This document shows positions 1 to 64,000 of a stretch of DNA of 64,000 bases, one piece after another. The stretch lies in the IMG/VR virus record IMGVR_UViG_3300027759_000045, positions 186,001 through 250,000 of that record. One strand, given 5' to 3'. The notes beneath the pieces are model-generated. The model was not told the origin of the DNA. It was given only the letters and a program-made list of their open reading frames with translations, and searched no databases. How positions within the stretch are numbered: the stretch's first letter is position 1; every line of letters starts with the position of its first letter. Both the position numbers and the translations under genes were made by a program.

Positions 1-2117
1 ATCTTTGTTGGCACATAGGTGGGACTGTTTTGACCAAATGATGCAGGTGCTGGTGGTTTGCTCATGCCACCTTTGGGTAATCCGGCGTTGGCCAAACGGT
101 TGATGGCTCCACCTAGTACATTGCCCAGTATGCCACCACCCCAGGTTGTGCCAGGGCCTGTGGGATTGGTGCTTTGACGTTTGTTCAGCATGTTACTGTT
201 GTTGACATTGGGACTGCGAGCACGTATATAGTCCACATCTACAGGCAGGTCGTAGGTAAAAGACTGCACCACACAGGGATGTTCGTTGAATTGGTATTCA
301 CCCAGTCCGGTTAGATACACCAATGGAGGTGGTGTGCCACGTTGAGGATCTTGACCATAGAACATTTTTGTCACTGATTTAAAAAAGTGTATCACTGCCA
401 ACAGATATTCAGCCTCTGTTGTGCTTTGTGCAGTAAATGGACAACTCAGTGTGACTGGTTCAACTGAACTGCTTTGATAGTAGTAGCCTTTGTAGTTGCT
501 GTGTGTTAGATCATAACTTGCATAGTTGGCCTTGTACGAAGTGCCAATTGTGGGTGTGTAAGGAAATATAATTCCTGTGCCTTTTAGTGGCTGTAATATT
601 CCAGGTTCTGGGGCATTGTACAAATAATCAGCACCTGGTGCTAGTCGTAACTTAACACGCCAATCACCGTTGTTGGGATTTCTGCGCTGGTTGGCAATGG
701 TGTTCTGTGCTCGTGCCTTGTCCAAGGTGCCTTGTTTTATGGCAGCATTGAGATTGGTACGCTCTTCTTCTTCTTCAGGATTGGCGGCAAAGTCTCCAGA
801 AGGTTGTATTGTGACTGGATCGTCGGCACCCACAGCCTCGGGATTGAATACATTTTCAGTAACCCCGGCAGTTCCAGTTGGATCAAAAATATTTTCTGCA
901 TTTGGGTCAACTGTGGGTTCAACTTCTATGGCTTCTGTGGCTAGTATTCGTCGATTCTCTGCTTGTTCTAGTTCCAGTGCGTCTGCTTCCTCATCTGTCA
1001 TTACAGGCACATCTGTGGGTTCAAACTCTGTTGCTTCTTGTTCTGCTAGTGCTTGTTCTGCTTCGAATCTTGCCTGTTCAAATGGATCTGAGTTGGGCTC
1101 AACGTTGGCAGGATCAAATACTGATTCTTCTCCGGCGTTGATTGTCTCTCCTGGATCAAAAACATTCTCACCAGGATCAACTGTGGGGTCAACTTCTATG
1201 GCTTCTGTGGACAAGACACGACGATTTTCAGCTTGTTGTGCATCAAGTGCATCAGCTTCCTCATCTGTTAGAAATGCCACATCTCCAGGATCAAATTCTC
1301 GTGGTTCTCCGTCGAGTTCAAGTCCTGCTTCAAATCTTGCCTGTTCAAATGGATCCGAGTTAGGATCAACATTGTTGGGATCAAATACTGATTCTTCTCC
1401 GGCGTTGAATGTATTGCCTGGATCAAACACATTTTCAACTGCGTCAGCAGTTTTACCTGGTGCGTCGCCTCTGAAATACGTTCCACCGGTTTCTTCATTG
1501 ATTGCAAACCCGGGCTGTAGATTGCCATCGTCGTCATATGCAGGAAATTGACTTGGGTCACTTGCAGGATTTAATTCAGCAGCACTTTTTGGTACTGCTG
1601 TGCTGGCTGGTAAAACATCTTTTGTGCTTTTGAAAATTGAACCAATTGAACTTGCCAAGGATAACGCAGCCAATGGATTGGCTGCCGCTGCCCCCAGTGC
1701 CGCTGCCCCCAGTGTGTTTAGTAATCCAGATGAATTGCTTAATAAACTGCCCGAGCTGGGCGCTGGCGTTGACACATTGTATGGCAGTTGTTTGGCACCA
1801 GGATCAACCAGTGGACTTACGCCGCCATTACGATTGCCAGCTGATGCAACCGAGTCAGGAACACCCAGGCCGGTAGCTGGTGGAGTTTTTCCAGAGGCCG
1901 AAGTCACTGCCGCAGTGGCATTGTTTGTGGCCAACTGTGTAGCTTTTACTGCTGTGGTGGCAGCTTCAACTGCCGCCAGTGCCGCAGGAGACGGTGTTCG
2001 GCCGGCTTTTTGTGCCGCAATCACTGTGTTTTGAGCCGCTGCCAACGTTTTGATTGCCACAGCATTTTCACGTTGTGCTTGTGCGGCTTGTGCGGTTAGT
2101 GATGGGGTGGTTGCCAT
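1..2117 (-). CDS. Baseplate/tail-tube-related protein with long acidic repeat N-terminal region (runs off window start)
   Basis: Absent from the ORF track because there is no stop in the window. Hand-translated from ATG at 2117 (MATTPSLTAQAAQ...); the segments I read are open. C-terminal part DWRVKLRLAPG...IIFPYTP...HSNY...FTAQ...LLAVIHFFKSVTKMFYG...GTPPP...HPCVV resembles T4 gp48/gp54-like tube-fold proteins. TAAATA box upstream on the minus strand (~2137-2142). Confidence 0.6.
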   Translation of the reverse strand, partial: MATTPSLTAQAAQAQRENAVAIKTLAAAQNTVIAAQKAGRTPSPAALAAVEAATTAVKATQLATNNATAAVTSASGKTPPATGLGVPDSVASAGNRNGGVSPLVDPGAKQLPYNVSTPAPSSGSLLSNSSGLLNTLGAAALGAAAANPLAALSLASSIGSIFKSTKDVLPASTAVPKSAAELNPASDPSQFPAYDDDGNLQPGFAINEETGGTYFRGDAPGKTADAVENVFDPGNTFNAGEESVFDPNNVDPNSDPFEQARFEAGLELDGEPREFDPGDVAFLTDEEADALDAQQAENRRVLSTEAIEVDPTVDPGENVFDPGETINAGEESVFDPANVEPNSDPFEQARFEAEQALAEQEATEFEPTDVPVMTDEEADALELEQAENRRILATEAIEVEPTVDPNAENIFDPTGTAGVTENVFNPEAVGADDPVTIQPSGDFAANPEEEEERTNLNAAIKQGTLDKARAQNTIANQRRNPNNGDWRVKLRLAPGADYLYNAPEPGILQPLKGTGIIFPYTPTIGTSYKANYASYDLTHSNYKGYYYQSSSVEPVTLSCPFTAQSTTEAEYLLAVIHFFKSVTKMFYGQDPQRGTPPPLVYLTGLGEYQFNEHPCVVQSFTYDLPVDVDYIRARSPNVNNSNMLNKRQSTNPTGPGTTWGGGILGNVLGGAINRLANAGLPKGGMSKPPAPASFGQNSPTYVPTK
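879..1436 (-). repeat. Two ~90-aa acidic tandem repeats in the 1..2117 ORF
   Basis: EN(V/I)FDP at 1419-1436, 1152-1169 and 879-896 (spacing 267 and 273 nt). Unit contains NAGEESVFDP..NSDPFEQARFEA..TDEEADAL..QAENRR..TEAIEV.PTVDP. Confidence 0.85.
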
Positions 2118-2175
2118 AATGATTTTCCTATACAGTATTTATTGCAGAAATAAACTGGCTATATAATGATAAAGG

Positions 2176-2203
2176 TTGACAATGCAGTAAAAAGTGTTAT
2201 AAT
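2176..2203 (+). promoter_or_regulatory. Sigma70-type promoter upstream of the gp55-like gene
   Basis: TTGACA (2176-2181), 16 nt spacer, TATAAT (2198-2203) with extended TG; immediately followed by a TAAATA box. Confidence 0.75.
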
Positions 2204-2229
2204 AAATACATTACAAGGAGACACTGCCT

Positions 2230-3222
2230 GTGGCAACATCTAAACGAACAGCATCCACACTGGATCCGTCGAAATCAATATCATCAACACCCACTGCACC
2301 AAAAGTAAACTATCTCAACAACAGAGACATTCTCAAAGAGATACACGCCAGTAAAAACACCTACTGCTACTACGCGGATCCCGCAGTAGACAGTCAATAC
2401 GACATTATTTTGCCCGGACTGGACAAAATTAACCAGCGCACCATTGCTGAAGCCCGACGCAATCGTGCTGACCGACTCAAACGTGAAGGCACCATTGTGG
2501 ACCCTGTGAAGATTCCCAATACAGACCTGGTGTTCCGTATCACCTGCTGGGATCATATCCCAATGGCCGAGAAAAAGATTCCCAAGTCTGCACAGAAGAA
2601 AAAACAGAAAATTGAAGATCTGCTGGAGTTTGAAGACGAGCCCATTGATGATTCCCTGGACGAACTGCTGGACGACGTGGTGCTGAACCCGGTGCGTCAG
2701 CGACTGAACTTTCCTCCATTTGAACATTGGCGATTAGATGAAAACAAGGAACGGTTCCGTGTGGGTCGTAGTCACTGGCGGGGTGATTTAGAAACTGGCT
2801 ACTTCAGTCGAGATCACGGCGACATGACACGTAAGTTGGCACACATGTTTATGAAGCTGTGCGAAAGATATGCTACCAGGAGTAATTGGCGTGGATACAC
2901 ATACAACGAAGAAATGCGAGGACAGGCCTTGCTACAACTCAGTCAGATCGGACTACAGTTCGATGAATCAAAATCGCAGAATCCTTTTGCGTATTACACT
3001 GCCGCTATTACTAACAGCTTTACTCGCATCCTTAATTTAGAAAAGAAAAGTCAGAACATCCGTGATGACATCTTGGAGATCAACGGACTCAGTCCGTCAT
3101 GGACCAGACAAAATGCCGGAAAGGCCAGCATGGCCGCATTAAGTGGACCTGTTACCATTACCACTTACATTGTGGATAAGCCGGTAGAAGCAGTTGAATC
3201 GGATTCGGTTAACCCTGTGTAA
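2230..3222 (+). CDS. gp55: T4 gp55-like late-transcription sigma factor
   Basis: VNYLNN N-terminal motif and ...NWRGYTYNEEM...QFDESKSQNPFAYYT...NSFTRILNLEKK match gp55 motifs. GGAG SD before GTG start. Confidence 0.85.
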   Translation: MATSKRTASTLDPSKSISSTPTAPKVNYLNNRDILKEIHASKNTYCYYADPAVDSQYDIILPGLDKINQRTIAEARRNRADRLKREGTIVDPVKIPNTDLVFRITCWDHIPMAEKKIPKSAQKKKQKIEDLLEFEDEPIDDSLDELLDDVVLNPVRQRLNFPPFEHWRLDENKERFRVGRSHWRGDLETGYFSRDHGDMTRKLAHMFMKLCERYATRSNWRGYTYNEEMRGQALLQLSQIGLQFDESKSQNPFAYYTAAITNSFTRILNLEKKSQNIRDDILEINGLSPSWTRQNAGKASMAALSGPVTITTYIVDKPVEAVESDSVNPV

Positions 3223-3234
3223 TTTTACAAACTC

Positions 3235-4122
3235 ATGACCATTGCCATTGCGTTTAACGGCGGGGGGTACGGTACCTATCTTGAGTGGGTACTGACCACC
3301 CTTGCTACCGGCATTCCTATTACGGCTCCGTTTGGCATAAACGGAAACAGTCACCGGTTTTATGGAAATCATGCAAATGACATACATTCCTCTCTGTGGA
3401 AAGCAGTTGCCAGCAAAGAAAAGTCTTGTTTGTTTGTTCGACTCCACCCAAAAACACACCAACACGAAGTACTAGATAATAATTTAAATCAAATTTTGGA
3501 TGTTGCAGAAAAAGTTATCTATTTGTATCCTGATTCAGATTCAGTACTGTTAAATATAAACAACTTCTATTCAAAAATTTGGAAGGAGTGGTGGAGTGTG
3601 CGGTTATCAGATCCAGTATTTGCCGACAACTTGTACAGTAATTGGCCGGTCAATAGAGATACCCCGGTTACTCAGATACCAATCTGGATCAAGAGAGAAA
3701 TACTCAGTTTTAATTTGATGCCATCCTGGTTTGATCAAGTTGAATGGTATCACCCAGGCCGATGGCATCATGCACGATGTCAATTGGTATTGACCAACGA
3801 ACTGCTGTACAATTTTGAATCAACTATACAGAAATTACAGAAGTTTTGCAATTTGGAATTCAAAAAGAACATCGCGGATCTTGTGCCCCTGCATGATACT
3901 ATGCTATCACTACAACCGTATCTCTCCCAAGACCAGTTGTGTCACAACATAGTCAATCACACTTTGACCAATCAACTGTTTGAATGGAGAGACATTCCGT
4001 TACCTAGCCAAAGTTGGGTACAATGGAAATTGAGAAAGTTGGGCTACGAGATTCGTTGCTATGGGCTTGACATGTTCCCAACAAATAGTGTACAATTACG
4101 AGAACTACTATATCCTGTATGA
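3235..4122 (+). CDS. Hypothetical protein, possibly sulfotransferase/P-loop-like; paralog of 9682..10731
   Basis: N-terminal beta-strand plus GGGYGTYLEW loop; C-terminal L.MFPTN..L..LL shared with the 9682 ORF. Confidence 0.55.
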   Translation: MTIAIAFNGGGYGTYLEWVLTTLATGIPITAPFGINGNSHRFYGNHANDIHSSLWKAVASKEKSCLFVRLHPKTHQHEVLDNNLNQILDVAEKVIYLYPDSDSVLLNINNFYSKIWKEWWSVRLSDPVFADNLYSNWPVNRDTPVTQIPIWIKREILSFNLMPSWFDQVEWYHPGRWHHARCQLVLTNELLYNFESTIQKLQKFCNLEFKKNIADLVPLHDTMLSLQPYLSQDQLCHNIVNHTLTNQLFEWRDIPLPSQSWVQWKLRKLGYEIRCYGLDMFPTNSVQLRELLYPV

Positions 4123-5132
4123 ATCTATTTAAAAAAGCTGCGGTCTTTACTGATATCCATTTTGGCCTTAAGTCAAACAGTGTGTTACACAATGAAGACT
4201 GCTTGAACTTTGTGAAATGGGCCACTGCCAAAGCCAAAAGTGAAGGTTGTGAAACCTGTTTGTTCCTAGGCGACTGGCACAACAATCGATCAAGTCTAAA
4301 CATTGTCACACTAAACTACAGCCTGCGGGCACTGGAGCACATGAATGCTAATTTCGACCGTGTGTATTTTATCCCTGGTAATCACGACCTTTATTATCGT
4401 GACAAGCGCGATATACAGTCAGTTGAGTGGGCACGACACCTCCCTAATATTGAGATATGCAATGATTGGGTTTCTAGTGGCGACGTTGTTATCGCCCCTT
4501 GGTTGTGCGGAGATGATTATAAACGGATTCCTAAACTAAAAGGCAAATATATGTTTGGGCACTTTGAGTTGCCCGGCTACCTGATGAATGCCATGGTAGA
4601 AATGCCAGATCATGGTGAAGTACGTAGAGAAGACTTTGTAAACTTTGAGCATGTGTTTACCGGACACTTTCACAAACGACAGACCAAAAAGAATATTACC
4701 TACATCGGCAACTGTTTCCCGCATAACTACGCTGATGCCAGCGATGATGAACGCGGCATGATGATTCTAGAGTGGGGACAGGAGCCAGAGTTTCATGCCT
4801 GGCCTGCGCAGCCAAGATATCGTGTGTTAGGACTCAGCAATGTGATTGACAATGCTGCCACTGTGCTAGCAAAAGACATGCATGTTCGTGTACAATTAGA
4901 CATTGAGATCTCATACGAAGAAGCTAACTTTATCAAAGAAACTTATATTAAAGACTACGGGCTAAGAGAAATGGCTCTTATTCCAAACAAGGCAGCCGGA
5001 GTCGACACAGACATGGCGCCAGGCGAAATAAAGTTTGAATCAGTTGATCAAATTGTAACAGATCAACTCACTAACATTGAATCTGAATTCTACGATCCAA
5101 AACTGTTGTTAAAAATATATCAAAACTTATGA
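4119..5132 (+). CDS. gp47: Mre11/SbcD-like recombination nuclease subunit
   Basis: Metallophosphoesterase motifs DIHFG, LGDWH, GNHD, GHFE, GHFH. Confidence 0.93.
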   Translation: MNLFKKAAVFTDIHFGLKSNSVLHNEDCLNFVKWATAKAKSEGCETCLFLGDWHNNRSSLNIVTLNYSLRALEHMNANFDRVYFIPGNHDLYYRDKRDIQSVEWARHLPNIEICNDWVSSGDVVIAPWLCGDDYKRIPKLKGKYMFGHFELPGYLMNAMVEMPDHGEVRREDFVNFEHVFTGHFHKRQTKKNITYIGNCFPHNYADASDDERGMMILEWGQEPEFHAWPAQPRYRVLGLSNVIDNAATVLAKDMHVRVQLDIEISYEEANFIKETYIKDYGLREMALIPNKAAGVDTDMAPGEIKFESVDQIVTDQLTNIESEFYDPKLLLKIYQNL

Positions 5133-6706
5133 ATCAGTTTGACAAATCTATAGATCGTTTGCAAAAACTTTACGATACTGCGGGACCGTTTTATCTGTCA
5201 GAGTTTTATCAGGCCGACGGAGACAAAAAATTATATAATTTTCTAACTTCTGTTTATCAGATCGAATACACCACTAATTTTCGAATTCTAATAGTCCAAG
5301 ACTGCATAGATGTGTACGATTATGAAGACTTGCCAGGAAAAGCCATATGTACGTTACAACAATACGTTAGTCAGATAGATATTAGCAATTTTTTTGTTGT
5401 AGTTGTAACTGGCAATAAAAACATAGACACCGAACTAGCGCAAGTACAAAAGTTGTATTCTACCGATGATTGTAAAATGCAAAGTCATATTGTCAACAAT
5501 GTCAAATACACTGCAACTCATCAACAACAAGACACATTTTGTGTATTGCCATGGGTGCATTTATACGTTGGTCCCGACGGAAATGTGTTACCATGTTGTG
5601 TTGCTGATCAAAAATTTCCAATGGGTAATATCAATGATGCTTCGGTAGATGACATTTCAAAATCGTCTGTATTTAATCTTCTACGAACAAACATGTTGAC
5701 TGGCAAACGTAGTAAGGAATGCAACCGATGTTATATCCAAGAGGATGCTGGATTGATGAGTGCAAGACGATCTCACAACGCTCAATGGTCTCAAAAAAAA
5801 TTAAATATCGAATCTAGTGGAGTACTTAAAACGTTTGAGCCGGTTTATCTTGATATAAGATTGAACAATATCTGCAATCTCAAATGCAGAATGTGCAATG
5901 GCTATTTTAGCAGTGCTATTGCACAAGAAGAATCGAAGCTTTTTGGTAATCAACAATCATTAGATGCAAGCATGCAATCTGCACAAAAAGCACTAGCACT
6001 TGAAGAGATTATTAAATATTTGCCACAAGCAGAAAAAATATATTTTGCAGGTGGAGAACCATTGCTTGCTCTAGAACATTACAAAATATTAGATGCATTA
6101 ATTGAATGTGGCAATACTGACCTAGAAGTAACTTACAACACCAACTTTACTTCACTTGCATACAAAGATATTTCTGTCTTGGACTTATGGAAAAAATTCA
6201 GTCAAGTAAAAGTTGGAGCAAGTCTCGATGCAATAGGACGTGTAGCCGAATATGTCAGGCACGGAACCAAGTGGCCTACTATTGAATCTAACTTAGCATC
6301 TCTCAAACTACAGTGTCCTCATGTGAATTTTACCGTGACTTCAACTGTGGGATTTTTAAATATTTCCAGTTTAATTGAGTTGCAAACAACATGGCATGAA
6401 AACAAAATTTTAGATATTTCAAAATTCTCAATACAAGCTATGATAGGACCAGATCACTTGACGCTAACAGTATTGCCAACCGAGCACAAAGACCGACTTG
6501 ATTATAAAATAAAAAATCATATCAACTGGTGTTACCAAAATCAAGCAACTACTCTTGCGGCACAGTGGAAAAATGTGTTACAATACATGTGGAGTAAGGA
6601 CTCTTCGCAGTTTCTATCTGAATTTAAAAGATTAACTAGATTAATGGATCAATTTAGAAACGAATCATTAAGTGTAGTATTACCAGAGTTTTCTAGTTTT
6701 ATATGA
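5129..6706 (+). CDS. Radical SAM protein with N-terminal SPASM/twitch-like Fe-S domain
   Basis: CNLKCRMC (CxxxCxxC), FAGGEP, YNTN, ASLD; upstream FCVLPW...PCC...CNRC. Confidence 0.88.
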   Translation: MNQFDKSIDRLQKLYDTAGPFYLSEFYQADGDKKLYNFLTSVYQIEYTTNFRILIVQDCIDVYDYEDLPGKAICTLQQYVSQIDISNFFVVVVTGNKNIDTELAQVQKLYSTDDCKMQSHIVNNVKYTATHQQQDTFCVLPWVHLYVGPDGNVLPCCVADQKFPMGNINDASVDDISKSSVFNLLRTNMLTGKRSKECNRCYIQEDAGLMSARRSHNAQWSQKKLNIESSGVLKTFEPVYLDIRLNNICNLKCRMCNGYFSSAIAQEESKLFGNQQSLDASMQSAQKALALEEIIKYLPQAEKIYFAGGEPLLALEHYKILDALIECGNTDLEVTYNTNFTSLAYKDISVLDLWKKFSQVKVGASLDAIGRVAEYVRHGTKWPTIESNLASLKLQCPHVNFTVTSTVGFLNISSLIELQTTWHENKILDISKFSIQAMIGPDHLTLTVLPTEHKDRLDYKIKNHINWCYQNQATTLAAQWKNVLQYMWSKDSSQFLSEFKRLTRLMDQFRNESLSVVLPEFSSFI

Positions 6707-8784
6707 TCCATATTAAAAATTTAACTGTTAAGAACTTTATGAGTGTGGGCAATGCCACACAGGGTATTGACTTTGACCGTAACGACCTTACATTGGTATT
6801 AGGCGAAAACTTAGACTTAGGTGGAGATGGATCACGCAACGGAACTGGCAAGACCACAATCATCAATGCCCTAAGTTATGCCTTGTATGGCCAAGCACTT
6901 TCAAACATCCGCAAAGACAATCTAGTAAACAAAACCAACGGCAAGAACATGCTTGTGAGTTTGGACTTTGTTGTAAATGGTCAAGAGTACAAGATCGAAC
7001 GTGGTCGTAAACCAAATGTGCTACGATTTTATGTCAACAACGAAGCTCAAGCTGTCACAGATGAAGCACAAGGCGACAGTCGTGAAACACAAGATGCTAT
7101 CGAACGTGTGATGAATATGAGTCATGACATGTTCAAACATGTGTTGGCCTTGAACACCTACACTGAACCGTTCCTGAGTTTAAAAGCCAACGACCAACGC
7201 AACATCATTGAGCAGTTGTTGGGTATTACCCTACTAAGTGAACGTGCTGATGCCATCAAGGAACTCAATCGGCAGACCAAAGACAGTATCTCGCAAGAAG
7301 AATTCCGTATACGGGCAGAACAAGAAGCCAACAAACGCATTGAAGAACAGATTGAAAGTTTGAAACGCAGGCAAGTGCTCTGGCAGAAGAAGTACGACAG
7401 TGATGTAGCGTACCTTGTGGCACAATATGATGATCTAGCCAAGATCAACATCGATGTTGAATTGCTAGCTCACAAAGATCTAGCTGTATGGACCACACGT
7501 AAACAACAACAGGATGCGTATACTGCACTGGTTGGTCGCCAAACTGCTTGGCAACAAAAACAACACCGAGACATTGGCGAGCTGGAACTAACTCTTAACA
7601 CGCTCAGTCATATTGATATTCAAGCAGAACTACAAGCACATGCGGACTTGGCTGCTTACACACAAAAAGCCAAAGACATTGCCGATCTTGAAAAACTGAT
7701 TGCTAGGTGCGTTACAGACGAGGCAAAAGAACAAAAAGTTATTGATAAACTCCGAATCGAAATTGCGGAATTAAAAAATCACAAGTGTTATGCATGTGGA
7801 CAAGACTTCCACGATGCCAATCATGAAACAGTATTGGGCACAAAAGAGAAGGCATTGCAAGAAGCCTCTCTGCAAGCATTGAGTACTAATGGTCAGTGGA
7901 TGGAAAATACAGATGCATTACAAGCATTGGGTGCGCTGGGCACAAAACACACCACACACTACGATACAGAAACACAAGCCATTCGTCATTCAAGCGAACT
8001 AGAAAACATTCAGCACAAGATTGATGCCAAACGTGCGGAAACAGATCCTTACGCTGAACAACTGGCAGAGCATACACTGGTAGAGGTTGGTACACACCCT
8101 GTTACGCATTATGATACAGAAGCACAAGCTGTTGAGCATCGCAGTCGTATGAATACATTACTGACTCAGATTGCTACCAAAGGAGAAGAGAAGGATCCGT
8201 ACACTGAACAGATTGTTGAAATGCAACAACAGGCATTGCAGACTGTGAGTTACGATGCACTCAATGATCTCACAAGATTACAAGAACACCAAGACTTCTT
8301 GCTCAAACTGTTGACATCCAAAGATAGTTTTGTACGTAAAAAGATTATTGATCAGAATTTGAGTTATCTAAACGCACGACTGACGCACTACTTGGATCGT
8401 ATTGGCTTGCCACACACTGTGAAATTCCAAAACGACTTGAGTGTGATGATTGAAGAACTGGGTCGTGAACTAGACTTTGATAACTTGAGTCGTGGCGAAC
8501 GCAATCGTTTGATCTTATCAATGTCATGGGCATTCCGTGATGTATGGGAGAGTCTGTACAGCCCAATTAACTTGTTGTTCATTGATGAACTCATCGACAA
8601 TGGTTTAGATACTCAGGGTGTAGAGAACGCACTAGCACTGCTGAAGAAGATGAGCCGAGAGCGCCACAAGTCAATCTGGCTTGTGAGCCACAGAGATGAA
8701 CTAGCCGGACGTGTGGAGAACATTCTCAAAGTGATAAAAGAGAATGGTTTTACCAGTTACAATACCGACGTAGAACTTGCATAA
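6703..8784 (+). CDS. gp46: Rad50/SbcC-like recombination ATPase subunit
   Basis: KNFMSVG, Walker A NGTGKTT, zinc hook CYAC, signature LSRGE, Walker B LFIDE, H-loop LVSH. Confidence 0.95.
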   Translation: MIHIKNLTVKNFMSVGNATQGIDFDRNDLTLVLGENLDLGGDGSRNGTGKTTIINALSYALYGQALSNIRKDNLVNKTNGKNMLVSLDFVVNGQEYKIERGRKPNVLRFYVNNEAQAVTDEAQGDSRETQDAIERVMNMSHDMFKHVLALNTYTEPFLSLKANDQRNIIEQLLGITLLSERADAIKELNRQTKDSISQEEFRIRAEQEANKRIEEQIESLKRRQVLWQKKYDSDVAYLVAQYDDLAKINIDVELLAHKDLAVWTTRKQQQDAYTALVGRQTAWQQKQHRDIGELELTLNTLSHIDIQAELQAHADLAAYTQKAKDIADLEKLIARCVTDEAKEQKVIDKLRIEIAELKNHKCYACGQDFHDANHETVLGTKEKALQEASLQALSTNGQWMENTDALQALGALGTKHTTHYDTETQAIRHSSELENIQHKIDAKRAETDPYAEQLAEHTLVEVGTHPVTHYDTEAQAVEHRSRMNTLLTQIATKGEEKDPYTEQIVEMQQQALQTVSYDALNDLTRLQEHQDFLLKLLTSKDSFVRKKIIDQNLSYLNARLTHYLDRIGLPHTVKFQNDLSVMIEELGRELDFDNLSRGERNRLILSMSWAFRDVWESLYSPINLLFIDELIDNGLDTQGVENALALLKKMSRERHKSIWLVSHRDELAGRVENILKVIKENGFTSYNTDVELA

Positions 8785-8862
8785 TTTAGCATTGTAGGCA
8801 TATTTTTTAACCAATCAACTTTAAGGCATAACTATAACGCAAGGATAAATCGCACACAACAC

Positions 8863-9291
8863 ATGACATGGCTATATCAAGATACCCCAATTGAGACATT
8901 GCCCGAAGAGTGTGTTGGATTTGTTTACTTGATCACAAATAATCTTTCTGGACGCAAGTACATAGGCAAAAAATTAGCAAAATTTAGTAAAACAACTTAC
9001 AAAACTGTAACACAAAAGAACGGCACAAAGAAGAAGAAAAAGATACGCTCAAAGATCGACAGCGATTGGCGAGAGTACTATGGGTCAAGCCCAGAATTGA
9101 CTTTAGACATCGAAAAACTAGGCACCAAAAACTTCACCAGAGAAATACTTTATTACTGCGGATCAAAATCTGAATGTAGTTATGTCGAAGCAAGAGAACA
9201 ATTTGCAAGACAAGTATTAGAGTCACAAGATTATTACAACGGCCATATTCAAGTTCGTGTGCATGGCTCACACATCATAAACAAAATTTAA
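8863..9291 (+). CDS. Small GIY-YIG family nuclease (catalytic domain only)
   Basis: GFVY...KYIG, DWREYYGS, F.REIL, E and YYN motifs. 142 aa, no NUMOD/HTH tail, Lys-rich insertion. Confidence 0.85.
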   Translation: MTWLYQDTPIETLPEECVGFVYLITNNLSGRKYIGKKLAKFSKTTYKTVTQKNGTKKKKKIRSKIDSDWREYYGSSPELTLDIEKLGTKNFTREILYYCGSKSECSYVEAREQFARQVLESQDYYNGHIQVRVHGSHIINKI

Positions 9292-9299
9292 CAGGCAAC

Positions 9300-9687
9300 A
9301 ATTACGACTCTGTGTTGAGTGTTTGACTCAACCCCATTGAAGAACGGTGAGATACCCGGGCTGGACTTGGGCGTCAAAGGCAATTGCTAACTTAAGGCAA
9401 CAAATGGTCGGGGCTATGTGAAAAAGATACAACCCCAGCTCGTAGGACTTGGATCTATATCGGGTCACTAGGGTTCCGTTGATATGTGAAGCTTGAGTAG
9501 GGGGTACCGGTCAACCGCCTCCGCGTTGGAAACAACAATCTCATTATGATAGATGACTGCTATACTCAGATAATGGCGTTTTTTGTTCACCGTGCATACG
9601 GTGAACTATGACCACGTAATCTAGATAATAGCTAAGAAGAAAAATGTGATTGAGCTCAAGCGAAATCACAGATTAGCGTAGCTAATC
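9300..9687. ncRNA. Candidate large structured non-coding RNA (family not recognised)
   Basis: ~390 nt with no ORF in the track, and many helices including a perfect 9-bp hairpin (9585-9606), a GAAA tetraloop hairpin (9525-9536) and long-range complementarities. See findings. Confidence 0.55.
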
Positions 9688-9690
9688 TTT
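9671..9690. terminator. Hairpin between convergent units, possibly a terminator
   Basis: GATTAGC-GTA-GCTAATC followed by TTT; overlaps the stop of the minus-strand ORF. Confidence 0.5.
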
Positions 9691-10731
9691 CTTAATCAAC
9701 TGATGTATGTTGGGTTCTAACAACTTGTGTAGGTCTTGTGTATTGGTAGGAAATTTTTCCAATTGCCAATTTTTTAAATTAAGATTATGTCTATAAAGCA
9801 ATGCATTTTGTATGATTACTTCTTTGTAGAAATCTAAATTAAATCTTTCAAGACTCAGATATTCGTTATGCACAATAGCATTGATAATGCGATCAAAGTG
9901 TCTTGAAAAGTATTGATCATGTTTTAATCTCCAAACGTTATATATCAACTGCCATTGGCTAATCTGTGTTGAACTAATTGAAATATCAATAAAATGTAAT
10001 ATTTCAGTTGCTACAGAAAATAGATCATTCCATACATCATCTGTGGTGTACAATAAATGTGGTAATTTTTTATTGATGGCAGAATTGTACAACAGTTGGT
10101 TGTGTGGAGTGTAGTCGTAGAACATCAGTGCTAATTTTTCTCTGTTGTCCCATATGGTATCATTGAATTTATCATCCATGCCTGTAAAAAATGTTTCTTT
10201 GTATGTTTCCCATGAGGCATCAATGCTGTCAACACCAACACCATTGCAATTCATTGGATATCGGTCGTTGTAGATAGCATTTAATTGATCCGTTGACTGA
10301 TACTCAAATTGAACCAATGGTAGATCATGTTGTTGAATCCAATCTACTAGCTTTTTTCTATCTTCAAAAATATAATCTATGGCAAGTTGTTGTTGGGCAA
10401 CAGTTGCCTCTGCTATTGTTATTGCAAACAGTTCTTGTAATGCCTGAGTTGTTGACATGCTATTAACATAAAAACACACAACTGGTAATTCACTGTTAAA
10501 ATTCACTGCCTTGCTGTATTTTTGTTTGGTCTCTTCAAACCCCCAGGACAGTAAAATTTTTTGTTGATGAAAATTTTTAGCAGTAGTGTCTGGATTAACT
10601 ACACAATCAATTAACTGATTATCATCAATTAGGTACTGTGTTTGTCCAGATAAAAAATACAAACTCCAGATAACAAAATGTCCACCGGTGTTGTGAGGAA
10701 AAAATAAAAAAACAAATTTAGTTGAATTCAT
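9682..10731 (-). CDS. Hypothetical protein, paralog of 3235..4122 (AT-rich accessory gene)
   Basis: Likely start MNSTKF at 10731, overlapping the upstream stop. TGGHFVIW loop; C-terminal LEKFPTNTQDLHKLL. Confidence 0.6.
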   Translation of the reverse strand: MNSTKFVFLFFPHNTGGHFVIWSLYFLSGQTQYLIDDNQLIDCVVNPDTTAKNFHQQKILLSWGFEETKQKYSKAVNFNSELPVVCFYVNSMSTTQALQELFAITIAEATVAQQQLAIDYIFEDRKKLVDWIQQHDLPLVQFEYQSTDQLNAIYNDRYPMNCNGVGVDSIDASWETYKETFFTGMDDKFNDTIWDNREKLALMFYDYTPHNQLLYNSAINKKLPHLLYTTDDVWNDLFSVATEILHFIDISISSTQISQWQLIYNVWRLKHDQYFSRHFDRIINAIVHNEYLSLERFNLDFYKEVIIQNALLYRHNLNLKNWQLEKFPTNTQDLHKLLEPNIHQLIKKD

Positions 10732-11056
10732 CTGGCCAATCACGGAACAGTGCATGTTGTATCGTGCCGGAAACAAACTGATTGAAACTTCGATGTTTGG
10801 TTTCTAGTTCACCTTCAAGCGGAGCAACACGTCGAAATGCTGAATCCATTTGAGCCATGTCCTTGAACTCCATCAGTATCATCCATTCGGGCATGTCTGC
10901 AATACTTCTGAATCCCATCTTACATCTAGTAATGCGATAGTCTTGCATCTTGCCTTCTGATTTCAAATGATCAAAGAAACTCTTCATGCCGTTGACCCAG
11001 TCTAAGTCTGAGATGTCGCCTTCTTTGTCTGCCCAAATTGTGTAAATGTCTGCCAT
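10718..11056 (-). CDS. Small dimeric alpha/beta-barrel-like protein (DUF6614-like)
   Basis: DIYTIWAD...ISDLDW...HLKSEGK...RITRCKMG...EW.ILMEF..MAQMDSAF...H; family assignment from recall. Confidence 0.5.
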   Translation of the reverse strand: MADIYTIWADKEGDISDLDWVNGMKSFFDHLKSEGKMQDYRITRCKMGFRSIADMPEWMILMEFKDMAQMDSAFRRVAPLEGELETKHRSFNQFVSGTIQHALFRDWPDEFN

Positions 11057-11057
11057 G

Positions 11058-11489
11058 TTATAGTGGTCCTAAAATTTCAAAACCTTCAAGGTCTTGTTTG
11101 TACAGATGTGCCTGATCCAAGTACAAGTACTCAAATCCACGGTCTCTGTAGATTGCACACTCTGTTTGTAAACTTGAGATACCCAGACGTAGTCGAGGTG
11201 TACGGTAGTTCCAAGCAAACTGTGCGGCTAATAAATTTCGATCATCGTAGCGTTTCATCATGGAAAACGCCACCAGTTCACCCGCATCCCTGTAGCCAAT
11301 AAGATCCATGCCGGGCTCTGTAAACTGGCTATCAAACAGTGGCATTACACTGCCAAAGTGTTTGTAGATACAATAGGTTCTGTAGATGTCTTGCAGTTCA
11401 GCAATGTCGGGGTCGGTGATGTAGTACCAGTCCACTCTAGGCTGGTATGTTGTTTTTTTCAAGTTGATTCTAGCAAACTGATAAGTCAT
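11058..11489 (-). CDS. ATE1/Bpt-like aminoacyl-tRNA-protein transferase C-terminal (GNAT) domain
   Basis: YRDAGELVAFS...FAWNY...LRLGISSLQTECAIYRDRGFEYLYLD...YK..L.GFE parallels the ATE_C pattern (LVAV...SLG..S.L.EI......YLYLG...YK). Confidence 0.65.
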   Translation of the reverse strand: MTYQFARINLKKTTYQPRVDWYYITDPDIAELQDIYRTYCIYKHFGSVMPLFDSQFTEPGMDLIGYRDAGELVAFSMMKRYDDRNLLAAQFAWNYRTPRLRLGISSLQTECAIYRDRGFEYLYLDQAHLYKQDLEGFEILGPL

Positions 11490-11992
11490 AGTCTAGGATC
11501 TTTCCTATGTTGGAACAGTGCTGTGAGATAATGGTTGGGCCATGAGTCATAAAATCCTTTTGCAGCCATTTGTGTTGCTTTGGTGTTGAGATCACTTAGG
11601 CTTTGTACCAGGGCCAGTGCGTATGTGCCTTGATTCATGCAGATACCATTGACCATTTCTACATCAGCCGGATGATCTTCTAGCACCAATATATCTGCAT
11701 CTAATAGAAATTCTTGATTGGCCTGGTCTAAACTAGAAGCAAACAGCTCGTGTGGCCATTCTGTAGGATCGTACGCATAGATAATCACTTCTCGATTGCC
11801 CATGCCGTACCTGGCTCTGTTCTTGAGATCAAAGTATGGGTCTGATCCAACGAACACTTCATAACTGCGTTTCAAACGTGCTGATCGTGCATAAGGACAG
11901 GGCGGAAATCCGCCCAACGCAGGATGCGGAACTTCTACAAAGTTCTGAATCCACTGTTCGATATCGTGTTTGACTTGATCTATGTTCAGCAT
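11486..11992 (-). CDS. DUF1415-like protein
   Basis: WIQNFVE....LGGFPPCPYA and later DHP motif typical of DUF1415. Confidence 0.6.
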   Translation of the reverse strand: MLNIDQVKHDIEQWIQNFVEVPHPALGGFPPCPYARSARLKRSYEVFVGSDPYFDLKNRARYGMGNREVIIYAYDPTEWPHELFASSLDQANQEFLLDADILVLEDHPADVEMVNGICMNQGTYALALVQSLSDLNTKATQMAAKGFYDSWPNHYLTALFQHRKDPRL

Positions 11993-11998
11993 GATGTG

Positions 11999-12229
11999 TT
12001 AGAAAAACGGCAGGCCTGATTTTTTAGTGGTCTCTAAGTTGTCTTTGATAATTTCAGAAACAGCATTGCGTTCATCAACACTGAGATTCAGTGCTGCCTC
12101 GTAGGACAGGCCGCCTCGCATGTACCAGACCATTTTTAGTGCTTCGGATTTGATTGATTTTGCCTCTTTGTCCATTTGTTCCACCCAGTTGGAAATTTGG
12201 TCAGAGTCCAGTACTAGGAGGCGTCCGCG
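11999..12229 (-). CDS. gp51-like baseplate/tail assembly chaperone segment, probably the -1 frameshift extension of 12214..13050
   Basis: WYMRGGLSYEAALNLSVDER resembles gp51/G-T type chaperone C-terminal parts. The frame overlaps the upstream stop at a slippery site. An independent start at MDKEAK is also possible. Confidence 0.6.
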   Translation of the reverse strand, partial: RGRLLVLDSDQISNWVEQMDKEAKSIKSEALKMVWYMRGGLSYEAALNLSVDERNAVSEIIKDNLETTKKSGLPFF

Positions 12230-13050
12230 AAAAAACTTGTCATGTCTAGTGTAATGGCCTGCAGGTAATCTCGTGTGCATTCGCCACACACAATTTTCAA
12301 TGGTTGTATTTCTGCACTTAATTTTGTTTCAATAATGTGATCTCTGATTTTACTAAACAGTCTACGATCACAATTCTTCAACATGTCTTCGATGTATTCA
12401 GGTTCGCTTACCAATGCACCGGGAGTTTTCACTGCGGCAATGCTTTGTGCCAACGCACTCACAGTGATTTCAGTAAGTTTCATCAATGCCGCACTGAGTG
12501 CAGACATGCGTTGCTCTTCGGGCATTTCAGTGCCGGGCAACACTTGTAGTATTTTTTGTTCTTCAAACTGACGTTGATTGTTTTCATTGAGATTTTGATA
12601 GGACATTGGTTTGAAATATATTTCAAGATCGCCTTCGGTTACAGGTTTTGAATAGTCAGGTGCTCGCATGTTTTCCAGCATGTTGCGCAGATCAATACCG
12701 TAGTCTGCTTCATTTTTGCAGTGTGGACAAGTGGTGGAAATTTCCATAGTAGTCCCGTAACTGGCCATGCGTATTGCAACCAAAATAGTGTCAACATCCG
12801 TGGCAGGCATGCCCCAGGGATCCTTGATCGCAGGAACACAACTTTTGATAACATTGACCACAGCGTTGCCGTTGAACAAGGCATCAGGAGTCTTGTATGC
12901 AATTTCATCAATGGCTGTCATTGGATAAACTGGAAGTTCTTGGTTGGCTGGCATCACAATTGCGCCATCTGCATAGTATTTTCCTCCGCTGGGCAATTTA
13001 ACATACACAGCCGGCTGTCTAAAATATTGTGTTAATGGGTTATTTGACAT
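12214..13050 (-). CDS. T4 gp26-like baseplate hub assembly chaperone
   Basis: NPL..YFRQP..YVKLPSGG, PMTAIDE, D.DTILVAIRMAS.G, CPHC and CGEC zinc motifs, terminal SFF. Confidence 0.75.
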   Translation of the reverse strand: MSNNPLTQYFRQPAVYVKLPSGGKYYADGAIVMPANQELPVYPMTAIDEIAYKTPDALFNGNAVVNVIKSCVPAIKDPWGMPATDVDTILVAIRMASYGTTMEISTTCPHCKNEADYGIDLRNMLENMRAPDYSKPVTEGDLEIYFKPMSYQNLNENNQRQFEEQKILQVLPGTEMPEEQRMSALSAALMKLTEITVSALAQSIAAVKTPGALVSEPEYIEDMLKNCDRRLFSKIRDHIIETKLSAEIQPLKIVCGECTRDYLQAITLDMTSFFADAS

Positions 13051-13075
13051 GATTTTTTCCTAGGTAAATATAGTT

Positions 13076-15445
13076 ATGGCAACTATGTACACCCCTGAAG
13101 AAAAAGCAGAAATCGAAGCGCGAGCGGCAGATGAAATAAAACGTCTTGGCGCTGTCAGCAATGAAACTAAAATGGCCATGATGGACATGTCTGTTGGTAT
13201 CAAAGGGTTCACTGCTAGTCTAACCAAAGGATTCGGGCAACTGGGGTCTTCTGCGTTAGGTTTGACCAAGCAACTGGCCGGTGGCGAAACTGGCTTATCT
13301 GTATTCAATGATTCAATTGGTGGCGTAACAAATATGTTAGGCGATCTAGCAGGGTTAATTCCTTATGTGGGCGGCGCACTTAAAACAATGATCAAAGGCG
13401 CAGGCGAGTATACACAGGCAGTAAACAAGCAAGCAGATTTACTGAACAAAAATTATCAAGAAATGTCCAAACTTGGTGCCACAGCATCCGACGGCGTTCA
13501 AGGGGTTTATGACAATCTAAAACGCATGAACTACGGCACCGACGAACTGGACAAGTTTGTGAGTATTGTTAGAGAAAACTCAACAACGTTGGCGCATTTT
13601 AGTGGCACAGTCAGTCAAGGACTTGGAGAAATGGCTGCAGTGTCGCAGTCCTTAAAAACCAGCGGCATGAGCCGAGAGTTTGAACTCATGGGCATAAGTG
13701 TTGATGAAATGAACAAAGGCATTGCTGGTTTTTCAAAGATGCAAGCGTTGACAGGATCACGACAAAAACTATCCTCAGAACAGCAGGCCGAGGCAGCTGC
13801 CAAATATATTAAAGAAACAGACTTACTGGCAAAAATGACTGGCCAGAGTAGAGAAAAACAACAGGCGCTGGAAGAAAGCGCCATGGCAGAAGAACGCTTT
13901 GCCGGCTACAAGTCAGAATTGGCAGAACGAGCTAAACTAGGCGATGAAGCGGCGGCAGAACAACTGAAGCAGGTTGAAAGATCACAGAAAATGCTGGCAG
14001 ATGCTTCGCCCGAAACACGCAAAGGGTTCTTAAACATTCTGTCGGGCACAATGGATACTCCTGAAGCACAGAAGTTATTGTTAACTATGCCAGAGGCAGC
14101 AGCAGTAGCAGGTAAAAAGATGTTCGATGCCGGTGAATTGCAGGACGCAATGTTACGGGATCTAACAGCTGGCCAAAAGAATGCTCAACAAATGGCACAA
14201 ATGGGCATCAACGATTCGAGCTATATCAAGTATACCGAGCAAATGAAGTTAAAGGCGCAGTTTGAATCCGGTACACTGGCAGAACGCGAAGCACAGGCTC
14301 TTAAAGAACAAACAATCACAGATCAAAATACCAAAGATATAGTTGATACCAACATTAAAAACCGTGCATCACGCGACAGTTTGCAAGATTTACTCAATGC
14401 CGGGATTGGTCCAGTTTCTACTGCCATGAAGGGAGCAGCATCTGCTACCGAAAGTGTTATCACGGGCTTTGAAAAATTAGCGGCATCTATGGGCGTTCCG
14501 ACTAAAAAACGCGATGCGGCACCAGCGGCAGGTGGAGCAGGAGGTGGAGCCTCTGCGGCAGCCCCAGCGGCAGCTAAGCCAGCGGCAGGTGGAGCAGGAG
14601 GTGGAGCCTCTGCGGCAGCCCCAGCGGCAGCTAAGCCAGCGGCAGGTGGAGCAGGAGGTGGAGCAGGAGGTGGAGCCTCTGCGGCAGCCCCAGCGGCAGC
14701 TAAGCCAGCGGCAGCTAAGCCAGCGGCGGGTGGTGGAGCAGGAGGTGGAGCAGGAGGAGCCGGAGGAGCACCAGCAAAACCCAGCCCTCGACCACCAGAA
14801 GGATCCGGAGCATCAGAATCTGGCTCTGAAAAAGTTGATTTAACAAAAATATTAAAATTTACTGCTAGATCTGGCAGCCAACAAAGTTTTGAAGGACTAA
14901 CCGACACATTTAAAAATTCTGTTATCTCTGCCGCAACTGAGTATAGTAAATTAACCGGCGGTGTGTTGCAGATTAACAGTGCTAAACGAGATCCAGCAGA
15001 CCAGCAAAGAATCTGGGATGAATCAGTAGCAGCCGGCAGAACGGGTGTAACTGCCAGTGGTATGCCTATAGGCAAACCAGGCCGTAGTCTACACGAAAAA
15101 GGCGAAGCAGTTGATATTCAAAATTACAACGATCCAATAGCTGTGACAGCCATGAACAAATATGGATTGACACAAAAAGTGCCCAAAGATCCTGTGCATT
15201 TCCAGGCTGCAGACGGCGGCATAGTTCCTCCGTTGCCAGGGGGAGCAAATGTACTGGCAGGTGAAGCCGGCCAGTCCGAAGCAGTGGTTCCATTGCCGGA
15301 TGGCAAGACAATACCTGTGCAAATGGTGGGCAATGAAGAACAAATGAGCATGATGTCTGCACAGCTGGATAGACTAGACCAAATGGTACGCATAATGCAA
15401 ACTCAAGTGGGTGTGTCAGAGCAATTATTGAAGTATGCACAGTGA
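13076..15445 (+). CDS. Tape-measure/baseplate-hub-like protein with C-terminal M15 (VanY-like) peptidoglycan peptidase
   Basis: ~480 aa Ala/Gln/Glu/Met-rich helical region, Ala/Gly/Pro linker, then INSAKR...Q..IW...SLHEKGEAVDI...DPVHF, then GEAG.SEAVVPL. Confidence 0.7.
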   Translation: MATMYTPEEKAEIEARAADEIKRLGAVSNETKMAMMDMSVGIKGFTASLTKGFGQLGSSALGLTKQLAGGETGLSVFNDSIGGVTNMLGDLAGLIPYVGGALKTMIKGAGEYTQAVNKQADLLNKNYQEMSKLGATASDGVQGVYDNLKRMNYGTDELDKFVSIVRENSTTLAHFSGTVSQGLGEMAAVSQSLKTSGMSREFELMGISVDEMNKGIAGFSKMQALTGSRQKLSSEQQAEAAAKYIKETDLLAKMTGQSREKQQALEESAMAEERFAGYKSELAERAKLGDEAAAEQLKQVERSQKMLADASPETRKGFLNILSGTMDTPEAQKLLLTMPEAAAVAGKKMFDAGELQDAMLRDLTAGQKNAQQMAQMGINDSSYIKYTEQMKLKAQFESGTLAEREAQALKEQTITDQNTKDIVDTNIKNRASRDSLQDLLNAGIGPVSTAMKGAASATESVITGFEKLAASMGVPTKKRDAAPAAGGAGGGASAAAPAAAKPAAGGAGGGASAAAPAAAKPAAGGAGGGAGGGASAAAPAAAKPAAAKPAAGGGAGGGAGGAGGAPAKPSPRPPEGSGASESGSEKVDLTKILKFTARSGSQQSFEGLTDTFKNSVISAATEYSKLTGGVLQINSAKRDPADQQRIWDESVAAGRTGVTASGMPIGKPGRSLHEKGEAVDIQNYNDPIAVTAMNKYGLTQKVPKDPVHFQAADGGIVPPLPGGANVLAGEAGQSEAVVPLPDGKTIPVQMVGNEEQMSMMSAQLDRLDQMVRIMQTQVGVSEQLLKYAQ
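14522..14760 (+). repeat. 57-bp tandem repeat (PAAGGAGGGASAAAPAAAK), ~3 copies plus partial units
   Basis: Identical units at 14522-14578 and 14579-14635; third unit has an internal 12-bp duplication, followed by 15-bp sub-repeats. Confidence 0.92.
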
Positions 15446-15483
15446 TCACGGTAAATATTACAGTATGCAAAAGGAAAATGTAA

Positions 15484-17292
15484 ATGGCTGAAACAGAAAA
15501 TGGTCGTAAGCGCGGTTGGCTCAAGTATTTCAAAGTGGCCGCAGGTGACGCCAACGGCCAACTGAGTCCTATTTCTGGGCGTTATCAAGCAGGCATACCC
15601 GGCTACGATCGCCAAACCGGCTACACTGGCAACACCGGAACCGGAAATGATTTTGCATTTCGTAACTATGCCAGCAGACTGCCTGAAGTGTACTCGGGCC
15701 ATCCCAATCGTGTTGAACGTTACAATCAGTATGAAAACATGGATCTTGATTCGGAAATCAATGCATGTCTAGATATCATTGCAGAGTTCAGCACACAGAA
15801 CAACGAAGACAACAACACACCGTTTGATATCACATTCAAAGACACTCCCACTGATCACGAAGTGGAAATTATTAAAAAACAACTGCAACAGTGGACCAAA
15901 CTGAACAAGCTGGACCAGCGCATGTTCAAACTGTTCCGCAACACCATCAAGTACGGTGACCAGGTGTTTGTGCGTGATCCAGAAACATTTGAAATGTACT
16001 GGGTTGACATGGTCAAGGTCAGCAGAGTCATTGTGAATGAATCAGAAGGCAAGCGTCCTGAACAGTACATCATCCGTGACATCAATCCCAACTTTCAAAA
16101 CCTAAGCATTGCACAAAAGACCACCAGCGACTACTATGTGAGTAGATCAACAGGTAGTACAGGACAAACAAACTATTCCAACAGCAACGGCGGCGCCGGA
16201 GGTGGCGGAGGTGGCACAGTGGGCAACAGCAGATTTGCACAGGCCATGAACGAAACTTGTATTGATGCCAAGCACGTGGTGCACATGAGTTTGAATGAAG
16301 GATTGGATTACTTTTGGCCATTTGGACAAAGTATCTTGGAGAACATCTTTAAAGTTTACAAGCAAAAAGAACTGCTGGAAGACTCTGTGCTGATCTATCG
16401 TGTGAGTCGTGCTCCAGAGCGTAGAGTGTTTAAAATTGATGTGGGTAATATGCCCAGCCACATGGCCATGGCCTTTGTGGAACGTGTTAAAAACGAAATG
16501 CACCAGCGCAGAATTCCCACAGTGAATGGTGGCGGACAAAATCTAATGGATGCCAGTTACAATCCACTCAGCATCAACGAAGATTACTTTTTCCCACAAA
16601 CAGCCGACGGACGTGGTTCCAGTGTAGACACCCTACCAGGCGGCACAGGACTGGGCGAAATTGATGATTTGAAGTATTTCAACAACAAAATGGCCCGTGG
16701 TCTGCGTGTGCCTAGTAGTTACTTGCCCACTGGTCCTGACGACTCAGACCGTGCAATGAACGACGGAAAAGTAGGCACAGCACTGATACAAGAGTACAGA
16801 TTCAATCAATATTGTGAACGTTTACAGCGTTTAATAATGCAGAAACTGGATGACGAATTCAAGATGTTCATGAAATGGCGTGGTTTTAACATTGACAACA
16901 GCATTTTTGATATTGTACTAGGCCCACCACAGAACTTTGCCAGTTACCGTCAAGCAGAAATGGACACCAGCAGAGTTGGTACATTCAGTACACTGGAGCA
17001 GTTGCCCTATATGAGCAAACGTTTCTTAATGGAACGTTACCTAGGGCTGAGTCAAGAAGAGATTGTGGAGAACGAAAAACTCTGGCGTGAAGAACGCGAT
17101 CAGCCTGAGTTAAGCACCACACAAGGACAAGATCTGCGTAGTATTGGTATTACTCCAGCAGGTATGGAAGCAGATATCAACACCGGTGAAGAACTGGCAG
17201 CTATGCCGCCTGCAGGTAGTCCTGATGTTCCTGGTGCCCCAGCTGGTCCTGGAACAGCACCCACAGCCGCTCCTCCGCCAGCGGCAGCATAA
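15484..17292 (+). CDS. gp20: Portal protein
   Basis: LEDSVLIYRVSRAPERRVFKIDVGNMP, EDYFFP..GRGSSVDTLPGG..LGEIDDLKYF..K..RGLRVP. Confidence 0.96.
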   Translation: MAETENGRKRGWLKYFKVAAGDANGQLSPISGRYQAGIPGYDRQTGYTGNTGTGNDFAFRNYASRLPEVYSGHPNRVERYNQYENMDLDSEINACLDIIAEFSTQNNEDNNTPFDITFKDTPTDHEVEIIKKQLQQWTKLNKLDQRMFKLFRNTIKYGDQVFVRDPETFEMYWVDMVKVSRVIVNESEGKRPEQYIIRDINPNFQNLSIAQKTTSDYYVSRSTGSTGQTNYSNSNGGAGGGGGGTVGNSRFAQAMNETCIDAKHVVHMSLNEGLDYFWPFGQSILENIFKVYKQKELLEDSVLIYRVSRAPERRVFKIDVGNMPSHMAMAFVERVKNEMHQRRIPTVNGGGQNLMDASYNPLSINEDYFFPQTADGRGSSVDTLPGGTGLGEIDDLKYFNNKMARGLRVPSSYLPTGPDDSDRAMNDGKVGTALIQEYRFNQYCERLQRLIMQKLDDEFKMFMKWRGFNIDNSIFDIVLGPPQNFASYRQAEMDTSRVGTFSTLEQLPYMSKRFLMERYLGLSQEEIVENEKLWREERDQPELSTTQGQDLRSIGITPAGMEADINTGEELAAMPPAGSPDVPGAPAGPGTAPTAAPPPAAA

Positions 17293-17300
17293 ATACTTGT

Positions 17301-17522
17301 ATGATTTTAAACGAACTTTACCAGCGTGAACCCGAAGGCTATCAAGATGTCGCACAGGACAACAGCCAGCCTCAAAAGAATCAACTGCGTAAAACTCGTT
17401 TGACACTACGACAGTTGAGCAAGCTACGTCAGATGAACGATGTACGAACTTACGAATACAAAGAGAAACTCAAAGATATTCGCAAACAGTATGCTCCCCC
17501 GGCCGCCCCTCCTGGCCTTTGA
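17301..17522 (+). CDS. Small head-module hypothetical protein
   Basis: 73 aa, between portal and core genes; basic RKTRLTLRQLSKLR; preceded by TAAATA. Confidence 0.7.
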   Translation: MILNELYQREPEGYQDVAQDNSQPQKNQLRKTRLTLRQLSKLRQMNDVRTYEYKEKLKDIRKQYAPPAAPPGL

Positions 17523-17630
17523 CCATGTCATAAATTAGTCAAAACTACCAGTTTTGACGTCTAAATATGCTCAGTTTACTGCTTTTGTGTAAGTAGTAAA
17601 CATGAGCCATAACCTTTTGGAGGAAACAAT

Positions 17631-18398
17631 ATGACATCAAAATTTGAACAGTTAATTGAATTTGTAATTAACGATGAAGAAGCAAAAGCTAAAGAACTTT
17701 TTCATGATATCGTTGTTGAGAAATCACGCGAAATCTACGAAAGTCTAATGGAAGAAGAAGAAGGCGAAGAACTAGCCACTGAAGAAGTTGATGAAGGTAT
17801 GGAAAACGACGGCGACGCTGCCGACGATTTGATCACCGACGTGGAAACTGAAGAAGAAGGCATGAACGAAGAAGACGACATGGATGCTGAGTTTGATGAC
17901 GAAGCAGAAGAAGCCGGTGATGATCTAACAAAAGACATGGAAGGTGACCGTGACGCAGGAGAAGGCGATATTGAAGATCGCGTTGTTGACCTAGAAGACA
18001 AACTAGACGAACTAATGGCTGAATTTGAAGCCATGATGGGCGGCGAAGGCGGCGAAGAAGAACAAGAATTTGACATGGATGCTGGCGGCGACGCAATTGA
18101 AATGGATGATACATCCGAAATTATGCCAGAAATGGGCATGATGGAAGCTGTAAGTTTATCCAAAGTAGCTCCTGCTAAAATGGGCGACGACGGTGCCAAC
18201 ACCAAAAGTGTAGTGCCACAGAACTCAGGCGCAAAAGGTATGCAAGGCTCTCCAGTTCGAATGACTGGTGACACTGCACAAGGCCGTCCTGCTCCGTCTG
18301 TGAAAGACATGGGCATGACAACAAGTCCTAAGCAAGGTGCCGCACCCAAGCCAGTGACCACACAGGCCGCAGGCGTAAACACTAAATCTCCAGTATAA
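17631..18398 (+). CDS. Acidic prohead core protein (gp67/gp68-like position)
   Basis: Extremely Asp/Glu-rich, GGAGG SD, lies between portal and protease. Confidence 0.65.
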   Translation: MTSKFEQLIEFVINDEEAKAKELFHDIVVEKSREIYESLMEEEEGEELATEEVDEGMENDGDAADDLITDVETEEEGMNEEDDMDAEFDDEAEEAGDDLTKDMEGDRDAGEGDIEDRVVDLEDKLDELMAEFEAMMGGEGGEEEQEFDMDAGGDAIEMDDTSEIMPEMGMMEAVSLSKVAPAKMGDDGANTKSVVPQNSGAKGMQGSPVRMTGDTAQGRPAPSVKDMGMTTSPKQGAAPKPVTTQAAGVNTKSPV

Positions 18399-18404
18399 GC
18401 GATT

Positions 18405-19052
18405 ATGGCTCGTTACTTACAAGAACACTTGACATTCTCACAAGCGCAGGTAAAACTGCTGAGTGAGGATGCTCCTGACGGTTCTGGTAAAACGCTTTAC
18501 ATGGAAGGCATCTGCATTGAAGGTGATAAACGCAATGCCAATGACAGAATATACCCTGCTCACGAAATTCGCAAAGCAGTTGGCACTATCAATGAACAAC
18601 TGCTTAGTGGCAATTCGGTATTGGGAGAAGTAGATCACCCAGATGATCTTAAAATTAACTTAGACCGTGTGAGTCACATGATTGATAAAATGTGGTGCGA
18701 CGGTGCAATTGGTTATGGAAAATTGAAGATATTACCAACGCCAATGGGTCAACTGGTTAAAACCATGTTGGACAGCGGTGTTAGATTAGGTGTTTCAAGT
18801 CGTGGGTCAGGAAACGTCGACGACAGAACAGGACATGTCAGTGATTTCGAAATAGTCACTGTAGATGTAGTTGCACAACCCAGTGCTCCAAATGCATATC
18901 CCACAGCAATCTACGAAGGCCTCATGAACATGAAGTACGGACATAGACTGTTGGAAGTGGCACGTGAAGCCGGCGCGGACAACAAGGTACAAAGATATTT
19001 GAAAAGTGAAGTAGTAAAACTGATCAAAGATCTTAAAATTAGGGAGGAATAA
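18405..19052 (+). CDS. gp21: Prohead protease
   Basis: N.N.R.Y, LGEVDHP, VSH, TP.G, GVSSRGSG, DVVAQPSAPNA. Confidence 0.95.
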   Translation: MARYLQEHLTFSQAQVKLLSEDAPDGSGKTLYMEGICIEGDKRNANDRIYPAHEIRKAVGTINEQLLSGNSVLGEVDHPDDLKINLDRVSHMIDKMWCDGAIGYGKLKILPTPMGQLVKTMLDSGVRLGVSSRGSGNVDDRTGHVSDFEIVTVDVVAQPSAPNAYPTAIYEGLMNMKYGHRLLEVAREAGADNKVQRYLKSEVVKLIKDLKIREE

Positions 19053-19054
19053 GC

Positions 19055-20155
19055 ATGTTAGATGCTATTAAACCGTTACTAGATAGCGACTTGATCACCG
19101 AGGAAACTCGCCAGGAGATCAACGAAGCTTGGGAAGCCAAGCTGGTTGAAGCTCGTGAACAGGCTCGTGCAGAACTCCGCGAAGAGTTTGCACAACGCTA
19201 TGAACATGACAAAACAGTGATGGTGGAAGCCCTAGATCGTATGGTAACAGATGGTCTTACTGCAGAGATTCAAGCCGTTGCTGCCGAAAAAGCACAACTG
19301 GTAGAAGATCGCGTTCGTTTCCAAAGCAAGATGAATGAAAATGCCACAAAGTTTAACAGCTTTATGGTCACTAAACTTGCTGAAGAAATTAGCGAACTGC
19401 GTCGAGATCGTAAGCAACACAATGAAGGACTAGAAAAACTAGAAGGCTTCATTGTGCATGCATTGGCTCGCGAAATTCAAGAATTCGCCACAGACAAACG
19501 TGATGTTGTAGAAACAAAAGTTCGTCTGGTACGTGAAGCACGTGTCCAATTGGAAGCATTGAAAGCACGATTTGTAACAGAATCTGCACAGAAAATGAGT
19601 CAATCTGTTAGCCGTCATCTAAAGGCTGAACTCAGTCAGTTACAAGAAGACATCCGAGTTGCTCGTGAGAACAATTTTGGTCGTCGTATCTTTGAAGCAT
19701 ACGCAAGTGAATTTGGTGCTACCCATCTCAACGAGAAAGCGGAAGTGCGTAAATTACACGATACAATTGCAAACAAAGATGCAAAATTGTCTGAAGCCAT
19801 CAAACTTATTAGGAACGCAAAAGTTCTTAACGAGTCAAAAGAGCGTGAAATACGAATGATCAAAGAGACCAACCAACGTGCAAACGTTATGGACGAATTG
19901 CTGGCTCCTCTTAACCAAGAGAAGCAAGAAGTCATGCGTAATTTACTCGAAAGCGTACAAACAACACGTTTGAAAAACGCATTTGAAAAGTATCTACCGG
20001 CTGTTCTAACCGACCGCTCTGTAAAAGCCTCCAAAGTGATTACAGAATCCGTGTCTACAGTCACCGGCGATAAATCTGCCCGTAGCCAAATTGAAGACGA
20101 CAGTGCTGACCACAGCAATGTCATTGACATCAAGCGTTTGGCAGGGTTAAATTAA
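19055..20155 (+). CDS. gp22: Prohead scaffolding/core protein
   Basis: Coiled-coil, Glu/Lys-rich, directly between gp21 and gp23. Confidence 0.8.
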   Translation: MLDAIKPLLDSDLITEETRQEINEAWEAKLVEAREQARAELREEFAQRYEHDKTVMVEALDRMVTDGLTAEIQAVAAEKAQLVEDRVRFQSKMNENATKFNSFMVTKLAEEISELRRDRKQHNEGLEKLEGFIVHALAREIQEFATDKRDVVETKVRLVREARVQLEALKARFVTESAQKMSQSVSRHLKAELSQLQEDIRVARENNFGRRIFEAYASEFGATHLNEKAEVRKLHDTIANKDAKLSEAIKLIRNAKVLNESKEREIRMIKETNQRANVMDELLAPLNQEKQEVMRNLLESVQTTRLKNAFEKYLPAVLTDRSVKASKVITESVSTVTGDKSARSQIEDDSADHSNVIDIKRLAGLN

Positions 20156-20173
20156 TTTTAAAGGAGACATTAA

Positions 20174-21370
20174 ATGTCACAACAATTATTAGAAGGTCGC
20201 TGGGACGAGACCAAGGAAGCACTGCTCGAAGGTCTAAACGGCTCCAAGCGCAGTAGTATGAACGTGATTCTTGAGAACACACGCAAGTACTTGAAAGAAA
20301 ACGCAAGTGCTGGTTCCACAGCCGCTGGCAACATCGCTACATTAAACCGTGTGATTCTACCAGTTATCCGTCGTGTAATGCCAACAGTTATCGCTAACGA
20401 GTTGGTAGGCGTTCAGCCAATGACAGGCCCAGTTGGTCAAATTCACACTCTACGTGTGCGTTACGCTGGTAACTTGACTGATAACTCAGCAGCCGCAACC
20501 AGCGTCACAGCCGGTCAAGAAGCATTGAGTCCATTCACTATTGCCACTGCATACTCTACAGTGGGCAAAGACACAACATCAACATCAACTTACACCGGTG
20601 CTAACACAGCAACGCTTGAAGGTAACGGCGGTAAGCAAATTTCCGTTCAAATCTTGAAGCAAGCAGTTGAAGCCAAGACACGTAAGTTGCAAGCACGTTG
20701 GACATTTGAATCTGCACAAGACGCACAGGCCATGCATGGTATTGACGTTGAAGCAGAAATCATGGCCGCACTGGCACAAGAGATCACTGCTGAGATTGAC
20801 CAAGAGATTCTCTTGAGTTTGAGCACATTGGCTGCTGTTGAGTACACATACAACCAAGCTACCGTTAGTGGTACTGCTACGTTTGTGGGTGACGAACATG
20901 CTGCTTTGGCAGTGTTGATCAACCGTACAGCTAACTTGATCGCCCAACGTACACGTCGTGGCGCAGGTAACTGGGCAGTGGTATCTCCAGCCAGTTTGAC
21001 AGTGTTGCAATCAGCAACAACTAGTGCGTTTGCTCGTACTACAGAAGGCACATTTGAAGCACCTACAAACACCAAGTTTGTTGGTACATTGAACGGTGCT
21101 ATGCGTGTGTTTGTTAACAGCTACGCTAGCGACACTGCTAACGTATTGGTTGGCTACAAAGGTACTAGTGAGGCAGATGCTGCCGCATTCTATTGCCCAT
21201 ACATTCCGTTAATGAGTAGTGGTGTGGTTCTTGACCCATCAACATTCGAACCAGTCGTGTCATTTATGACTCGCTACGGATTCGTAGAACTCACGAATAC
21301 TGCAAGTTCGTTTGGTAATGCTGCCGACTATGTCGGGGAAATAGCAGTACAAAATCTATCATTTAGTTGA
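20174..21370 (+). CDS. gp23: Major capsid protein
   Basis: RRVMP..IANELVGVQPMTGPVG, KQAVEAKTRKLQARWT.E.AQD, EI..EIDQE, FYCPYIPL, FMTRYG. Confidence 0.97.
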   Translation: MSQQLLEGRWDETKEALLEGLNGSKRSSMNVILENTRKYLKENASAGSTAAGNIATLNRVILPVIRRVMPTVIANELVGVQPMTGPVGQIHTLRVRYAGNLTDNSAAATSVTAGQEALSPFTIATAYSTVGKDTTSTSTYTGANTATLEGNGGKQISVQILKQAVEAKTRKLQARWTFESAQDAQAMHGIDVEAEIMAALAQEITAEIDQEILLSLSTLAAVEYTYNQATVSGTATFVGDEHAALAVLINRTANLIAQRTRRGAGNWAVVSPASLTVLQSATTSAFARTTEGTFEAPTNTKFVGTLNGAMRVFVNSYASDTANVLVGYKGTSEADAAAFYCPYIPLMSSGVVLDPSTFEPVVSFMTRYGFVELTNTASSFGNAADYVGEIAVQNLSFS

Positions 21371-21403
21371 TATTTTATTCATCTCAGGGATGGGAAGAAA
21401 CAG

Positions 21404-21427
21404 AAAAGCGCCGTAAGGCGCTTTTTT
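21404..21427 (+). terminator. Rho-independent terminator after gp23
   Basis: AAAAGCGCC-GTAA-GGCGCTTTTTT. Confidence 0.9.
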
Positions 21428-21428
21428 G

Positions 21429-21457
21429 TTGACTTTTGCACCTATAAATGTTATTAT
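21429..21457 (+). promoter_or_regulatory. Sigma70-like promoter for the HNH gene
   Basis: TTGACT, 17 nt, TATTAT with extended TG; a TAAATA box also at 21472-21477. Confidence 0.55.
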
Positions 21458-21482
21458 GGAGTTGACAAACATAAATAATCAT

Positions 21483-22235
21483 ATGAACAAATATAAACAA
21501 TGGTACAACAATATTACAGAACGAGCCAAACATCGTGTTCTGGATTCTTACACAGAAAGTCATCATATAGTACCACGCAGTTTAGGAGGCAGTAACAACC
21601 TAGATAATTTGGTCAATCTCACAGCCAGAGAACACTTTGTCTGTCATTGGTTGTTGGTTAAAATGACCACAGGACAAGACCATTACAAAATGCTAAATGC
21701 ACTTAGAATGATGCGAGCAGAAAAGCAAGGACAGAGTAGATATAATACAAAAATTACCGCACGAGTGTATGAAAGCATTAAACAAGAGTATGCAGAATTA
21801 CAAAGCAAACAATTTACCGGAACAGGAAATGGAATGTTTGGCAAACATCATACACAAGAAGCCAAAGATAAAATACGCCAAAAAAATCTAGGAAAAAAAT
21901 TAACTCCAGAACAGATTGAAAAACTTAAAAAAGCAACAACTGGCAAGAAGAAACCACCTATAACAGATGAGCATAGGGCAAAGCTATCAGTTGCACAATC
22001 AGGAAAAAATAATCCACGATATGGTGTAGAAGTATCTGCTGAAACTCGAGCAAAAATATCAGAGAAAGCAAAAGGTCGTAAGCAGTCAGTGGAAACAGTA
22101 CAAAAGAAAGCCAATGCTATACGTGGATTAAAACGTGAAAAAAAGCTGTGTCCGCACTGTGATCAACTGGTAGCAGTGAATGGCCACGCTCGCTGGCACG
22201 GCGATCACTGTGGCCAACTAAATACTAGATCTTAA
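21483..22235 (+). CDS. Free-standing HNH homing endonuclease with NUMOD3 repeats
   Basis: ESHHIVPRSLGGSN...NLVNLTAREHFVCHWLL; NUMOD3-like GKHHTQEAKDKI, TDEHRAKLS, SAETRAKISE; C-terminal CPHC...H..C. Start reassigned to MNKY at 21483. Confidence 0.9.
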   Translation: MNKYKQWYNNITERAKHRVLDSYTESHHIVPRSLGGSNNLDNLVNLTAREHFVCHWLLVKMTTGQDHYKMLNALRMMRAEKQGQSRYNTKITARVYESIKQEYAELQSKQFTGTGNGMFGKHHTQEAKDKIRQKNLGKKLTPEQIEKLKKATTGKKKPPITDEHRAKLSVAQSGKNNPRYGVEVSAETRAKISEKAKGRKQSVETVQKKANAIRGLKREKKLCPHCDQLVAVNGHARWHGDHCGQLNTRS

Positions 22236-22247
22236 AAGGAACTTGAT

Positions 22248-22961
22248 ATGGCAGTCACAATAGGACCAGGATGGTCAATCGGCCCAGGCGTAGCACTAGG
22301 CACTGGCTCGTCAATCTCAAACGGTAGTATATTGTTTGACGGCACAAATTATCTCACCGTGCCCAATAACACAGCATTTGATCAAAACAGCGGTGCTTGG
22401 ACTGTGGAATCTTTTGTGTACCCAACTGCTAACATTGAAGAGTACATCTACATGCAAAACACTGTGGGATTCTTGGGCATTGCCTACTACTATGGTAGCT
22501 TTCGTGTGGACCAAAGAGGTAATTATCGAATAAGCACCCCATTGACTTACGGCATAAACAACTGGTATCATGTGGCCATGACTTACAATGGGGCAGGCAC
22601 TGTGACTTTATGGGTGGACGGAGTATCGGTGGGTACCTGGGCCAGCAGTGGGTTGGTTGCTTCGGCGCTCACAACTGAAATAGGTTCGGTTGCAATGGGG
22701 CTTAACCCTTGGTTCGGTAACATATCAAATCTGCGTGTGGTCAAAGGTGTGGCAGTTTACACCGGTGCATTCACTGTGCCCACAGCACCACTTGCAACCA
22801 CACAGAGTGCAGGAACCAACATCTCGGCTATTACAGGTACACAAACACAGTTATTGTTGAATACCTATCAGGGTGCCGGATTCTTAACAGACGCATCAAC
22901 CAATAACTTTACTGTAACAAACAATGGTAGTGCAACCAGTGCCGCATTAAATCCATTTTAA
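22248..22961 (+). CDS. LamG/concanavalin-like virion protein with N-terminal IGPGWSIG motif
   Basis: WTVESFVYP, WYHVAMT, GNISNLRVVKGVAVYT, T.LLL. Confidence 0.8.
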   Translation: MAVTIGPGWSIGPGVALGTGSSISNGSILFDGTNYLTVPNNTAFDQNSGAWTVESFVYPTANIEEYIYMQNTVGFLGIAYYYGSFRVDQRGNYRISTPLTYGINNWYHVAMTYNGAGTVTLWVDGVSVGTWASSGLVASALTTEIGSVAMGLNPWFGNISNLRVVKGVAVYTGAFTVPTAPLATTQSAGTNISAITGTQTQLLLNTYQGAGFLTDASTNNFTVTNNGSATSAALNPF

Positions 22962-22971
22962 GGAATAAATT

Positions 22972-23742
22972 ATGACAGTATCAATTGGACCAGGATGGAG
23001 CATTGGACCCGGATGGACGATAGATGGTGGCCCTGTTGCCACCGGCAGCATGAATTTTACTCCGGCTGCCGCGTATCTACAGACACCCGTCAGTAGCCCC
23101 GGTTCTACCAACATCAATTTGCTGACCGGTGGTCAACTGACAACTTCAAGTGTATTCACGCTGGAAGCATTCATCAACATCACTTCATTCAATGGAACCA
23201 AGACCGGTCAAACCGGCGAAGAAAGCTGGATCATAGGCAATTACACAGCAGACCTGGCCACAACTCCTTGGGGCTGGAATGTGCAGAGCAATGGTTATTT
23301 GCAATTGTTCATATACAATGGTTCATATAACAAATTGGTGGCAACCACAACACAACTGTCAGAAGGCGTCTGGTACTATGTGGCCATGACCATAAATGGA
23401 ACTAGTGTTTACTTGTTTGTTGATGGTGTGTTGCAAACAAATCAGCCATCGGGCGCCAATATCATTACCACAAATGTAGGTTCATCACAAGTGACCGATC
23501 AATTGACACTGGGATCCAGTTCCGCTGGCAGATATTTCAATGGCTACATGAGCAGTGTGCGTGTGACCAAGTCAGCCCTGTACACTTCAGGATTCTCTGC
23601 TCCGTCGGCACCATTGCCCAACATAGCCAACACTTCGTTGTTGCTACAAGTGAATTCAGCCGGCACGTACCTTGCTGACTCCAGCAACAACAACTTTACC
23701 ATGACCAATAGCGGTGTAATTTACAGCACCTTACACCCATAA
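22972..23742 (+). CDS. LamG/concanavalin-like virion protein, paralog of 22248
   Basis: FTLEAFI, WYYVAMT, FNGYMSSVRVT, TSLLL; same N-terminal motif. Confidence 0.8.
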   Translation: MTVSIGPGWSIGPGWTIDGGPVATGSMNFTPAAAYLQTPVSSPGSTNINLLTGGQLTTSSVFTLEAFINITSFNGTKTGQTGEESWIIGNYTADLATTPWGWNVQSNGYLQLFIYNGSYNKLVATTTQLSEGVWYYVAMTINGTSVYLFVDGVLQTNQPSGANIITTNVGSSQVTDQLTLGSSSAGRYFNGYMSSVRVTKSALYTSGFSAPSAPLPNIANTSLLLQVNSAGTYLADSSNNNFTMTNSGVIYSTLHP

Positions 23743-23748
23743 AATATC

Positions 23749-23883
23749 ATGATCAATCAAATAAAATATTCAGGTTTGTTCCCGGAAAAACATTCTAGTC
23801 CAATTGGTACCACACTGGGATTACCGCAGCCTAAGCCCGCAGCACCTGTTGTGCCTGTGCAACAGCAACCGGTTAAATCTTAA
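23749..23883 (+). CDS. 44-aa hypothetical peptide
   Basis: Hand-translated MINQIKYSGLFPEKHSSPIGTTLGLPQPKPAAPVVPVQQQPVKS*; fills the gap, below the track cut-off. Confidence 0.4.
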   Translation: MINQIKYSGLFPEKHSSPIGTTLGLPQPKPAAPVVPVQQQPVKS

Positions 23884-25033
23884 ACAATCGCAAGTGTAGT
23901 TTGATTCGTTCAACAACACTGGCCCAGTCGCCCATTTGGGGTTGACGGAACAGTCTTGCAGTGGCATACCAAGGCGTGTCGTCTCTGTTCAGCAACCAAC
24001 GCCAGCAAGGTGCATAGTTGTTCAGCATGATCCAAGTGGGCTTGCCCAATGCCGCACTTAAATGGGCTGTGGCAGTGTCAACACTGACCACCACATCAAG
24101 ATTTGCAACCAGAGCGGCAGTGTCTGCAAAGGTGTTTACCCCACCAGGGAAACAGCGTACTCCCACTGACACTAGTTCTTTTTCTTCTTCAGCAGTACAG
24201 TCAGTTTGTAAATTATACCATTCGTAATCTGCGTGTGATCGAATCATGGCCAACATGGTCTCAAACGGCATGGCCTTGTGCTGATTGATCCAACTGTCAC
24301 GTCGCCCTGACCAGGCAAAGCCCACTCGTAATTTATTTTTAATTCCCAAGTTTCTGCGCCAGTCTACAACCAATGCAGGATCAGGATTTAAGTATTGAAT
24401 CACAGTGGGCAAGTTGTCAACCCGAACGTTTAATTTGCCAGGCAAGCTCATTATAGGAAGCCAGTAATCAAATACATCACCTGGCGGTTCGGCATAACTG
24501 ATCACTCGAACTCCACGTCCAATTTCACTAGATTGAATCAAAGGGATTAGGCTGTCTGTGACCTGCACTGTCACAGTGGCACCAATGTTTTTTAAGTTCT
24601 GTATAAATCGCACAAACTGTATAATGTCACCGTGTCCCTGTTCTCCGCGGATAAAAATTGTTTTACCCGTTAAATCTTCGCCATTCCACACAGGCCATGT
24701 ATAGTTGGGAATTGTACCTTTCAAATGTTCAAAATTGTGTCGTGCTTCGTATGCAGGCCAGCCACGCACATAGTCTCCACTCAGCAAGTAGGCCACTGCT
24801 AAATTAAAATGGTGTGTGACATTGGCCGGATCCAACTGTATGGCACGTTGTAAAAACGGAACAGCGCCTACTGGATCGCCTATCTCTCTCAACACATTGC
24901 CGTAGTTGTTGAACGCACCGGATGATCCTCTGTCCGTGGCCATTGCTACAGCGTACTGTTGCAGGGCCTGTTCTGGCAGGTGTTGTTCTCTGTAGGTATT
25001 GCCCTGAGCAATAAGTTGTTCTGTGTTTTGCAT
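23873..25033 (-). CDS. TPR-repeat glycosyltransferase (GT-B, GT9-like C-terminus)
   Basis: TPRs (AFNNYGNVL, HFNLAVAYL), EQGHGDIIQFVRF, DTAALVANLDVVVSVDTATAHLSAALGKPTW, CWRW..W Y. Confidence 0.88.
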   Translation of the reverse strand: MQNTEQLIAQGNTYREQHLPEQALQQYAVAMATDRGSSGAFNNYGNVLREIGDPVGAVPFLQRAIQLDPANVTHHFNLAVAYLLSGDYVRGWPAYEARHNFEHLKGTIPNYTWPVWNGEDLTGKTIFIRGEQGHGDIIQFVRFIQNLKNIGATVTVQVTDSLIPLIQSSEIGRGVRVISYAEPPGDVFDYWLPIMSLPGKLNVRVDNLPTVIQYLNPDPALVVDWRRNLGIKNKLRVGFAWSGRRDSWINQHKAMPFETMLAMIRSHADYEWYNLQTDCTAEEEKELVSVGVRCFPGGVNTFADTAALVANLDVVVSVDTATAHLSAALGKPTWIMLNNYAPCWRWLLNRDDTPWYATARLFRQPQMGDWASVVERIKLHLRLFKI

Positions 25034-25081
25034 GGCAATATTTACATGTTATTTTGGTACTGTAAAAATATCAATCACTCA

Positions 25082-25180
25082 TAAATACTTGTCAACGCAA
25101 TTGGGCGTTTTATGCGGAAGAATAAACCCTACCGCGTAGTGGCTAGAACCCACATCGGACTTCTTTAAGGAGAAAACAAA
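25082..25180 (+). promoter_or_regulatory. Late promoter plus structured 5' leader
   Basis: TAAATA at 25082-25087, three consecutive hairpins, SD AAGGAG at 25167-25172. Confidence 0.55.
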
Positions 25181-26002
25181 ATGGGACGTCCTCTTAAAAT
25201 TAAAAAAATTACCGAAGCTAGTTACAACTCTAGTACCGGTGCAAACCCTGGTGTTGATATTGGTTTCAATGCATTAACAAGTTTAACAGCACCGGTGTAT
25301 CCAAGTAGTACTTGGACTGGCACAGAATATCTTGGTGTAGTTGGCGGTGTACAACCCGCAACCGTTGCCAGTGCAGCTTATCCAATTGTCAAATGCGAAG
25401 TAAATATTACCAACAGCTATAGTGGTCAAACACCTGGATTGATTATTCGCCAAAAAGGTTCACGCAAGTTTATGGTTGCAACCACAGCTGGTATTGATCC
25501 TGCCAACACTGTAATTGGCGGCACACCCACAGTGGCCTTGCGTATTCGTGTAGTTGGTGACACCAACTGGACAGCCATGGGTGCTCCTGAAGGTTACGGC
25601 ATAGGCACAATCTTTACTCCTACAGCAGCCTCTGCAGGCGGCACCACCGGCACAGCGCAAGAAGTTGGTACATGTGTGTTACAAAATGATGTAACTCCCA
25701 CAGCCGGCAACATGAGTATCAGTTATTTCAGCAACGACTCAACTGAAACAGCAGTCAGCAAGTTGACCAACAAGTTCTTACAGAACTTTGCTGGAGGTTG
25801 TGCAGGCGGCGGAGCCAACACCGGTGACGTTTGGAATCCAACTCTAGTTGTTGACAACGTAACATTGGTTGACAACTTCTTCAGCGACGAAGGCACAACA
25901 GCCAAGTCTGGTGCTGAAATTGACACCTGGGGCACAAACGGTTCAGAGCAATTGGCAACAGGTGCACTGGATCTAGCAATTGTAGAGAACTACACAAGCT
26001 AA
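25181..26002 (+). CDS. Putative virion structural protein
   Basis: MGRPLK start, IIRQKGSRKF motif, Thr/Gly-rich, strong SD, followed by a terminator. Confidence 0.65.
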   Translation: MGRPLKIKKITEASYNSSTGANPGVDIGFNALTSLTAPVYPSSTWTGTEYLGVVGGVQPATVASAAYPIVKCEVNITNSYSGQTPGLIIRQKGSRKFMVATTAGIDPANTVIGGTPTVALRIRVVGDTNWTAMGAPEGYGIGTIFTPTAASAGGTTGTAQEVGTCVLQNDVTPTAGNMSISYFSNDSTETAVSKLTNKFLQNFAGGCAGGGANTGDVWNPTLVVDNVTLVDNFFSDEGTTAKSGAEIDTWGTNGSEQLATGALDLAIVENYTS

Positions 26003-26019
26003 TTTTGTTGTAACTCACA

Positions 26020-26049
26020 AATCCCCACTAAGTACTGTGGGGATTTTTT
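26020..26049 (+). terminator. Terminator hairpin with TAAGTA in the loop
   Basis: AATCCCCAC-TAAGTACT-GTGGGGATTTTTT. Confidence 0.8.
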
Positions 26050-26637
26050 ATGACTATAGCATTTGTGTTAGGCAACGGAGTCAGTAGGTCTGGACTGCCG
26101 TTGGAACACATTCAAACATTGGGAAAAGTATATGGCTGTAACGCTCTTTATAGAGAGTTCACACCAGACGTTCTTGTGGCAACAGATCGCCCAATTGCCC
26201 AACTGATACAAGAAACTGGCTATTCTGCCCAACATCGATTCTACACAAGAAAACCCATTCCTGGTCTGGGTGCTGTGGCAGTGCCCAAAGAGTACTACGG
26301 CTTTAGTTCTGGTCCAAATGCTGTGGGAATTGCGGCCAAAAATCAACACGGTAGGATCTACTTGATAGGATTTGACATGGGTCCCAATGTACACAAACAG
26401 TTTAACAACATGTATGCAGGCACAGAGTTTTACAAGCCCACGGATTCACGTCCAACTTTTACTGGAAATTGGGTAAAACAACTCACAACCATTGCCAAAG
26501 ATCATCCCGATACCGAATTTATTCGAGTCTGTGGCAACACCACAGCACGATTACCGGAGTTAGACCGGATCAAAAACTTGGCCCATGAGGATTTGAGTAC
26601 CTTTGTAATGCGGATAAATAATCAAAAGGATCTCTAA
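26050..26637 (+). CDS. DUF115/Maf-like nucleotide-sugar transferase-like protein
   Basis: AFVLGNGVSR, YGCNALYR..PDVLVATD, SSGPNA, IYLIGFD. Confidence 0.55.
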   Translation: MTIAFVLGNGVSRSGLPLEHIQTLGKVYGCNALYREFTPDVLVATDRPIAQLIQETGYSAQHRFYTRKPIPGLGAVAVPKEYYGFSSGPNAVGIAAKNQHGRIYLIGFDMGPNVHKQFNNMYAGTEFYKPTDSRPTFTGNWVKQLTTIAKDHPDTEFIRVCGNTTARLPELDRIKNLAHEDLSTFVMRINNQKDL

Positions 26638-27249
26638 ATGGCTACAGTAAAAACTACCAGCGGCGACTATACCATCACAGTGGCAAATGGTCTTGGCCTC
26701 TTAACCATCAATGCCGATCTTGATGTAGTTGGTAATATTACATATATTGATTCAACAGAACTCAAAGTCACTGACCCATTCATCACTGTGGCTGCCAACA
26801 ACAACGGTGCAATACAAAGCATGGGCTTGGTGGCTCAAAAAACAACCACAACTTTTGCAGGCTTGCGATTTAACACAGTATCGGGCGATTGGGAAATCAG
26901 TGACAGTGTTGACGCCAATGGCGCACCAATATCTGCATATGTAACAATTGCTTCCGGTAATATAAGCACCTCACCAGGTGCACCTGTTAATTCTGTGCAG
27001 TTTAACAATGCTGGTACCTTTGGTGGTAACAGCAAATTTACATTTGATTCTGCAAATACCAAAGTGGGCATAACAGGGCAATTGGTGTTGGGCAACATAG
27101 CCACAACGCCCGCAGCCACAGCAAACTCTGCCGCACTGTACAACAACACCGAAGGCGCTGGCGGAACTGGTGTGTACGTCAGAAGCACAACTGTCGACGA
27201 CGAATTAATTAGCAAACGCAAGGCTCTTGCATACAGTCTTGTACTTTAA
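26638..27249 (+). CDS. Virion structural protein
   Basis: L.V.GN..Y....L.V.DP.I motif and SVQFNNAG.FGG, typical of phage fibre/baseplate proteins. Confidence 0.65.
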   Translation: MATVKTTSGDYTITVANGLGLLTINADLDVVGNITYIDSTELKVTDPFITVAANNNGAIQSMGLVAQKTTTTFAGLRFNTVSGDWEISDSVDANGAPISAYVTIASGNISTSPGAPVNSVQFNNAGTFGGNSKFTFDSANTKVGITGQLVLGNIATTPAATANSAALYNNTEGAGGTGVYVRSTTVDDELISKRKALAYSLVL

Positions 27250-27258
27250 GGAATCAAA

Positions 27259-27591
27259 ATGGCAATCACCAATACACGATTAACAACAACCACACCAACC
27301 ACAGTATTTGAAGCAGTTGGACAACAGGCAATCACCACAATATATTTGTGCAACACAACAGGAACAGATGTTTCTGTCAATGTATTTGCAATCAACAGTG
27401 ATGACAGTGTTGGCGCTGCTTTTGAAAATATGATTTACAATCAGATTTTACTCACTGCTGGCAGCGGCAACATAGGTGACACCTATGTTATATCAACAGA
27501 AAGACTTATACTAGACAACGGCGATCTCATTGATGTTGAAGCAAACATTGCTGATTGTGTCACTGTTACAGTGAGTTCGATCGCAGTGTAA
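27259..27591 (+). CDS. Small virion structural protein
   Basis: Beta-rich 110 aa, AAGGA SD, lies in structural operon. Confidence 0.6.
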   Translation: MAITNTRLTTTTPTTVFEAVGQQAITTIYLCNTTGTDVSVNVFAINSDDSVGAAFENMIYNQILLTAGSGNIGDTYVISTERLILDNGDLIDVEANIADCVTVTVSSIAV

Positions 27592-27592
27592 C

Positions 27593-27991
27593 ATGGGAAA
27601 TTGGGTCAAAAATCGCCGACTAGAATCTGGTAGTACATCAGTGGTCATGCCAACTGGCAGCTCGGCCACTCGCCCGGACGCACCTGTGTTTGGACAATTT
27701 AGATTCAACACTGACATAGGATTGATTGAATTCTACAACGGTGCTGTATGGTCTCCTCTGTCCGCTGGTGGGTCCATTGCTTATACAGTTGATGATTTTG
27801 TGGGCAACGGCATTACCACAGTGTTCACCATGTCCGTACAAGAAGCAACAGCACAACAGATCATTGTGTTTATTGGCAGCGTGTATCAGATACCAGTGAC
27901 AAATTACACAGTTAACGGTGGATTTGATATCACATTTACCAGTGCGCCGCCATTAGGTCTTCCAGTCAACGTGATTCATAGCACAACCTGA
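27593..27991 (+). CDS. Small virion/fibre-associated protein
   Basis: PTGSSATRP..G.FRFN and F.GNG.TT.FT...V.I..VYQ.P..Y...ITF..AP modules shared with 31762 and 33315. Confidence 0.65.
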   Translation: MGNWVKNRRLESGSTSVVMPTGSSATRPDAPVFGQFRFNTDIGLIEFYNGAVWSPLSAGGSIAYTVDDFVGNGITTVFTMSVQEATAQQIIVFIGSVYQIPVTNYTVNGGFDITFTSAPPLGLPVNVIHSTT

Positions 27992-28030
27992 GTGTTGCAT
28001 CAACTAAATACCCTATAAGGGAAAAAATCA

Positions 28031-31000
28031 ATGGCTATTAGCAAAATTGCAGGACAGATGTTAAAGAACACTCTCGAAAGAGATGGTTCTAATCTGGCAA
28101 TTTCTGACACAGTAGCCGACACCCCGGTTGTCTTTGTTGACGTTGTAAATTCCAGAGTTGGTGTTAACAACGCAACTCCTGCTCAAGCACTTGATATTGT
28201 TGGCAATGCTATAGCCAACAATCTTTTTTCGTCCGACACTGTCAGCGCAGTTGGCAACATTATCGGTGGTAACGTCAATACCGCAGGTGTAATGAGTGCT
28301 GTTGGCAATATCATTGCCAACGTTGGTAGTTACTTCATCGGCAACGGTAGCCTATTAACAGGCATTGATGCCACCAGTATTCAGAATGGCAATAGCAATG
28401 TAAAAGTCTATGCCAATGCAAATGTAGCCACCAGTGTAGGCGGCACAGCCAATGTATTTTTAGTCACTGGCACAGGTGCTAACGTTGCTGGCACAGTCAA
28501 CGCCACAGGAAATCTTGTTGCCAATGGTGTAACGCTATCTGGCAATGCTATATCGGCGGCATCTGGAAAGTTGGCGCTCGGATCAAATGCTAATATCTTA
28601 ATCACTGGTGGATCGGCAAATTATGTACTGAGTACTGATGGCAGCGGCAACTTGTCCTGGTCGTCAGCAGGGTCAATTGGGGTCATTGGTAATGTCATTC
28701 CGCTAGGAACACCCACTGATGGTAATCTAGCAGGCAACACTGTGGCATACGATGGCTGGACAACTGCTACTTTTGTAACAGATAGTGTGGATGATCTTAA
28801 TCAAGTAGCACTAAACATTGCCAAAGGAACTTTTGTTGGCCAAGCCAATCTTGTGGCCAATGTAACATCCGGCCCAAGTCCACTAAGTGTAGCCTTCACT
28901 GGCACCTATGTAGGTACAGCCACTAATTTTTTATGGGACTTTGGTGATAGTACCACAGCATCCACACAGAACCCTACAAAAACCTACAGCAATGTATCAG
29001 GCGGACAATTCTCGGTTACATTTACAGCGTGGAATGCCAATGGTACCTATGCTGGCAATGCTGCCGCCGGAGCCAAAGGATCAGTTGATTCCACCACTCG
29101 CACAGATTACATCACTCTGTTTACCCCGTTGCCGATACCATCGTTTACCACAAGTCCAACGACATTAGACACTGGTAGCAGTGTAACACTAACCAACACC
29201 AGTCTGTATGCTACATCTTATTCAATTAACTACGGCGATGGTAATATTGTTAACCCTGGCAATAGTTTTACCACCAACAGTCACACCTACACAAATTCGG
29301 CCAATGTAGACACTATCTATGGAATTAATTTAACTGGCACAAATCAAACAGCAGGAAATGCACCACCATACAGTGTAACATCAGCTAACACCAACGTCAA
29401 GGTGTACACACAGCAAAGTCCTGCAATCACTGCCAACATTGCAACAACCATTAACTATGCATCCACCTCTGGTGGAGTGGTAAGTTTCCGTAACGACACT
29501 CCAGGCACGCCAGGAAACACCGCAAGTTTTGGTGCTCAACAATTGTATAACTTCCAGTGGGGAGACAGCACTGCCAACAGCAATATCAATATTCAAACTG
29601 GCCTAGCAGGCAACCCTGGAGCAGCCAACGTCACACATGCGTTTGCACTGACATCACTGCAACAAAATGCAGCCACCTCAGTAAGTTACACTGCAAATCT
29701 TTGGTTGTATACCGGATTCAGTACCAGCCCGTTTAAGTCTAGCAATGTTACAATTACAATTGAACCAGAAGTTCGTGCCAATTTTATAGGCACCAGCAAC
29801 ACACAGACTGATGCAACTGGATACACATCAAATGCTCAAGTAGGTTACCTGTATACCGATTATAACGGTCTCGATCGTAGTTTGTTTAATTTCAGCAACG
29901 ACACTTCTCCTAATGTAGCATTTACAGGAAACGTGTTCAATTGGACCTGGGGAGATACCACAGCAAACACCGGCATAACTAGTCGAGCCAATATTACTCA
30001 TTCATATCAAAGTGCTGTGGGATCTCCAACCACTGGAACTAAAACAGTGGCATTACAGGCCAACGGCACACCAGGAACTCTTTCACAAACTAACACGCTG
30101 ACACGAACTGCTTACATCACAATATTATCTAATCCTACAGCACCTATTAATCTCAGCGGATTTAGTAATGTGACCATAGCCAACACAAGTCAAGGAACCA
30201 GTCCGTTGTTAGCAGCCGGTGCCACAGACAACACTGGCGGCAATATTGTGGCCAACGGCATATCAGTGACCAGATTTGCCACAACTACTCCTATTGCCAC
30301 TGCTGGTAATGTAACTCTTGCCAACACAGCAACCACTGGCACATTGACTGCTTATGTAAACAATGTAGCCGCTGGCAATGTGACTTTTACCACTGGCGGA
30401 AACACAGTTGGCACAGCGGGAGCATTGGTTGTGTCTGCAGATCGAGACCTGCACATATCCAATGCCGCTGTTCCTACCGGTTTTTACAAGGTATTTTCAG
30501 CCAACATCAGCAATAGTCTAGCAAGTCTGAGCACAGGATACAACAATTATAAATTTGTTCACAGTACCAGTGGTAACACAAACTATGTGGGATTTGTCAA
30601 GGACAATTTAAATTCTGCTCCTACTTTGGTAACCAGCAACGTGGTCATGTCTGGCAATGTTAGTGGAACCTATACGTATATTTCTGGAATACCATACTAC
30701 AGTGCTACTGGAAGTCCCAGCATAACTGTGTCGGCCTTGGAACTGCAAAACTTCACTGGTCAAACTTTCCGCAGTGCTGATCCGTTTACACTGGGTGCTG
30801 GAACAGCACTTGAGGGAACTGGCTCAATCATAGCCACACAAACTAAAACTTTGGTACAGATCAACGGAACATCCAGTATGCTCACCGGTGCCAATGTCAA
30901 CGCCAACGTGGGTATTGCATCAAACTACACCATGGGCAATGTCAATGTGTTGATCAACGGAGCAGTCAATGCTGTGGCAAATGTCACGGCCAATATATTC

Positions 31001-31762
31001 AACGTTGTTGGTACCAGCACCACAGTTCAATTGCCAACCAAGATACAGGTAAATGCTGTGGCCAATACTGGCATCAGTGAAGGCAACATTGCTGTCAGCG
31101 CCACACTGGGATCTGTGTACACTGACAATGGTTTACGCATAACCGGTTTTGGTGCCGGTGCCAACACCCCAGCATTCAGTGGTTCCACAAACAACTACAC
31201 TGCCAACGTTTGGGCCGGAGCACAAACCATTGCAGGCACACAAGAAGCAGTTGATCGATACGGTGTAGTTAAACACTATGTGACTGATTTAAGTACAGGA
31301 TATTTGCCTGTGGGGCCTGATCTTGCCACAGGACGCAGTGGACTACAATATTTTACTTTTGCATTCCGTAGAGCCACCATGGCCAACTTTGACATTAGAC
31401 TAACCACCACTACCGGCATTGCTGGTCTGTGGATTGCGGCGCCCGGAACCACAATAGATACAAATATTTCTGGCACAGGTCCTTCGTCAAGTCTTAACGG
31501 CTGGTTGGTCTGTTCAACACAGTACAATGGATCTGGTGTACCCGGAGCAAACACCGGAGCAGGTGGTGGCAACGGCAGTAACGGAGTAGCACTGACCGGT
31601 GCTGACATTGTGCCACTTAACTCAGCCATTGCCAACGTGAGCTACACTATGACTCTGGGTTCACAAAATTCAAGTAACAGCACAGGTAACAACATTTTAG
31701 TTCGTATAGCATTGAACACTAATCAAACTATCACTGCACTTTCAATAGGAGACGCTGTATAA
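28031..31762 (+). CDS. Large virion protein with PKD/Ig-like domains
   Basis: SGPSPLSVAF...WDFGD....QNPTKTY, YGDG, WGD repeats; 1243 aa, Thr/Asn/Gly-rich. Confidence 0.8.
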   Translation: MAISKIAGQMLKNTLERDGSNLAISDTVADTPVVFVDVVNSRVGVNNATPAQALDIVGNAIANNLFSSDTVSAVGNIIGGNVNTAGVMSAVGNIIANVGSYFIGNGSLLTGIDATSIQNGNSNVKVYANANVATSVGGTANVFLVTGTGANVAGTVNATGNLVANGVTLSGNAISAASGKLALGSNANILITGGSANYVLSTDGSGNLSWSSAGSIGVIGNVIPLGTPTDGNLAGNTVAYDGWTTATFVTDSVDDLNQVALNIAKGTFVGQANLVANVTSGPSPLSVAFTGTYVGTATNFLWDFGDSTTASTQNPTKTYSNVSGGQFSVTFTAWNANGTYAGNAAAGAKGSVDSTTRTDYITLFTPLPIPSFTTSPTTLDTGSSVTLTNTSLYATSYSINYGDGNIVNPGNSFTTNSHTYTNSANVDTIYGINLTGTNQTAGNAPPYSVTSANTNVKVYTQQSPAITANIATTINYASTSGGVVSFRNDTPGTPGNTASFGAQQLYNFQWGDSTANSNINIQTGLAGNPGAANVTHAFALTSLQQNAATSVSYTANLWLYTGFSTSPFKSSNVTITIEPEVRANFIGTSNTQTDATGYTSNAQVGYLYTDYNGLDRSLFNFSNDTSPNVAFTGNVFNWTWGDTTANTGITSRANITHSYQSAVGSPTTGTKTVALQANGTPGTLSQTNTLTRTAYITILSNPTAPINLSGFSNVTIANTSQGTSPLLAAGATDNTGGNIVANGISVTRFATTTPIATAGNVTLANTATTGTLTAYVNNVAAGNVTFTTGGNTVGTAGALVVSADRDLHISNAAVPTGFYKVFSANISNSLASLSTGYNNYKFVHSTSGNTNYVGFVKDNLNSAPTLVTSNVVMSGNVSGTYTYISGIPYYSATGSPSITVSALELQNFTGQTFRSADPFTLGAGTALEGTGSIIATQTKTLVQINGTSSMLTGANVNANVGIASNYTMGNVNVLINGAVNAVANVTANIFNVVGTSTTVQLPTKIQVNAVANTGISEGNIAVSATLGSVYTDNGLRITGFGAGANTPAFSGSTNNYTANVWAGAQTIAGTQEAVDRYGVVKHYVTDLSTGYLPVGPDLATGRSGLQYFTFAFRRATMANFDIRLTTTTGIAGLWIAAPGTTIDTNISGTGPSSSLNGWLVCSTQYNGSGVPGANTGAGGGNGSNGVALTGADIVPLNSAIANVSYTMTLGSQNSSNSTGNNILVRIALNTNQTITALSIGDAV

Positions 31763-33105
31763 TGGCTGCTACATTTGGTGAAAGTCAAAAACTAGATTAT
31801 CTCTGGAAAAAAGTTGGTTACGGTGTAGCTAAGACTTCTATTCCTCCGCCCGGAAGTGGCAGTAAAGAAGCGTTTAACGAAAGCATAGCCAGCCCGTTGT
31901 TGTATCGCGGCGACCTAGTGTGGAAAGACAGCGGCAGTATTCCGAGCAGTCCTCCCAGTGATACCACATCAATAGTACAGGTTTACAAAGATGGTGGAGG
32001 AGTAGGATACAGTGCCACTGTGCAATGTACAGAAGATCTTACAGCACCAGACAACCAAACTTGGAAAACCAATCTTACCAATTGGATACCTACACAATTT
32101 GGCGACAACTATTTGGTGTTGGTTTATGTAGACACCACTGGGTCCACTACTCCACAAACCACTGGCACCAGATTGTTCCAGGCCGGTTCCGGCAGTGACG
32201 ATACTTGGTTTTTTGATTATCAAGCAGGCATTTTAAACTTCAACGGTGCCGCAATTCCGTCGGTTATTGCTGGAGGAGTCGCTGGAAAATCTGTTTTTAT
32301 TGTGGGCTACAGATATGTAGGACCATTTGGTGTGGGCGGCGACACTGGAAACATTACTTTTGCTAATACCACAATCAGCACCAACTTGGCCAATGGAAAC
32401 ATTACCCTAACTGCCACAGGCAACGGACTTGTGACCATATCTGGAACCAGCGGTGTAACAATACCGTTTGGTAACACAGTACAACGTCCTAATCCGGCAG
32501 TAGAAGGCACACTGCGATACAACAACGCCTTAAATCAGACTGAAATTTACACTGGATCTGACTGGGAAAGCGTTGGCGGAACAAGCGCAACTATTACCAA
32601 TCAAACCATCACACCAGATGGATCCAGCGTTACTTACACACTGGATGAGTCAGCCACTGCTGATGGAATTTTGGTCACAATCAACGGTATTAGTCAAACG
32701 CCAAATGTTGCCTACACAGTGTCAACCAATCAAATTACATTTGCTGACGCTCCAGAAACAACAGACATTATACAGATACGATTTATTTCAATTGTCAGCA
32801 CAGTGACATCCATAACAAATTCTGCAGGCACAGCAACTCTGAACACCACTGCCGCGGGCAACATTGATTTTGAAATAAGCAGTGTAACTGCGGCTCAGGT
32901 GACCAGCACTAAAATATTAAATATCAGTGCTGGACACAGTCTGCAACTGCCTGCATACACAGTGACTCAAGCAAATGCATTGGGTAATGTTGCAACTGGT
33001 CAGGTGATCTATGTGTCCAATGGTGCTGCCGGGTCGCCTTGTCTAGCAGTGTACACAAGTGGTGCCTGGAAGCAAGTGGCCATTGGCAGCACTATTACGA
33101 CTTGA
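31762..33105 (+). CDS. Virion fibre/baseplate-associated protein
   Basis: WFFDYQAGILNF; GNTVQRP..G.LRYN and DGS..TYTL modules. Confidence 0.7.
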   Translation: MAATFGESQKLDYLWKKVGYGVAKTSIPPPGSGSKEAFNESIASPLLYRGDLVWKDSGSIPSSPPSDTTSIVQVYKDGGGVGYSATVQCTEDLTAPDNQTWKTNLTNWIPTQFGDNYLVLVYVDTTGSTTPQTTGTRLFQAGSGSDDTWFFDYQAGILNFNGAAIPSVIAGGVAGKSVFIVGYRYVGPFGVGGDTGNITFANTTISTNLANGNITLTATGNGLVTISGTSGVTIPFGNTVQRPNPAVEGTLRYNNALNQTEIYTGSDWESVGGTSATITNQTITPDGSSVTYTLDESATADGILVTINGISQTPNVAYTVSTNQITFADAPETTDIIQIRFISIVSTVTSITNSAGTATLNTTAAGNIDFEISSVTAAQVTSTKILNISAGHSLQLPAYTVTQANALGNVATGQVIYVSNGAAGSPCLAVYTSGAWKQVAIGSTITT

Positions 33106-33314
33106 TCTGCACTGAAATAACGCATAATGTTAGATGTTTTTACCCGATTGGTAAATAATTATACATCTAATAAACACCCAACGCAATAAATTTATTTCAC
33201 ACTGATTGTTAAACTGAGCAGTGTGCTTTGTCACGACTTTGGTAAATACATTATAAATTTAGATTGCTGACATGGTTGTTGGCGATTTTTGAAGTTAAAA
33301 CAGGGGAATTACAA

Positions 33315-36300
33315 ATGGCTGTAACCAGAATTAAGAATAATCAAATCACAGACGCAACCATTGTTGCCAGTTCGAAATTACAGGATTATTCGATCAGTGC
33401 CGCAAAAATCGCAAACAATTTAACCTACGGGTCAAATTTGACAATTGCAGGGAACTTGACTGTTCAAGGCAATAGCACAGCAATTGATACCAACATCACC
33501 ACCATTGAAGATCCAGTTATTTTACTGGCTTCCACTCAGACTGGTGCTCCAGCAGTGGACATTGGTTTCATTGGTCAACGTGGTACCGGCAACAACATTG
33601 CTTTTGTCTGGGACGAAAGCGCACAGACCTTCGTAACAGCATTTACCAGCACTCCTGAGACAGCAACTACAATTGTGGTGTCAGCATATGCCAATCTTAC
33701 CACATTAAATGCCAATGTAACTGCTGGATTAACTGTTGCTGGTCAAAGCAACATTGCCAACTTGACAGTGGCAGCCAACTCTGTTGTGAGTTTTGGTAAT
33801 GTAGTGATCAGCAACGTTGCTAATCCTGTTGCCAACAGTGATGCAGCCACAAAACAGTATGTTACAGATCAATTAGGCAACTCAGCCTTCAGCATCACAG
33901 ACGGTACCACTACAGAAGCAGTCAACGGTGGCGACACAATTGACTTTGATGGAACAACAAATCAAATCACAGTCAATGTAGCATCAGTCAGTGCCAATAC
34001 CAGTAGTATTACTGTTGCATTGGCCAACAATGTTTCAGTGGTTGCCAACGTCACAGTGGGCAACATCTTGGCAGTAACCGGAACAGTCAACAGCAATTTG
34101 ATTCCAACCACAACTGCAACTTATAACCTAGGTGCTGCCGGTTCACTGTGGAAAGATTTATATTTGTCCGGCAACAGTATCTATATTGGTACACAGACTA
34201 TCACATCAAATGCCGAAGGCATTACACTTTCAAATACTGTGGTTGCTGGCAATGTTGCCACATCTGGCACAGTAAGTGCCACAGGAACCGGTACATTTGG
34301 CAATGTCAACACAGGTGGTGCAGTAAGTGCTACCAGTACAGTAACTGGTGGTAATTTGGCCACAGGTGGCACTGTGAGTGCTACCGGAACAGGCACATTT
34401 GGCAACGTTGCTACTGGTGGTACTGTGAGTGCTACTGGTACTGCCACCGTAGGCAATTTAGCCACAGGCGGAACAGTAAGTGCTGTTGGCCTTGGCACAT
34501 TTGGCAACGTAAGTGCAGTTGGCGCAGTTAGTTCTACAACTGTATCTGCTTCTGGTAACATCACAGGTGGCAATTTGGCCACAGGCGGAACAATCAGTTC
34601 AACTGGCGTGGCCACTCTGGGCAATGTCAACACAGGTGGTACTATAAGTGCCACTGGCAACATCACTGGTGGTAACGTATTAACCGGCGGCATTTCAAGT
34701 ACAACAGGAAATGTGCTTGGTGGCAACATCCTAACAGGTGGATTGATCAGTGCAACTGGCAATGGTACATTTGGTAACCTCAGCACAGCAGGTACTTTTG
34801 AAGCTGCAAGTCTAAGTGCTGTTGGTAATGTCACAGGTGGTAACTTAATAAGTTCTGGAATAATCAGTTCAACGGGCACGGCCACATTGGGCAATGTGGC
34901 CACAGGCGGCACGGTAAGTGCTACCAGCACAATCACTGGTGGCAACGTGGCCACAGGTGGCACAATTAGTTCCACAGGCACTGCCACACTGGGCAATGTC
35001 AACACAGGCGGATTGATTTCGGCAACTGGCAACATTACTAGTGCTGGCCTAGGCACATTTGGTAATGTCAATGTAAATGGATTTGTTTCTGCTACCGGTA
35101 ATGTCACCGGTGAGTATGTGATTGCCAACGCAGGATTCCAATCTCCTTCTGTGATTATTACTTCTACTTCTGCCAACAGTGGCATCAGTTTGGTAACCAA
35201 TGGAACAGGTAACATCAATGTCAACACCAGTTTCATCAACGGTGTTAAAGATCCACTGCAAGCACAAGATGCTGCCACCAAGAGTTATGTTGATGCAGTG
35301 GTTCAAGGTCTTGATCCAAAAGCATCTGTACACGCAGCCACATATGTTTCACTGCCTGCTTATGTCTACAACAACGGCACCAGCGGTGTAGGAGCAACTA
35401 TAACTGGTAATGTTGCCGGCAACTTGACTATTGATGGTGAAATAGTTTCATCTGGTCAGCGAGTGCTGGTCAAGAACGAAACCGGCGCATTTGTTAATAA
35501 TTCAACACCATCGGCTGCGTTCAACGGTATCTACGTGGTAACTACAGCAGGTGCTCCTGGTACAGCATATGTATTGACACGTTCTGTAGACTTTGACCTT
35601 GCAGTTGAAATGTACGGTGCGTTCACATTTGTTGAAACTGGTAATATCCAGGCTGACACAGGTTGGATATGTACAAACAACGCCGCAACTGGAATTGTAG
35701 TTGGCACAACATCGATTAACTGGACACAGTTCTCTGGAGCAGGACAGTATACAGCTGGCAATGCACTGTCATTGAATGGCACACAGTTCAACGTCAACAC
35801 TGATGGTTCTGCCAATGCCACAATTGGCATCAACGGTAGTAACCAGTTGATCATCCCGGCCAGTGCTACTCTAACAACACCAAATATTGGTGCGGCAACT
35901 GGCACAAGTTTAACTGCCACAGGCAACGTAGATGCTGGCAATGTGCTAACCGGTGGCTTGGTAAGTGCAACCGGCACCGGCACATTTGGCAACGTAAACA
36001 CAGGTGGTGCAGTCAGTGCAGGTGGCAACGTAACTGGTGTAACATTCGTTGGTAATGTTGCAGCCACTACTGTAAGTGCTTCAGGCAGCATCACAGGTGG
36101 CAATTTGGCCACAGGTGGAACAATCAGTTCCACAGGTACTGCTACATTAGGCAACGTGGCCACAGGCGGTACTATCAGTGCTACCGGTAACATTGACAGC
36201 GGCAATATCAGAACCACCGGCACTGTCAGTGCAACCGGCAATGTTGCTGGCGGCAATATCTTAACAGGCGGATTAGTAAGTGCTACTGGTAACTTGACTG

Positions 36301-38849
36301 CTGGCAACATCACATCCAATGGTAATTTTGACACAGTAAGCATCAGTGCTACTGGCAATATCAAAGGTGGCAATTTACAAACAGGCGGAACTGTGAGTTC
36401 CACAGGAACTGCCACACTGGGCAATGTCAACACAGGCGGATTGATTTCGGCAACTGGCAACATCACCGGCGGCAATATCCTAACCAGTGGCGCAGGCGGT
36501 GACATTTCTGGCACTGGCAACATCACAGGTGGTAACTTAATCACTGGTGGAATAATCAGCAGTACAGGTACTGCTACTGTGGGCAATGTTGCCACAGGTG
36601 GCACAGTAAGTGCTGTTGGTAACATCACTGCCAACGTTGGTAGTTTCTTCATTGGTAACGGTTCACAATTGACCGGCGTGGCAGCCAGCAGTGCAATTGC
36701 ATTGATCAATGGCAATACCAATATCACAACTGCTACAAACGGCAACGCCAATGTCACAATTGGTGGTACAAGCAATGTAGTGGTGTTTACCACAGGTGGC
36801 ATAAATGTAACCGGAACTGTCAGTGCAAACGGTACAGTAACAGGTGGCAACTTGGCCACAGGTGGTACAGTGAGTGCTACGGGCAATGCCACAGCAGGCA
36901 ATGTATTGACCGGCGGTGTAGTAAGTGCAGGCGGCAATGTAACTGGTGTAACATTCATTGGTAATGTTGCGGCTACAACTGTAAGTGCAACTGGCAACGT
37001 AACCGGTGCAACATTTGTTGGTAACGTTGCGGCCACTACTGTGAGTGCTACTGCTAATGTAACAGGCGGCAATGTACTAACAGGTGGATTGATCAGTGCC
37101 ACTGGTAATGTTAATGCAGGCAATGTAATTGCAACATCAGGCAAGTTTGGTAACATTGTAATCTCAGGTGATGACATCACTGATGTGGGTGGTGGTATTG
37201 TTAATATCAACGTTGCGCTGGCAGATGTAAACTTTGCTGTGAACGGTGACACTGTTGCTAACTTGTTGTTTGTGGATGCAGGAACAGACACAATCAGTAT
37301 TGGCAGCAATGTACAGACCACTGGTGCTGTACTAGCAGTTAATACCACAAACTCCATACTGTTCCCAGTTGGTAACACAGCACAACGTCCAACTGGTGTT
37401 GTTGGTATGTTGCGTTACAACACATCAGTTGACAGTGTAGAACAATACAGTACAACAGGTTGGAACACAGTTGGTACTCCAGCATTCACAGTGGTCACTG
37501 ACAACCAGTTCAACGGTGACGGTTCAACTGTGGCATTTACCCTGTCACAAGCCGCAACCACTGCTGGATCTATTATTGCAATCAACGGTGTTCAACAGAT
37601 TCCAACCACAGCATACGCAATCAGTGGCACTACACTGACATTCACTGAAGCACCTGCCACAGGCGACGTGATTGATGTGCGTATGTTTATAATTACAACC
37701 AGTGTCACCAGCATCTCAAATGCTTCTGGCAACGCAGTTGTAGCACCAAGTGAAACGGCTGCACAGGTCAACGTTACAGGTGACCTCAGTGTTAGTGGAA
37801 GCATTCTAGGTGGAAACATCAACAGTACTGCTATCACCAGTGGCACGTCAAACATGGCAATTGTCTCCAGTGGAGGCAACATCCGTGGTAATGTAGCCGG
37901 CACAACAGTGATGACCATTAGCCCAGGACTGGTAGATATCCAAGGCAACTTGACTGTGAGTGGCAACGCAACACTGAGCGGCAACATCCTAGGCGATCGT
38001 ATTCAAAACGGCACAACCAGTTTGGATATTCAGACAGCCAGTGGCAATGCCAACATCACAATTGGTGGCACAAGCAATGTGGCAGTGTTCACTACCGCAG
38101 GAGTGAATGTAACTGGCACTGTGAGTGCAAACGGCACTGTAACAGGTGGCAACATTGCAACAGGCGGCACAATCAGTTCAACTGGCAATGCTACAGTTGG
38201 CAACATCAGTGCTACTAATCATACAGGTACTACTGTAAGTGTAACTGGTGCAATAACAGCCGGCGGCGATCTAAGCCTAACAGGTAACATTGTTGATAGT
38301 GGTGCATTGACTGTTAGTACTTCCAGCAATGGCAACATTACTTTAAGTCCAAATGGATCTGGCGTTATTGTAGCTAACAAAGACATTGTTAATGGTCAAG
38401 GCAATGGCGTTGGTAATATTGGATCTGCAACAACTTACTTCAACACCATATTTGCCAAAGCAACAAGTGCGCAATACGCTGACTTGGCAGAGAAGTACGA
38501 AGCAGACGCAGAGTATGCACCGGGCACTGTGTTGGCATTTGGCGGTGACAAAGAAGTTACGCTGTCCACAGAAGCAGGTTCAACTAGAGTAGCAGGTGTT
38601 GTATCTACAAACCCAAGTTACATCATGAATGCCGGATTAACTGCTGAACACGTGGCAATGGTAGCACTGCAAGGTCGCGTACCATGTAGAGTTGTTGGAC
38701 CAGTTGCCAAAGGTGACATGATGGTGGCTGCCGGCAACGGTGCAGCCCGAGTGGACAACTCAGCTCGTGCAGGCAGTATTATTGGTAAGGCCCTGGAGAA
38801 CTTTAGCGGTGCTGAAGGCACAATTGAAGTGGTAATTGGTCGCAACTAA
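33315..38849 (+). CDS. Long tail-fibre-like protein with GNxxTGG.VSATG repeats and C-terminal autocleaving chaperone-like domain
   Basis: Start reassigned to MAVTRIK at 33315 (GGGG SD). Dozens of ~15-aa repeats, DAATK.YV motifs, C-terminal SAQYADLAEKY...GVVSTNP...ALQGRVPC...IIGKALE. Confidence 0.85.
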   Translation: MAVTRIKNNQITDATIVASSKLQDYSISAAKIANNLTYGSNLTIAGNLTVQGNSTAIDTNITTIEDPVILLASTQTGAPAVDIGFIGQRGTGNNIAFVWDESAQTFVTAFTSTPETATTIVVSAYANLTTLNANVTAGLTVAGQSNIANLTVAANSVVSFGNVVISNVANPVANSDAATKQYVTDQLGNSAFSITDGTTTEAVNGGDTIDFDGTTNQITVNVASVSANTSSITVALANNVSVVANVTVGNILAVTGTVNSNLIPTTTATYNLGAAGSLWKDLYLSGNSIYIGTQTITSNAEGITLSNTVVAGNVATSGTVSATGTGTFGNVNTGGAVSATSTVTGGNLATGGTVSATGTGTFGNVATGGTVSATGTATVGNLATGGTVSAVGLGTFGNVSAVGAVSSTTVSASGNITGGNLATGGTISSTGVATLGNVNTGGTISATGNITGGNVLTGGISSTTGNVLGGNILTGGLISATGNGTFGNLSTAGTFEAASLSAVGNVTGGNLISSGIISSTGTATLGNVATGGTVSATSTITGGNVATGGTISSTGTATLGNVNTGGLISATGNITSAGLGTFGNVNVNGFVSATGNVTGEYVIANAGFQSPSVIITSTSANSGISLVTNGTGNINVNTSFINGVKDPLQAQDAATKSYVDAVVQGLDPKASVHAATYVSLPAYVYNNGTSGVGATITGNVAGNLTIDGEIVSSGQRVLVKNETGAFVNNSTPSAAFNGIYVVTTAGAPGTAYVLTRSVDFDLAVEMYGAFTFVETGNIQADTGWICTNNAATGIVVGTTSINWTQFSGAGQYTAGNALSLNGTQFNVNTDGSANATIGINGSNQLIIPASATLTTPNIGAATGTSLTATGNVDAGNVLTGGLVSATGTGTFGNVNTGGAVSAGGNVTGVTFVGNVAATTVSASGSITGGNLATGGTISSTGTATLGNVATGGTISATGNIDSGNIRTTGTVSATGNVAGGNILTGGLVSATGNLTAGNITSNGNFDTVSISATGNIKGGNLQTGGTVSSTGTATLGNVNTGGLISATGNITGGNILTSGAGGDISGTGNITGGNLITGGIISSTGTATVGNVATGGTVSAVGNITANVGSFFIGNGSQLTGVAASSAIALINGNTNITTATNGNANVTIGGTSNVVVFTTGGINVTGTVSANGTVTGGNLATGGTVSATGNATAGNVLTGGVVSAGGNVTGVTFIGNVAATTVSATGNVTGATFVGNVAATTVSATANVTGGNVLTGGLISATGNVNAGNVIATSGKFGNIVISGDDITDVGGGIVNINVALADVNFAVNGDTVANLLFVDAGTDTISIGSNVQTTGAVLAVNTTNSILFPVGNTAQRPTGVVGMLRYNTSVDSVEQYSTTGWNTVGTPAFTVVTDNQFNGDGSTVAFTLSQAATTAGSIIAINGVQQIPTTAYAISGTTLTFTEAPATGDVIDVRMFIITTSVTSISNASGNAVVAPSETAAQVNVTGDLSVSGSILGGNINSTAITSGTSNMAIVSSGGNIRGNVAGTTVMTISPGLVDIQGNLTVSGNATLSGNILGDRIQNGTTSLDIQTASGNANITIGGTSNVAVFTTAGVNVTGTVSANGTVTGGNIATGGTISSTGNATVGNISATNHTGTTVSVTGAITAGGDLSLTGNIVDSGALTVSTSSNGNITLSPNGSGVIVANKDIVNGQGNGVGNIGSATTYFNTIFAKATSAQYADLAEKYEADAEYAPGTVLAFGGDKEVTLSTEAGSTRVAGVVSTNPSYIMNAGLTAEHVAMVALQGRVPCRVVGPVAKGDMMVAAGNGAARVDNSARAGSIIGKALENFSGAEGTIEVVIGRN

Positions 38850-38868
38850 GCTGATAAGTAAGTGAACA

Positions 38869-38896
38869 AGATAGGGTCTTCGGGCCCTATCTTTTT
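38869..38896 (+). terminator. Rho-independent terminator (UUCG loop)
   Basis: AGATAGGGTC-TTCG-GGCCCTATCTTTTT. Confidence 0.9.
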
Positions 38897-38917
38897 ATAT
38901 AGACAAAGGAATATAAC

Positions 38918-39250
38918 ATGACAGTATCAGTAGGACCAGGATGGTCAATAGGAGCAGGATGGGTGATAGAAGGTGGACCTACTCTTGTCACGACCAACCC
39001 TGGCCAAAACGTTACGGGCAGTCCAAACACTCAAGGATTTTTCTTTTCTGTGTTAAACAGAAGCGAACCGGGTTGGGATTACTTTGCAGCCAATGGCAAC
39101 AACGGAAATTGGACAGCCACCGGCGACTTTGGTAGCGGTACTGCCACTGTTCCTGTGCTCAGCGTGCCACAGGATGCTGACTCAGTTTATCCCATAGTAA
39201 GCGGCGGCCTATTCCAGCCTGGTTTATTTTATACTTTTGAAGGATATTAA
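38918..39250 (+). CDS. Small virion protein with N-terminal VGPGWSIG motif
   Basis: MTVSVGPGWSIGAGW, same leader as 22248 and 22972; AAGGA SD. Confidence 0.7.
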   Translation: MTVSVGPGWSIGAGWVIEGGPTLVTTNPGQNVTGSPNTQGFFFSVLNRSEPGWDYFAANGNNGNWTATGDFGSGTATVPVLSVPQDADSVYPIVSGGLFQPGLFYTFEGY

Positions 39251-39269
39251 GGAATAACATAACTGCTCC

Positions 39270-39299
39270 AAAATAGGACTTTTGCAGTCCTATTTTTTT
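39270..39299 (+). terminator. Rho-independent terminator
   Basis: AAAATAGGACT-TTTGC-AGTCCTATTTTTTT. Confidence 0.88.
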
Positions 39300-39329
39300 G
39301 ACTAAATATCATATAACAATGGAACTACA

Positions 39330-40874
39330 ATGGCCTTAACCAAACCGCGTGCCGCGCAGATTTTTAATTTAGACTATAAACAAGCAACTCGCGTGGTCAC
39401 GGTATCAAATATCACATTGTCAGGTGGAGCACCTGCGGTGGTTGATGGTGTTACACTGGCAGAAGATAATCGCGTATTAGTAACTGCTCAAAGCACAGGA
39501 ACTCAAAACGGTTTATACATTGTATCAACTGTGGGTACTGGATCCAACGGCACCTGGGTCCGTACCAGTGACGGCAACGAAACTGGTGAAATCGAAGCCG
39601 GTATGATTGTGATGGTTACCGAAGGCACTGTCTATGCTGATACGCAGTGGAAACTGATCACAGATAATCCCATTGTTATTGGAACCACAGCATTAACTTT
39701 TACTCAAAACTACTCAGCAAATTCAATATCTGGCGGCACAAGTAATGTGGCAGTGTATTCCAACGCCAATGTTACAATAAGTAGTGCAGGCACAGCCAAT
39801 GTGCTGACAATATCAAGCACAGGTATTGTGGTAGCCGGCACAGTAAGTGCAACTGGCAACATCACAGGCAATTACATCCTAGGCAATGGTAGTCAATTGA
39901 GTGGTATTATCACCACAGTTAACGCAAATACACTTACCGGTACGACGTTATCATCTAATGTAGTAAATTCAAGTTTAACATCAGTTGGAACACTAGGATC
40001 ATTGAGTGTCACTGGTAATGTTGCCGCGGGCAATGTTAGCGGAACAAATATTACTGGTACATTGACCACAGCAAGCCAGCCTAATATCACAAGTGTTGGT
40101 ACACTTGGTAGTTTAAGTGTAAGTGGTAATATAACCGGAAGTCAATTTAACGGATCTGGTGCAGGCTTAACTTCGATCCCCGGTGCCAATGTGTCGGGCA
40201 CAGTGGCCAATGCCACTTATGCAGTATCGGCAGGAAGTGCAACAACATCAGGAACAGTAACAGGAAACGCACAAGCAAACATTACATCTGTAGGAACATT
40301 AACTTCTTTAAGTGTAAGTGGTAATACCACAAATGGTAACTTACTTACAAGTGGATTAATTTCTGCTACCGGCAATATTACCGGAAACTATATATTAGGC
40401 AATGGTAGCCAACTGAGTGGCATTATCACCACAGTTGACGCAAACACGCTCACTGGTACTACCCTAGCAGCCAATGTTGTAACGTCAAGTTTAACGTCAG
40501 TTGGTACATTGGGTAGTTTAAGTGTCACTGGCAACATTACTGGTGGTAATGTATCTGGAACAAATATTACTGGCACAGTGACCACAGCCGCACAACCTAA
40601 TATTACAAGCGTTGGCACACTTACTTCAGTTAGTGTGAGTGGGAATACTACCAGTGGCAACATCCTAACAGGTGGATTGATTTCTGCTACTGGCAACGTT
40701 GCCGGTAATTATTACATTGGTAACGGTAGTCAACTCACTGGGGTGATAGCAAGCAGTGGTGCTGGAAATCTTTGGGTAGTTGGTAGAATTGCAACATTTT
40801 ATGTACCAATTATAAGTGGTATTTTAAACATAGTTGGCCGCGCTGGTAACATCTCAGTAGCAATCAACTCATAA
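39330..40874 (+). CDS. Tail-fibre-like protein
   Basis: N-terminal RVLV..Q....NGLY domain also present in 33315; ITSVGTL and GNGSQL(S/T)G repeats. Confidence 0.8.
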   Translation: MALTKPRAAQIFNLDYKQATRVVTVSNITLSGGAPAVVDGVTLAEDNRVLVTAQSTGTQNGLYIVSTVGTGSNGTWVRTSDGNETGEIEAGMIVMVTEGTVYADTQWKLITDNPIVIGTTALTFTQNYSANSISGGTSNVAVYSNANVTISSAGTANVLTISSTGIVVAGTVSATGNITGNYILGNGSQLSGIITTVNANTLTGTTLSSNVVNSSLTSVGTLGSLSVTGNVAAGNVSGTNITGTLTTASQPNITSVGTLGSLSVSGNITGSQFNGSGAGLTSIPGANVSGTVANATYAVSAGSATTSGTVTGNAQANITSVGTLTSLSVSGNTTNGNLLTSGLISATGNITGNYILGNGSQLSGIITTVDANTLTGTTLAANVVTSSLTSVGTLGSLSVTGNITGGNVSGTNITGTVTTAAQPNITSVGTLTSVSVSGNTTSGNILTGGLISATGNVAGNYYIGNGSQLTGVIASSGAGNLWVVGRIATFYVPIISGILNIVGRAGNISVAINS

Positions 40875-40894
40875 ATACATAATAGGAACATATA

Positions 40895-42301
40895 ATGGCC
40901 AATCGTTTTCCGTTAATCGTTAACACAACAAGTGGAAATAGCGTTCAAGAACTTCCTTTGGGTGATTTTTTAGATCTAAGCAACAGTGGAATTTCCAATA
41001 GCGGTAATATCGCAGTAAGTGGAATAGTCAGTGCCACTGGCAACATTACCGGCGACTACATCTTGGGCAATGGTAGTCAACTGAGTGGAATTATCACCAG
41101 TGTGGCCAACATCAATTCAGGCACATCAAACGTCACTGTGGTGAGTTCGGGTGGCAATGTCACAGTTGGAGTAGGCGGAACTGGTAATGTGGCTGTGTTT
41201 GCAACTACAGGGGTGTTTGTGACAGGAGTTGTATCAGCCACTGGCAACATTACTGGGGGTAATCTAAGCGGCACTAATATTGTGGGCACAATAACCACAG
41301 CGGCTCAAACTAACATCACTTCAGTTGGTACACTTGGTTCATTAAGCGTCACTGGCAACGTTGCCGCTGGCAATGTATCTGGTACTAACTTAACTGGCAC
41401 ATTGACAACAGCCGCACAAACCAACATCACATCAGTTGGTACACTGAGCAGTTTAAGTGTCACTGGCAACATTACTAGTGGCAATATCAGTGCTACTAAC
41501 CACACAGGTACCACAGTAAGCGTCACTGGAACCGTTACTGCAGGTACATTTAGTGGTGCTGGTACTAGTCTAACTGGAACAGCATCAAGTTTAACAGTAG
41601 GCACAGCAACCGTTGCTGGAACAGTAACAACCGCGGCACAACCAAACATTACATCAGTTGGCACACTAACTTCGTTAAATTCTGGTGCAATCAGTTCAAG
41701 TGGAACTGTAACTGCTGCCAATCTTAATACTGGTGGAGCGGTTTCTGCAACTGGCGCTATTACTGGCGCCGCAATTACTGGTAGCAGTTTAACAGTGTCA
41801 ACTGGTAACGTTAGTGCTGGCAATATTGTTAATAATAATGCTAACGGCGTTGGTAATATTGGCAGTTCAACTACGTACTTTAATACTGTTTTTGCCAAGG
41901 CCACCTCAGCACAATACGCTGACTTGGCAGAAAATTATGAAGCAGATGCTGACTACACACCTGGTACTGTGGTTGTGTTTGGCGGCAACAAAGAAATCAC
42001 AATTACCAATAACAGTCACAACACTGCTGTAGCAGGCGTTATATCCACAAATCCAAGTTACCTAATGAATGCTGGACAGTCAGGAGAATGGGTATTGCCT
42101 GTGGCATTGACTGGGCGTGTTCCTTGTCGAGTACAAGGGCCTGTAAACAAAGGAACTGTGTTGGTCACTGGCAGCACACCCGGTACTGCCATTGCATTGG
42201 ATGCATCAAAGTTTGAACCTGGTTGTGTGGTTGGCAAGTCATTGGAAATAATTAACTCCACCGATGTGTTAACCATTGAAATAGCAGTTGGTCGTTTATG
42301 A
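40895..42301 (+). CDS. Tail-fibre-like protein with C-terminal chaperone-like domain
   Basis: ITSVGTL repeats; C-terminal GVGNIGS.TTYFNT.FAKATSAQYADLAE.Y nearly identical to that of 33315. Confidence 0.82.
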   Translation: MANRFPLIVNTTSGNSVQELPLGDFLDLSNSGISNSGNIAVSGIVSATGNITGDYILGNGSQLSGIITSVANINSGTSNVTVVSSGGNVTVGVGGTGNVAVFATTGVFVTGVVSATGNITGGNLSGTNIVGTITTAAQTNITSVGTLGSLSVTGNVAAGNVSGTNLTGTLTTAAQTNITSVGTLSSLSVTGNITSGNISATNHTGTTVSVTGTVTAGTFSGAGTSLTGTASSLTVGTATVAGTVTTAAQPNITSVGTLTSLNSGAISSSGTVTAANLNTGGAVSATGAITGAAITGSSLTVSTGNVSAGNIVNNNANGVGNIGSSTTYFNTVFAKATSAQYADLAENYEADADYTPGTVVVFGGNKEITITNNSHNTAVAGVISTNPSYLMNAGQSGEWVLPVALTGRVPCRVQGPVNKGTVLVTGSTPGTAIALDASKFEPGCVVGKSLEIINSTDVLTIEIAVGRL

Positions 42302-42963
42302 TACAAGAACGATATAGAGCAGACTATGAAGGCGAATTTGTAATTACAGAAAGTCGATGGTCAGGCGGCAAAAAGACACAAAACAGAGAATGGGTAGCCA
42401 ACCCAATTGATAATCAACACATCAGTGGCCGTGCAGCCTGTATTGGCAGCAATGTACACAGAGATCTATTTGACTACACCAGACTACAACGCCATAAAGG
42501 TGGCTTGCTCAGTTCAAAAAAGTTACAGACATACGGAACAGGCACAATTGCCAAGGAAATGCGCTTGAATTTTGCAGTTGACATTGACAAGAATATTCTC
42601 AAAGAACTTGTTGAATCTGGATATGTCACTGATAACATTGTGTATGCCACCACAAGAACCTGTTTGATGCATCCAGGCGATTTTTATCTAATACCTTACA
42701 ACACACTCATGGCCTTAGAAGCTCTGGTGTTATGGATGGCAGCATTTGACGGCCACAAAGAAATTTATGCACTGGGGTACAGCAATGACACAGTTGGCAC
42801 TGTGAGTGAATGGTCTGCGCATGTGAACGGAGTGCTAACAGCATATCCATCAACTCGGTTTACATTTGTTGGTGAAGAGTCTAATGTGCCCAAAGAGTGG
42901 CGTATGAACGCCAATGTCGCCTGCATGGACGTTCGTCCATTTATAAGTCACTGCGATATCTGA
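42298..42963 (+). CDS. Divergent paralog of 26050 (DUF115/Maf-like)
   Basis: AACIGS, QTYG, AAFDGHKEIYALGY, W...V..V...YP...F..V. Confidence 0.5.
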   Translation: MIQERYRADYEGEFVITESRWSGGKKTQNREWVANPIDNQHISGRAACIGSNVHRDLFDYTRLQRHKGGLLSSKKLQTYGTGTIAKEMRLNFAVDIDKNILKELVESGYVTDNIVYATTRTCLMHPGDFYLIPYNTLMALEALVLWMAAFDGHKEIYALGYSNDTVGTVSEWSAHVNGVLTAYPSTRFTFVGEESNVPKEWRMNANVACMDVRPFISHCDI

Positions 42964-43388
42964 ACACTGTGTTCCACAGTGGCCATTTTGTCACGCACAG
43001 CATCAAAGTTCACAGTTGACCATAGTCCAGGGTGCATGGGTCTTGGCCATGTTCCGGATGCAATCCAGGCCCAGCCAATGTGTTCATCATTCAGCACCGG
43101 CACAAACTCCCGAGCAACACTGCAAAAAAATGTGTGATAAGCAAATCCGCCGTCGGCACTGGTGAACTTTTCTATAGGAACCAAGCGTAGGTACTCGGGC
43201 ATATGGCCCAGTTCTTCTGTACACTCGCGTGTCATTGCTTCAATCAGTGTCTCATTGGCTTCAAATTTACCACCAGGCAGTCCCCAGGAGTCTGGATGAC
43301 GTGAGTCGTTGCGCAACAGATACAGATATCGTTGTGTGCTCACACTGTAGAACCAAACGCCCACGGCTGTTACAGTACTATTCTCCAT
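42948..43388 (-). CDS. Nudix hydrolase
   Basis: Nudix box GGKFEANETLIEAMTRECTEELG; start at MENST (43388). Confidence 0.9.
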   Translation of the reverse strand: MENSTVTAVGVWFYSVSTQRYLYLLRNDSRHPDSWGLPGGKFEANETLIEAMTRECTEELGHMPEYLRLVPIEKFTSADGGFAYHTFFCSVAREFVPVLNDEHIGWAWIASGTWPRPMHPGLWSTVNFDAVRDKMATVEHSVQISQ

Positions 43389-44782
43389 TGTCCTCCGGGG
43401 TATAGTCCTTGGTAGCTCTTGACCCATGTTGTGCCTGTCCATTTGTATTGAATTCCAGTTGTTATGTTAGTTACGTATTGTAAATTGTCAGGACTGGACG
43501 TATTTTCAAACACCACTTGCCAACGTTGATCAAAGTATTCAATAATATCGTTTCGTCGGGCAATCAACGGTTGTCCCAACACGCCCTGCCAGGCCACAGC
43601 GTAGCCATTGTCGCTGCCAGTGTCTTCAGTTAACAAATAACGCTGACCATCTGCAGGTGCCGGCAAGCCTTCGTTTGGTCCACTGCGCAACGGATCAATA
43701 ACAGAACGTACCGGAGATAGTGTGTTTTGCGGAACTGTGTCCTCATCTATATTATACAACATAAACCGGTCATCTGAGGGGTCATACGACACTGTTCCGG
43801 CAACTTCGGTGCCATCAGGTTGCTCTAAAAAGATCTGACTGATTCCTGGCCGTATCACTCCGTAAGCACCGACCAAGGCTGGCCATAACAAGTTGCTAGG
43901 TGGTGAATCTGGCGGAGTCAAACTGGTATTAGGCTCGTCAATCACAGCATTGTAACGCAGAGCCTGCAACTTGTTGCCAATCAACAGGGCCTGATAATCC
44001 CATGGTGTGATTATTCTACGTGTGCCTAACAGCAGGTCGTTGTCCAACACAGCGTTTGACGCATCACCATTGGCGTCAAATATGTTGGCAATAATACGCT
44101 CAACCACACCCAGTTTCTTGACCTTGGCTGGGCTACTGATCCAAATTGGCAGGGTAAATGTCATTGTACAAATGTCAATGGGATCTTCTGTGCCAACTGG
44201 AACACTTCGACTAGTCCATTGTGTTGATTCCAGTTCCACAATGCTTAAACTGGTCCAGTCAAGATAGTTGTCTGTGCTTTGAATTTCCAAAGCAGGATTA
44301 AACAACACCACAATCTGTTCTAACAACTGCATTTTTTGATTGGTGTTGCTGGTCCACAGGTCTAGTTTTAGTGTTAGTTTGTATGGCACCGGCATCAATC
44401 GTTCGATAGTAAACGCATTACCCTGTGTGGTTTCGTAAGTGTCAGTGACATCATCGTAGGTGCGTTGACGCACAGCAATGTTGCTCACATAGTATGGCTC
44501 TTGCATACGTGGACGATCATAATCAAATCCTGAAATATAAAAACTCATCATTGGAACAGAAGTCATAAAACTGGCAGAGTTGTTCTGCATGATGGTTTGT
44601 ACTTGTCTGCTAGAATCTCCGTAACGGATGGGCACACGTACCAGTGTGTGTGCTGTACCTTCTTCGTTGCGTCCGTATTCTACTTGAAAGTTTGAAAAGA
44701 TTCTTGTGAACTGTAGCAGGAAACGACGGATTTGTTCGTCGTAAAAAAACATTGGGTTTGCGGCTGAGTTTACTGTTGTCAT
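43370..44782 (-). CDS. gp15: Tail terminator/sheath stabiliser with C-terminal extension
   Basis: FFYDEQIRR...F...VPIRYG...P.MSF...YD..R...PVPY.L...L..W......QLLEQI..LFNP. Confidence 0.8.
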   Translation of the reverse strand: MTTVNSAANPMFFYDEQIRRFLLQFTRIFSNFQVEYGRNEEGTAHTLVRVPIRYGDSSRQVQTIMQNNSASFMTSVPMMSFYISGFDYDRPRMQEPYYVSNIAVRQRTYDDVTDTYETTQGNAFTIERLMPVPYKLTLKLDLWTSNTNQKMQLLEQIVVLFNPALEIQSTDNYLDWTSLSIVELESTQWTSRSVPVGTEDPIDICTMTFTLPIWISSPAKVKKLGVVERIIANIFDANGDASNAVLDNDLLLGTRRIITPWDYQALLIGNKLQALRYNAVIDEPNTSLTPPDSPPSNLLWPALVGAYGVIRPGISQIFLEQPDGTEVAGTVSYDPSDDRFMLYNIDEDTVPQNTLSPVRSVIDPLRSGPNEGLPAPADGQRYLLTEDTGSDNGYAVAWQGVLGQPLIARRNDIIEYFDQRWQVVFENTSSPDNLQYVTNITTGIQYKWTGTTWVKSYQGLYPGGQWRIVL

Positions 44783-44788
44783 TGTTGT

Positions 44789-46093
44789 TTAACCACCGTT
44801 GTCTGCATTGGGCTTGAGTATCTCACTGAGACTCTGACGACTTGGGATAGCGCCACGGTCAGTGGTCTGCACTGTGTTTCTGTTGTTGACAAAACTGGCT
44901 CGCTGTGACGCTGCCGGCCCTTCAGACTCAAACACCGGTTTAATACGCACACTGTCTTCAATCTTGATCCACCTTGCACCATCGTAACGGAACAAGCGAT
45001 TTGGAAAGTAATCCAGTCGTAGTGCATAGTTGCCAACTGCTGGCGTTGCTGGAAAACTAACACCTGCAGTCACAGGCAATCCGTTTGGAGCAATGCCATC
45101 TCCGGTCAAGTAGCCAATTGTGTAGCCGTCTGATCGAGGAGTAGTGCCTTCGCCGCCTTGGGTACCATCCACAGTGGGTGGTGTTTCATCTGCAGTTAGG
45201 CCACTCTGTGCAGGCTGTCCATCCACAGTAGTGGGTAAAATATAAAACTTCACAGTGTCGTATCCGGTCAGTGGAACTTCAACATCGGCTTGTACTAAAA
45301 TTGCATCGTTCAACTCTAGATCTTTTGTGCGAGTAGACGTTTTTTCTGCAATGGTGTCTGGAGTCTTTTCTGCCCAGTAAGTGGTATTGGTTATGTCTGT
45401 GCCTGGCGGAACATTGCCAACAGCAGTGTAGTACTTGTCGCCGTTGTTCACAACAGTACCGGCTGGATAATAGTTGCCTGGATCCCAGATGTTGTTGGGT
45501 TCAAATGCCTGTTTGGTGATGCTGTTGTATTCTTGAGCATTGACCATTGGGGTGGCTTTGACCCGCCACAGGTGTGGCAACCAAGTTTGACTAAATCCTT
45601 CTGAAGCAAAAGATGCATCTTGAATCACATACCAGCGAGGCAATGCTTTGGCTAGGCTCTTGTCCAAGGGATGATAATCTTTTAGGTTGGGAATTTCTAT
45701 CACATCACCTGACATGAGTTTACGCCCAATGGTGTCAATCATGTCATTGTAATGGAACGTAATAAACAGGGTGTCGTTGTTTAAGAACAGACCAAATTGG
45801 GTAAGATCAAAGTCAACGTCGGCCACACGGTACACACCACGTTGTATATACACGTCGGGATCGTACTGTCGATCACGGTTTTCCAGCAACAACAAATCTT
45901 CAATGAATAACGGATTTGAAGTGTCGTAAACAGGTAAGGTAGCATCTGCGTCACCGGGGTCTCCGGTTGACGGACCCATGTACTTGTGGATATAAATGTC
46001 CAATCCGCCAACAGTGTACATTTCTGCAATGGTTCTATCCAGAAACTTGTAGTCAGAGGTGCGATTAGGGCGATAGAGTGACAATCTTGGCAT
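44789..46093 (-). CDS. gp14: Neck protein (gp14-like) with insertions
   Basis: E...GG.DIYIHKY, DLLLLENRDR.Y, LTQFGLFL, GDVIEIP. Confidence 0.7.
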   Translation of the reverse strand: MPRLSLYRPNRTSDYKFLDRTIAEMYTVGGLDIYIHKYMGPSTGDPGDADATLPVYDTSNPLFIEDLLLLENRDRQYDPDVYIQRGVYRVADVDFDLTQFGLFLNNDTLFITFHYNDMIDTIGRKLMSGDVIEIPNLKDYHPLDKSLAKALPRWYVIQDASFASEGFSQTWLPHLWRVKATPMVNAQEYNSITKQAFEPNNIWDPGNYYPAGTVVNNGDKYYTAVGNVPPGTDITNTTYWAEKTPDTIAEKTSTRTKDLELNDAILVQADVEVPLTGYDTVKFYILPTTVDGQPAQSGLTADETPPTVDGTQGGEGTTPRSDGYTIGYLTGDGIAPNGLPVTAGVSFPATPAVGNYALRLDYFPNRLFRYDGARWIKIEDSVRIKPVFESEGPAASQRASFVNNRNTVQTTDRGAIPSRQSLSEILKPNADNGG

Positions 46094-46163
46094 ACGTTAT
46101 TTATGGTGGCTGAACTATCCCAATCTGCAACACTGTGTTCTAAAAACAACACTTTAGAAAAGA

Positions 46164-46192
46164 TTGACACTTAAATGTATCTTTGCTATAAT
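46164..46192 (+). promoter_or_regulatory. Consensus sigma70 (early) promoter
   Basis: TTGACA, 17 nt, TATAAT with extended TG; AGGAG SD downstream. Confidence 0.88.
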
Positions 46193-46220
46193 ACACACTT
46201 AACCACTCCAGGAGTATGTT

Positions 46221-46508
46221 ATGAAAGCTGTTAACTTTTTAGCAAAGTACACAGGCCCAAAAGGCAAACCTTTTTATTCTTCCTATTACAAAGTAAAAGC
46301 TACGGAAAAATGGGTAGAGTACGCATTGGACATTGTGGACATGAGCCGTATAATAATGACAGTGGACTTTGACACTAAATGGAAACTGGTAGAGGCACTG
46401 GAAACAGCAGAACGTAAAAAAGCCTGGATGTACAAGCACAAGAATTTTGACGTTGCTCGTGCCGCTAAACTTTTTGACGCTGTAAAACACTTGCCCAGAA
46501 CTAAGTAA
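46221..46508 (+). CDS. Early hypothetical protein
   Basis: 95 aa basic ORF behind the consensus promoter and SD. Confidence 0.75.
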   Translation: MKAVNFLAKYTGPKGKPFYSSYYKVKATEKWVEYALDIVDMSRIIMTVDFDTKWKLVEALETAERKKAWMYKHKNFDVARAAKLFDAVKHLPRTK

Positions 46509-46516
46509 GGAATATT

Positions 46517-47653
46517 ATGATCGCAACTAAACCCGTTAAACCCTTAAACCCACGCAGTGCAGATACCAATGCCATGGGCATGGAGCCAACTTGGAAAACA
46601 CAGCCCACCGAAGGTCGCATCAGTGCTCTTAGTCATGCATTCAGTTGGTACAATTACTTTTACGGCAAAAAAGACGCACGTGAAATGATTGTGAACTATC
46701 TGGAAACACATGGCCGTAAAAACGATGTACGTACTCTTAAACGCATTCCGGACAGTTCAATCAGACTCACCACAGGCTGGCTGTGTCGCATGAGCCAGGT
46801 AGGACTAGAGCTTACCGAGCATGAGCAGATCAAACTGGATAACTTGCTAAAAGATATCTTAGAATCCAGTCAAGATGCTGTGGCAGAAGAAGCCACAGTG
46901 GATGATTCTGTGCCACGAATTACAATCCAGGACCGACTGCGAGAGAAGGTGTCAGAGTGTGCAGGTGAATTGGACGGATTGTTTGACGACTTTATCGAAG
47001 AAGGCGCCAAACTCACAGCAGACTACAAACCTGTGGTGCTGATGCGTTCAATGAATGTTGCTCCACAAATGGTCAATGACATTAAACAAATTTGGACACG
47101 CAAGTTAGAGGAATTTGATGCCGCAGTGGCAGGCAAGGATGCGGACCTGGTGCAGGGCTACAGTTTCTTGAGCAAGGTGCAGTTACGGAATTGCGTAAAG
47201 TTCTGTGAGCTGGTAATTTCGGACTGTGGTGCCTACGTGCAGATTAAAAAGGTTGAACGCAAGCCACGCAAAGTTCGAGCAGTGCCACCTGAGAAACGTG
47301 CGGCAAAGTTCAAGCATGTGATGGAATTTGCCGAACTCAAACTCAAGGGTTTACCTGCCGCAAGTCTAGTAGACAAAGCAGAAGCCTGGTTGTATGACAC
47401 TAAGAAACGCAAGCTGATCCATCTTGTGGCAGACAGCTATACACAGGCATTCACTGTGAAGTCAAACTCCGTGATTGGATTCAGCACAGTAGAAAGCCTG
47501 CAAAAGACTGTGCGCAAGCCTGCAGATGTTCTTAAGGCCCTGGGAGCCGCAGGCAAGCCCGCTGCCAGGAAGATCTACAAGGACTTGACCACTACAGAAA
47601 CTGCGTTTAACGGACGTGGCACAGAGAACTTGATCATACTCAAGAGCTGGTAA
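46517..47653 (+). CDS. Conserved T4-like phage hypothetical protein
   Basis: AFSWYNY, IQDRL, AW.YDTKKRKL, SLQKTVRKP, NGR.TEN.IILK; motifs I recall from T4-like phage proteins. Confidence 0.7.
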   Translation: MIATKPVKPLNPRSADTNAMGMEPTWKTQPTEGRISALSHAFSWYNYFYGKKDAREMIVNYLETHGRKNDVRTLKRIPDSSIRLTTGWLCRMSQVGLELTEHEQIKLDNLLKDILESSQDAVAEEATVDDSVPRITIQDRLREKVSECAGELDGLFDDFIEEGAKLTADYKPVVLMRSMNVAPQMVNDIKQIWTRKLEEFDAAVAGKDADLVQGYSFLSKVQLRNCVKFCELVISDCGAYVQIKKVERKPRKVRAVPPEKRAAKFKHVMEFAELKLKGLPAASLVDKAEAWLYDTKKRKLIHLVADSYTQAFTVKSNSVIGFSTVESLQKTVRKPADVLKALGAAGKPAARKIYKDLTTTETAFNGRGTENLIILKSW

Positions 47654-47660
47654 GTAATGG

Positions 47661-48683
47661 ATGCGATATCCTACACGTTTTCCAGACGAGCACCCAGATG
47701 ATCCAAGAATATACATTCCAAACATTGAGTTTTACATAACCAATGTTTGCAATTTAACTTGTCCACAATGCAATAGATTCAATGACTACGACTTCAAAGG
47801 TTGGCAACGCTGGAGTGACTATGAATCTCAGTACACTGAATGGGCCACAAAAGTCCGACTGCAACGAGTAACCATATTAGGTGGTGAGCCACTGTTAAAT
47901 CCAACCATATGCGACTGGATCATTGGACTCAATCGCTTGTGGGGTAAAAAAGTAAATGTACTAACCAACGGAACTCGCCTGAACCATGTGCCTGGCCTGT
48001 ACGAAGCACTGTTAAACTACCGAGAAGAAGATGGTAACTGGATAGGTGTCAGTGTGCATAACATCAATGATTTACCACAGTACTTTGAAGAGATACGCAA
48101 GTTTCTCAGAGGCGACATAACATATTATGAAGGCAAAGAGGCACTCAAGTCCGATGGCACCAGAGCAACCTGGGGTGCAGACTATGCGTTTGTTGACAGC
48201 AACGGTGTGCATGTACATGTTTGGGTGTATACCGAGTTTAGTAAATCAGCCATAGTGACCAATGATCAAGGACAGCTCACACTGCATCAAAGTGACCCCA
48301 TTGTGGCACACGAAAACTGTGGTTTTCAAAAGTTTCAAAGTTATCATTTTATCTGGGCCAAGTTATACAAATGTGGTCCTGCCGGACTGTTGCCAGAATT
48401 TGATAAGCAATATCCTCTTGATCTGTCCGAGCACGACCGTTTCTTGCTGAGTGGATTACGCAGATACAAACCACTTACAATTGAGGAGTTTGACACCCGG
48501 GGTCAACAATTCATTGATAGAATTGATGATCCCGTTGAACAGTGCAAGTTTTGTCCAGAAAATGTAGATGCATATACCATAGTGTCGTTTAACAAAGCAA
48601 AGAATTCAACTAGTACATTTAACATTAAAGCAGATTCGATTAAGACCATAAATATAAACAACGGAGTTTATGATGGCAATTGA
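47661..48683 (+). CDS. Radical SAM protein
   Basis: TNVCNLTCPQC, ILGGEPLLNP, LTNG; C-terminal C..LYKC...CKFCP. Confidence 0.88.
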   Translation: MRYPTRFPDEHPDDPRIYIPNIEFYITNVCNLTCPQCNRFNDYDFKGWQRWSDYESQYTEWATKVRLQRVTILGGEPLLNPTICDWIIGLNRLWGKKVNVLTNGTRLNHVPGLYEALLNYREEDGNWIGVSVHNINDLPQYFEEIRKFLRGDITYYEGKEALKSDGTRATWGADYAFVDSNGVHVHVWVYTEFSKSAIVTNDQGQLTLHQSDPIVAHENCGFQKFQSYHFIWAKLYKCGPAGLLPEFDKQYPLDLSEHDRFLLSGLRRYKPLTIEEFDTRGQQFIDRIDDPVEQCKFCPENVDAYTIVSFNKAKNSTSTFNIKADSIKTININNGVYDGN

Positions 48684-49443
48684 AGAACAATCAAGTCTTG
48701 ACACACTGAAACAAAATCTCATTGAATATGTGCAGTTACAACTGGCTTCACAGATCATTGACCTTGAACTGGATGCAGAGCATTACGAAGCTGCATACCA
48801 AAAAACAATAGGTGTGTATCGCCAACGTGCTCAGGGTGCGTATGAAGAAAGCTATACCTTTATGGAGTTGGTCAAAGATGTGAACATCTACACCTTGCCC
48901 CAAGAAACCATACAGGTTCGACAGATTTTCCGTAGAACGTTTGGCGATTCGGCTGGTCCGTTTTCGTCAAATTTTGATCCGTTCTCACAAGCCAGTGTCA
49001 ACGTTTATCTAATGAACTTCAACGTGGCAGGCGGCCTGGCCACTTACGACTTCTACAGCCAATATGTTGAACTGGCCGCACGTATGTTTGGCGGCTACAT
49101 GAACTTTACCTGGAATCCAGTTACCAAGAAATTACAGATTATCCGTGACCCAAAAGGCACTGGCGAGAATGTGCTACTTTGGACCTACAATTTAAAACCC
49201 GAGTTTAACTTGCTGAGTGACTTTCAAATCTCACAATGGATTCGTGACTACATGGTGGCCAACTGCAAAATGATCATTGGTGAAGCACGTGAGAAATTTG
49301 GCACCATTGCTGGTCCACAAGGCGGCGGAACCTTAAACGGTGCCGCAATGAAAAGCGAAGCCACAGCGCAGATGGAAGCACTGCTGTTAGATCTTAAAAA
49401 CTATGTGGATGGCTCGCAACCGTTGAGCTGGGTAATCGGTTAA
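48670..49443 (+). CDS. gp13: Neck protein (head-tail adaptor)
   Basis: YV.LQL...IDLELD, WIRDY..A..K..IGEAR.KF....GPQGG.TLNG. Confidence 0.85.
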   Translation: MMAIEEQSSLDTLKQNLIEYVQLQLASQIIDLELDAEHYEAAYQKTIGVYRQRAQGAYEESYTFMELVKDVNIYTLPQETIQVRQIFRRTFGDSAGPFSSNFDPFSQASVNVYLMNFNVAGGLATYDFYSQYVELAARMFGGYMNFTWNPVTKKLQIIRDPKGTGENVLLWTYNLKPEFNLLSDFQISQWIRDYMVANCKMIIGEAREKFGTIAGPQGGGTLNGAAMKSEATAQMEALLLDLKNYVDGSQPLSWVIG

Positions 49444-49451
49444 CCTGCCTG

Positions 49452-49480
49452 TTGCGCATTACACTGTTGTGTGTTATAAT
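49452..49480 (+). promoter_or_regulatory. Sigma70-like promoter, leaderless arrangement
   Basis: TTGCGC, 17 nt, TATAAT; ATG 5 nt downstream at 49486. Confidence 0.6.
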
Positions 49481-49485
49481 AACAC

Positions 49486-50010
49486 ATGGCAGATTTAATG
49501 ATTGACTTAGAAGGGTTGGGCACTGGCCCCGACACTACAATACTAACTATTGCGGCCCAGAGTTTTGACCCGTTTGGCACAGGTCATCACGACAAGTCTT
49601 ACTATACTAGAGTAACACTGGAAAGCCAAGAAACTCGTAGCATCCAACAAGGCACAATTGACTGGTGGGCAACTCAACCTACTGTGGTTCGGGATGAAGC
49701 ATTTAATGAACAAGATCGAATCCCGTTGGACCAAGCACTGGATGAGTTAGGTAAACTGATTTGGCATTCTAATCGTGTCTGGGCGCAAGGACCCACGTAT
49801 GACATGAACATCCTGGAGCATGCCTACAAGAGCTATAACAAACCCTTGCCTTGGCAGTACTACATGGTACGGGATAGCCGAACTGTGTTTTCGTTATGGC
49901 CTGGCCAGCCTATTCCGCCTACTAGTCACCATGCATTAGAAGACTGCCGTAGACAAATTGGTATGTTACAACGCACACTAAAGCATCTTAATGTTACAGA
50001 GTTGAAATGA
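49486..50010 (+). CDS. DEDDh 3'-5' exonuclease (DexA/Rv2179c-like)
   Basis: MIDLEGL, WW..Q, WAQGPTYD..ILE, RDSRT, HHALED. Confidence 0.85.
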   Translation: MADLMIDLEGLGTGPDTTILTIAAQSFDPFGTGHHDKSYYTRVTLESQETRSIQQGTIDWWATQPTVVRDEAFNEQDRIPLDQALDELGKLIWHSNRVWAQGPTYDMNILEHAYKSYNKPLPWQYYMVRDSRTVFSLWPGQPIPPTSHHALEDCRRQIGMLQRTLKHLNVTELK

Positions 50011-50705
50011 TCATTGGCATATTTGGCGATAGTTTTGCATCGGAAGAATGGCATCCTAATGGATGGAGTTGCTGTCTGCGAACACAATATCAATACAACA
50101 TACAGAATTTTGGTGCCTCGGCTACCAGTTTGTTCTGGTCGTACCAACAGCTAATAAAAAATATTGATAATTTTGATACTATAATATTTGTTGCAACCAG
50201 CCCAGGGCGTCTGTACTGGCCCAACACAGCCCGTAAACTGCATTATATCTCTAGTGTGTTCACCGCACAACAGGCAATCAAATCAAATCCGTCGATAGAT
50301 GACCTAGCTGTATTTAAAGCGGCTGAGCAGTACTATTTAAACTTGGCCAATGATGAGTTTGATGTATTTGTTCATAATCAAATTTTAAAAGAGATTAGCA
50401 AACTATGTACAGATCGCGGAAAAAAACTCATACTGATTCCAGCATTTGATATAAACATTCCTTGCCAATCAGTATTTCGGTGTTCATTAATAGATGTAAC
50501 GATGACAGAATTAGCTACACAATTTGGAACAAATCGTCAATGGCTCGGCGAAAAAAATACACGATTTAATCATCTGAGTGCGGCAAATAATATGATTCTT
50601 GCTGGAATTGTTGATAAACTATTGCATAACGCAGTCTTTTCAGTGGGCCTGGACGATTTTGTATACGAACAAGTGGCTAATCCTGAGTTATATTGGGATA
50701 TTTAA
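50007..50705 (+). CDS. SGNH/GDSL-hydrolase-like protein
   Basis: IFGDSF, N.G..ATS, C-terminal NHLS..NN. Confidence 0.6.
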   Translation: MIIGIFGDSFASEEWHPNGWSCCLRTQYQYNIQNFGASATSLFWSYQQLIKNIDNFDTIIFVATSPGRLYWPNTARKLHYISSVFTAQQAIKSNPSIDDLAVFKAAEQYYLNLANDEFDVFVHNQILKEISKLCTDRGKKLILIPAFDINIPCQSVFRCSLIDVTMTELATQFGTNRQWLGEKNTRFNHLSAANNMILAGIVDKLLHNAVFSVGLDDFVYEQVANPELYWDI

Positions 50706-50719
50706 AATAAAGTAAATTT

Positions 50720-51376
50720 ATGATCATTGGTGTGTGTGGTTTCATTGGTTCTGGTAAAGACACTGTTGCAGATTACTTGGTAAATTTTCACGAGTACAGG
50801 CGTGAAAGTTTTGCTAATAGTTTAAAAGATGCAGTGGCACAGGTGTTTGGGTGGGATCGAACCATGCTGGAAGGTCGTACAAAACAAGCTCGTGATTGGC
50901 GTGAACAAGTGGATCCGTGGTGGAGCGAACGTTTAAACATGCCAGAACTAACTCCAAGGTTAATGCTTCAGTTATGGGGCACAGAAGTGTGTCGTGCTGG
51001 ATTCCATGATGATATTTGGATTGCCAGTTTAGAAAACAAACTGAGAACTAGCCAAGATAACATTGTAATATCTGATTGCCGGTTTCCTAACGAAATTAAA
51101 TCATTGCGAGCTGCCGGTGGTATCATTGTCTGCATCGAGCGCGGCGTCCAGCCGCACTGGTCCACCATTGCTGCCAGAGCAAATCAAGGCGATACCAAAG
51201 CACGGGCCTGGCTAAAGGCGGAAGGTGTCCATGCCAGCGAAACAGCCTGGGTTGGCACTGACTTTGATTTTGTGTTGTACAACAACTCTGATATTGACTC
51301 ACTGTACAAGCAAATACAAACTGTTATAAATCGGGCACCAGGTCGCCCGGCCGCCAGGGCAAATCAGACTTCTTGA
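50720..51376 (+). CDS. Deoxynucleoside monophosphate kinase (T4 gp1-like)
   Basis: GFIGSGKDT, SFA..LK, TPR.MLQ..GTE, ISDCRFPNE, HASE. Confidence 0.92.
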   Translation: MIIGVCGFIGSGKDTVADYLVNFHEYRRESFANSLKDAVAQVFGWDRTMLEGRTKQARDWREQVDPWWSERLNMPELTPRLMLQLWGTEVCRAGFHDDIWIASLENKLRTSQDNIVISDCRFPNEIKSLRAAGGIIVCIERGVQPHWSTIAARANQGDTKARAWLKAEGVHASETAWVGTDFDFVLYNNSDIDSLYKQIQTVINRAPGRPAARANQTS

Positions 51377-51674
51377 TCTCAACTGTGCAGTTTAAACACA
51401 CTGTTTTCAAATTGTTAACACCAGTATTGTGTAAGTTGCCATCCACGTGATACACTGACGTTTGTGCAGAGTACTTGGATTTAAAGCCACATCTATCACA
51501 TGTGGCTTTTTTCTTATAGCCGGCGGATTTCCAACGAGGTTCAGGCGGCTTCGCTCGACGTTGTTTTTTGATACAGTGATCACAGCGTGTTCTATAGTGC
51601 GGAACACCATCACAATAGTAGTTAACAGCACACAATCTCTGTTGGTTACAAGCAGTGCATGAAGGTCTTTGCAT
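51324..51674 (-). CDS. Zinc-finger/HNH-like small protein
   Basis: Start MQRPSCTAC at 51674 (TAAATA 4 nt upstream); CxxC x4; VYHVDGN..N....NL.TVCLNC. Confidence 0.75.
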   Translation of the reverse strand: MQRPSCTACNQQRLCAVNYYCDGVPHYRTRCDHCIKKQRRAKPPEPRWKSAGYKKKATCDRCGFKSKYSAQTSVYHVDGNLHNTGVNNLKTVCLNCTVEIKKSDLPWRPGDLVPDL

Positions 51675-51769
51675 GGAGTATTTAGTGGGAAAACCTTTGC
51701 AAAGGGTGTAATGATTGCGTTTTTTCTGCATAGGTGCTAAATATTAAAACTTAGAAAAAGGATTTAACC

Positions 51770-54700
51770 ATGGCATTAGTATCCCCAGGCGTAGAAGTAA
51801 CGATTATTGACGAAAGTCAATATATCCCTGCAGCTACCAATTCAGTACCATACATTTTAATAGCAACGGCACAGAACAAAGTCAGTGCCGCTGGAGTTGG
51901 CGTTGCACCGGGAACATTGGCAGTAAATGCTAACCGTGTTTATTTAATGACCAGTCAGCGAGATTTGGCCGCTACTTTTGGCAATCCATTCTTCTACAAG
52001 ACCACTGCTGGCACACCAATCAACGGTTACGAACTAAACGAATACGGCCTGTTGGCAGCATACTCTGCACTGGGTGTAAGTAATCGTGCGTATGTGCAAC
52101 GTGTTGACATTGACCTGACAGAACTAACAGCGTCGCTATCACGACCGCTAGGTGCTCCAACTAACAATACCTACTGGTTAGACACTGCAAACACTGAATG
52201 GGGTATTTTCCAATGGAATATCACAACCGGTGTGTTCACTGTTCAAACTCCGATTGTGATCACCAGTACATTACAGTTAGAAACTGGCACAACAGTTCCA
52301 TTACAAACAGTTGGCAGCATTGGTGATTACGCTGTCACTGCAACCAGCACATTTAATCCAGGCTACTACAAACGTGGTGGACCAACATCTGCACAGACCA
52401 GTGCTACTGAACTGTCAGATTTGTACAACACTTGGGTAATAATTGGCAGCGACGAATGGAAAACTGCTTGGCCCACAGTGAGCGGTACATTAGCGCCAAC
52501 CACCTTGACAGCTGGTCAAACTTTTTCTGTCAATGATGTAACAATCACAGTTCCTGCATCACCCAACAACACAGTGGATGGTATTTCTACTGCTATCAAT
52601 ACTGCAGCCATCACTGGTGTTTTTGCAGCCAACATTGGCGGCAAACTGTACATCTATGCTGATTCCACTGCCACAAACGATGGCAGCACAGCTGACACTG
52701 GTGTTGTTTCAATAGCCAACATATCTGGCACTGCGCTGACAACATTGGGTATCACAGCAGACGAGTATTTTGCTCCTACCTATCAGGTAAGTCCAAGTTA
52801 TACAGTTCCACGTTGGGGCTCAACTCAAACACAACCAGCACCAACTGGCAGTGTATGGCAAAAGATTTCTGATGTAAATCAAGGTACTCAGATAGTTGTT
52901 AAAAAATACAGTTCTATTCTTGGTGCATTTGTTGCACAAGCATGTCCAGTATATCTGACTGAAAATGAAGAGTTGTATGCAACTGATCCCAGCGGCGGCG
53001 GAAAAAATATTCCAGCTGGATCTACGTATGCTCATGCAAACATATTAAAAGATAACACATCAAGTTTTACAATATTTGAAAGATATGCCACTGGTGCAAC
53101 AGAAATCACAGGTGATGACACTACCCCTGGACCGTTTGTTTCGGGCAACTCATTTACAATTCTGGCTACTCAACCTGGCACCCTTACGGTTGCTACTGCA
53201 ACAGCCACATTAGAAGGAACCACAGTTGAGGACTTTATTGCCGCAGTCAGTGCTGCCAATGTTCCATATGTTAGTGCCACTGTTAACAGTGCAGGCGCTG
53301 TGGTGTTTACACACTCCGCTGGCGGATCGACAGTATTGACCAATATAACTGGTACACCAGTCACCACAGCTGGATTTAATACCAGCGTAACTGGAGTAAG
53401 AAACAACTATGTCGATGGTGTAGCCACCGGCTTGGGACTAAGTAACTGGGTTACCACACCAACATTTACCTACACTGCAAGCGCAGCCGCACCGGATCAA
53501 GATCCAGCAGACGGTCGTTTATGGTACTACAGTGCAGTTGATGACGTTGACATCTTGATTCAAGACAACGGCGAATGGCAAGGTTATCAGAATGTAACAA
53601 ACGACATCCGTGGTTACGATTTGAGCAACACAAACGCTGCCGGACCAATTATCAGTGCCACTGCGCCTACCACACAAACCAACACAGCAGAATCACCATT
53701 GGTGTACGGTGACTTATGGGTGGACACAAGTGATTTGGAAAACTATCCCAAACTATATCGCTGGCAGCCAGTGAATGGTGTCGATCAATGGGTGGCCATC
53801 GACAACACTGATCAAACCACAGAAAATGGTGTGTTGTTTGCTGATGCACGTTGGGCACCAAACGGTGACACAGATCCTATCACAGCACCGTTCCCAACTA
53901 TCACCAGTTTGTTGGTCAGTGATTACCTGGACCTGGATGCACCAAATCCATCACTGTATCCACAAGGCATGTTGTTGTTCAACTCACGCCGTTCAGGATT
54001 TAATGTCAAGAGTTTCCAGGTTGACTACTTTAACGCAGACACCTATCCAGATGATACACTGCCCGCAGTGACCAATGCTTGGGTAACAGCCAGTGGTCTA
54101 AAAGCCAATGGTTCTCCGTACATGGGACGTCAAGCACAACGTGCTATGATTGTGGCTGCATTGAAGTCGGGTATTGATGTAAACACAGACGTGCGTGAAG
54201 AACAGCGTCAATTCAACTTGATGGCAACTCCGGCCTATCCAGAATTGATGCCAAACATGATTGCACTCAACAACGAGCGCAACAACACAGGCTTTGTGAT
54301 TGGTGACACACCACTACGTTTGGATCCACAAGATATCTTGTTGTGGGCCAGTAACAACAACGGTCTAGGACTAGACACAGGTGACGGTCTAACAGTGGGC
54401 AATCAGTACATGGGTGTATTCTATCCAAGTTGCCAAACAACTGACCTGAGTGGCAGCCCAGTAGTAACAGCACCAAGTCACATGATGATACGTACAATTA
54501 TTCGCAGTGACGAAGTATCATTTCCTTGGTTTGCTCCAGCCGGAACACGTCGTGGTGTGATTGACAACGCTGTACAGCTTGGCTATGTCAACTCTACCAC
54601 AGGTGAATTCCAACCGCTAGGAGTACGTCAAGGCCTGCGTGATGTGCTGTATGAAAATGCAATCAACCCAATTACGTTTATTCCTGGCATTGGTATAACT

Positions 54701-55063
54701 AACTTTGGTAACAAAACAACCACAAGTAACACCACAGCACTGGACCGCATCAATGTGGCACGTTTGGTAGCATTTATTCGTGGACGCCTGGACATCATTG
54801 GCAAGCAGTTCTTGTTTGAACCAAATGATCAGATCACACGCAATCAGATCAAGAACGCAATTGACGGTCTAATGATTGACCTGGTTGCTAAACGTGGTCT
54901 CTATGACTATCTAGTGGTGTGTGATGCGTCAAACAATACTCCTGCACGTATAGATCGTAACGAATTGTATGTTGATATTGCTATTGAGCCAGTCAAGGCA
55001 GTTGAGTTTATCTACATTCCAGTGCGTATCAAGAACACTGGGGAAATTGCTGCCGGCGGCTAA
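51770..55063 (+). CDS. gp18: Tail sheath protein with large insertions
   Basis: LVSPGVEV..IDES N-terminus; WFAPAG..RG, INPI, DRINVARL, FEPND..TR, CD.SNNTP..IDRNEL.VDI.IEP.KAVEFI. Confidence 0.95.
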   Translation: MALVSPGVEVTIIDESQYIPAATNSVPYILIATAQNKVSAAGVGVAPGTLAVNANRVYLMTSQRDLAATFGNPFFYKTTAGTPINGYELNEYGLLAAYSALGVSNRAYVQRVDIDLTELTASLSRPLGAPTNNTYWLDTANTEWGIFQWNITTGVFTVQTPIVITSTLQLETGTTVPLQTVGSIGDYAVTATSTFNPGYYKRGGPTSAQTSATELSDLYNTWVIIGSDEWKTAWPTVSGTLAPTTLTAGQTFSVNDVTITVPASPNNTVDGISTAINTAAITGVFAANIGGKLYIYADSTATNDGSTADTGVVSIANISGTALTTLGITADEYFAPTYQVSPSYTVPRWGSTQTQPAPTGSVWQKISDVNQGTQIVVKKYSSILGAFVAQACPVYLTENEELYATDPSGGGKNIPAGSTYAHANILKDNTSSFTIFERYATGATEITGDDTTPGPFVSGNSFTILATQPGTLTVATATATLEGTTVEDFIAAVSAANVPYVSATVNSAGAVVFTHSAGGSTVLTNITGTPVTTAGFNTSVTGVRNNYVDGVATGLGLSNWVTTPTFTYTASAAAPDQDPADGRLWYYSAVDDVDILIQDNGEWQGYQNVTNDIRGYDLSNTNAAGPIISATAPTTQTNTAESPLVYGDLWVDTSDLENYPKLYRWQPVNGVDQWVAIDNTDQTTENGVLFADARWAPNGDTDPITAPFPTITSLLVSDYLDLDAPNPSLYPQGMLLFNSRRSGFNVKSFQVDYFNADTYPDDTLPAVTNAWVTASGLKANGSPYMGRQAQRAMIVAALKSGIDVNTDVREEQRQFNLMATPAYPELMPNMIALNNERNNTGFVIGDTPLRLDPQDILLWASNNNGLGLDTGDGLTVGNQYMGVFYPSCQTTDLSGSPVVTAPSHMMIRTIIRSDEVSFPWFAPAGTRRGVIDNAVQLGYVNSTTGEFQPLGVRQGLRDVLYENAINPITFIPGIGITNFGNKTTTSNTTALDRINVARLVAFIRGRLDIIGKQFLFEPNDQITRNQIKNAIDGLMIDLVAKRGLYDYLVVCDASNNTPARIDRNELYVDIAIEPVKAVEFIYIPVRIKNTGEIAAGG

Positions 55064-55065
55064 TA

Positions 55066-55090
55066 AAATAGGGACCTGGTCCCTATTTTT
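55066..55090 (+). terminator. Terminator after sheath gene
   Basis: AAAATAGGGACC-T-GGTCCCTATTTTT inverted repeat. Confidence 0.8.
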
Positions 55091-55136
55091 AGTCACGCAT
55101 AGATAACATAAATAACAGTAACAGAGGATAAAAATT

Positions 55137-55781
55137 ATGGCTTCAGCATCGTTAAACAAAATGACAGTACCCTTGGCAAGTGACGCTAGCCAAGGCAGTA
55201 CAGGCATATTAATGCCAAAACTCAAATACCGCTTTCGAGTGATATTTGAAAATTTTGGTGTGCAAGGTGGTCCAGTTACCGAAATGACCAAACAGGTCAT
55301 TGACTTTACACGTCCAACAGTGACATTTGAAAATATTGATTTACCAATTTACAACTCCACTCTTAAAATGGCTGGCAAGCACTCATGGGGCGACGTAAGT
55401 TGTAACTTGCGTGACGATGCCGGCGCTAATGTACAACAACTGGTTGGATCCCAACTACAGAAACAACTGGACTTCTTTGAAATGGCATCTGCGGCCGCAG
55501 GTGCAGATTACAAGTTCACAACCAAGTTTGAAGTACTGGACGGTGGCAACGGTGCTGTTGCTCCAACAGTGTTAGAGTCATGGGAACTGTATGGCTGCTA
55601 CTTGAAAGAAGTAAACTATGGTGATGCCAACTACGCAACCAGTGAAGCAATGACCATTGCACTGAGCATCACATACGACAATGCTAACCAAGTGGTTGGC
55701 GGCGGTGTTGGCGAAACAGGCACTATCCTTGGTACTACGTTAGGCACAGTAACCGGCTTAGGTGGCACCCAAGGCGCCTAA
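55137..55781 (+). CDS. gp19: Tail tube protein
   Basis: PKLKYRFRV.F, RP..TF, AGKHSW, W.LYGC....V.YG...Y, I.YDNA; follows the sheath gene. Confidence 0.88.
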   Translation: MASASLNKMTVPLASDASQGSTGILMPKLKYRFRVIFENFGVQGGPVTEMTKQVIDFTRPTVTFENIDLPIYNSTLKMAGKHSWGDVSCNLRDDAGANVQQLVGSQLQKQLDFFEMASAAAGADYKFTTKFEVLDGGNGAVAPTVLESWELYGCYLKEVNYGDANYATSEAMTIALSITYDNANQVVGGGVGETGTILGTTLGTVTGLGGTQGA

Positions 55782-55789
55782 GTAACTGA

Positions 55790-56929
55790 ATGAGCTTTGG
55801 ACAAAACTTTTTAAAAGGTTTTATTGGCGACAACGGGTTAAGAGATTACACCCACGCCAATAAAACCTTTCGCACAAACGGATACGAACTTGCGCCACGC
55901 TTCAAGTTCAACTTCCACACATTCTTTAATTTAAATTCTGGAGCAATACCATTCTTGCAGGCCATGGTTGGCAATGGCGATGCTGCCAGTATTGGCTTGT
56001 CGGTTAAAACTGTTGACTTGCCCAGCTATCAAATATCAGTTGACACAATGAATCAGTACAATCGTAAGCGATTGGTACAGAGTAAAATTGAATATCAACC
56101 TGTTACCATAACATTCAACGACGATGGCGGCGATCTAATTCGTAATTTATGGTACAACTACTTCAGTTACTACTATAAAGATCCAGTGCAACAGTACGAA
56201 GGTGTGCCAAACACCAACGGAACTAGTGGCAGTTTACAAACAACACCAACCGGATTTGGTTACAACACACGTGACACCTACAGCAACGATAGATTTGTAA
56301 ACGACTGGGGTTATGTGGGTGAAAGTTATACCGATGGAACATTTGCTCCAGAAGGTAAGCCGCCTTTTTTTCGTGACATCAAAATTTACGGACTTAATCA
56401 GCACAAGTTTGCTGCCTATGTGTTGGTGAATCCAATGATCACTGATTGGAAACACGATACCTATGACTACAGTCAAGGCAACGGTATTATGACACACACT
56501 GTGACAATAAAATATGAAACTGTAAAATACTATTCCGGTGCCATTGGTGCTGTGCGTCCCGATACCAATGTGGTTGGGTTTGCTGATCCTAACCATTACG
56601 ATCAGATCCGTAGTTCAATTTCTCGTCCTGGCAGTCAGTCAACTGTGCTGGGACAAGGCGGATTGCTGGATGCTGGTGTGGGCATTTACGAAGACTTGAC
56701 TGCGCTGATGTCTGGTCGTGGTAGTCTTGCCAATGTGATTGGTGGTGTACAAAAAGCACTGAATGTAAATCAAACACTGAAGCGAACACCGCTCTCAAAC
56801 ATCATACGCAATGATGCAAACGCTGTCAAACAAGATGTGTTGCGCAACAGCTTACCGGGCGCAATGCGCAACGCAGCCAACTCTGCCAACAGTATGATAT
56901 TTCCTAAAGCACCGCCTCCTAGACCATGA
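55790..56929 (+). CDS. Tube-fold baseplate protein (gp54/gp19-like)
   Basis: VKTVDLPSY......NQYNRKR..Q.KI.Y.PV.ITF.DD, LVNP.IT...HD. Confidence 0.7.
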   Translation: MSFGQNFLKGFIGDNGLRDYTHANKTFRTNGYELAPRFKFNFHTFFNLNSGAIPFLQAMVGNGDAASIGLSVKTVDLPSYQISVDTMNQYNRKRLVQSKIEYQPVTITFNDDGGDLIRNLWYNYFSYYYKDPVQQYEGVPNTNGTSGSLQTTPTGFGYNTRDTYSNDRFVNDWGYVGESYTDGTFAPEGKPPFFRDIKIYGLNQHKFAAYVLVNPMITDWKHDTYDYSQGNGIMTHTVTIKYETVKYYSGAIGAVRPDTNVVGFADPNHYDQIRSSISRPGSQSTVLGQGGLLDAGVGIYEDLTALMSGRGSLANVIGGVQKALNVNQTLKRTPLSNIIRNDANAVKQDVLRNSLPGAMRNAANSANSMIFPKAPPPRP

Positions 56930-57288
56930 GCTCAATTAACAACACCAACTACAATCTAGATCTCACTGTGAGAGTGTTTGACAGTTTTTACGGATACGAG
57001 CAGTTTGTTGACAGCAATGAATATGATGTGGTGCTCAGTTACTTCAAGACAACATGCACCACTGCGGTAGCAGCGGCCAACTTTGCCACGGCTCTGTTCA
57101 GAGTTGCCAATGAACAAAGTATACCGGTGCTGTCATTGTTACAGCAGATGCAAACAACTTCTAATACTGCAGAACTGAACTTGACTCTGGCATATTATCT
57201 CAATGACCAGCGTAGTAATGCCACCTTGCTTGGCGTATCACAACCTGTGCAGCCAAACTACTATGCGGCACGAAATGCCCGGGCATGA
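56926..57288 (+). CDS. Hypothetical protein
   Basis: 120 aa, ATGA-type overlaps with both neighbours. Confidence 0.65.
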   Translation: MSSINNTNYNLDLTVRVFDSFYGYEQFVDSNEYDVVLSYFKTTCTTAVAAANFATALFRVANEQSIPVLSLLQQMQTTSNTAELNLTLAYYLNDQRSNATLLGVSQPVQPNYYAARNARA

Positions 57289-57716
57289 GCAAGTTTGCAC
57301 AAGGACCCTACACTGTAAAAAACCCTGCCAAGTATGTGGGCAAGGGTACCCCACGTTATAGATCAGGATGGGAATTATCGTTCATGATATTTCTGGACAA
57401 CAACGACAATGTGATGCAGTGGGCCAGTGAAAGCATACAGATCCCTTATCGCAATCCTGTCACAGGAAAACAAAGCATCTACATACCGGATTTTTTGATC
57501 ACATACAGAACACGTCAGAACACCTTGATTGCAGAAGTGATCGAAATCAAACCCAAAAAACAAAGCATCATTGAAAGTAAAATGAACAACAGAGACCGTA
57601 TGGTTGTGGCCATCAACTACGCCAAATGGGCATCTGCAACCAAGTGGTGCAACCGCAACGGCTTAAAATTCAGAGTAATCACAGAAGAAGACATGTTCCG
57701 CAACGGCGGAAAATAA
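57285..57716 (+). CDS. gp4: Head completion nuclease (TnsA-like)
   Basis: NP.KY.G...YRS.WE..FM...D......WASE...IPY......Y.PDF...EIKP...N.AKW..A..WC...G..F.VITE. Confidence 0.9.
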   Translation: MSKFAQGPYTVKNPAKYVGKGTPRYRSGWELSFMIFLDNNDNVMQWASESIQIPYRNPVTGKQSIYIPDFLITYRTRQNTLIAEVIEIKPKKQSIIESKMNNRDRMVVAINYAKWASATKWCNRNGLKFRVITEEDMFRNGGK

Positions 57717-57749
57717 GCCTCACTATGCCGCAAAAGCGGTAAATATGGT

Positions 57750-58253
57750 ATGACTAAAAAATTAGAAGACCTCTTCGACTTACCGTCTAGCACCGCCGAC
57801 ACAGACGAAACTGTGCCGGATATTGCCACCACACAATATGCCATAACTGAAATTGACAATGCCATTGACAAGATTGATGCTGCCTTACCCGGTGTGCGCG
57901 ATCTAGAAGCCAGTGATGGTGACATGGACGAACTAGCACAAAAAGCCACAGAAACATTTGATGATCTAATGGACCTTGGCATGCAAATCGACAGTCGTTA
58001 TGCCAGTGAAATCTTTGCAGTGGCAGGTGCCATGCTGGGCCATGCACTCACTGCCAAAACAGCCAAGATGAACAAGAAACTCAAAATGATTCAGTTGCAG
58101 TTACAAAAAGCCAAACTGGATCTTGACCGAGAAAAACGCACAGATGACGACTATCAAGAATCTACAGAAACTGCCGAAGGTCAAGTGCTGAGTCGCAATG
58201 ATTTGTTGGATCGACTTATTGGCACAAGAGACCAAAAGAATAAACAAGCATAA
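57750..58253 (+). CDS. Putative terminase small subunit-like helical protein
   Basis: Helical, acidic N-terminus, C-terminal SRNDLL; position after gp4. Assignment is tentative. Confidence 0.4.
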   Translation: MTKKLEDLFDLPSSTADTDETVPDIATTQYAITEIDNAIDKIDAALPGVRDLEASDGDMDELAQKATETFDDLMDLGMQIDSRYASEIFAVAGAMLGHALTAKTAKMNKKLKMIQLQLQKAKLDLDREKRTDDDYQESTETAEGQVLSRNDLLDRLIGTRDQKNKQA

Positions 58254-58273
58254 ATATCATATAGGGATCGATT

Positions 58274-58882
58274 ATGAAACATTTTAAAGAATATCTGGCA
58301 GAGAACGAAAGAGTATACAATTACCGCATCAAAATTGCAGGTGATACTCCCAAAGATCTAGTTCGGGCACTGGGAGAAAAACTTCGTCAATTTGACGTGG
58401 TCAAAATGTCTGCCCCAAAAACGTCACCTGTTCAGGTCCGGTTAGCAGACTTTCCGGCCATTGAAAACGAAAGCTGTACACACATGGATGTTGAATTCCG
58501 GTATCCAGCAATTGAACCACAGATTCGTCAGATTGCACAACTGTTGGGCATTGATCCAAATCGTGTGTGCATGTTGACTGTGCCATACGAAAACAACTAT
58601 GACAAAGAGGCCGCAGATGTTGAAAAACAAAATAAAGATCTGTTGACCAACACGGACTATCCGGCACCGGATGCAGAACAGAAAGCCTTATACAAGGACT
58701 ATTCGGCTGCTCCAGAAGACCATGCAGTGCTGAAAAATACCTATCGCAGTGACTTCACAGTGGCCGGCGGTCGGACACCTCCAGCAGTGACCACAAACAG
58801 TTTACCCATGAACAACAAGAGCCCAATGACCAACATCAAGCGTCCACCCCGGCCAGCAACAGGCTACAACCCTAAAGGATAA
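58274..58882 (+). CDS. Putative internal head protein
   Basis: N-terminal MKHFKEYLAE resembles the T4 capsid-targeting sequence (MKTYQEFIAE). Confidence 0.55.
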   Translation: MKHFKEYLAENERVYNYRIKIAGDTPKDLVRALGEKLRQFDVVKMSAPKTSPVQVRLADFPAIENESCTHMDVEFRYPAIEPQIRQIAQLLGIDPNRVCMLTVPYENNYDKEAADVEKQNKDLLTNTDYPAPDAEQKALYKDYSAAPEDHAVLKNTYRSDFTVAGGRTPPAVTTNSLPMNNKSPMTNIKRPPRPATGYNPKG

Positions 58883-58886
58883 TAAA

Positions 58887-60728
58887 ATGAGTTTTTTCCA
58901 CAACCTAAACAAAACACTAGACGGCATTGCTGCCCGACCAGAAGCCGCACCGTTAAACGAGCGTGACGAAGGCAAGCCAGGCAAGAACTTTGAGAAGATT
59001 GCCAAAAGTGCCGCAGAACGTTACGGCTCAAAAGAAGCAGGCGAGCGAGTGGCAGGTGCTGTTCGTGCCAAGTTGGCCAAGGCCGGCAAACTAGAAGAGC
59101 AAGACATGGACGAAGGCCTAGGCGATGTGGTGAAGAAAGTTGGCGGCATGGCCAAGAAAGCCGGCAACGCTGTACTGAACAAAGTTGGCCACGGCAGCGA
59201 CGTAGACATGATTCGTGACCTGCAACGCAAAATGGATATGCCACAAACTGGTATGAAGCCTGGTGCTGAATCTAATCCAAAACAAGTTAAAGAAAAACTG
59301 TCACCTGCCAAGCAAAAATCATTTGCCGCACTGGCACCACCTGTAGACAAAATTACTTTTGCTGACAAAATTGCCGGCGCCAAGAAAGAAGTTGACGAAA
59401 TGCTGGGCGACGTTGCTGCCGAAGCCATGCGTAATGCACTGGGTGGCAGACAACAAGTTGCCGACGAAGGCAATGCGTTTACTGGTGCTTTGGCCAAGAC
59501 GCCAAAGGGCGGCAAGTTCAAAATAGGTGGTAAAGAATTCACAGACACCAGCAGTGTGGACGAAGAGGAAGATCTCAATCCGTTTACAAACTACAAAAAT
59601 CCACGTCGAGACACTCCACGAGTTGGTGATGTTACACATGGTGCCAAACACGATACCAAGCACACGGCCACTGGTCGAGTTGTCACTCGTAGAGTTGATG
59701 CGCAAGGCAACTCAGTTGGATCAGAAACAGACGCAGAAGGTAATACCATTGACAAGCGCGGCCGCGGTCGTCCAAAGGGTCCAGAAAAAGGACCAGAGCG
59801 TACAACTGCCAAAGCATACAAGCACAAAGGCGGTCGCAAAGTCAAAGAAGGCGACATGGAAGAAGGCCATGACCAAGGACAAGCACAACAAATTTATAAC
59901 GACCTTGCTGACATTCGAGCAATAGCAAAGCAAGCACAGCGCGGTGGTGAATTCCCACAAGGGTATGCCAGTCGCTTAGAATCTGTGCTGTATGCGGCAA
60001 TGACAATGATTAAAAATCAACAGTCGGGCGACGCACAAGTTAGAGAAGCAGAGTCTACTGCTAAAAAAGATAGCCATGCAGAACGTGCCGGTAAGAAGGT
60101 TGCCAAAGATATCGAGTATGATGAAAAGAAAAAAGATGGTATCCACGGCAAGAAGCGTGGTGCTGAAGATGATAAGGCCGAAAAAGCCGGTAAAAAAGTA
60201 GCCAAAGACATTGAGTATGATGACAAGAAAGACGAAGTCAAAGAAGACGAGCCTAAAAAGTCCAATAGCAAGTTCAAGTTTGGTGGCAGTGTTTACGAAA
60301 CACTGGATGCACAGCTAGAAACTCTGATCACAGAAGGCATGAGTGTCACTGTGAACATGAGTCAAAACTCAGATGACGGCCATCCTGGCAACAAAAGCAT
60401 CACAGTAAATGCTGATGGCGAAGATGCAGAACGCTTGGCAGAATTGTTACAGATGGCCGGCCTAAGTCAGCAATCTGGATCATGCAGTTCATGCGGCTCA
60501 TCACCATGCGGTTGCAATATGGTTGACGAAAACGATCCTAACTGGCCCAGTAACACTGAAACCAGTGACAACGCACTGCAATACTCGGGTGGATTGAATG
60601 GTCCCAAATCCACAGGCCAATCTACTACTCCGGTGCTGGCAAGTCAACTGCGTAGACAAGTCAGTATGGAAGAAAGTGCAAAAGTTGAACAGAACTTGTT
60701 GAACTTATACCGAACATTTGGAAAGTAA
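58887..60728 (+). CDS. Highly charged modular protein with AT-hook; putative processed internal head polyprotein
   Basis: KRGRGRPKG at 59754-59780; duplicated AE.AGKKVAKDIEYD.KK; many hydrophobic-x-E sites. Confidence 0.55.
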   Translation: MSFFHNLNKTLDGIAARPEAAPLNERDEGKPGKNFEKIAKSAAERYGSKEAGERVAGAVRAKLAKAGKLEEQDMDEGLGDVVKKVGGMAKKAGNAVLNKVGHGSDVDMIRDLQRKMDMPQTGMKPGAESNPKQVKEKLSPAKQKSFAALAPPVDKITFADKIAGAKKEVDEMLGDVAAEAMRNALGGRQQVADEGNAFTGALAKTPKGGKFKIGGKEFTDTSSVDEEEDLNPFTNYKNPRRDTPRVGDVTHGAKHDTKHTATGRVVTRRVDAQGNSVGSETDAEGNTIDKRGRGRPKGPEKGPERTTAKAYKHKGGRKVKEGDMEEGHDQGQAQQIYNDLADIRAIAKQAQRGGEFPQGYASRLESVLYAAMTMIKNQQSGDAQVREAESTAKKDSHAERAGKKVAKDIEYDEKKKDGIHGKKRGAEDDKAEKAGKKVAKDIEYDDKKDEVKEDEPKKSNSKFKFGGSVYETLDAQLETLITEGMSVTVNMSQNSDDGHPGNKSITVNADGEDAERLAELLQMAGLSQQSGSCSSCGSSPCGCNMVDENDPNWPSNTETSDNALQYSGGLNGPKSTGQSTTPVLASQLRRQVSMEESAKVEQNLLNLYRTFGK

Positions 60729-60731
60729 ACT

Positions 60732-61025
60732 ATGGCTATTCAAGTAATCAACGCCGCAGGCAACATTGTGTGGACCACAGACAAAGCATCTATTGCTGCC
60801 AACAGTGCAGATGTCACATACCAAATATATGCCACAGCATTAGGGTCAGCCTCTCCTGTTGGTAACTTGTATGCCAACGTGGTCACTGTTCCAAACGGAA
60901 CTGTACAAGAAGTCTATGTTGGTGCAGGCAACCGACTCATTCTTGCCGGAACCACTGTGACTGCCACAGCCCTGGGCACAGCAAGTTCTGCACAGTCAAG
61001 TGTTTACAACGCTGCCGGTGCATAA
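60732..61025 (+). CDS. Small virion-like hypothetical protein
   Basis: 97 aa, Ala/Thr/Val-rich. Confidence 0.6.
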   Translation: MAIQVINAAGNIVWTTDKASIAANSADVTYQIYATALGSASPVGNLYANVVTVPNGTVQEVYVGAGNRLILAGTTVTATALGTASSAQSSVYNAAGA

Positions 61026-61027
61026 AC

Positions 61028-61399
61028 ATGCGAGCCCACGAGTTTCTCATTGAGAAACATACCGGCAAGATTGGTCAACGAAGAAGTCGAGCCACTGTTG
61101 GACTTAATAAGTTTAGAGACAAAGATCTAGCCGATAGAGTTTACGAACTCAATCGAGTCATGATGGCTGCCGCCTGTACAGATGGCACATTTGTTCCAAA
61201 GATAGATCACGAGTCCTGGGCCGGCCGTTACAATGTGGCCATGCCCTACACTGAGGTTGAACAAGACATGATAGAAAAAGCATTCCAAGCAGTGGGTTCA
61301 GACCATCAAGACCTCAACCACGGTGACCTGCGTAGCCAAGAATTAGAGTCTACCAACAAACAAAGTCCTGTAAAAGGATTCCGAGGGTATCCAAGATGA
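61028..61399 (+). CDS. Putative internal head protein, paralog of 61396
   Basis: MRAHEFLIE leader; C-terminal SPVKGFRGYPR. Confidence 0.6.
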   Translation: MRAHEFLIEKHTGKIGQRRSRATVGLNKFRDKDLADRVYELNRVMMAAACTDGTFVPKIDHESWAGRYNVAMPYTEVEQDMIEKAFQAVGSDHQDLNHGDLRSQELESTNKQSPVKGFRGYPR

Positions 61400-61782
61400 G
61401 AGCCCGTGAATTTCTTCGAGAAGAAGCAACACTGCCACCCGAGCAAGCAGATCCTATGAATCATGTGTTTGTGTTGCCGGGCGTACAGTCCTCGGATCCG
61501 TATCAAATATATCGATTTGGTGTAGCACTAGCTCGGGCACGTAGTGATGCTGGAACAGATGACATTACCAACAACCTACCTGCTTGGAGTGCCAAAGCAG
61601 CATTTGGCGAAGATGCAGTGGTTGCTGGATTCAATGGCAGTGTTGGGCCAGTTATTGACCAAGCATTAAAAATGTCCGGTTTACCTGTTGCAAAAATTCA
61701 AATAAGCACACCAAACAGTCTAGAACCCAGTCTAGTAAATAATACTAGCCCTGTTAAAGGCTTCAAAGGATATCCACGATAA
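61396..61782 (+). CDS. Putative internal head protein, paralog of 61028
   Basis: MRAREFLRE leader; C-terminal SPVKGFKGYPR. Confidence 0.6.
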   Translation: MRAREFLREEATLPPEQADPMNHVFVLPGVQSSDPYQIYRFGVALARARSDAGTDDITNNLPAWSAKAAFGEDAVVAGFNGSVGPVIDQALKMSGLPVAKIQISTPNSLEPSLVNNTSPVKGFKGYPR

Positions 61783-62061
61783 ATGGCCAATCCACCACCA
61801 CCATACGACGACATCACAGGCATCAGCCGTGCTGTGATGAAAGACAACGCACAAGTAACAATAGAAAACTATAACGGCAATGCCAGACCTGGCGAACTGG
61901 TAGTTGACCAAAGCACTGATCAAGTGTTTATCGGCAACAGCTCGGGTGCGTTAACACAGATTGCCGCTGGAATTACCAACGGTGGTAGTGCAGGACTTCC
62001 TGCAGGATTTTTGCAATTGGCCTACAATCCCACCACTGGCGAAATTGTATATTACACCTAA
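61783..62061 (+). CDS. Small virion protein
   Basis: RPGELVVD......FIG and YNPTTGEI.Y, fibre-associated motifs. Confidence 0.55.
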   Translation: MANPPPPYDDITGISRAVMKDNAQVTIENYNGNARPGELVVDQSTDQVFIGNSSGALTQIAAGITNGGSAGLPAGFLQLAYNPTTGEIVYYT

Positions 62062-62072
62062 TAAATATCTAC

Positions 62073-62888
62073 ATGAAACAACTATTATTTGCGCTGTTGA
62101 TCGCAGCCACTAACTTATCATATGCGTGGGAACAAAGAGCCCCACTGCCGCCACAGGCCTGCGTGGCACACAGCCCATATGGATTTGCACAAACGCAACG
62201 TCCAGCACAGCCAATTTGCCGCGAAGCATACCTGGTAGGATACGACGCTACTGTTAAGATTCCTGCGTATGTTGCATACACATTACTACCACAAAACGCA
62301 ATAGGTTGCTGGCCACGTACAAATGCTTTTGTAGCAGACAGAAGTATTGTTGGTGGCGCCAAGCCAGATGACTATGCTGGCACAGGCTATGACAAAGGAC
62401 ATGCGGCACCAGATGGTGATTTAAGTTGGAGTGAGATTGTGGAATACGAAAGTTTTTTAATGACAAACATGTATCCTCAACACGGCTCTTTAAATCGGGG
62501 AATATGGAAGTTATTAGAGACGTCCATCAGAGGATGGGCAGTACAGCGAAACCAGGCTTTTACCATATACGTTGGCGCATTTTATGGCGCTGGTGATGAG
62601 TTTATCGGTAACGGTGTTATTGTACCGCACGGCTATTATAAAATTGTAATCAATGATGCCACTGGTGAAATTGCCGGATGGGCATTTCCGCACACTAAAC
62701 CTTATGTTAACTTAGGCAACGATCTAACTAAATTCCGTATGATGATTTCCAGCATTGAAAGCCGAGCAGGCGTTAAGTTTAGTTACCCACCTAAAGCACG
62801 TGAAGTAAGTCCAGGCGCAGAATGGCCTGTTGATTACGGTGCATTAACTAATGCTAAACGTGCCCGCTGCGGCAAGAACGCAGAATAA
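62073..62888 (+). CDS. DNA/RNA non-specific endonuclease (NucA/EndA family) with signal peptide
   Basis: YDKGHAAP, ESFLMTNMYPQ...LNRG.W..LE, VP..YYKI; N-terminal MKQLLFALLIAATNLSYA. Confidence 0.9.
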   Translation: MKQLLFALLIAATNLSYAWEQRAPLPPQACVAHSPYGFAQTQRPAQPICREAYLVGYDATVKIPAYVAYTLLPQNAIGCWPRTNAFVADRSIVGGAKPDDYAGTGYDKGHAAPDGDLSWSEIVEYESFLMTNMYPQHGSLNRGIWKLLETSIRGWAVQRNQAFTIYVGAFYGAGDEFIGNGVIVPHGYYKIVINDATGEIAGWAFPHTKPYVNLGNDLTKFRMMISSIESRAGVKFSYPPKAREVSPGAEWPVDYGALTNAKRARCGKNAE

Positions 62889-62920
62889 TCTATCTCTAGC
62901 CGTGGACATGTAAATACTGC

Positions 62921-64000
62921 ATGTCCAATTTCTACTGTGCCGCACCCTGGCGTGGCCTACATATAAACCCACGTGGTGATGTTAAAACCTGTTGTGCAGG
63001 TAATCCCAACATGCTGGGAAACTTAAACACTCAAAACATTGTTGAAATACTCAATAGTGATCTTATGTCTGAAATACGGTCAAGTTTGTCCCAGGGTATT
63101 CCTCATGAGTATTGTTCAAATTGTGTAAAAGCAGAACGCTTTGGTGCAGACTCTGAGCGGGCCTGGCACAACAATGTAAATCCTGGGTTTGATTATGCCA
63201 CTGCTGGCAGTGAATATCATTATCCTGTTATTGTAGATGTACGGTGGAATACAACATGTAATTTAAGTTGTAACTATTGCGGCGAAGCCTGCAGTTCAAA
63301 GTGGGCTGGCCTAAAAGGTATTCCAGTCAAGTCAGGCACAAGACCTTACTATGATGCAGTGTGTGATTTTATTGAACAACACTATGAACACATACACGAA
63401 GTGGCATTGGTTGGCGGCGAGCCACTGTTACTGCCAGAGAATAATCGACTGCTAGATGTAATACCAAAAGATGCAATTGTTACACTGATTACAAATCTCA
63501 GTGGCGAACTTGAAAACAACAAAATATTTCAAAAGTTAGCAACACGAAATCGAGTTGGCTGGAGCATGAGCTTTGACAACATTGGTGAAAGATTGGAATA
63601 TGTGCGTCACGGCGCCGAGTGGTCGCAGATCAAACACAATCTTGGGTTGATCAAAGGATTAATGACCGCACAGGGCCAGTGGGGAGGCATACATGCTGTG
63701 TACAACATCTACAATGCCACACGTATTTGTGAACTGCGACAGTTTGCAGAAGACACTGGAACTACAGTGCTGTGGCAGAACCTATTTCAGCCTGAATACC
63801 TAGATCCGTTCTTGCATGGTCCAGTAGTTGCGGCCGAAGCCATTGCCGAGATTGAACGTTTCTATGCAATGGGCATTGCTACCACTGCTGAAAAAATGTT
63901 CTTTGACAATGCACTAGACATGTATCACAAGGTCACACAAGCCCGCCCTGGAATTGAACAACAATTCCGTGATCATATTTTTCTAAACGAAACCAAGTAT
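62921..64000 (+). CDS. Radical SAM protein with N-terminal SPASM/twitch-like domain (runs off window end)
   Basis: Not in the track. Hand-translated MSNFYCAAPWRGLHINPRGDVKTCC...CSNC...DVRWNTTCNLSCNYC...SSKW...LVGGEPLL...ITNL...SFD...EYVRHG..W. Confidence 0.88.
   Translation, partial: MSNFYCAAPWRGLHINPRGDVKTCCAGNPNMLGNLNTQNIVEILNSDLMSEIRSSLSQGIPHEYCSNCVKAERFGADSERAWHNNVNPGFDYATAGSEYHYPVIVDVRWNTTCNLSCNYCGEACSSKWAGLKGIPVKSGTRPYYDAVCDFIEQHYEHIHEVALVGGEPLLLPENNRLLDVIPKDAIVTLITNLSGELENNKIFQKLATRNRVGWSMSFDNIGERLEYVRHGAEWSQIKHNLGLIKGLMTAQGQWGGIHAVYNIYNATRICELRQFAEDTGTTVLWQNLFQPEYLDPFLHGPVVAAEAIAEIERFYAMGIATTAEKMFFDNALDMYHKVTQARPGIEQQFRDHIFLNETKY

What the first reader, a model, noticed from the sequence alone, without database searches (positions are those of the whole stretch)
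8863..9687. ~390-nt highly structured, apparently pseudoknotted non-coding element directly behind a minimal GIY-YIG nuclease gene
Seen: this is the largest gene-free gap in an otherwise packed window, and almost all of it can pair. Local helices: GTTGAGT/ACTCAAC (9314-20/9326-32), CCATT/AATGG (9334-38/9403-07), GACTTGG/TCGGGTC with G-U pairs (9446-52/9460-66), TGAGTA/TACTCA (9494-99/9563-68) enclosing CGG-TCAA-CCG and GTTG-GAAA-CAAC, a perfect GTTCACCGT-GCAT-ACGGTGAAC (9585-9606) and TGTGATT/AATCACA (9645-51/9664-70). Crossing long-range pairings: AACGG/CCGTT (9343-47/9476-80), TGAGAT/ATCTCA (9348-53/9538-43), and hairpin loop ATCTAT (9453-58) with ATAGAT (9549-54). G-U pairs and a GNRA loop favour an RNA read from the + strand. 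I could not match it to group I/II introns, tmRNA, RNase P, SRP or tRNA. The upstream GIY-YIG protein lacks a DNA-recognition tail and has a Lys-rich insertion. Inference: a new large ncRNA. It could be an RNP partner or guide for the nuclease (analogous to OMEGA nuclease+RNA units), a ribozyme, or an R-loop replication primer (G5 run at 9500-9504, next to gp46/47). Short 5-6 bp matches can arise by chance, and similar small GIY-YIG genes are common in T4-like phages, so the link to the nuclease is unproven.
Basis: partly seen in the sequence, partly recalled or inferred. Interest (0 to 1): 0.85.

Follow-up and report, generated by a model that had tools for sequence, protein, structure and literature searches.

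The report
Conserved pseudoknotted jumbo-phage RNA behind nuclease gene
The gap holds a real, strongly conserved, pseudoknotted ~390-nt phage RNA; its 3' two-thirds are shared with RNAs that begin with the uncharacterised Rfam motif Polynucleobacter-1, it carries an unexplained pair of identical short sequences, and its function and its tie to the neighbouring nuclease are still unknown.

Summary
The 390-nt gap (9292-9681) is the largest internal ORF-free stretch of the window. It encodes a + strand structured RNA (about 9304-9690). The RNA follows the same small GIY-YIG gene in more than 200 IMG/VR contigs of PA5oct-like aquatic jumbo phages and ends in an intrinsic terminator. Compensatory changes support 15 helices, including two pseudoknots. 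No Rfam family hits the window. In divergent relatives the same gene is followed by a full Polynucleobacter-1 motif (RF01718, described in 2010, function unknown) plus the same 3' domain. A profile built only from those relatives hits window 9476-9697 at E 3e-27. The RNA is therefore a sister variant of a known, uncharacterised family, with a different 5' domain. A new observation: two direct 7-8-mers (9568-9575 and 9623-9630) flank a conserved hairpin and change together by identity across lineages. No complementary partner lies within 1.2 kb. The nuclease family occurs in 483 isolate phages, and none of the three loci I inspected has the RNA. Unrelated genes can sit between nuclease and RNA, and the protein does not co-vary with it. 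A guide or RNP role is therefore unproven.

The parts
8863..9291 (+). Small GIY-YIG (SegE-type domain only) protein gene, 142 aa, PHROG 447. Homologue of cyanophage P-SSM2 PSSM2_218.
   Evidence: Pfam PF19835, E 1e-32, covering residues 3-129. phrog_447, E 2e-37. BLASTP to PSSM2_218, E 2e-19. dN/dS about 0.11. AF2 model with pLDDT 93.7; the Lys-rich segment forms a long beta-hairpin at residues 40-66.
9304..9442 (+). 5' domain of the RNA (window type). H1 9306-08/9373-75 closes a junction that holds H2 9314-20/9326-32 and H3 9333-36/9368-71 with H4 9342-47/9356-61. Then come H5 9384-87/9397-9400 (invariant loop UAACUUAAG) and H6 9410-13/9433-36.
   Evidence: Compensatory changes in every helix. 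The covariance model R1 built from this domain finds class A and class C loci but no Polynucleobacter-1-type loci.
9443..9470 (+). Hairpin H7 (9443-52/9460-70, with A9467 bulged). Its loop 9453-9459 forms pseudoknot PK1.
   Evidence: 98.8% canonical pairs and 3 pairs with compensatory changes. Pair table from RNAalifold.
9549..9554 (+). 3' strand of PK1; it pairs with the H7 loop 9453-58.
   Evidence: 9455:9552 is CG in 48 and UA in 48. Class B keeps the same pairing with a different sequence, UUAGCG x CGCUAA (read by eye).
9471..9543 (+). Near-invariant core. PK2 GUUGAU 9478-83 pairs with GUCAAC 9510-15. H9 9494-97/9540-43 encloses H10 9500-04/9518-22 and the GNRA hairpin H11 9525-28/9533-36.
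   Evidence: Invariant block in 37 sequences. Helix statistics. PK2 co-varies between classes: UGAU/GUCA, UGUG/CACA, CGUC/GACG. A profile built from class B alone hits 9476-9697 at E 2.8e-27.
9565..9576 (+). R1: CUC followed by the variable 7-8-mer X (AGAUAAUG in the window). A conserved UGAC lies at 9554-57.
   Evidence: Identity covariation with R2.
9585..9606 (+). Hairpin H13 between the two repeats (9-bp stem, GCAU loop), followed by the conserved UAUGACC.
   Evidence: 96% canonical pairs in class A. The stem sequence is replaced in a compensatory way in classes B and C, for example UUGCCCG...CGGGCAA.
9620..9631 (+). R2: UCU followed by the same 7-8-mer X (AGAUAAUA in the window). A conserved UGAC lies at 9609-12.
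   Evidence: p1 (9568/9623) is identical in 186 of 191 unique loci. p5 (9572/9627) is identical in 188 of 191. No other column within -900 to +260 nt of the core exceeds MI 0.33.
9645..9670 (+). Hairpin H14 with the conserved loop GAGC...AGCGAA.
   Evidence: All 7 pairs show compensatory changes. Conserved in classes B and C.
9670..9695 (+). Intrinsic terminator (stem 9671-77/9681-87 plus a U-rich tail). It overlaps the stop codon of the convergent ORF.
   Evidence: Terminator scan. Compensatory changes in 5 of 7 pairs. Depth of metatranscriptome contigs falls to zero after about 9672 in three of the four runs.

Best explanation
The gap encodes a structured non-coding RNA of about 390 nt. It is made as the last part of the rightward gp47-gp46-GIY-YIG transcription unit of a PA5oct-like aquatic jumbo phage, and it ends at its own intrinsic terminator.

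The RNA is modular. The 5' domain (9304-9442) is one of at least two alternative types; the other type is the Rfam motif Polynucleobacter-1. The 3' domain (9443-9695) is common to both types. It is a double-pseudoknotted, nearly invariant core, followed by the module 'UGAC-N10-X / hairpin / UGAC-N10-X', a second hairpin and the terminator.

Shown here: the RNA is real, it is read from the + strand, the helices and pseudoknots exist, the 3' domain is homologous to that of Polynucleobacter-1-bearing RNAs, the synteny holds, and the two X copies are coupled by identity.

Inferred (about 35% for this mechanism): the RNA acts in trans as a scaffold, probably protein-bound, whose specificity lies in the lineage-specific 7-8-mer X. 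X is displayed twice as single strand and base-pairs with a nucleic acid encoded outside the locus, in the phage or in the host. The adjacent nuclease is a candidate protein partner, but that is not demonstrated.
For: Conserved right behind the nuclease gene in the loci first fetched and in 209 unique loci. Covariation. + strand: G-U 703 versus A-C 104 cells and the terminator. Non-coding. Purifying selection: the RNA is 72-93% identical while dS of the neighbouring gene is about 1.6. RNA-library contigs cover 8857-9640 and stop near the terminator. Relatives carry RF01718 at 88-122 bits plus the same 3' domain. A class-B-only profile hits the window at E 2.8e-27. Twin X motif: MI 0.93 and 0.97 bit, 96-98% identity, at least 14 different X sequences that are always the same in both copies. 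The coupling holds on a tree: 11 independent contrasts, about 10 in the same direction and 0 opposite, p 0.002. No complementary partner within -900 to +260 nt.
Against: No partner of X was found, and the window itself shows no excess of sites complementary to X. Seven or eight nucleotides give little specificity. Transcription is shown only by unstranded contigs from metatranscriptomes; these could contain DNA and are confounded by cross-mapping of relatives. RNA ends were not mapped. A purely cis role as a 3' UTR is not excluded. Coupling by identity could also arise from templated copying or from an unusual homo-pairing rather than from a shared partner.
Confidence: 0.5

Rival explanations
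1. The RNA is the obligate partner (guide or scaffold) of the domain-only GIY-YIG nuclease, which lacks a DNA-recognition domain. X supplies target recognition, with one copy per nuclease monomer or per DNA strand.
For: Same strand and same order in essentially all loci; 177 of 209 are directly adjacent. The protein is only the catalytic domain plus a conserved basic beta-hairpin. X is a lineage-specific, duplicated short sequence. In one lineage a different small nuclease (PF24608, PD-(D/E)xK) occupies the same position upstream of the RNA.
Against: The nuclease family, at the same length, is present in 483 isolate phages (Kyanoviridae, Melnitz, phiM12, ACP17). None of the three loci I inspected has this RNA; there the gene follows nrdA-nrdB or precedes tRNA genes. 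Unrelated ORFs of 0.7-2 kb are inserted between nuclease and RNA in 32 of 209 loci. No codon of the nuclease gene co-varies with X. X also sits in the RNA gene's own DNA, so self-targeting would need a further rule. Seven or eight nucleotides is short for a guide.
Confidence: 0.15
2. A cis-acting 3' UTR element. It would be a self-cleaving or RNase-resistant structure that processes or stabilises the gp46/GIY-YIG mRNA or tunes expression of the nuclease, with no function in trans.
For: It starts about 13 nt after the stop codon of whatever ORF lies upstream and ends at the operon terminator. It has a complex, invariant, pseudoknotted core of the kind seen in ribozymes.
Against: No known self-cleaving ribozyme family matches, even at E up to 10. 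Simple stabilisers are not this large or this conserved. The identity-coupled twin motif has no role in this model. The element stays when the upstream gene is replaced.
Confidence: 0.2
3. The linkage is selfish, not functional. The small nucleases are free-standing homing-type endonucleases that settle next to, and target, a highly conserved RNA gene, as T4 Seg and Mob genes settle next to conserved genes. The RNA's function is independent of them. This rival concerns only the linkage and is compatible with the best explanation.
For: The Pfam family is SegE-type. A second, unrelated nuclease type sits at the same place in L149, and another GIY-YIG endonuclease-like ORF in L176. The spot is a hot spot for inserted genes.
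Against: The GIY-YIG gene is nearly universal at the locus rather than sporadic. It is under strong purifying selection over saturated synonymous divergence (dN/dS about 0.11, dS about 1.6). It is more conserved than gp46. It lacks the DNA-binding domain of Seg enzymes.
Confidence: 0.15
4. An RNA template with terminal direct repeats. A polymerase copies the roughly 55-nt unit between R2 and R1 and re-aligns on the identical X, giving tandem-repeat products, as telomerase RNA and the DRT2/DRT10 ncRNAs do.
For: Direct repeats whose identity, not their sequence, is conserved. They flank a unit of variable length (46-79 nt), with a helix (PK1) just 5' of R1 that could act as a template boundary. 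Abstracts on DRT10 and DRT2 describe template-jumping synthesis on ncRNAs (listings).
Against: No reverse transcriptase was found among the neighbouring genes scanned; they are T4-like structural genes. The unit contains stop codons in all frames on both strands (read by eye). Selection acts on the hairpin structure of the unit, through compensatory changes, rather than on its sequence.
Confidence: 0.07
5. A DNA-level element (replication origin with an R-loop primer, or a recombination site), or the decayed C-terminal domain of the nuclease gene.
For: It lies next to gp46/gp47. It contains a perfect 9-bp palindrome flanked by direct repeats.
Against: The strong G-U versus A-C asymmetry and the pseudoknot covariation point to a single-stranded + strand molecule. 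Only 12% of indels are multiples of 3 and there are stops in all frames. Full-length relatives of the protein have the same length everywhere. X is not a genome-wide motif.
Confidence: 0.03

Closest known systems
Polynucleobacter-1 RNA motif (Rfam RF01718; Weinberg et al. 2010, PMC2864571)
   Same: Same genomic place: directly downstream of the PSSM2_218-like small GIY-YIG gene in aquatic phage sequences. RNAs that carry this motif continue into the same 3' domain as the window RNA: PK1, the core GGUAC.G....ACCGCC, UGAC-N10-X, hairpin, UGAC-N10-X, second hairpin and terminator. Function is unknown for both.
   Different: The Rfam model (141 nt) covers only the 5' domain of those RNAs and does not hit the window at E up to 10. 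A covariance model of the window-type 5' domain does not find Polynucleobacter-1 loci. The 5' domains are therefore different, or related beyond detection. Neither Rfam nor the 2010 description, as far as I read it, covers the shared 3' domain or the twin X motif.
GOLLD and ROOL (large ornate RNAs of phages and prophages)
   Same: Large, complex, strongly conserved RNAs of unknown function in phage genomes. GOLLD was also found in lake metagenomes.
   Different: No sequence or structure match. The window RNA is much smaller (about 390 nt against roughly 580-800 nt; sizes from my own knowledge). Nothing here shows multimer formation.
omega-RNA / HEARO and other nuclease-plus-RNA units (TnpB, IscB)
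   Same: A conserved structured RNA sits next to the 3' end of a small nuclease gene and contains a short lineage-specific sequence.
   Different: The nuclease is a GIY-YIG, not RuvC or HNH. There are no transposon ends. The variable element is 7-8 nt, internal and duplicated, not a terminal guide of 16 nt or more. There is no Rfam HEARO hit. The nuclease family exists widely without the RNA.
Template RNAs with terminal repeats (telomerase RNA, DRT2 and DRT10 ncRNAs)
   Same: Short direct repeats are kept identical on both sides of a defined unit, next to a large scaffold.
   Different: No reverse transcriptase is associated with it. The unit is a structured hairpin.
T4 Seg endonucleases and T4 endonuclease II (for the protein)
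   Same: SegE-type GIY-YIG domain. In Kyanoviridae the gene sits after nrdA-nrdB, the place where, from my recollection of the T4 map, denA lies.
   Different: There is no C-terminal DNA-binding domain. No sequence hit to any solved GIY-YIG structure at E up to 1, apart from a marginal one to 3r3p, and no Foldseek hit at E 0.001 or better. It carries a long basic beta-hairpin insertion.

Membership tests
Rfam RF01718 Polynucleobacter-1 RNA | Covariance-model score at or above the gathering threshold (37 bits) | tested here: not met
   No match in window 9150-9800 at E up to 10 or at the gathering threshold. Relatives L044, L053, L073 and L080 score 88-122 bits.
Rfam RF01718 Polynucleobacter-1 RNA | Lies downstream of genes of the PSSM2_218 / GOS11034 family (supplement of Weinberg 2010) | tested here: met
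   The window GIY-YIG versus PSSM2_218 gives 36% identity and E 2e-19.
Rfam RF01718 Polynucleobacter-1 RNA | Homology of the 5' domain architecture | tested here: not met
   Model R1, built from 59 window-type 5' domains, finds class A and class C loci (57-158 bits) but none of about 30 Polynucleobacter-1-type loci at E up to 1.
Extended family (RNAs that share the 3' domain with Polynucleobacter-1-bearing RNAs) | Significant profile match of the 3' domain, with PK1, the core, and the R1-hairpin-R2 module in the same order | tested here: met
   nhmmer profile from 86 class-B sequences only: window 9476-9697, E 2.8e-27. Alignment A2.
Group I intron | Match to group I models, flanking exons, and a P3-P7 core | tested here: not met
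   No Rfam hit at E up to 10. gp46 is complete, with Walker B and H-loop before its stop codon. The downstream gene is convergent, so there is no 3' exon.
tRNA / tmRNA | Detection by ARAGORN | tested here: not met
   No gene found in the whole window.
omega-RNA / HEARO-type guide RNA | RuvC or HNH nuclease partner, transposon ends, terminal guide, Rfam match | tested here: not met
   The partner is a GIY-YIG. There is no Rfam match. The variable element is internal, 7-8 nt and duplicated.
RT-template ncRNA (telomerase / DRT type) | Direct repeats that bound a template | tested here: met
   R1 and R2 are coupled by identity, with spacing of 46-79 nt.
RT-template ncRNA (telomerase / DRT type) | Associated reverse transcriptase | tested here: not met
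   None among 15 neighbouring ORFs scanned with Pfam. The rest of the 347-kb genome was not scanned.
SegE-type GIY-YIG domain (protein) | Pfam PF19835 score above the curated cut-off | tested here: met
   113.5 bits against a cut-off of 25, covering profile positions 1-123 of 123.
Seg-type homing endonuclease (protein) | C-terminal DNA-binding domain and sporadic distribution | tested here: not met
   The protein has 142 aa and the domain fills residues 3-129. The gene is nearly universal at the locus and has dN/dS about 0.11.

The most novel reading that the evidence does not exclude
The twin, lineage-specific 7-8-mers are the programmable element of a new kind of phage RNA system. Either it is an RNA-directed nuclease, in which a catalytic-domain-only GIY-YIG enzyme is aimed by the RNA, or it is an RNA template or decoy whose two identical sites engage one co-evolving nucleic-acid partner. 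The shared 3' domain would be its scaffold, and the alternative 5' domains would be exchangeable accessory modules.
Probability: 0.12. Interest if true: 0.9.

Novelty: new variant of a known kind. Interest (0 to 1): 0.62.

Why it matters
A 141-nt motif catalogued in 2010 as a possible cis-regulator turns out to be one of two alternative 5' domains of a much larger phage RNA. That RNA is double-pseudoknotted, is found in more than 200 viral contigs, and is under stronger constraint than the synonymous sites of the neighbouring gene. The window gives the second variant of the 5' domain. With its relatives it also yields a covariation-backed structure for the whole RNA.

The identity-coupled repeats are a rare kind of evolutionary signal. 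They point to a specificity element or to templated copying, and so they give a concrete handle for experiments. If the adjacent domain-only GIY-YIG nuclease proves to work with the RNA, it would be a new class of RNA-dependent nuclease. If it does not, this is still one of the larger orphan structured RNAs of jumbo phages.

Tried and rejected
1. Rfam at the gathering threshold and at E up to 10 on the window: nothing in the gap. ARAGORN: nothing.
2. BLASTN of the window RNA and of a class-B RNA against 50,697 isolate phages: no match.
3. Scan of genome contigs with a degenerate core pattern: only chance hits in GC-rich genomes, none with RNA flanks or a GIY-YIG gene.
4. Mini-ORF reading of the modules ([A/G]UG-AC...AGA-UAA). 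Rejected because the distance from UGAC to X varies by single nucleotides (alignments).
5. Translational-bypass reading. There is no ORF through R1 and there are stops in all frames.
6. X as a promoter or a genome-wide motif. AGATAAT occurs 8 times on the + strand against 7.6 expected, and TGAC-N9-12-GATAAT occurs only at R1 and R2 on that strand. The sigma-70-like hit at 9546-9574 is no better than shuffles. Variants such as AGCTGA are not -10-like.
7. An internal partner for X. The MI scan over the RNA and over -900 to +260 nt found none. Complementarity scans gave only weak G/U-rich matches near 9408 and 9460, without covariation.
8. Complement of X elsewhere in the window: no more sites than expected. 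The freshwater-2 RNA has no complement.
9. MITE or target-site-duplication origin of R1 and R2. Rejected because the two copies change together after the lineages split.
10. Palindromy of R2 (AUCUAGAU) as the constraint. It is lost in the GCAU, AGGU and AGCUGA variants.
11. T4 EndoII or I-TevI as structural relatives of the protein: no sequence hit and no Foldseek hit.
12. Literature searches for a GIY-YIG plus RNA system, or for this RNA under another name: only the 2010 catalogue.
Full report
LOCUS. The window is part of IMG/VR contig UViG_3300027759_000045, which is 346,856 bp long. Around the finding lie gp47/SbcD (4119-5132), a radical-SAM gene (5129-6706) and gp46/Rad50-like (6703-8784), all on the + strand. 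They are followed by a 142-aa ORF (8863-9291), a 390-nt gap, and a convergent 364-aa ORF without any family match (9682-10776). T4-type baseplate, portal, prohead protease and major capsid genes follow. By gp46 the nearest cultured phages are PA5oct-like Pseudomonas jumbo phages, at 44% identity. In PA5oct the gp55-gp47-gp46 operon runs straight into convergent genes, with neither the small ORF nor the gap. The gap is the largest internal ORF-free stretch of the window.

WHAT IS IT RELATED TO? No Rfam family matches the window RNA. Some loci with the same protein gave only partial BLAST hits to the 3' part of the gap. Reading them and running Rfam on them showed a complete Polynucleobacter-1 motif (RF01718; 88-122 bits) directly after the protein gene. 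It is followed by about 150 nt and then the same elements as in the window: a hairpin whose loop pairs downstream (PK1, with a different sequence), the core GGUAC.G....ACCGCC, UGAC-N10-X, a hairpin, UGAC-N10-X, a second hairpin with the loop GAGC...AGCGAA, and a terminator. A profile built only from 86 such class-B sequences hits window 9476-9697 at E 2.8e-27. In the other direction, a covariance model of the window-type 5' domain (A3, R1) finds class A and a third class C, but no class-B locus. The family is therefore modular, with two alternative 5' domains on one common 3' domain. The 2010 catalogue describes Polynucleobacter-1 as a likely RNA of unknown role from Burkholderiales and fresh or estuarine water. 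[quoted passage not shown] PSSM2_218 is a 145-aa homologue of the window protein (E 2e-19).

THE PROTEIN. It is a SegE-type GIY-YIG domain and nothing else (PF19835, residues 3-129), and it belongs to PHROG 447, which is misnamed 'NAD synthetase'. Homologues of the same length occur in 483 isolate phages: T4-like cyanophages, Methylophilales phage Melnitz, Sinorhizobium phiM12-like phages, Acidovorax ACP17 and others. In the two Kyanoviridae loci where nrdA-nrdB is annotated (S-SM2 and C48C1) the gene follows those genes. In S-SM2 it precedes a tRNA cluster. In Melnitz and C48C1 the short gap behind it bears no resemblance to the RNA. Within the RNA-bearing lineage the gene is under strong purifying selection (dN/dS about 0.11, with dS about 1.6) and is more conserved than gp46. 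An AlphaFold model is confident (pLDDT 93.7). It shows the order beta-beta-alpha-beta-alpha, which I take to be the GIY-YIG topology. The Lys-rich segment forms a long basic beta-hairpin at residues 40-66. P-SSM2 has an equally basic segment at the same place, so the insertion is a trait of the family and not a mark of RNA binding. No solved structure matches by sequence or by fold.

HOW TIGHT IS THE LINK? I took 209 unique loci with at least 700 nt upstream, most of them fetched through the RNA alone. In 177 of them the GIY-YIG ORF ends 150-300 nt before the core, which means directly before the RNA. The other 32 have another ORF in between: SGNH/GDSL-like (judged from the N-terminal motif), relatives of the window's ORF 9682-10776, a larger GIY-YIG endonuclease-like ORF, and others. 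In those I checked the GIY-YIG gene lies 0.7-2 kb further upstream. L149 has no GIY-YIG gene in the 5.7 kb between gp46 and the RNA. Instead, a PF24608 PD-(D/E)xK endonuclease gene abuts the RNA. The order and the strand are therefore constant, but direct adjacency is not required, and the nuclease type can differ.

THE UNEXPECTED FEATURE. Two direct repeats flank the conserved hairpin 9585-9606: R1 (9565-9576, CUC-AGAUAAUG-G) and R2 (9620-9631, UCU-AGAUAAUA-G). Each is preceded at a fixed distance by UGAC. The 7-8-mer X differs between lineages: AGAUAAU, GGAUAAU, AGAUGAU, GGAUGAU, AGAUGAA, GCAUAAU, AGGUAAU, AGGAUAAU, ACAGAAU, UGGAAA, ACAUGAAG, AGCUGA, AGAUGAG, AGAUCAA and AGACGAA. It is the same in both copies of a given RNA. 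In 192 unique loci, position 9568 equals 9623 in 186 of 191 and position 9572 equals 9627 in 188 of 191 (MI 0.93 and 0.97 bit). No other column from 900 nt upstream, which includes the whole nuclease gene and its leader, to 260 nt downstream exceeds 0.33 bit. I built a tree without these columns. On it the first position changes about 20 times at each site. In 11 independent contrasts R2 follows R1 about 10 times and never goes the other way (p 0.002). The spacing varies from 46 to 79 nt. The flanks differ systematically (CUC against UCU, G against A after X), so this is not simple homogenisation of a duplication. I could exclude mini-ORFs, translational bypass, promoters, target-site duplication, palindromy and an internal complementary strand (see 'tried and rejected'). 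What remains is either a shared partner encoded elsewhere or some form of templated copying or homo-pairing.

MOST LIKELY MECHANISM. The RNA is transcribed as the end of the operon: it begins about 13 nt after the stop codon of whatever ORF precedes it, and it ends at the terminator. I judge it most likely to be a trans-acting scaffold RNA, probably protein-bound, that presents X twice to a nucleic-acid partner. I put this at about 35% for the mechanism, and near certainty for 'a real structured RNA of this family'.

VERDICT. The interpretation 'new large ncRNA' has to be tempered. The RNA is a new variant (a new 5' domain, not detected by Rfam) of a family whose other branch has been in Rfam since 2010 with unknown function and with the same gene neighbour. 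The full extent of the RNA, its double pseudoknot, its modular 5' end and the identity-coupled twin motif appear to be undescribed; this rests on literature searches limited to open-access text.

Noticed in passing
window 25093-25183 (+): Match to Rfam RF02980 freshwater-2 RNA (68.6 bits, E 2e-8). It sits in the 147-nt gap just upstream of ORF 25181-26002 and contains that ORF's Shine-Dalgarno sequence and start codon.
   Followed up: partly
window 5129-6706 (+); L149 3231-7355: A radical-SAM protein gene is inserted between gp47 and gp46, with overlapping stop and start codons. In L149 at least one radical-SAM gene (Pfam) and two further Cys-rich ORFs that look radical-SAM/SPASM-like by eye lie between gp46 and the RNA. 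This may point to a DNA or peptide modification module in this variable region.
   Followed up: partly
window 9682-10776 (-); L034, L035, L105, L148, L186, L202, L115: Relatives of the 364-aa ORF without any family match (26-32% identity) lie either convergent downstream of the RNA, as in the window, or on the same strand between the GIY-YIG gene and the RNA. It behaves as a mobile or shuffled accessory gene of this locus.
   Followed up: partly
L149 2293-2805 (-): A 170-aa PF24608 'phage putative PDDEXK endonuclease' gene occupies the position directly upstream of the RNA. No GIY-YIG gene lies between gp46 and the RNA in this locus.
   Followed up: yes
window 8863-9291 (protein residues 40-66): In the AlphaFold model the Lys-rich insertion is a long, confidently predicted basic beta-hairpin. 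The whole model finds no PDB match by Foldseek, even though Pfam assigns it clearly to the GIY-YIG family.
   Followed up: partly
window 9488 with 9588:9603: In the combined alignment, position 9488 in the invariant core tracks the H13 base pair 9588:9603 (with 9588: GC in 106, AU in 50, UA in 12). This may be a tertiary contact, or only a difference between classes.
   Followed up: no
window 2035-2229, 33106-33263, 17407-17630: Other ORF-free stretches of 158-224 nt. None matched an Rfam family at the gathering threshold.
   Followed up: no
L009 and L120 (insert after the core), L130, L365, L375: Some relatives carry AU-rich insertions of 40-150 nt in place of the GNRA hairpin H11 (9525-9536). 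H11 is therefore a tolerated expansion site of the RNA.
   Followed up: no

Follow-up and report, generated by a model that had tools for sequence, protein, structure and literature searches.

A conserved gene pair in a freshwater jumbo phage encodes a minimal ATE_C-type GNAT and a heme-enzyme-like partner

We examined a compact group of minus-strand genes in a 64,000-nucleotide stretch (hereafter, the window) of a freshwater jumbo phage, corresponding to positions 186,001 to 250,000 of IMG/VR record IMGVR_UViG_3300027759_000045. Three open reading frames encode proteins of 168 aa (A168; 11486-11992), 143 aa (B143; 11058-11489) and 112 aa (C112; 10718-11056). The A stop and the B start share ATGA, a 4-nt overlap, and a single base separates the B stop (TAA) from the C start (ATG). 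The existence and tight packing of the three genes, as described in an earlier note made from the sequence alone, were therefore confirmed. That these are real genes is supported by their conservation, as B has 2423 relatives in a word search and 251 loci in IMG/VR, and A and C are conserved beside it. The description does, however, require several corrections. The upstream genes, taken in the note for tail chaperone genes, are a T4 gp26-type baseplate-hub gene (PF12322, phrog_150) and a 96-aa ORF, and are not demonstrated tail chaperones. In addition, a fourth minus-strand ORF (D, about 350 aa; 9682-10734), whose ATG overlaps the end of C, may belong to the same transcription unit. D is a fast-evolving ORFan that is 27-38% identical or absent in related loci, has no Pfam match and has only hypothetical relatives; it is a possible operon member but is not shown to be part of the system.

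B143 is a single-domain GNAT that belongs to a divergent branch of the ATE_C family (PF04377) of ATE1/Bpt aminoacyl-tRNA transferases. ATE_C is its only Pfam match, at 20.2 bits against a gathering cut-off of 25, whereas relatives of B (P0124, P0138, P0159, P0223 and others) score 26.2-49.2 bits; by this criterion alone, the membership of B143 itself is left undecided. A profile search found 141 relatives, including long forms of 225-274 aa. An hhalign comparison with cellular Bpt-like proteins gave a probability of 76.7% and an E-value of 2.1e-5 over 106 columns, with G103, E110 and Y130-K131 aligned to the invariant G163, E170 and Y196-K197, and this Lys has been identified as the conserved active-site residue (PMC9351520). 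B143 shares with ATE1/Bpt a GNAT core with the "xLG" loop Gly, a helix Glu, the "Y-x-Y-L-G"-type strand and a Tyr-Lys followed by "GFE". However, it begins at the "YQFARINL" strand, the last strand of the N-lobe, and ends just after the "GFEILG" motif. It therefore lacks the whole ATE_N lobe, which in klAte1 binds the protein N-terminus, as well as the Cys4 metal site and the C-terminal extension, and Pfam finds no ATE_N. The long-form relatives also lack the Cys residues and give no ATE_N hit.

The AF2 model of B143 (pLDDT 87.7) adopts the GNAT fold. In the VIA structural comparison, the top hit was VipF with acetyl-CoA (Z 13.4), followed by FemX (Z 12.7) and MprF, an aa-PG synthase (Z 12.5), while human ATE1 scored Z 9.8 with 140 residues aligned. 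The best neighbors covering the full length in Foldseek and VIA are aminoacyl-tRNA-dependent GNATs (9wqy, E 5.6e-6; FemX; MprF; Sba18/Sbb17), which show that this fold serves small-molecule and lipid acceptors as well as proteins; these are tandem-GNAT proteins of 290-400 aa or more, without significant sequence similarity to B143. The note had named modeling as an ordinary acetyl-CoA GNAT as grounds for abandoning its reading. On this point, acetyl-CoA GNATs such as VipF and MshD rank as high as the aminoacyl-tRNA enzymes, and many single-domain acetyltransferases score Z 10-11, so the fold alone does not exclude that family. Nevertheless, no acetyltransferase Pfam family matches B143 at E up to 1, and by inspection the pyrophosphate-binding motif A (Q/R-x-x-G-x-G/A) is not reproduced; the loop reads L100-R-L-G103-I-S105, with E, K, L or H at position 105 in relatives, and has the form L100-x-x-G103-x-S/E/K105 as in Bpt-like proteins. 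Furthermore, structural matches spanning residues 1-143 are to tandem-GNAT and aminoacyl-tRNA enzymes, whereas single-domain acetyltransferases align only from about residue 18.

A168 had been proposed to be a DUF1415-like protein, its Cys/His motifs (CPYA, DHP) supplying a metal-binding part missing from the transferase. Both motifs are invariant in the family (C32-P33-x-A35 and D106-H107-P108), but the protein is predicted to be an autonomous α/β sandwich rather than a missing metal finger. The AF2 model (pLDDT 94.9) has four main strands and six helices, and this four-stranded sheet flanked by helices corresponds to the arrangement described for Mc170. Its best VIA match is AglA (9ub3_A; Z 7.3, rmsd 3.9, 149 of 168 residues aligned), a YqcI/YcgG thiolate-heme N-hydroxylase and the only solved structure that clearly matches, with the next hit at Z 4.2. 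A structural match in the Atlas (TM 0.82) is to a DUF1415/DUF6875-labeled cluster. DUF6875 is cytochrome P422, a Cys-ligated heme enzyme that acts on free Trp. At the sequence level, A168 does not belong to any of these Pfam families (PF21780, PF07209 or PF08892): DUF6875 scores 18 bits against a cut-off of 24.5, covering only residues 10-48, the N-terminal helix and Cys-Pro loop, with weak hits in 14 of 20 family members, and there is no DUF1415 or YqcI hit. Cys32-Pro33 lies within this aligned segment, between helices 1 and 2, but the motif reads LGG(F/W)PPCP rather than the P422 RxGxVCP, and no residue-level superposition was available to confirm that Cys32 corresponds to AglA Cys44; its role as the axial Cys is left open. 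The Trp-binding motifs of P422 are not recognizable, and A168 has an invariant DHP motif of its own.

C112 is a DUF6614 protein (PF20319; 79.6 bits against a cut-off of 25) of unknown function and fold; the small barrel fold suggested in the note was not tested. It is the most conserved of the three, being 64-95% identical in loci where A is only 32-37% identical, and lies beside B, or beside an inserted amidinotransferase gene, in most loci. A six-frame search of the phage genome found one copy. DUF6614 was considered as an anti-Druantia factor (Druad1), but this lead was rejected because Druad1 is a 44-aa protein with no BLAST relatives and its DUF6614 label is only a prediction.

Whether the genes co-occur in other genomes had likewise been set in advance as a test, and they do. 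A and B lie next to each other in 92 of 93 loci examined, the other locus being cut off just upstream of B, and the pairing holds down to about 32% identity, covering five short-form lineages at 40-52% B identity and two long-form lineages at about 32% or below. More distant long-form B lineages, however, have no A neighbor, and B-type proteins in other lineages sit beside a different conserved partner of about 181-212 aa. The genes flanking the pair differ between lineages (baseplate hub, RNR, SOD with radical SAM, or a desaturase), and the pair is therefore not tied to tail genes. In 21 loci, a homolog (E) of L-arginine:glycine amidinotransferase sits inside or beside the pair, in five arrangements. 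It is inserted as A-B-E-C, A-E-B-C or E/B/A in 20 loci of at least four lineages, and lies about 2 kb downstream on the opposite strand in one more. These inserted 1.1-kb segments were considered as homing endonucleases, a possibility rejected because they encode the amidinotransferase homolog. A profile of this protein against the PDB matched AGAT (E 3e-21), HsvA, SxtG and StrB1, with invariant "GGHxD" and "GGxHCxT" aligned to AGAT "PHIDA" and "GGFHCWT", thus retaining the catalytic His-x-Asp and Cys. The window's own cassette lacks this gene, and such paralogs number 2-4 per genome in this clade, so some insertions could be incidental.

Taken together, our best reading, held at a probability of about 0.4, is that A168 and B143 form a conserved two-enzyme module, often extended by DUF6614 and, in relatives, by an amidinotransferase, which acts on a small amino-acid-derived, probably guanidino or arginine-type, substrate. 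In this view, B143 would take an aminoacyl group from host aminoacyl-tRNA and form an amide bond with an amine acceptor, with Tyr130-Lys131 playing the role of klAte1 Tyr303-Lys304 or FemX Lys305, and A168, as a probable thiolate-heme oxygenase with Cys32 as the proposed axial ligand, would hydroxylate or otherwise oxidize the substrate or the product. What our analysis demonstrates is the gene structure, the family and fold assignments, the conserved residues and the gene linkage; tRNA as the donor, heme binding, the small-molecule acceptor and the order of steps are inferences, as there is no biochemical evidence and neither aminoacyl transfer nor heme binding was assayed. This reading is favored by the absence of an acceptor lobe in B143 and by the partners, since the amidinotransferase family and the AglA/P422 families are known only on small molecules. 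On the other hand, all characterized ATE_C members modify protein N-termini, and no 2Fe-2S (Fer2) ferredoxin gene was found in the phage genome.

The logic matches that of argolaphos biosynthesis, in which AglC, an aminoacyl-tRNA-dependent ligase, makes AMPn-Arg with ArgRS and tRNA, and the Cys44-ligated AglA N-hydroxylates it. The argolaphos cluster carries GNAT proteins of 342 and 356 aa annotated as pfam13480 and COG3146, not ATE_C, although which of them is AglC was not checked. In addition, A168 has 168 aa against 274 aa for AglA, there are no phosphonate genes here, and the setting is a phage rather than a Streptomyces gene cluster. A more far-reaching version, which we consider unlikely but which the data do not rule out, is a phage-borne secondary-metabolite pathway that hijacks host aminoacyl-tRNA: an amidinotransferase makes a guanidino amine, the mini-ATE couples an amino acid to it from charged tRNA, and the thiolate-heme enzyme N-oxygenates the product, yielding an argolaphos- or hydroxyarginine-like antimetabolite or signal during infection of freshwater bacteria.

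The main idea of the earlier note, N-degron tagging, remains a live rival, although we regard it as less likely. Here, B143 would add a destabilizing residue from aminoacyl-tRNA to protein N-termini, A168 would prepare the acceptor, for example by oxidizing an N-terminal residue as in the Cys branch of the Arg/N-degron pathway, and the tag would be read by ClpS-ClpAP, including the phage's own ClpS. An oxidase followed by ATE1 is an established N-degron logic, the nearest sequence family of B is ATE_C, whose characterized members are N-terminal protein transferases, the phage encodes ClpS in a ClpX/GroES/Hsp20 cluster, and the distant long-form B P0223 lies 3.5 kb from a ClpS gene. However, ClpS is also present in PA5oct, which has no cassette, and is thus a lineage trait; B143 lacks the lobe that forms the pocket for the acceptor N-terminus; and the recurrent amidinotransferase and the AglA/P422-like partner belong to families known only on small molecules. 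Tagging of host proteins or of gp21-generated scaffold fragments, as the note proposed, was not tested, and the phage ClpS gene is the only new point in its favor.

A heteromeric transferase appears less likely still. In such an arrangement, A168, or the alternative partner family beside distant long forms, would be a structural or acceptor-presenting subunit replacing the lost ATE_N lobe, possibly acting on a macromolecule such as a virion protein, tRNA or DNA, rather than an independent oxygenase. The translational coupling through ATGA, the co-conservation of A and B, the alternative partner, and the loss in the short form of both the N and C extensions of the long form are consistent with this view. 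Against it, long forms that retain their own N-lobe still pair with A, which led us to reject A as a simple substitute for ATE_N; A-like proteins stand alone, without B, in the cultured marine phages HMO-2011, CRP-810 and S-PM2; and A has an enzyme-like set of invariant polar residues. Complex prediction, which had also been put forward beforehand as a check, gave no answer for A168, heme and B143 (score 0.08 against a mark of 0.32), which is not evidence either way. Least likely is an ordinary acyl-CoA GNAT that acetylates or acylates a small molecule or protein, its ATE_C resemblance reflecting only common GNAT ancestry, which the VipF match and the sub-threshold ATE_C score would allow but which the family, motif and alignment evidence above disfavors.

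The interpretation offered in the earlier note was thus only partly supported. The middle protein is a genuine, C-domain-only relative of ATE1/Bpt-type aminoacyl-tRNA transferases, and the note's alternative, an aminoacylated small molecule, is the reading that the new evidence favors, whereas the first protein as the missing metal-binding part of the transferase is not supported. ATE1/Bpt-type transferases are known only as writers of protein N-degrons, and literature searches on the cassette's families and on ATE1/Bpt found no report of a phage version. A 143-aa, single-domain member would be the smallest known ATE_C enzyme, and its genomic link to an AglA/P422-like protein, together with the recurrent link to an amidinotransferase, would extend that family to small-molecule chemistry and add an unusual kind of auxiliary metabolism to abundant lake phages. 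If the N-degron reading is right instead, this would be the first phage N-degron writer, operating alongside a phage ClpS. The three proteins are small and soluble-looking.

Among GenBank phages, the region had no nucleotide match and B and C had no protein match; sequence and profile searches of the PDB with A, B and C returned nothing significant, and NCBIfam gave no hits. Neither DUF6614 nor DUF6875 was found in 300 and 201 sampled genomes of the phylum of the Haliscomenobacter MAG, so no cellular context could be obtained, and a scan of genome contigs returned only mis-binned related-phage contigs. The σ70 promoter and terminator scans were at chance level, the T4 late-promoter motif TATAAATA is absent from the window, and there are no tRNA genes in the window. 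Metatranscriptome contigs hold only short pieces of A, B and C at 85-95% identity, which is compatible with expression of relatives but not proof. Relatives were found in lake and freshwater metagenomes from 24 studies, and there are more than 2400 close protein relatives.

The cassette lies within the window, bases 186001-250000 of a 346,856-bp IMG/VR virus record with direct terminal repeats. Judged by its gp46-like protein, the nearest cultured relatives of this phage are PA5oct-like Pseudomonas jumbo phages, at 44% amino-acid identity. Near-identical and related DNA occurs in lake and freshwater metagenomes from 24 studies. The only hit in a cellular genome was a Haliscomenobacter metagenome-assembled genome (MAG; loci L098, L107 and L108), which holds two different contigs with the phage's hub-A-B-C-segE synteny, with B 64% and 60% identical. 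We regard this as mis-binned phage DNA or, at best, a weak hint at a Bacteroidota host.

The observation made in the earlier note held: three minus-strand ORFs lie exactly as it had described, namely A168 (11486-11992), B143 (11058-11489), whose start shares ATGA with the A stop, and C112 (10718-11056), which begins one base after the B stop. The genes are real, as B has 2423 close relatives and 251 IMG/VR loci. However, the preceding genes, which the note had taken for tail chaperones, are a T4 gp26-type baseplate-hub gene (12214-13050, minus strand; PF12322, phrog_150) and a 96-aa ORF (11999-12289, minus strand), and are not proven tail chaperones. This 96-aa ORF overlaps the 3' end of the hub gene by 76 nt in another frame, which could reflect a mis-set start or a programmed overlap or frameshift. 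On the other side, the start of a fast-evolving ORFan of about 350 aa (9682-10734, minus strand) overlaps the stop of C112; all 170 of its relatives are hypothetical and none has a Pfam match.

For B143, Pfam gave only ATE_C, at 20.2 bits against a cut-off of 25. A profile search of 1.8 billion representatives found 141 relatives, which fall into short forms of about 140-155 aa and long forms of 225-274 aa whose C-terminal part matches B143. Many of both groups pass the ATE_C cut-off, at 26-49 bits, whereas none matches ATE_N. The long forms carry a Cys-less N-terminal segment ('ALEQGW…WYQSRSTRINL') and a C-terminal extension, while B143 starts at 'YQFARINL' and ends just after 'GFEILG', and is therefore the bare GNAT core. 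An hhalign comparison with cellular Bpt-like proteins taken from Bacteroidota genomes gave 76.7% probability (E 2.1e-5), with G103, E110 and Y130-K131 of B143 aligned to that family's invariant G163, E170 and Y196-K197. In klAte1, the corresponding Lys304 (FemX Lys305) is the conserved active-site residue, and the ATE_N lobe forms the pocket for the acceptor N-terminus (PMC9351520).

The earlier note had stated that its reading would fail if the middle ORF modelled as an ordinary acetyl-CoA GNAT, and the predicted structure did not separate the alternatives. The AF2 model (pLDDT 87.7) is a GNAT, and the best Foldseek hits are the aminoacyl-tRNA-dependent peptide synthase Sba18, MprF and ATE1, but also acetyl-CoA tandem GNATs. 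Similarly, a VIA structure search ranked VipF, FemX and MprF together at Z 12.5-13.4. Fold alone therefore does not decide the donor, although the sequence family and the degenerate motif-A loop favour aminoacyl-tRNA.

The A168 family alignment shows W14, C32-P33, A35, D106-H107-P108, N120, Q130, G146, Y148 and W151 to be invariant. Pfam gave only sub-threshold DUF6875 hits over the N-terminal helix and the Cys-Pro loop, in 14 of 20 members, and no hit to DUF1415, the family that the earlier note had likened it to. The AF2 model (pLDDT 94.9) has four main strands flanked by helices. Although Foldseek found nothing significant in the PDB, an exhaustive VIA search singled out AglA (9ub3_A) at Z 7.3, with 149 of 168 residues aligned and the next hit at Z 4.2, and the Atlas structure search gave TM 0.82 to a cluster whose members carry DUF6875 and DUF1415 labels. 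DUF6875 was recently renamed cytochrome P422, a Cys-ligated b-heme enzyme family acting on tryptophan (bioRxiv 10.64898/2025.12.11.692455), and AglA is a YqcI/YcgG thiolate-heme N-hydroxylase with Cys44 as the ligand (PMC12866846). A168 is thus most likely a small thiolate-heme enzyme.

C112 belongs to DUF6614 (79.6 bits) and is the most conserved of the three proteins, being 64-95% identical where A is only 32-37% identical. No PDB sequence relative was found, and its fold was not determined. In four lake, river and freshwater metatranscriptome runs, short contig pieces, 85-95% identical, cover C and, in some runs, B and A. This is compatible with transcription of relatives but does not prove it. 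One of the pieces spans the B/C junction.

Co-occurrence of the three genes in other genomes had also been named beforehand as a condition on which the cassette would stand or fall, and the order A-B-C is kept in 80 IMG/VR loci. Because these loci are all one clade, we also examined distant B relatives. An A homolog lies directly beside B in all five short-form lineages examined (those of the B relatives P0122, P0124, P0127, P0138 and P0143, at 40-52% B identity) and in two long-form lineages (P0169 and P0189), where the genes are convergent. In contrast, three more distant long-form lineages lack A. Two of them (P0223 and P0256) share a different adjacent partner family of about 181-212 aa and of unknown function (L122:4784-5329, minus strand, and L124:809-1447, plus strand, in the two loci concerned), 37.6% identical between the two lineages.

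The 1.1-kb insertions seen in some loci encode a 366-412-aa protein (E) homologous to L-arginine:glycine amidinotransferase, HsvA, SxtG and StrB1 (E 3e-21), with the His-x-Asp and catalytic Cys motifs intact. This gene sits inside or beside the pair in 21 of 93 loci: as A-B-E-C in nine, as A-B-E in five where the locus is truncated, as A-E-B-C in three, as E/B/A with long-form B in three, and as A-B-C with E about 2 kb downstream on the opposite strand in one. The window's own cassette lacks it. Amidinotransferase-like paralogs lie elsewhere in the phage's own genome (L105:7558-8577, equivalent to G000:C1:136557-137576 of the phage record, and L106:3976-4893); one, unlinked to the cassette and of about 339 aa, sits in a tight operon with a radical-SAM/SPASM gene, and a weaker one sits next to a UDP-glucose dehydrogenase-like gene. 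Genomes of this clade carry 2-4 such paralogs each, and PA5oct carries none.

The partner families, AglA/P422-like and amidinotransferase, are known only on free amino acids and other small molecules, and B143 lacks the protein-acceptor lobe. Furthermore, the genes flanking the pair vary between lineages, including a baseplate hub, RNR, SOD with radical SAM, or a desaturase. The closest precedent is argolaphos biosynthesis, in which AMPn-Arg is formed by AglC with ArgRS and tRNA and is then N-hydroxylated by AglA. We therefore favour, with a probability of about 0.4, a tRNA-dependent amide-forming step coupled to oxidative tailoring of an arginine- or guanidino-type small molecule. While the gene structure, family and fold assignments, conserved residues and linkage rest on the analysis itself, the use of aminoacyl-tRNA by B143 and heme binding by A168 are our inferences, as are the small-molecule acceptor and the order of steps. 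The interpretation offered in the earlier note, a phage-encoded tRNA-dependent tagging system, was only partly supported.

Among the alternatives, the N-degron writing proposed in that note survives best, although we consider it unlikely. In its favour, the phage encodes ClpS (PF02617, 72 bits) next to a ClpX-like C-terminus, a GroES-like ORF and an Hsp20-like ORF, forming a proteostasis cluster outside the window (L117:1-3234, equivalent to G000:C1:314601-317834), and one distant long-form B (in L122) lies 3.5 kb from a ClpS gene, which is upstream. ClpS is also present in three related near-complete jumbo genomes. However, it also occurs in Pseudomonas phage PA5oct, which lacks the cassette. 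An A/B heteromer acting on a macromolecule is somewhat more doubtful, and an ordinary acetyl-CoA GNAT is the least likely of the three.

Literature searches on the cassette's families and on ATE1/Bpt found no phage ATE/Bpt-type transferase and no description of this gene pair. The parts belong to known superfamilies; what appears new is the minimal ATE_C architecture, its conserved pairing with an AglA/P422-like protein, and the phage setting.

A segE-type GIY-YIG homing endonuclease gene (8863-9291, plus strand; PF19835, E 9.5e-33) lies just beyond the cassette and is conserved at 70-96% identity near the cassette in most related loci. Divergently transcribed from the hub gene, a 789-aa protein (13076-15445, plus strand) carries three copies of an Ala/Gly/Pro-rich repeat (AAPAAAKPAAGGAGGG-type; repeats at about 14500-14850) and is only 26-69% identical among relatives.

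Follow-up and report, generated by a model that had tools for sequence, protein, structure and literature searches.

A 347-kb freshwater phage very probably produces a short and a long form of its T4-type baseplate-hub assembly protein from one gene, by a programmed -1 ribosomal frameshift at a slippery heptamer that is kept in every complete homologous locus examined. One gene would thus do the work of the two genes of T4, gp26 and gp51. This conclusion is held with high confidence on comparative evidence, whereas the trans-frame protein itself is inferred from sequence, without protein, ribosome-profiling or reporter data. The window analyzed was a 64,000-nucleotide stretch of the 346,856-bp genome (IMG/VR record IMGVR_UViG_3300027759_000045, positions 186,001 to 250,000). 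We found no published description of this frameshift, including in the PA5oct paper, although most subscription journals lay outside the literature searched.

Table 1. Features of the PF12322 locus and its neighborhood (positions in the window)
Feature	Coordinates	Strand	Description
0-frame gene, short form	12214..13050	-	278 aa, gp26-type (PF12322 head only); stop TAG at 12216..12214
Slippery heptamer	12229..12235	-	T TTT TTC (X XXY YYZ), read AG[T TTT TTC] in the 0 frame, four codons before the stop
-1 frame extension	12002..12229	-	76 codons, from re-reading C12229 (RGRLLVLDSDQ...WYMRGG...ER...NLETTKKSGLPFF); with head codons 1-274 (13050..12229) gives an inferred long form of 350 aa; stop TAA at 12001..11999
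Candidate 5' arm of a long-range stimulatory stem	12216..12222	-	GCCUCCU, 6 nt after the heptamer; overlaps the 0-frame stop
Candidate 3' arm	12162..12166	-	GAGGC, codons Glu22-Ala23 of the extension; a second GAGGC at 12113..12117
Internal ATG of the extension	12173..12175	-	MDKEAK, alternative start
Divergent neighbor	13076..15445	+	789 aa, tape-measure-like virion protein (tape-measure role inferred) with a VanY/M15 peptidase domain (residues 604-709)
Portal gene (context)	15484..17292	+	T4 gp20-type, PF07230 E 3.5e-102

To verify the site, the minus strand was translated in both frames and the upstream gene was compared with profile libraries. The original prediction, that a gp26-like gene carries T TTT TTC in X XXY YYZ register close to its stop with an open -1 frame behind it, was correct. 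The upstream gene matched Pfam PF12322 (T4_baseplate; E 2.5e-17, 63.7 bits against a curated cut-off of 24.5) and phrog_150 ("baseplate hub"; E 3.9e-17), and a Foldseek search of BFVD hit "baseplate hub assembly" proteins at E 1.9e-15. Two Cys pairs and a C-terminal Phe-Phe motif (C108, C111, C255, C258, F273, and F274) were invariant in an alignment that included T4 gp26. This gene is the only PF12322 gene in the genome.

Next, we investigated whether the heptamer and the open -1 frame are conserved among relatives, a test set beforehand. In 110 of 110 complete homologous loci, the heptamer was in the same register and was followed by an open -1 extension; 109 loci have TTTTTTC and one has TTTTTTT. 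Collapsing at 80% identity left 63 lineages spanning 27-100% amino-acid identity, including Atu_ph07, Phosso, PA5oct, Serratia BF, XaC1, BF17, Xoo-sp13 and RaK2-like phages. Three further isolates, CBB, Salicola SCTP-2 and Vibrio 2.275.O, also have it. A nine-sequence alignment that included T4 yielded no usable conserved stretch for a search of related loci. The residue before Phe-Phe varies (S, N, T, H, D, A, Y), but its codon always ends in T, and the first Phe codon is always TTT. In the same genes, Phe is TTT only 63% of the time and NNY codons end in T 52% of the time, so about 0.33 is expected per independent lineage. This excludes chance. In contrast, T4 gp26 keeps the Phe-Phe motif but spells it GAG TTC TTT, which is not slippery, and has no extension.

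The -1 peptide (R-x-R-L-L...P-E-E-I...) is conserved from the first residue after the slip, whereas the 0-frame tail varies in length (1-11 aa) and sequence. Homology detected by tblastn to Atu_ph07 and Phosso starts at residue 1 of the extension, inside the overlap. The internal Met, which had been named as the alternative start, is not conserved: it is replaced by Leu, His or Gln in close and distant relatives (for example, in the homologous loci L011-L017 at 92% identity), and the PA5oct extension, which is unannotated, has no ATG at all.

These observations bear on the possibility that the downstream ORF is translated as a separate protein, from an internal ATG/GTG or by termination-reinitiation, with the T-run merely spelling a conserved Phe-Phe motif. 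This possibility draws on the presence of Phe-Phe even in T4 gp26 and on the annotation of the tail as a separate small gene in several phages. In half of the freshwater clade, a GGAGG lies about 8 nt before the Met of the L-K-M motif. In Atu_ph07, Phosso, Serratia BF and BF17, an ATG in the -1 frame overlaps the 0-frame stop (ATGA or TAATG), so coupled reinitiation could also express part of the tail in those phages. However, two separate proteins are very unlikely as the general explanation, because the wobble T and the TTT spelling are kept in all lineages, the peptide between the heptamer and any start codon is conserved in the -1 frame, no start codon is conserved, and the same head and tail occur elsewhere as one in-frame protein.

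Such natural fusions were found by a phmmer search of the extension against 1.84 billion representatives. Among the best 150, 19 proteins of 319-351 aa, from uncultured lineages, carry the domain in frame at the C-terminus, and all 8 that were tested carry PF12322. AlphaFold2 predicted one such fusion to fold as a single compact unit of head and tail (pLDDT 96.5, pTM 0.90). Lineages with in-frame long forms carry a separate short paralogue directly upstream. The fusions show only that the fused architecture is functional.

An assembly or sequencing error in the homopolymer, or a decaying gene, was also considered, because homopolymers are error-prone and in-frame versions exist in other lineages. 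This reading is extremely unlikely. The same frame relation appears in 110 independent assemblies and in 10 isolate genomes sequenced by different laboratories, the tail is under clear protein-level conservation, and an independent DNA contig matches the window with 0 differences over 11900-12592. DNA contigs and one contig from an RNA library span the T-run without any indel, although assembled contigs hide rare variants. Transcriptional slippage, in which RNA polymerase would add one U on the T6 run so that a fraction of mRNAs encode the fusion in frame, cannot be fully separated from ribosomal slippage by comparative data alone; selection for run length would also fix the wobble T. It is likewise very unlikely. 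Runs that slip efficiently in bacteria are usually 9 or more bases, whereas here the run is exactly six T followed by C in 109 of 110 loci, never longer, and a candidate helix a few bases downstream, supported in relatives, would fit a ribosomal stimulator. The RNA-library contig noted above likewise has no indel at the run.

To search for such a stimulator, the downstream RNA was folded and compared among relatives. In the freshwater clade, CGCCTCC is nearly invariant at synonymous sites. GAGGC lies at +69 or +90 in 50 of 56 clade lineages but occurs only 5 times in about 52 kb of head genes, and the Glu codon there is GAG in 51/62 cases against 5/40 at Glu-Ala in the head genes. The resulting candidate stem, GCCUC(C/U)U with (A/G)(G/A)GAGGC, starts 6 nt after the heptamer and reaches 7-10 bp in relatives. 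Its flanking pair covaries (C:G 13, U:A 10, other 5; 0 of 500 shuffles reach it). However, the groups used to count pairs were chosen by the presence of GAGGC, so the five core pairs are circular evidence, and the stem was found only by noticing the GCCUC/GAGGC pair. Much stronger helices with different arm sequences sit at the same place in Atu_ph07 (-33.9 kcal/mol, z -5.6) and Phosso (-36.0, z -4.4); across relatives, the stem starts 3-6 nt after the heptamer. In the window itself the stem is only 5-6 bp, and the region folds no better than shuffles (z +0.9 to +1.1). RNAalifold on 56 sequences found no consensus structure, and RaK2-like phages and PA5oct showed no significant structure.

We then asked how the two forms relate to T4 gp26 and gp51. 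T4 has two PF12322 genes, whereas this genome, Atu_ph07, PA5oct, Serratia BF and Xoo-sp13 have one each. The short form ends where gp26 ends, while T4 gp51 is a PF12322 head plus a C-terminal tail of roughly 48 aa. The -1 extension is probably homologous to that tail, although this rests on one moderate profile-profile score. In hhalign, the long-form family against the gp51 family gave a global Prob of 90.5 and E 1.6e-7, and tails only gave Prob 74.5, P 2.7e-5 and score 28.5, against at most 16.2 in 21 controls. The comparison worked only with a 14-member gp51 alignment; the fusion alignment against the single T4 gp51 sequence failed (Prob 7.9). BLASTP of T4 gp51 against two natural fusions was uninformative, a homology search with the gp51 tail returned only 3 T-even proteins, and phrog_634 ("hub assembly catalyst", the gp51 tail) hit neither the extension nor the genome. 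Pfam PF28602 is listed on T4-like gp51. The extension is longer than the T4 tail, with an extra helix carrying the W-Y-M-R-G-G motif, and T4 encodes its two forms as divergent paralogous genes with no frameshift.

The interpretation offered originally, a -1 frameshift fusing gp26-like and gp51-like chaperones with lambda G/G-T logic, was supported, with refinements. "gp26-like" is right. "gp51-like" is right in a more precise sense than stated: the downstream ORF is not a gp51 gene, and it is the inferred trans-frame product as a whole that is gp51-like. The phage had been called T4-like, but its genome is that of a jumbo phage with T4-type core genes, not of a T4-like phage in the narrow sense. 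The neighboring gene, described as tape-measure-like, is only inferred to be a tape measure. It matched Pfam VanY (E 3.6e-4) and NCBIfam vanY (E 1.4e-6), BLASTP against T4 gp29 found nothing significant, and its orthologues are virion proteins detected by mass spectrometry in PA5oct and CBB. T4 gp51 is required for hub assembly and absent from the finished virion; the PF12322 orthologues of these two phages are not among the virion proteins so listed, which is only indirect evidence for a similar role.

In lambda G/GT and the conserved -1 frameshift of tail assembly chaperone genes (Xu, Hendrix and Duda 2004, cited in PMC9024508), a heptamer near the end of the first ORF likewise yields a short and a long protein that share an N-terminus, next to a tape-measure gene; P2 E/E+E' is a further case. 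Here, the short/long logic holds by comparative inference, and is supported by the in-frame fusions, by the lineages with separate short and long paralogues, and by Bacillus phage SP-15. Only in SP-15 does the PF12322 gene occupy the classical slot between the tail tube and tape measure genes. In the window and in the RaK2-, PA5oct- and Phosso-type isolates examined, the gene is instead divergent from the tape-measure-like gene rather than upstream of it, and the order of portal, 789-aa-type protein and divergent PF12322 gene recurs in PA5oct, Phosso, Serratia BF, XaC1, BF17 and CBB. In Atu_ph07 and Xoo-sp13, neither that gene nor the portal gene lies beside it. Homology to lambda-type chaperones is not shown: no chaperone hit was found in Pfam, PHROG or NCBIfam, and Foldseek against the PDB (best E 0.5) and VIA-align (best Z 7.0) found no solved relative, only helical-hairpin matches at Z 7 or less. 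A complex prediction of head plus tail against residues 1-600 of the 789-aa neighbor gave neither support for nor evidence against binding to the tape measure. Compared with the IS3-family and dnaX-type bacterial -1 sites (PMC4066793, PMC5009743), the site shares an X XXY YYZ motif with a homogeneous pyrimidine run, a shifty UUY A-site codon and a candidate 3' structure a few bases downstream. However, no upstream Shine-Dalgarno-like stimulator is seen, and the candidate 3' element is a long-range stem closing 45-70 nt rather than a compact hairpin or pseudoknot.

Taken as a model, ribosomes that stay in frame would terminate four codons after the heptamer and make the head-only protein, whereas ribosomes that slip back one base would add a helical domain and make a protein with the architecture of T4 gp51, in a ratio fixed by slip efficiency. 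The analysis itself demonstrates the site, its register and conservation, the conservation of the -1 peptide, the existence of natural in-frame fusions and the single-fold model of one of them. That the slip happens on the ribosome, that a long-range stem stimulates it, and that both forms act as non-virion assembly chaperones for the hub or tape-measure complex, as lambda G and GT do and as expected by analogy with T4 gp51 (PMC3004832), are inferences.

About 100 isolate jumbo-phage genomes and many hundreds of environmental contigs hold this gene, and in every isolate record inspected (13) the downstream frame is either unannotated or called as an unrelated small gene. These include RaK2-like, PA5oct-like and Atu_ph07-like phages, some of which are phage-therapy candidates, and a joined CDS should be added. 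At the RNA level, the candidate stimulator is a long-range helix whose position is kept while its arm sequences and 3' partner site change.

A more far-reaching reading is possible but remains tentative, namely that the PF12322 proteins are the long-sought tail assembly chaperones of the T4 lineage. The head would coat the tape-measure/hub protein, and the gp51-type tail would recruit the next component, exactly as lambda G and GT do. The short/long pair would then be so essential that evolution has supplied it in three interchangeable ways: a -1 frameshift in the jumbo phages, tandem paralogues in some uncultured lineages, and divergent paralogues in T4. That would assign a mechanism to two T4 genes whose role has been unclear for about 50 years.

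The family offers a natural series in which frameshifting, gene duplication and gene fusion are alternative solutions to the same stoichiometry problem. The result would tie T4 gp26 and gp51 together as the short and long forms of one ancestral protein and place them, by logic and by synteny in SP-15, in the role that G and GT play in lambda, which makes their unresolved function directly testable.

To establish what the sequence contains at the end of the gp26-like gene, the minus strand of the window was translated and the reading frames were compared with protein family profiles. The 278-aa ORF ended with ATG ACA AGT TTT TTC GCG GAC GCC TCC TAG, where T TTT TTC was in the X XXY YYZ register of that ORF, four codons before the stop. 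The original prediction of a slippery heptamer at this position, followed by an open -1 frame, was thus correct. After a -1 slip, the C at the end of the heptamer would be read again and the frame remains open for 76 codons, so that the resulting long product would be 274 + 76 = 350 aa. The upstream ORF matched Pfam PF12322 'T4_baseplate' (E 2.5e-17) and phrog_150 'baseplate hub', whereas the extension matched no family in Pfam, PHROGs or NCBIfam. The divergent neighbor is a 789-aa protein with a VanY/M15 peptidase domain, and it is followed by a T4 gp20-type portal gene. Just upstream of the peptidase domain, a perfect 57-bp tandem repeat (2.5 copies, 100% identical), together with shorter 12-15-bp repeats, encodes an Ala/Gly/Pro-rich linker, and such a repeat could vary in copy number between strains. 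A 168-aa ORF starts 6 nt after the stop of the extension. It gave weak DUF6875 and phrog_28122 matches and, because no terminator lies between, it is probably co-transcribed with the hub-assembly gene. The virus record, of which the window covers bases 186001-250000, is 346,856 bp long with direct terminal repeats and was judged complete. The window recurs in lake and freshwater metagenomes. The coordinates of the features are collected in the table.

Coordinates of the features in the window and in related loci
Sequence	Position	Strand	Feature
Window	12214..13050	-	278-aa ORF, PF12322
Window	12235..12229	-	Heptamer T TTT TTC
Window	12229..12002	-	-1 frame extension, 76 codons
Window	12001..11999	-	TAA stop of the extension
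Window	12175..12173	-	ATG proposed as an independent start
Window	12222..12218	-	GCCUC, candidate 5' arm
Window	12166..12162	-	GAGGC, candidate 3' arm
Window	12117..12113	-	GAGGC, alternative candidate 3' arm
Window	11486-11992	-	168-aa ORF after the extension
Window	13076..15445	+	789-aa tape-measure-like protein
Window	14522-14664	+	57-bp tandem repeat in the 789-aa gene
L137 (Bacillus phage SP-15, NC_031245.1)	1162-2101		PF12322 gene and likely tail in the +1 frame
L114 (uncultured contig)	955-2909		Tandem short and long PF12322 paralogues
L115 (uncultured contig)	820-2744		Tandem short and long PF12322 paralogues
L001, L003, L004, L006 (Atu_ph07, Phosso, Serratia BF and Escherichia phage BF17)	3826-3831, 3832-3837, 3360-3366, 3333-3339		ATG in the -1 frame overlapping the 0-frame stop

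Next, we investigated whether the heptamer could have arisen by chance. The closest cultured relatives are jumbo myophages at 27-35% identity, namely Atu_ph07, Phosso, PA5oct and the RaK2-like group. On inspection, Atu_ph07 (CAT TTT TTC GCA TGA) and PA5oct (AGT TTT TTC AGA GAA TCC TAG) had the same heptamer in the same register and an open -1 frame of 72-76 codons. We then collected every retrievable locus, comprising 7 isolates, 105 IMG/VR loci (four contigs were retrieved twice) and the window. All 110 loci that are complete at the gene end had T TTT TTY in register (109 TTTTTTC, one TTTTTTT), and every extension that did not run off its contig was about 70-79 codons long, nearly all of them 76. 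When collapsed at 80% identity, these loci represent 63 lineages. CBB, Salicola phage SCTP-2 and Vibrio phage 2.275.O, which were retrieved later, also had the heptamer. The amino acid before Phe-Phe varied (Ser, Asn, Thr, His, Asp, Ala, Tyr), yet its codon always ended in T, and the first Phe codon was always TTT. In the same genes, Phe was TTT in 63% of cases and NNY codons ended in T in 52%, and about one lineage in three would therefore show this spelling by chance. T4 serves as a natural control, because its gp26 keeps the Phe-Phe motif (...EFFELL*) but spells it GAG TTC TTT and has no extension. Sequencing error is excluded by the number of independent assemblies and by an identical independent DNA contig. 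Transcriptional slippage on six T is unlikely. The one RNA-library contig that spans the site has no indel, although contigs hide rare variants.

To examine whether the -1 frame is read from the heptamer, the peptides encoded in both frames were compared. The -1 peptide was conserved from its first residue (R-x-R-L-L-x-x-x-P/S-E/D-E/Q-I ... W-Y-M-R-G-G ... E-R ... N-L-E-T-T-K-K-S-G-L-P-F-F). In contrast, the 0-frame peptide after the heptamer varied in both length (1-11 residues) and sequence. A tblastn search with the 76-aa extension hit Atu_ph07 and Phosso over 100% of its length, starting inside the overlap. The Met that was originally suggested as a possible independent start of the downstream ORF was replaced by Leu, His or Gln in relatives, including ones 92% identical, and the extension of PA5oct has no ATG and is unannotated. 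Separate translation of the tail is possible in Atu_ph07, Phosso, Serratia BF and Escherichia phage BF17, where an ATG in the -1 frame overlaps the 0-frame stop (ATGA or TAATG), so that the tail could also be expressed by translational coupling in these phages, in addition to frameshifting. However, separate translation does not explain the universal heptamer, the conserved peptide upstream of any start, or the start-less versions.

We also searched for proteins in which the same domain occurs in one continuous frame. For this purpose, the extension was used in a phmmer search against 1.84 billion cluster representatives, which found 214 proteins. Most of these are gene-caller fragments of 40-100 aa. 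Nineteen of the best 150 are 319-351 aa long with the domain at their C-terminus, and all eight that were scanned had PF12322 in front of it. Their junction reads ...L-D-x-S-x-x-F-R-x-K-L-I..., which is the trans-frame junction predicted here minus one Phe. AlphaFold2 modeling of one such fusion (P0148), run on a 131-row alignment, gave a mean pLDDT of 96.5 and a pTM of 0.90, and the tail helices (residues 239-314) were as confident as the head. In this model, head and tail therefore form one folded unit.

The relation to the T4 proteins was examined next. T4 gp51 (249 aa) is itself a PF12322 protein (residues 1-201, E 3.9e-52) with a roughly 48-aa C-terminal tail that phrog_634 calls 'hub assembly catalyst', whereas T4 gp26 (208 aa) is PF12322 only. 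T4 has two PF12322 genes, while the genome of the window, Atu_ph07, PA5oct, Serratia BF and Xoo-sp13 have one each. T4 gp51 was aligned with 13 other Straboviridae gp51 proteins, and this profile was compared with a profile of long forms, made of natural fusions plus trans-frame products joined in silico. The global comparison gave Prob 90.5 and E 1.6e-7, with the alignment running through the tails. The tails alone, in local mode, gave Prob 74.5, P 2.7e-5 and a score of 28.5 over 30 columns (R-G-G-x-S-Y..M.L-S..E-R..I..I-I-K against K..Y-S-L..I-M.M.P.E-R.I.L.L-I-E-K), whereas one reversed and 20 column-shuffled controls scored at most 16.2. The junction motifs also agree, as T4 has V-F-K-L-L-V-N-P-D-E-I and the jumbo phages have F-F-R-x-R-L-L-x-x-x-P-E-E-I. 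The protein database lists a further Pfam family, PF28602, beside PF12322 on T-even gp51 proteins (P0272-P0274). This family presumably covers the gp51 tail, and it is newer than the Pfam release with which the extension was scanned. From the profile comparisons and the junction motifs, we regard the extension as probably homologous to the gp51 tail, with the short product being gp26-type and the long product gp51-type.

In the two contigs retrieved for in-frame long forms (L114 and L115, uncultured, 31-38% G+C), a second, shorter PF12322 paralogue of 294-312 aa lies directly upstream in tandem. This paralogue has no tail and lacks the Cys pairs. The short paralogue of L115 still ends with TCT TTT TTC AAT GAC TAA, but its -1 frame stops after one codon, so this may be a relic slippery site. 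Three arrangements thus exist, namely one gene with a frameshift, tandem short and long genes, and the divergent gp26 and gp51 of T4. This is the best available argument that both products matter, and it parallels lambda G and GT. In Bacillus phage SP-15, the gene order is tail sheath, tail tube, PF12322 gene, small ORF and tape measure, which is the classical chaperone slot. There, the likely tail lies in the +1 frame behind the T-run of GAA TTT TTT CAC and is only weakly similar (tail-HMM hit E 0.12). In that +1 frame the bases read AAT TTT TTC, which is either a +1/-2 recoding event or a homopolymer error in the record.

The surroundings of the heptamer were then inspected for stimulatory signals. 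No Shine-Dalgarno-like element was seen upstream. Downstream, CGCCTCC(T) was nearly invariant, even at synonymous positions, beginning 5-6 nt after the heptamer. Its complement GAGGC occurred at +69 (23 lineages) or +90 (28 lineages; one has both) in 50 of 56 freshwater-clade lineages, and four more had it at +42 or +118-121. In contrast, GAGGC occurred only 5 times in about 52 kb of head genes (63 loci), which is about ten times rarer than random expectation. At the two Glu-Ala sites of the extension, the Glu codon was GAG in 51 of 62 cases, against 5 of 40 at Glu-Ala in the heads, where 35 of 40 were spelled GAA-GCN. This suggests a general avoidance of Shine-Dalgarno-like strings in these phages, which makes the two GAGGC sites in the tail stand out. 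The pair flanking the core covaried (C:G 13, U:A 10, other 5 in the +90 group), a level that 0 of 500 shuffles reached, and pooling both groups gave P 2.5e-7 in Fisher's exact test, uncorrected for shared ancestry. However, the groups were chosen by the presence of GAGGC, and RNAalifold found no consensus structure. Single-sequence folds recovered this candidate stem in the loci L040 and L080 (z about -2), but RaK2-like phages and PA5oct showed no significant fold. In the window itself, only 5-6 bp can form between GCCUC and either GAGGC, and the region folded no better than shuffles. In half of the clade, the GGAGG at +90 also lies about 8 nt before a Met, so a second role as an internal ribosome-binding site cannot be excluded. 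At the equivalent place, but with quite different arm sequences, single-sequence folds found very stable long-range helices in Atu_ph07 (-33.9 kcal/mol, z -5.6) and Phosso (-36.0 kcal/mol, z -4.4).

The mechanism proposed here is the familiar bacterial -1 frameshift, for which the high shiftiness of UUY codons, and of motifs in which X and Z are both purines or both pyrimidines, has been noted (PMC4066793). The reading put forward in the original prediction, in which short and long forms are made according to the chaperone logic of lambda G/GT, is supported by these comparisons. The site, its register, its conservation and that of the -1 peptide, and the occurrence of in-frame fusions were observed directly in sequences, whereas slipping on the ribosome, the trans-frame protein itself, stimulation by the downstream stem and a chaperone role are inferred. 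Membership in the lambda-type chaperone families is not supported, because no family hit was obtained, no solved structure resembled the model (Foldseek best E 0.5; VIA-align best Z 7.0 on helical hairpins), and in the window the gene is divergent from the tape-measure-like gene, not upstream of it. That the 789-aa neighbor is a tape measure is likewise inferred, from its position, its size and the virion location of its orthologues in PA5oct and CBB. It showed no similarity to T4 gp29, and one complex prediction gave no verdict.

None of the jumbo-phage papers that could be searched mentions a frameshift in this gene, and the inspected isolate records annotate two genes or leave the extension blank. 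What is new is not the mechanism, but a conserved, inferred chaperone-type -1 frameshift in a protein family where it had not been recognized. Its added value is that it links T4 gp26 and gp51, through a probable homology of the tails, as the short and long forms of one protein.
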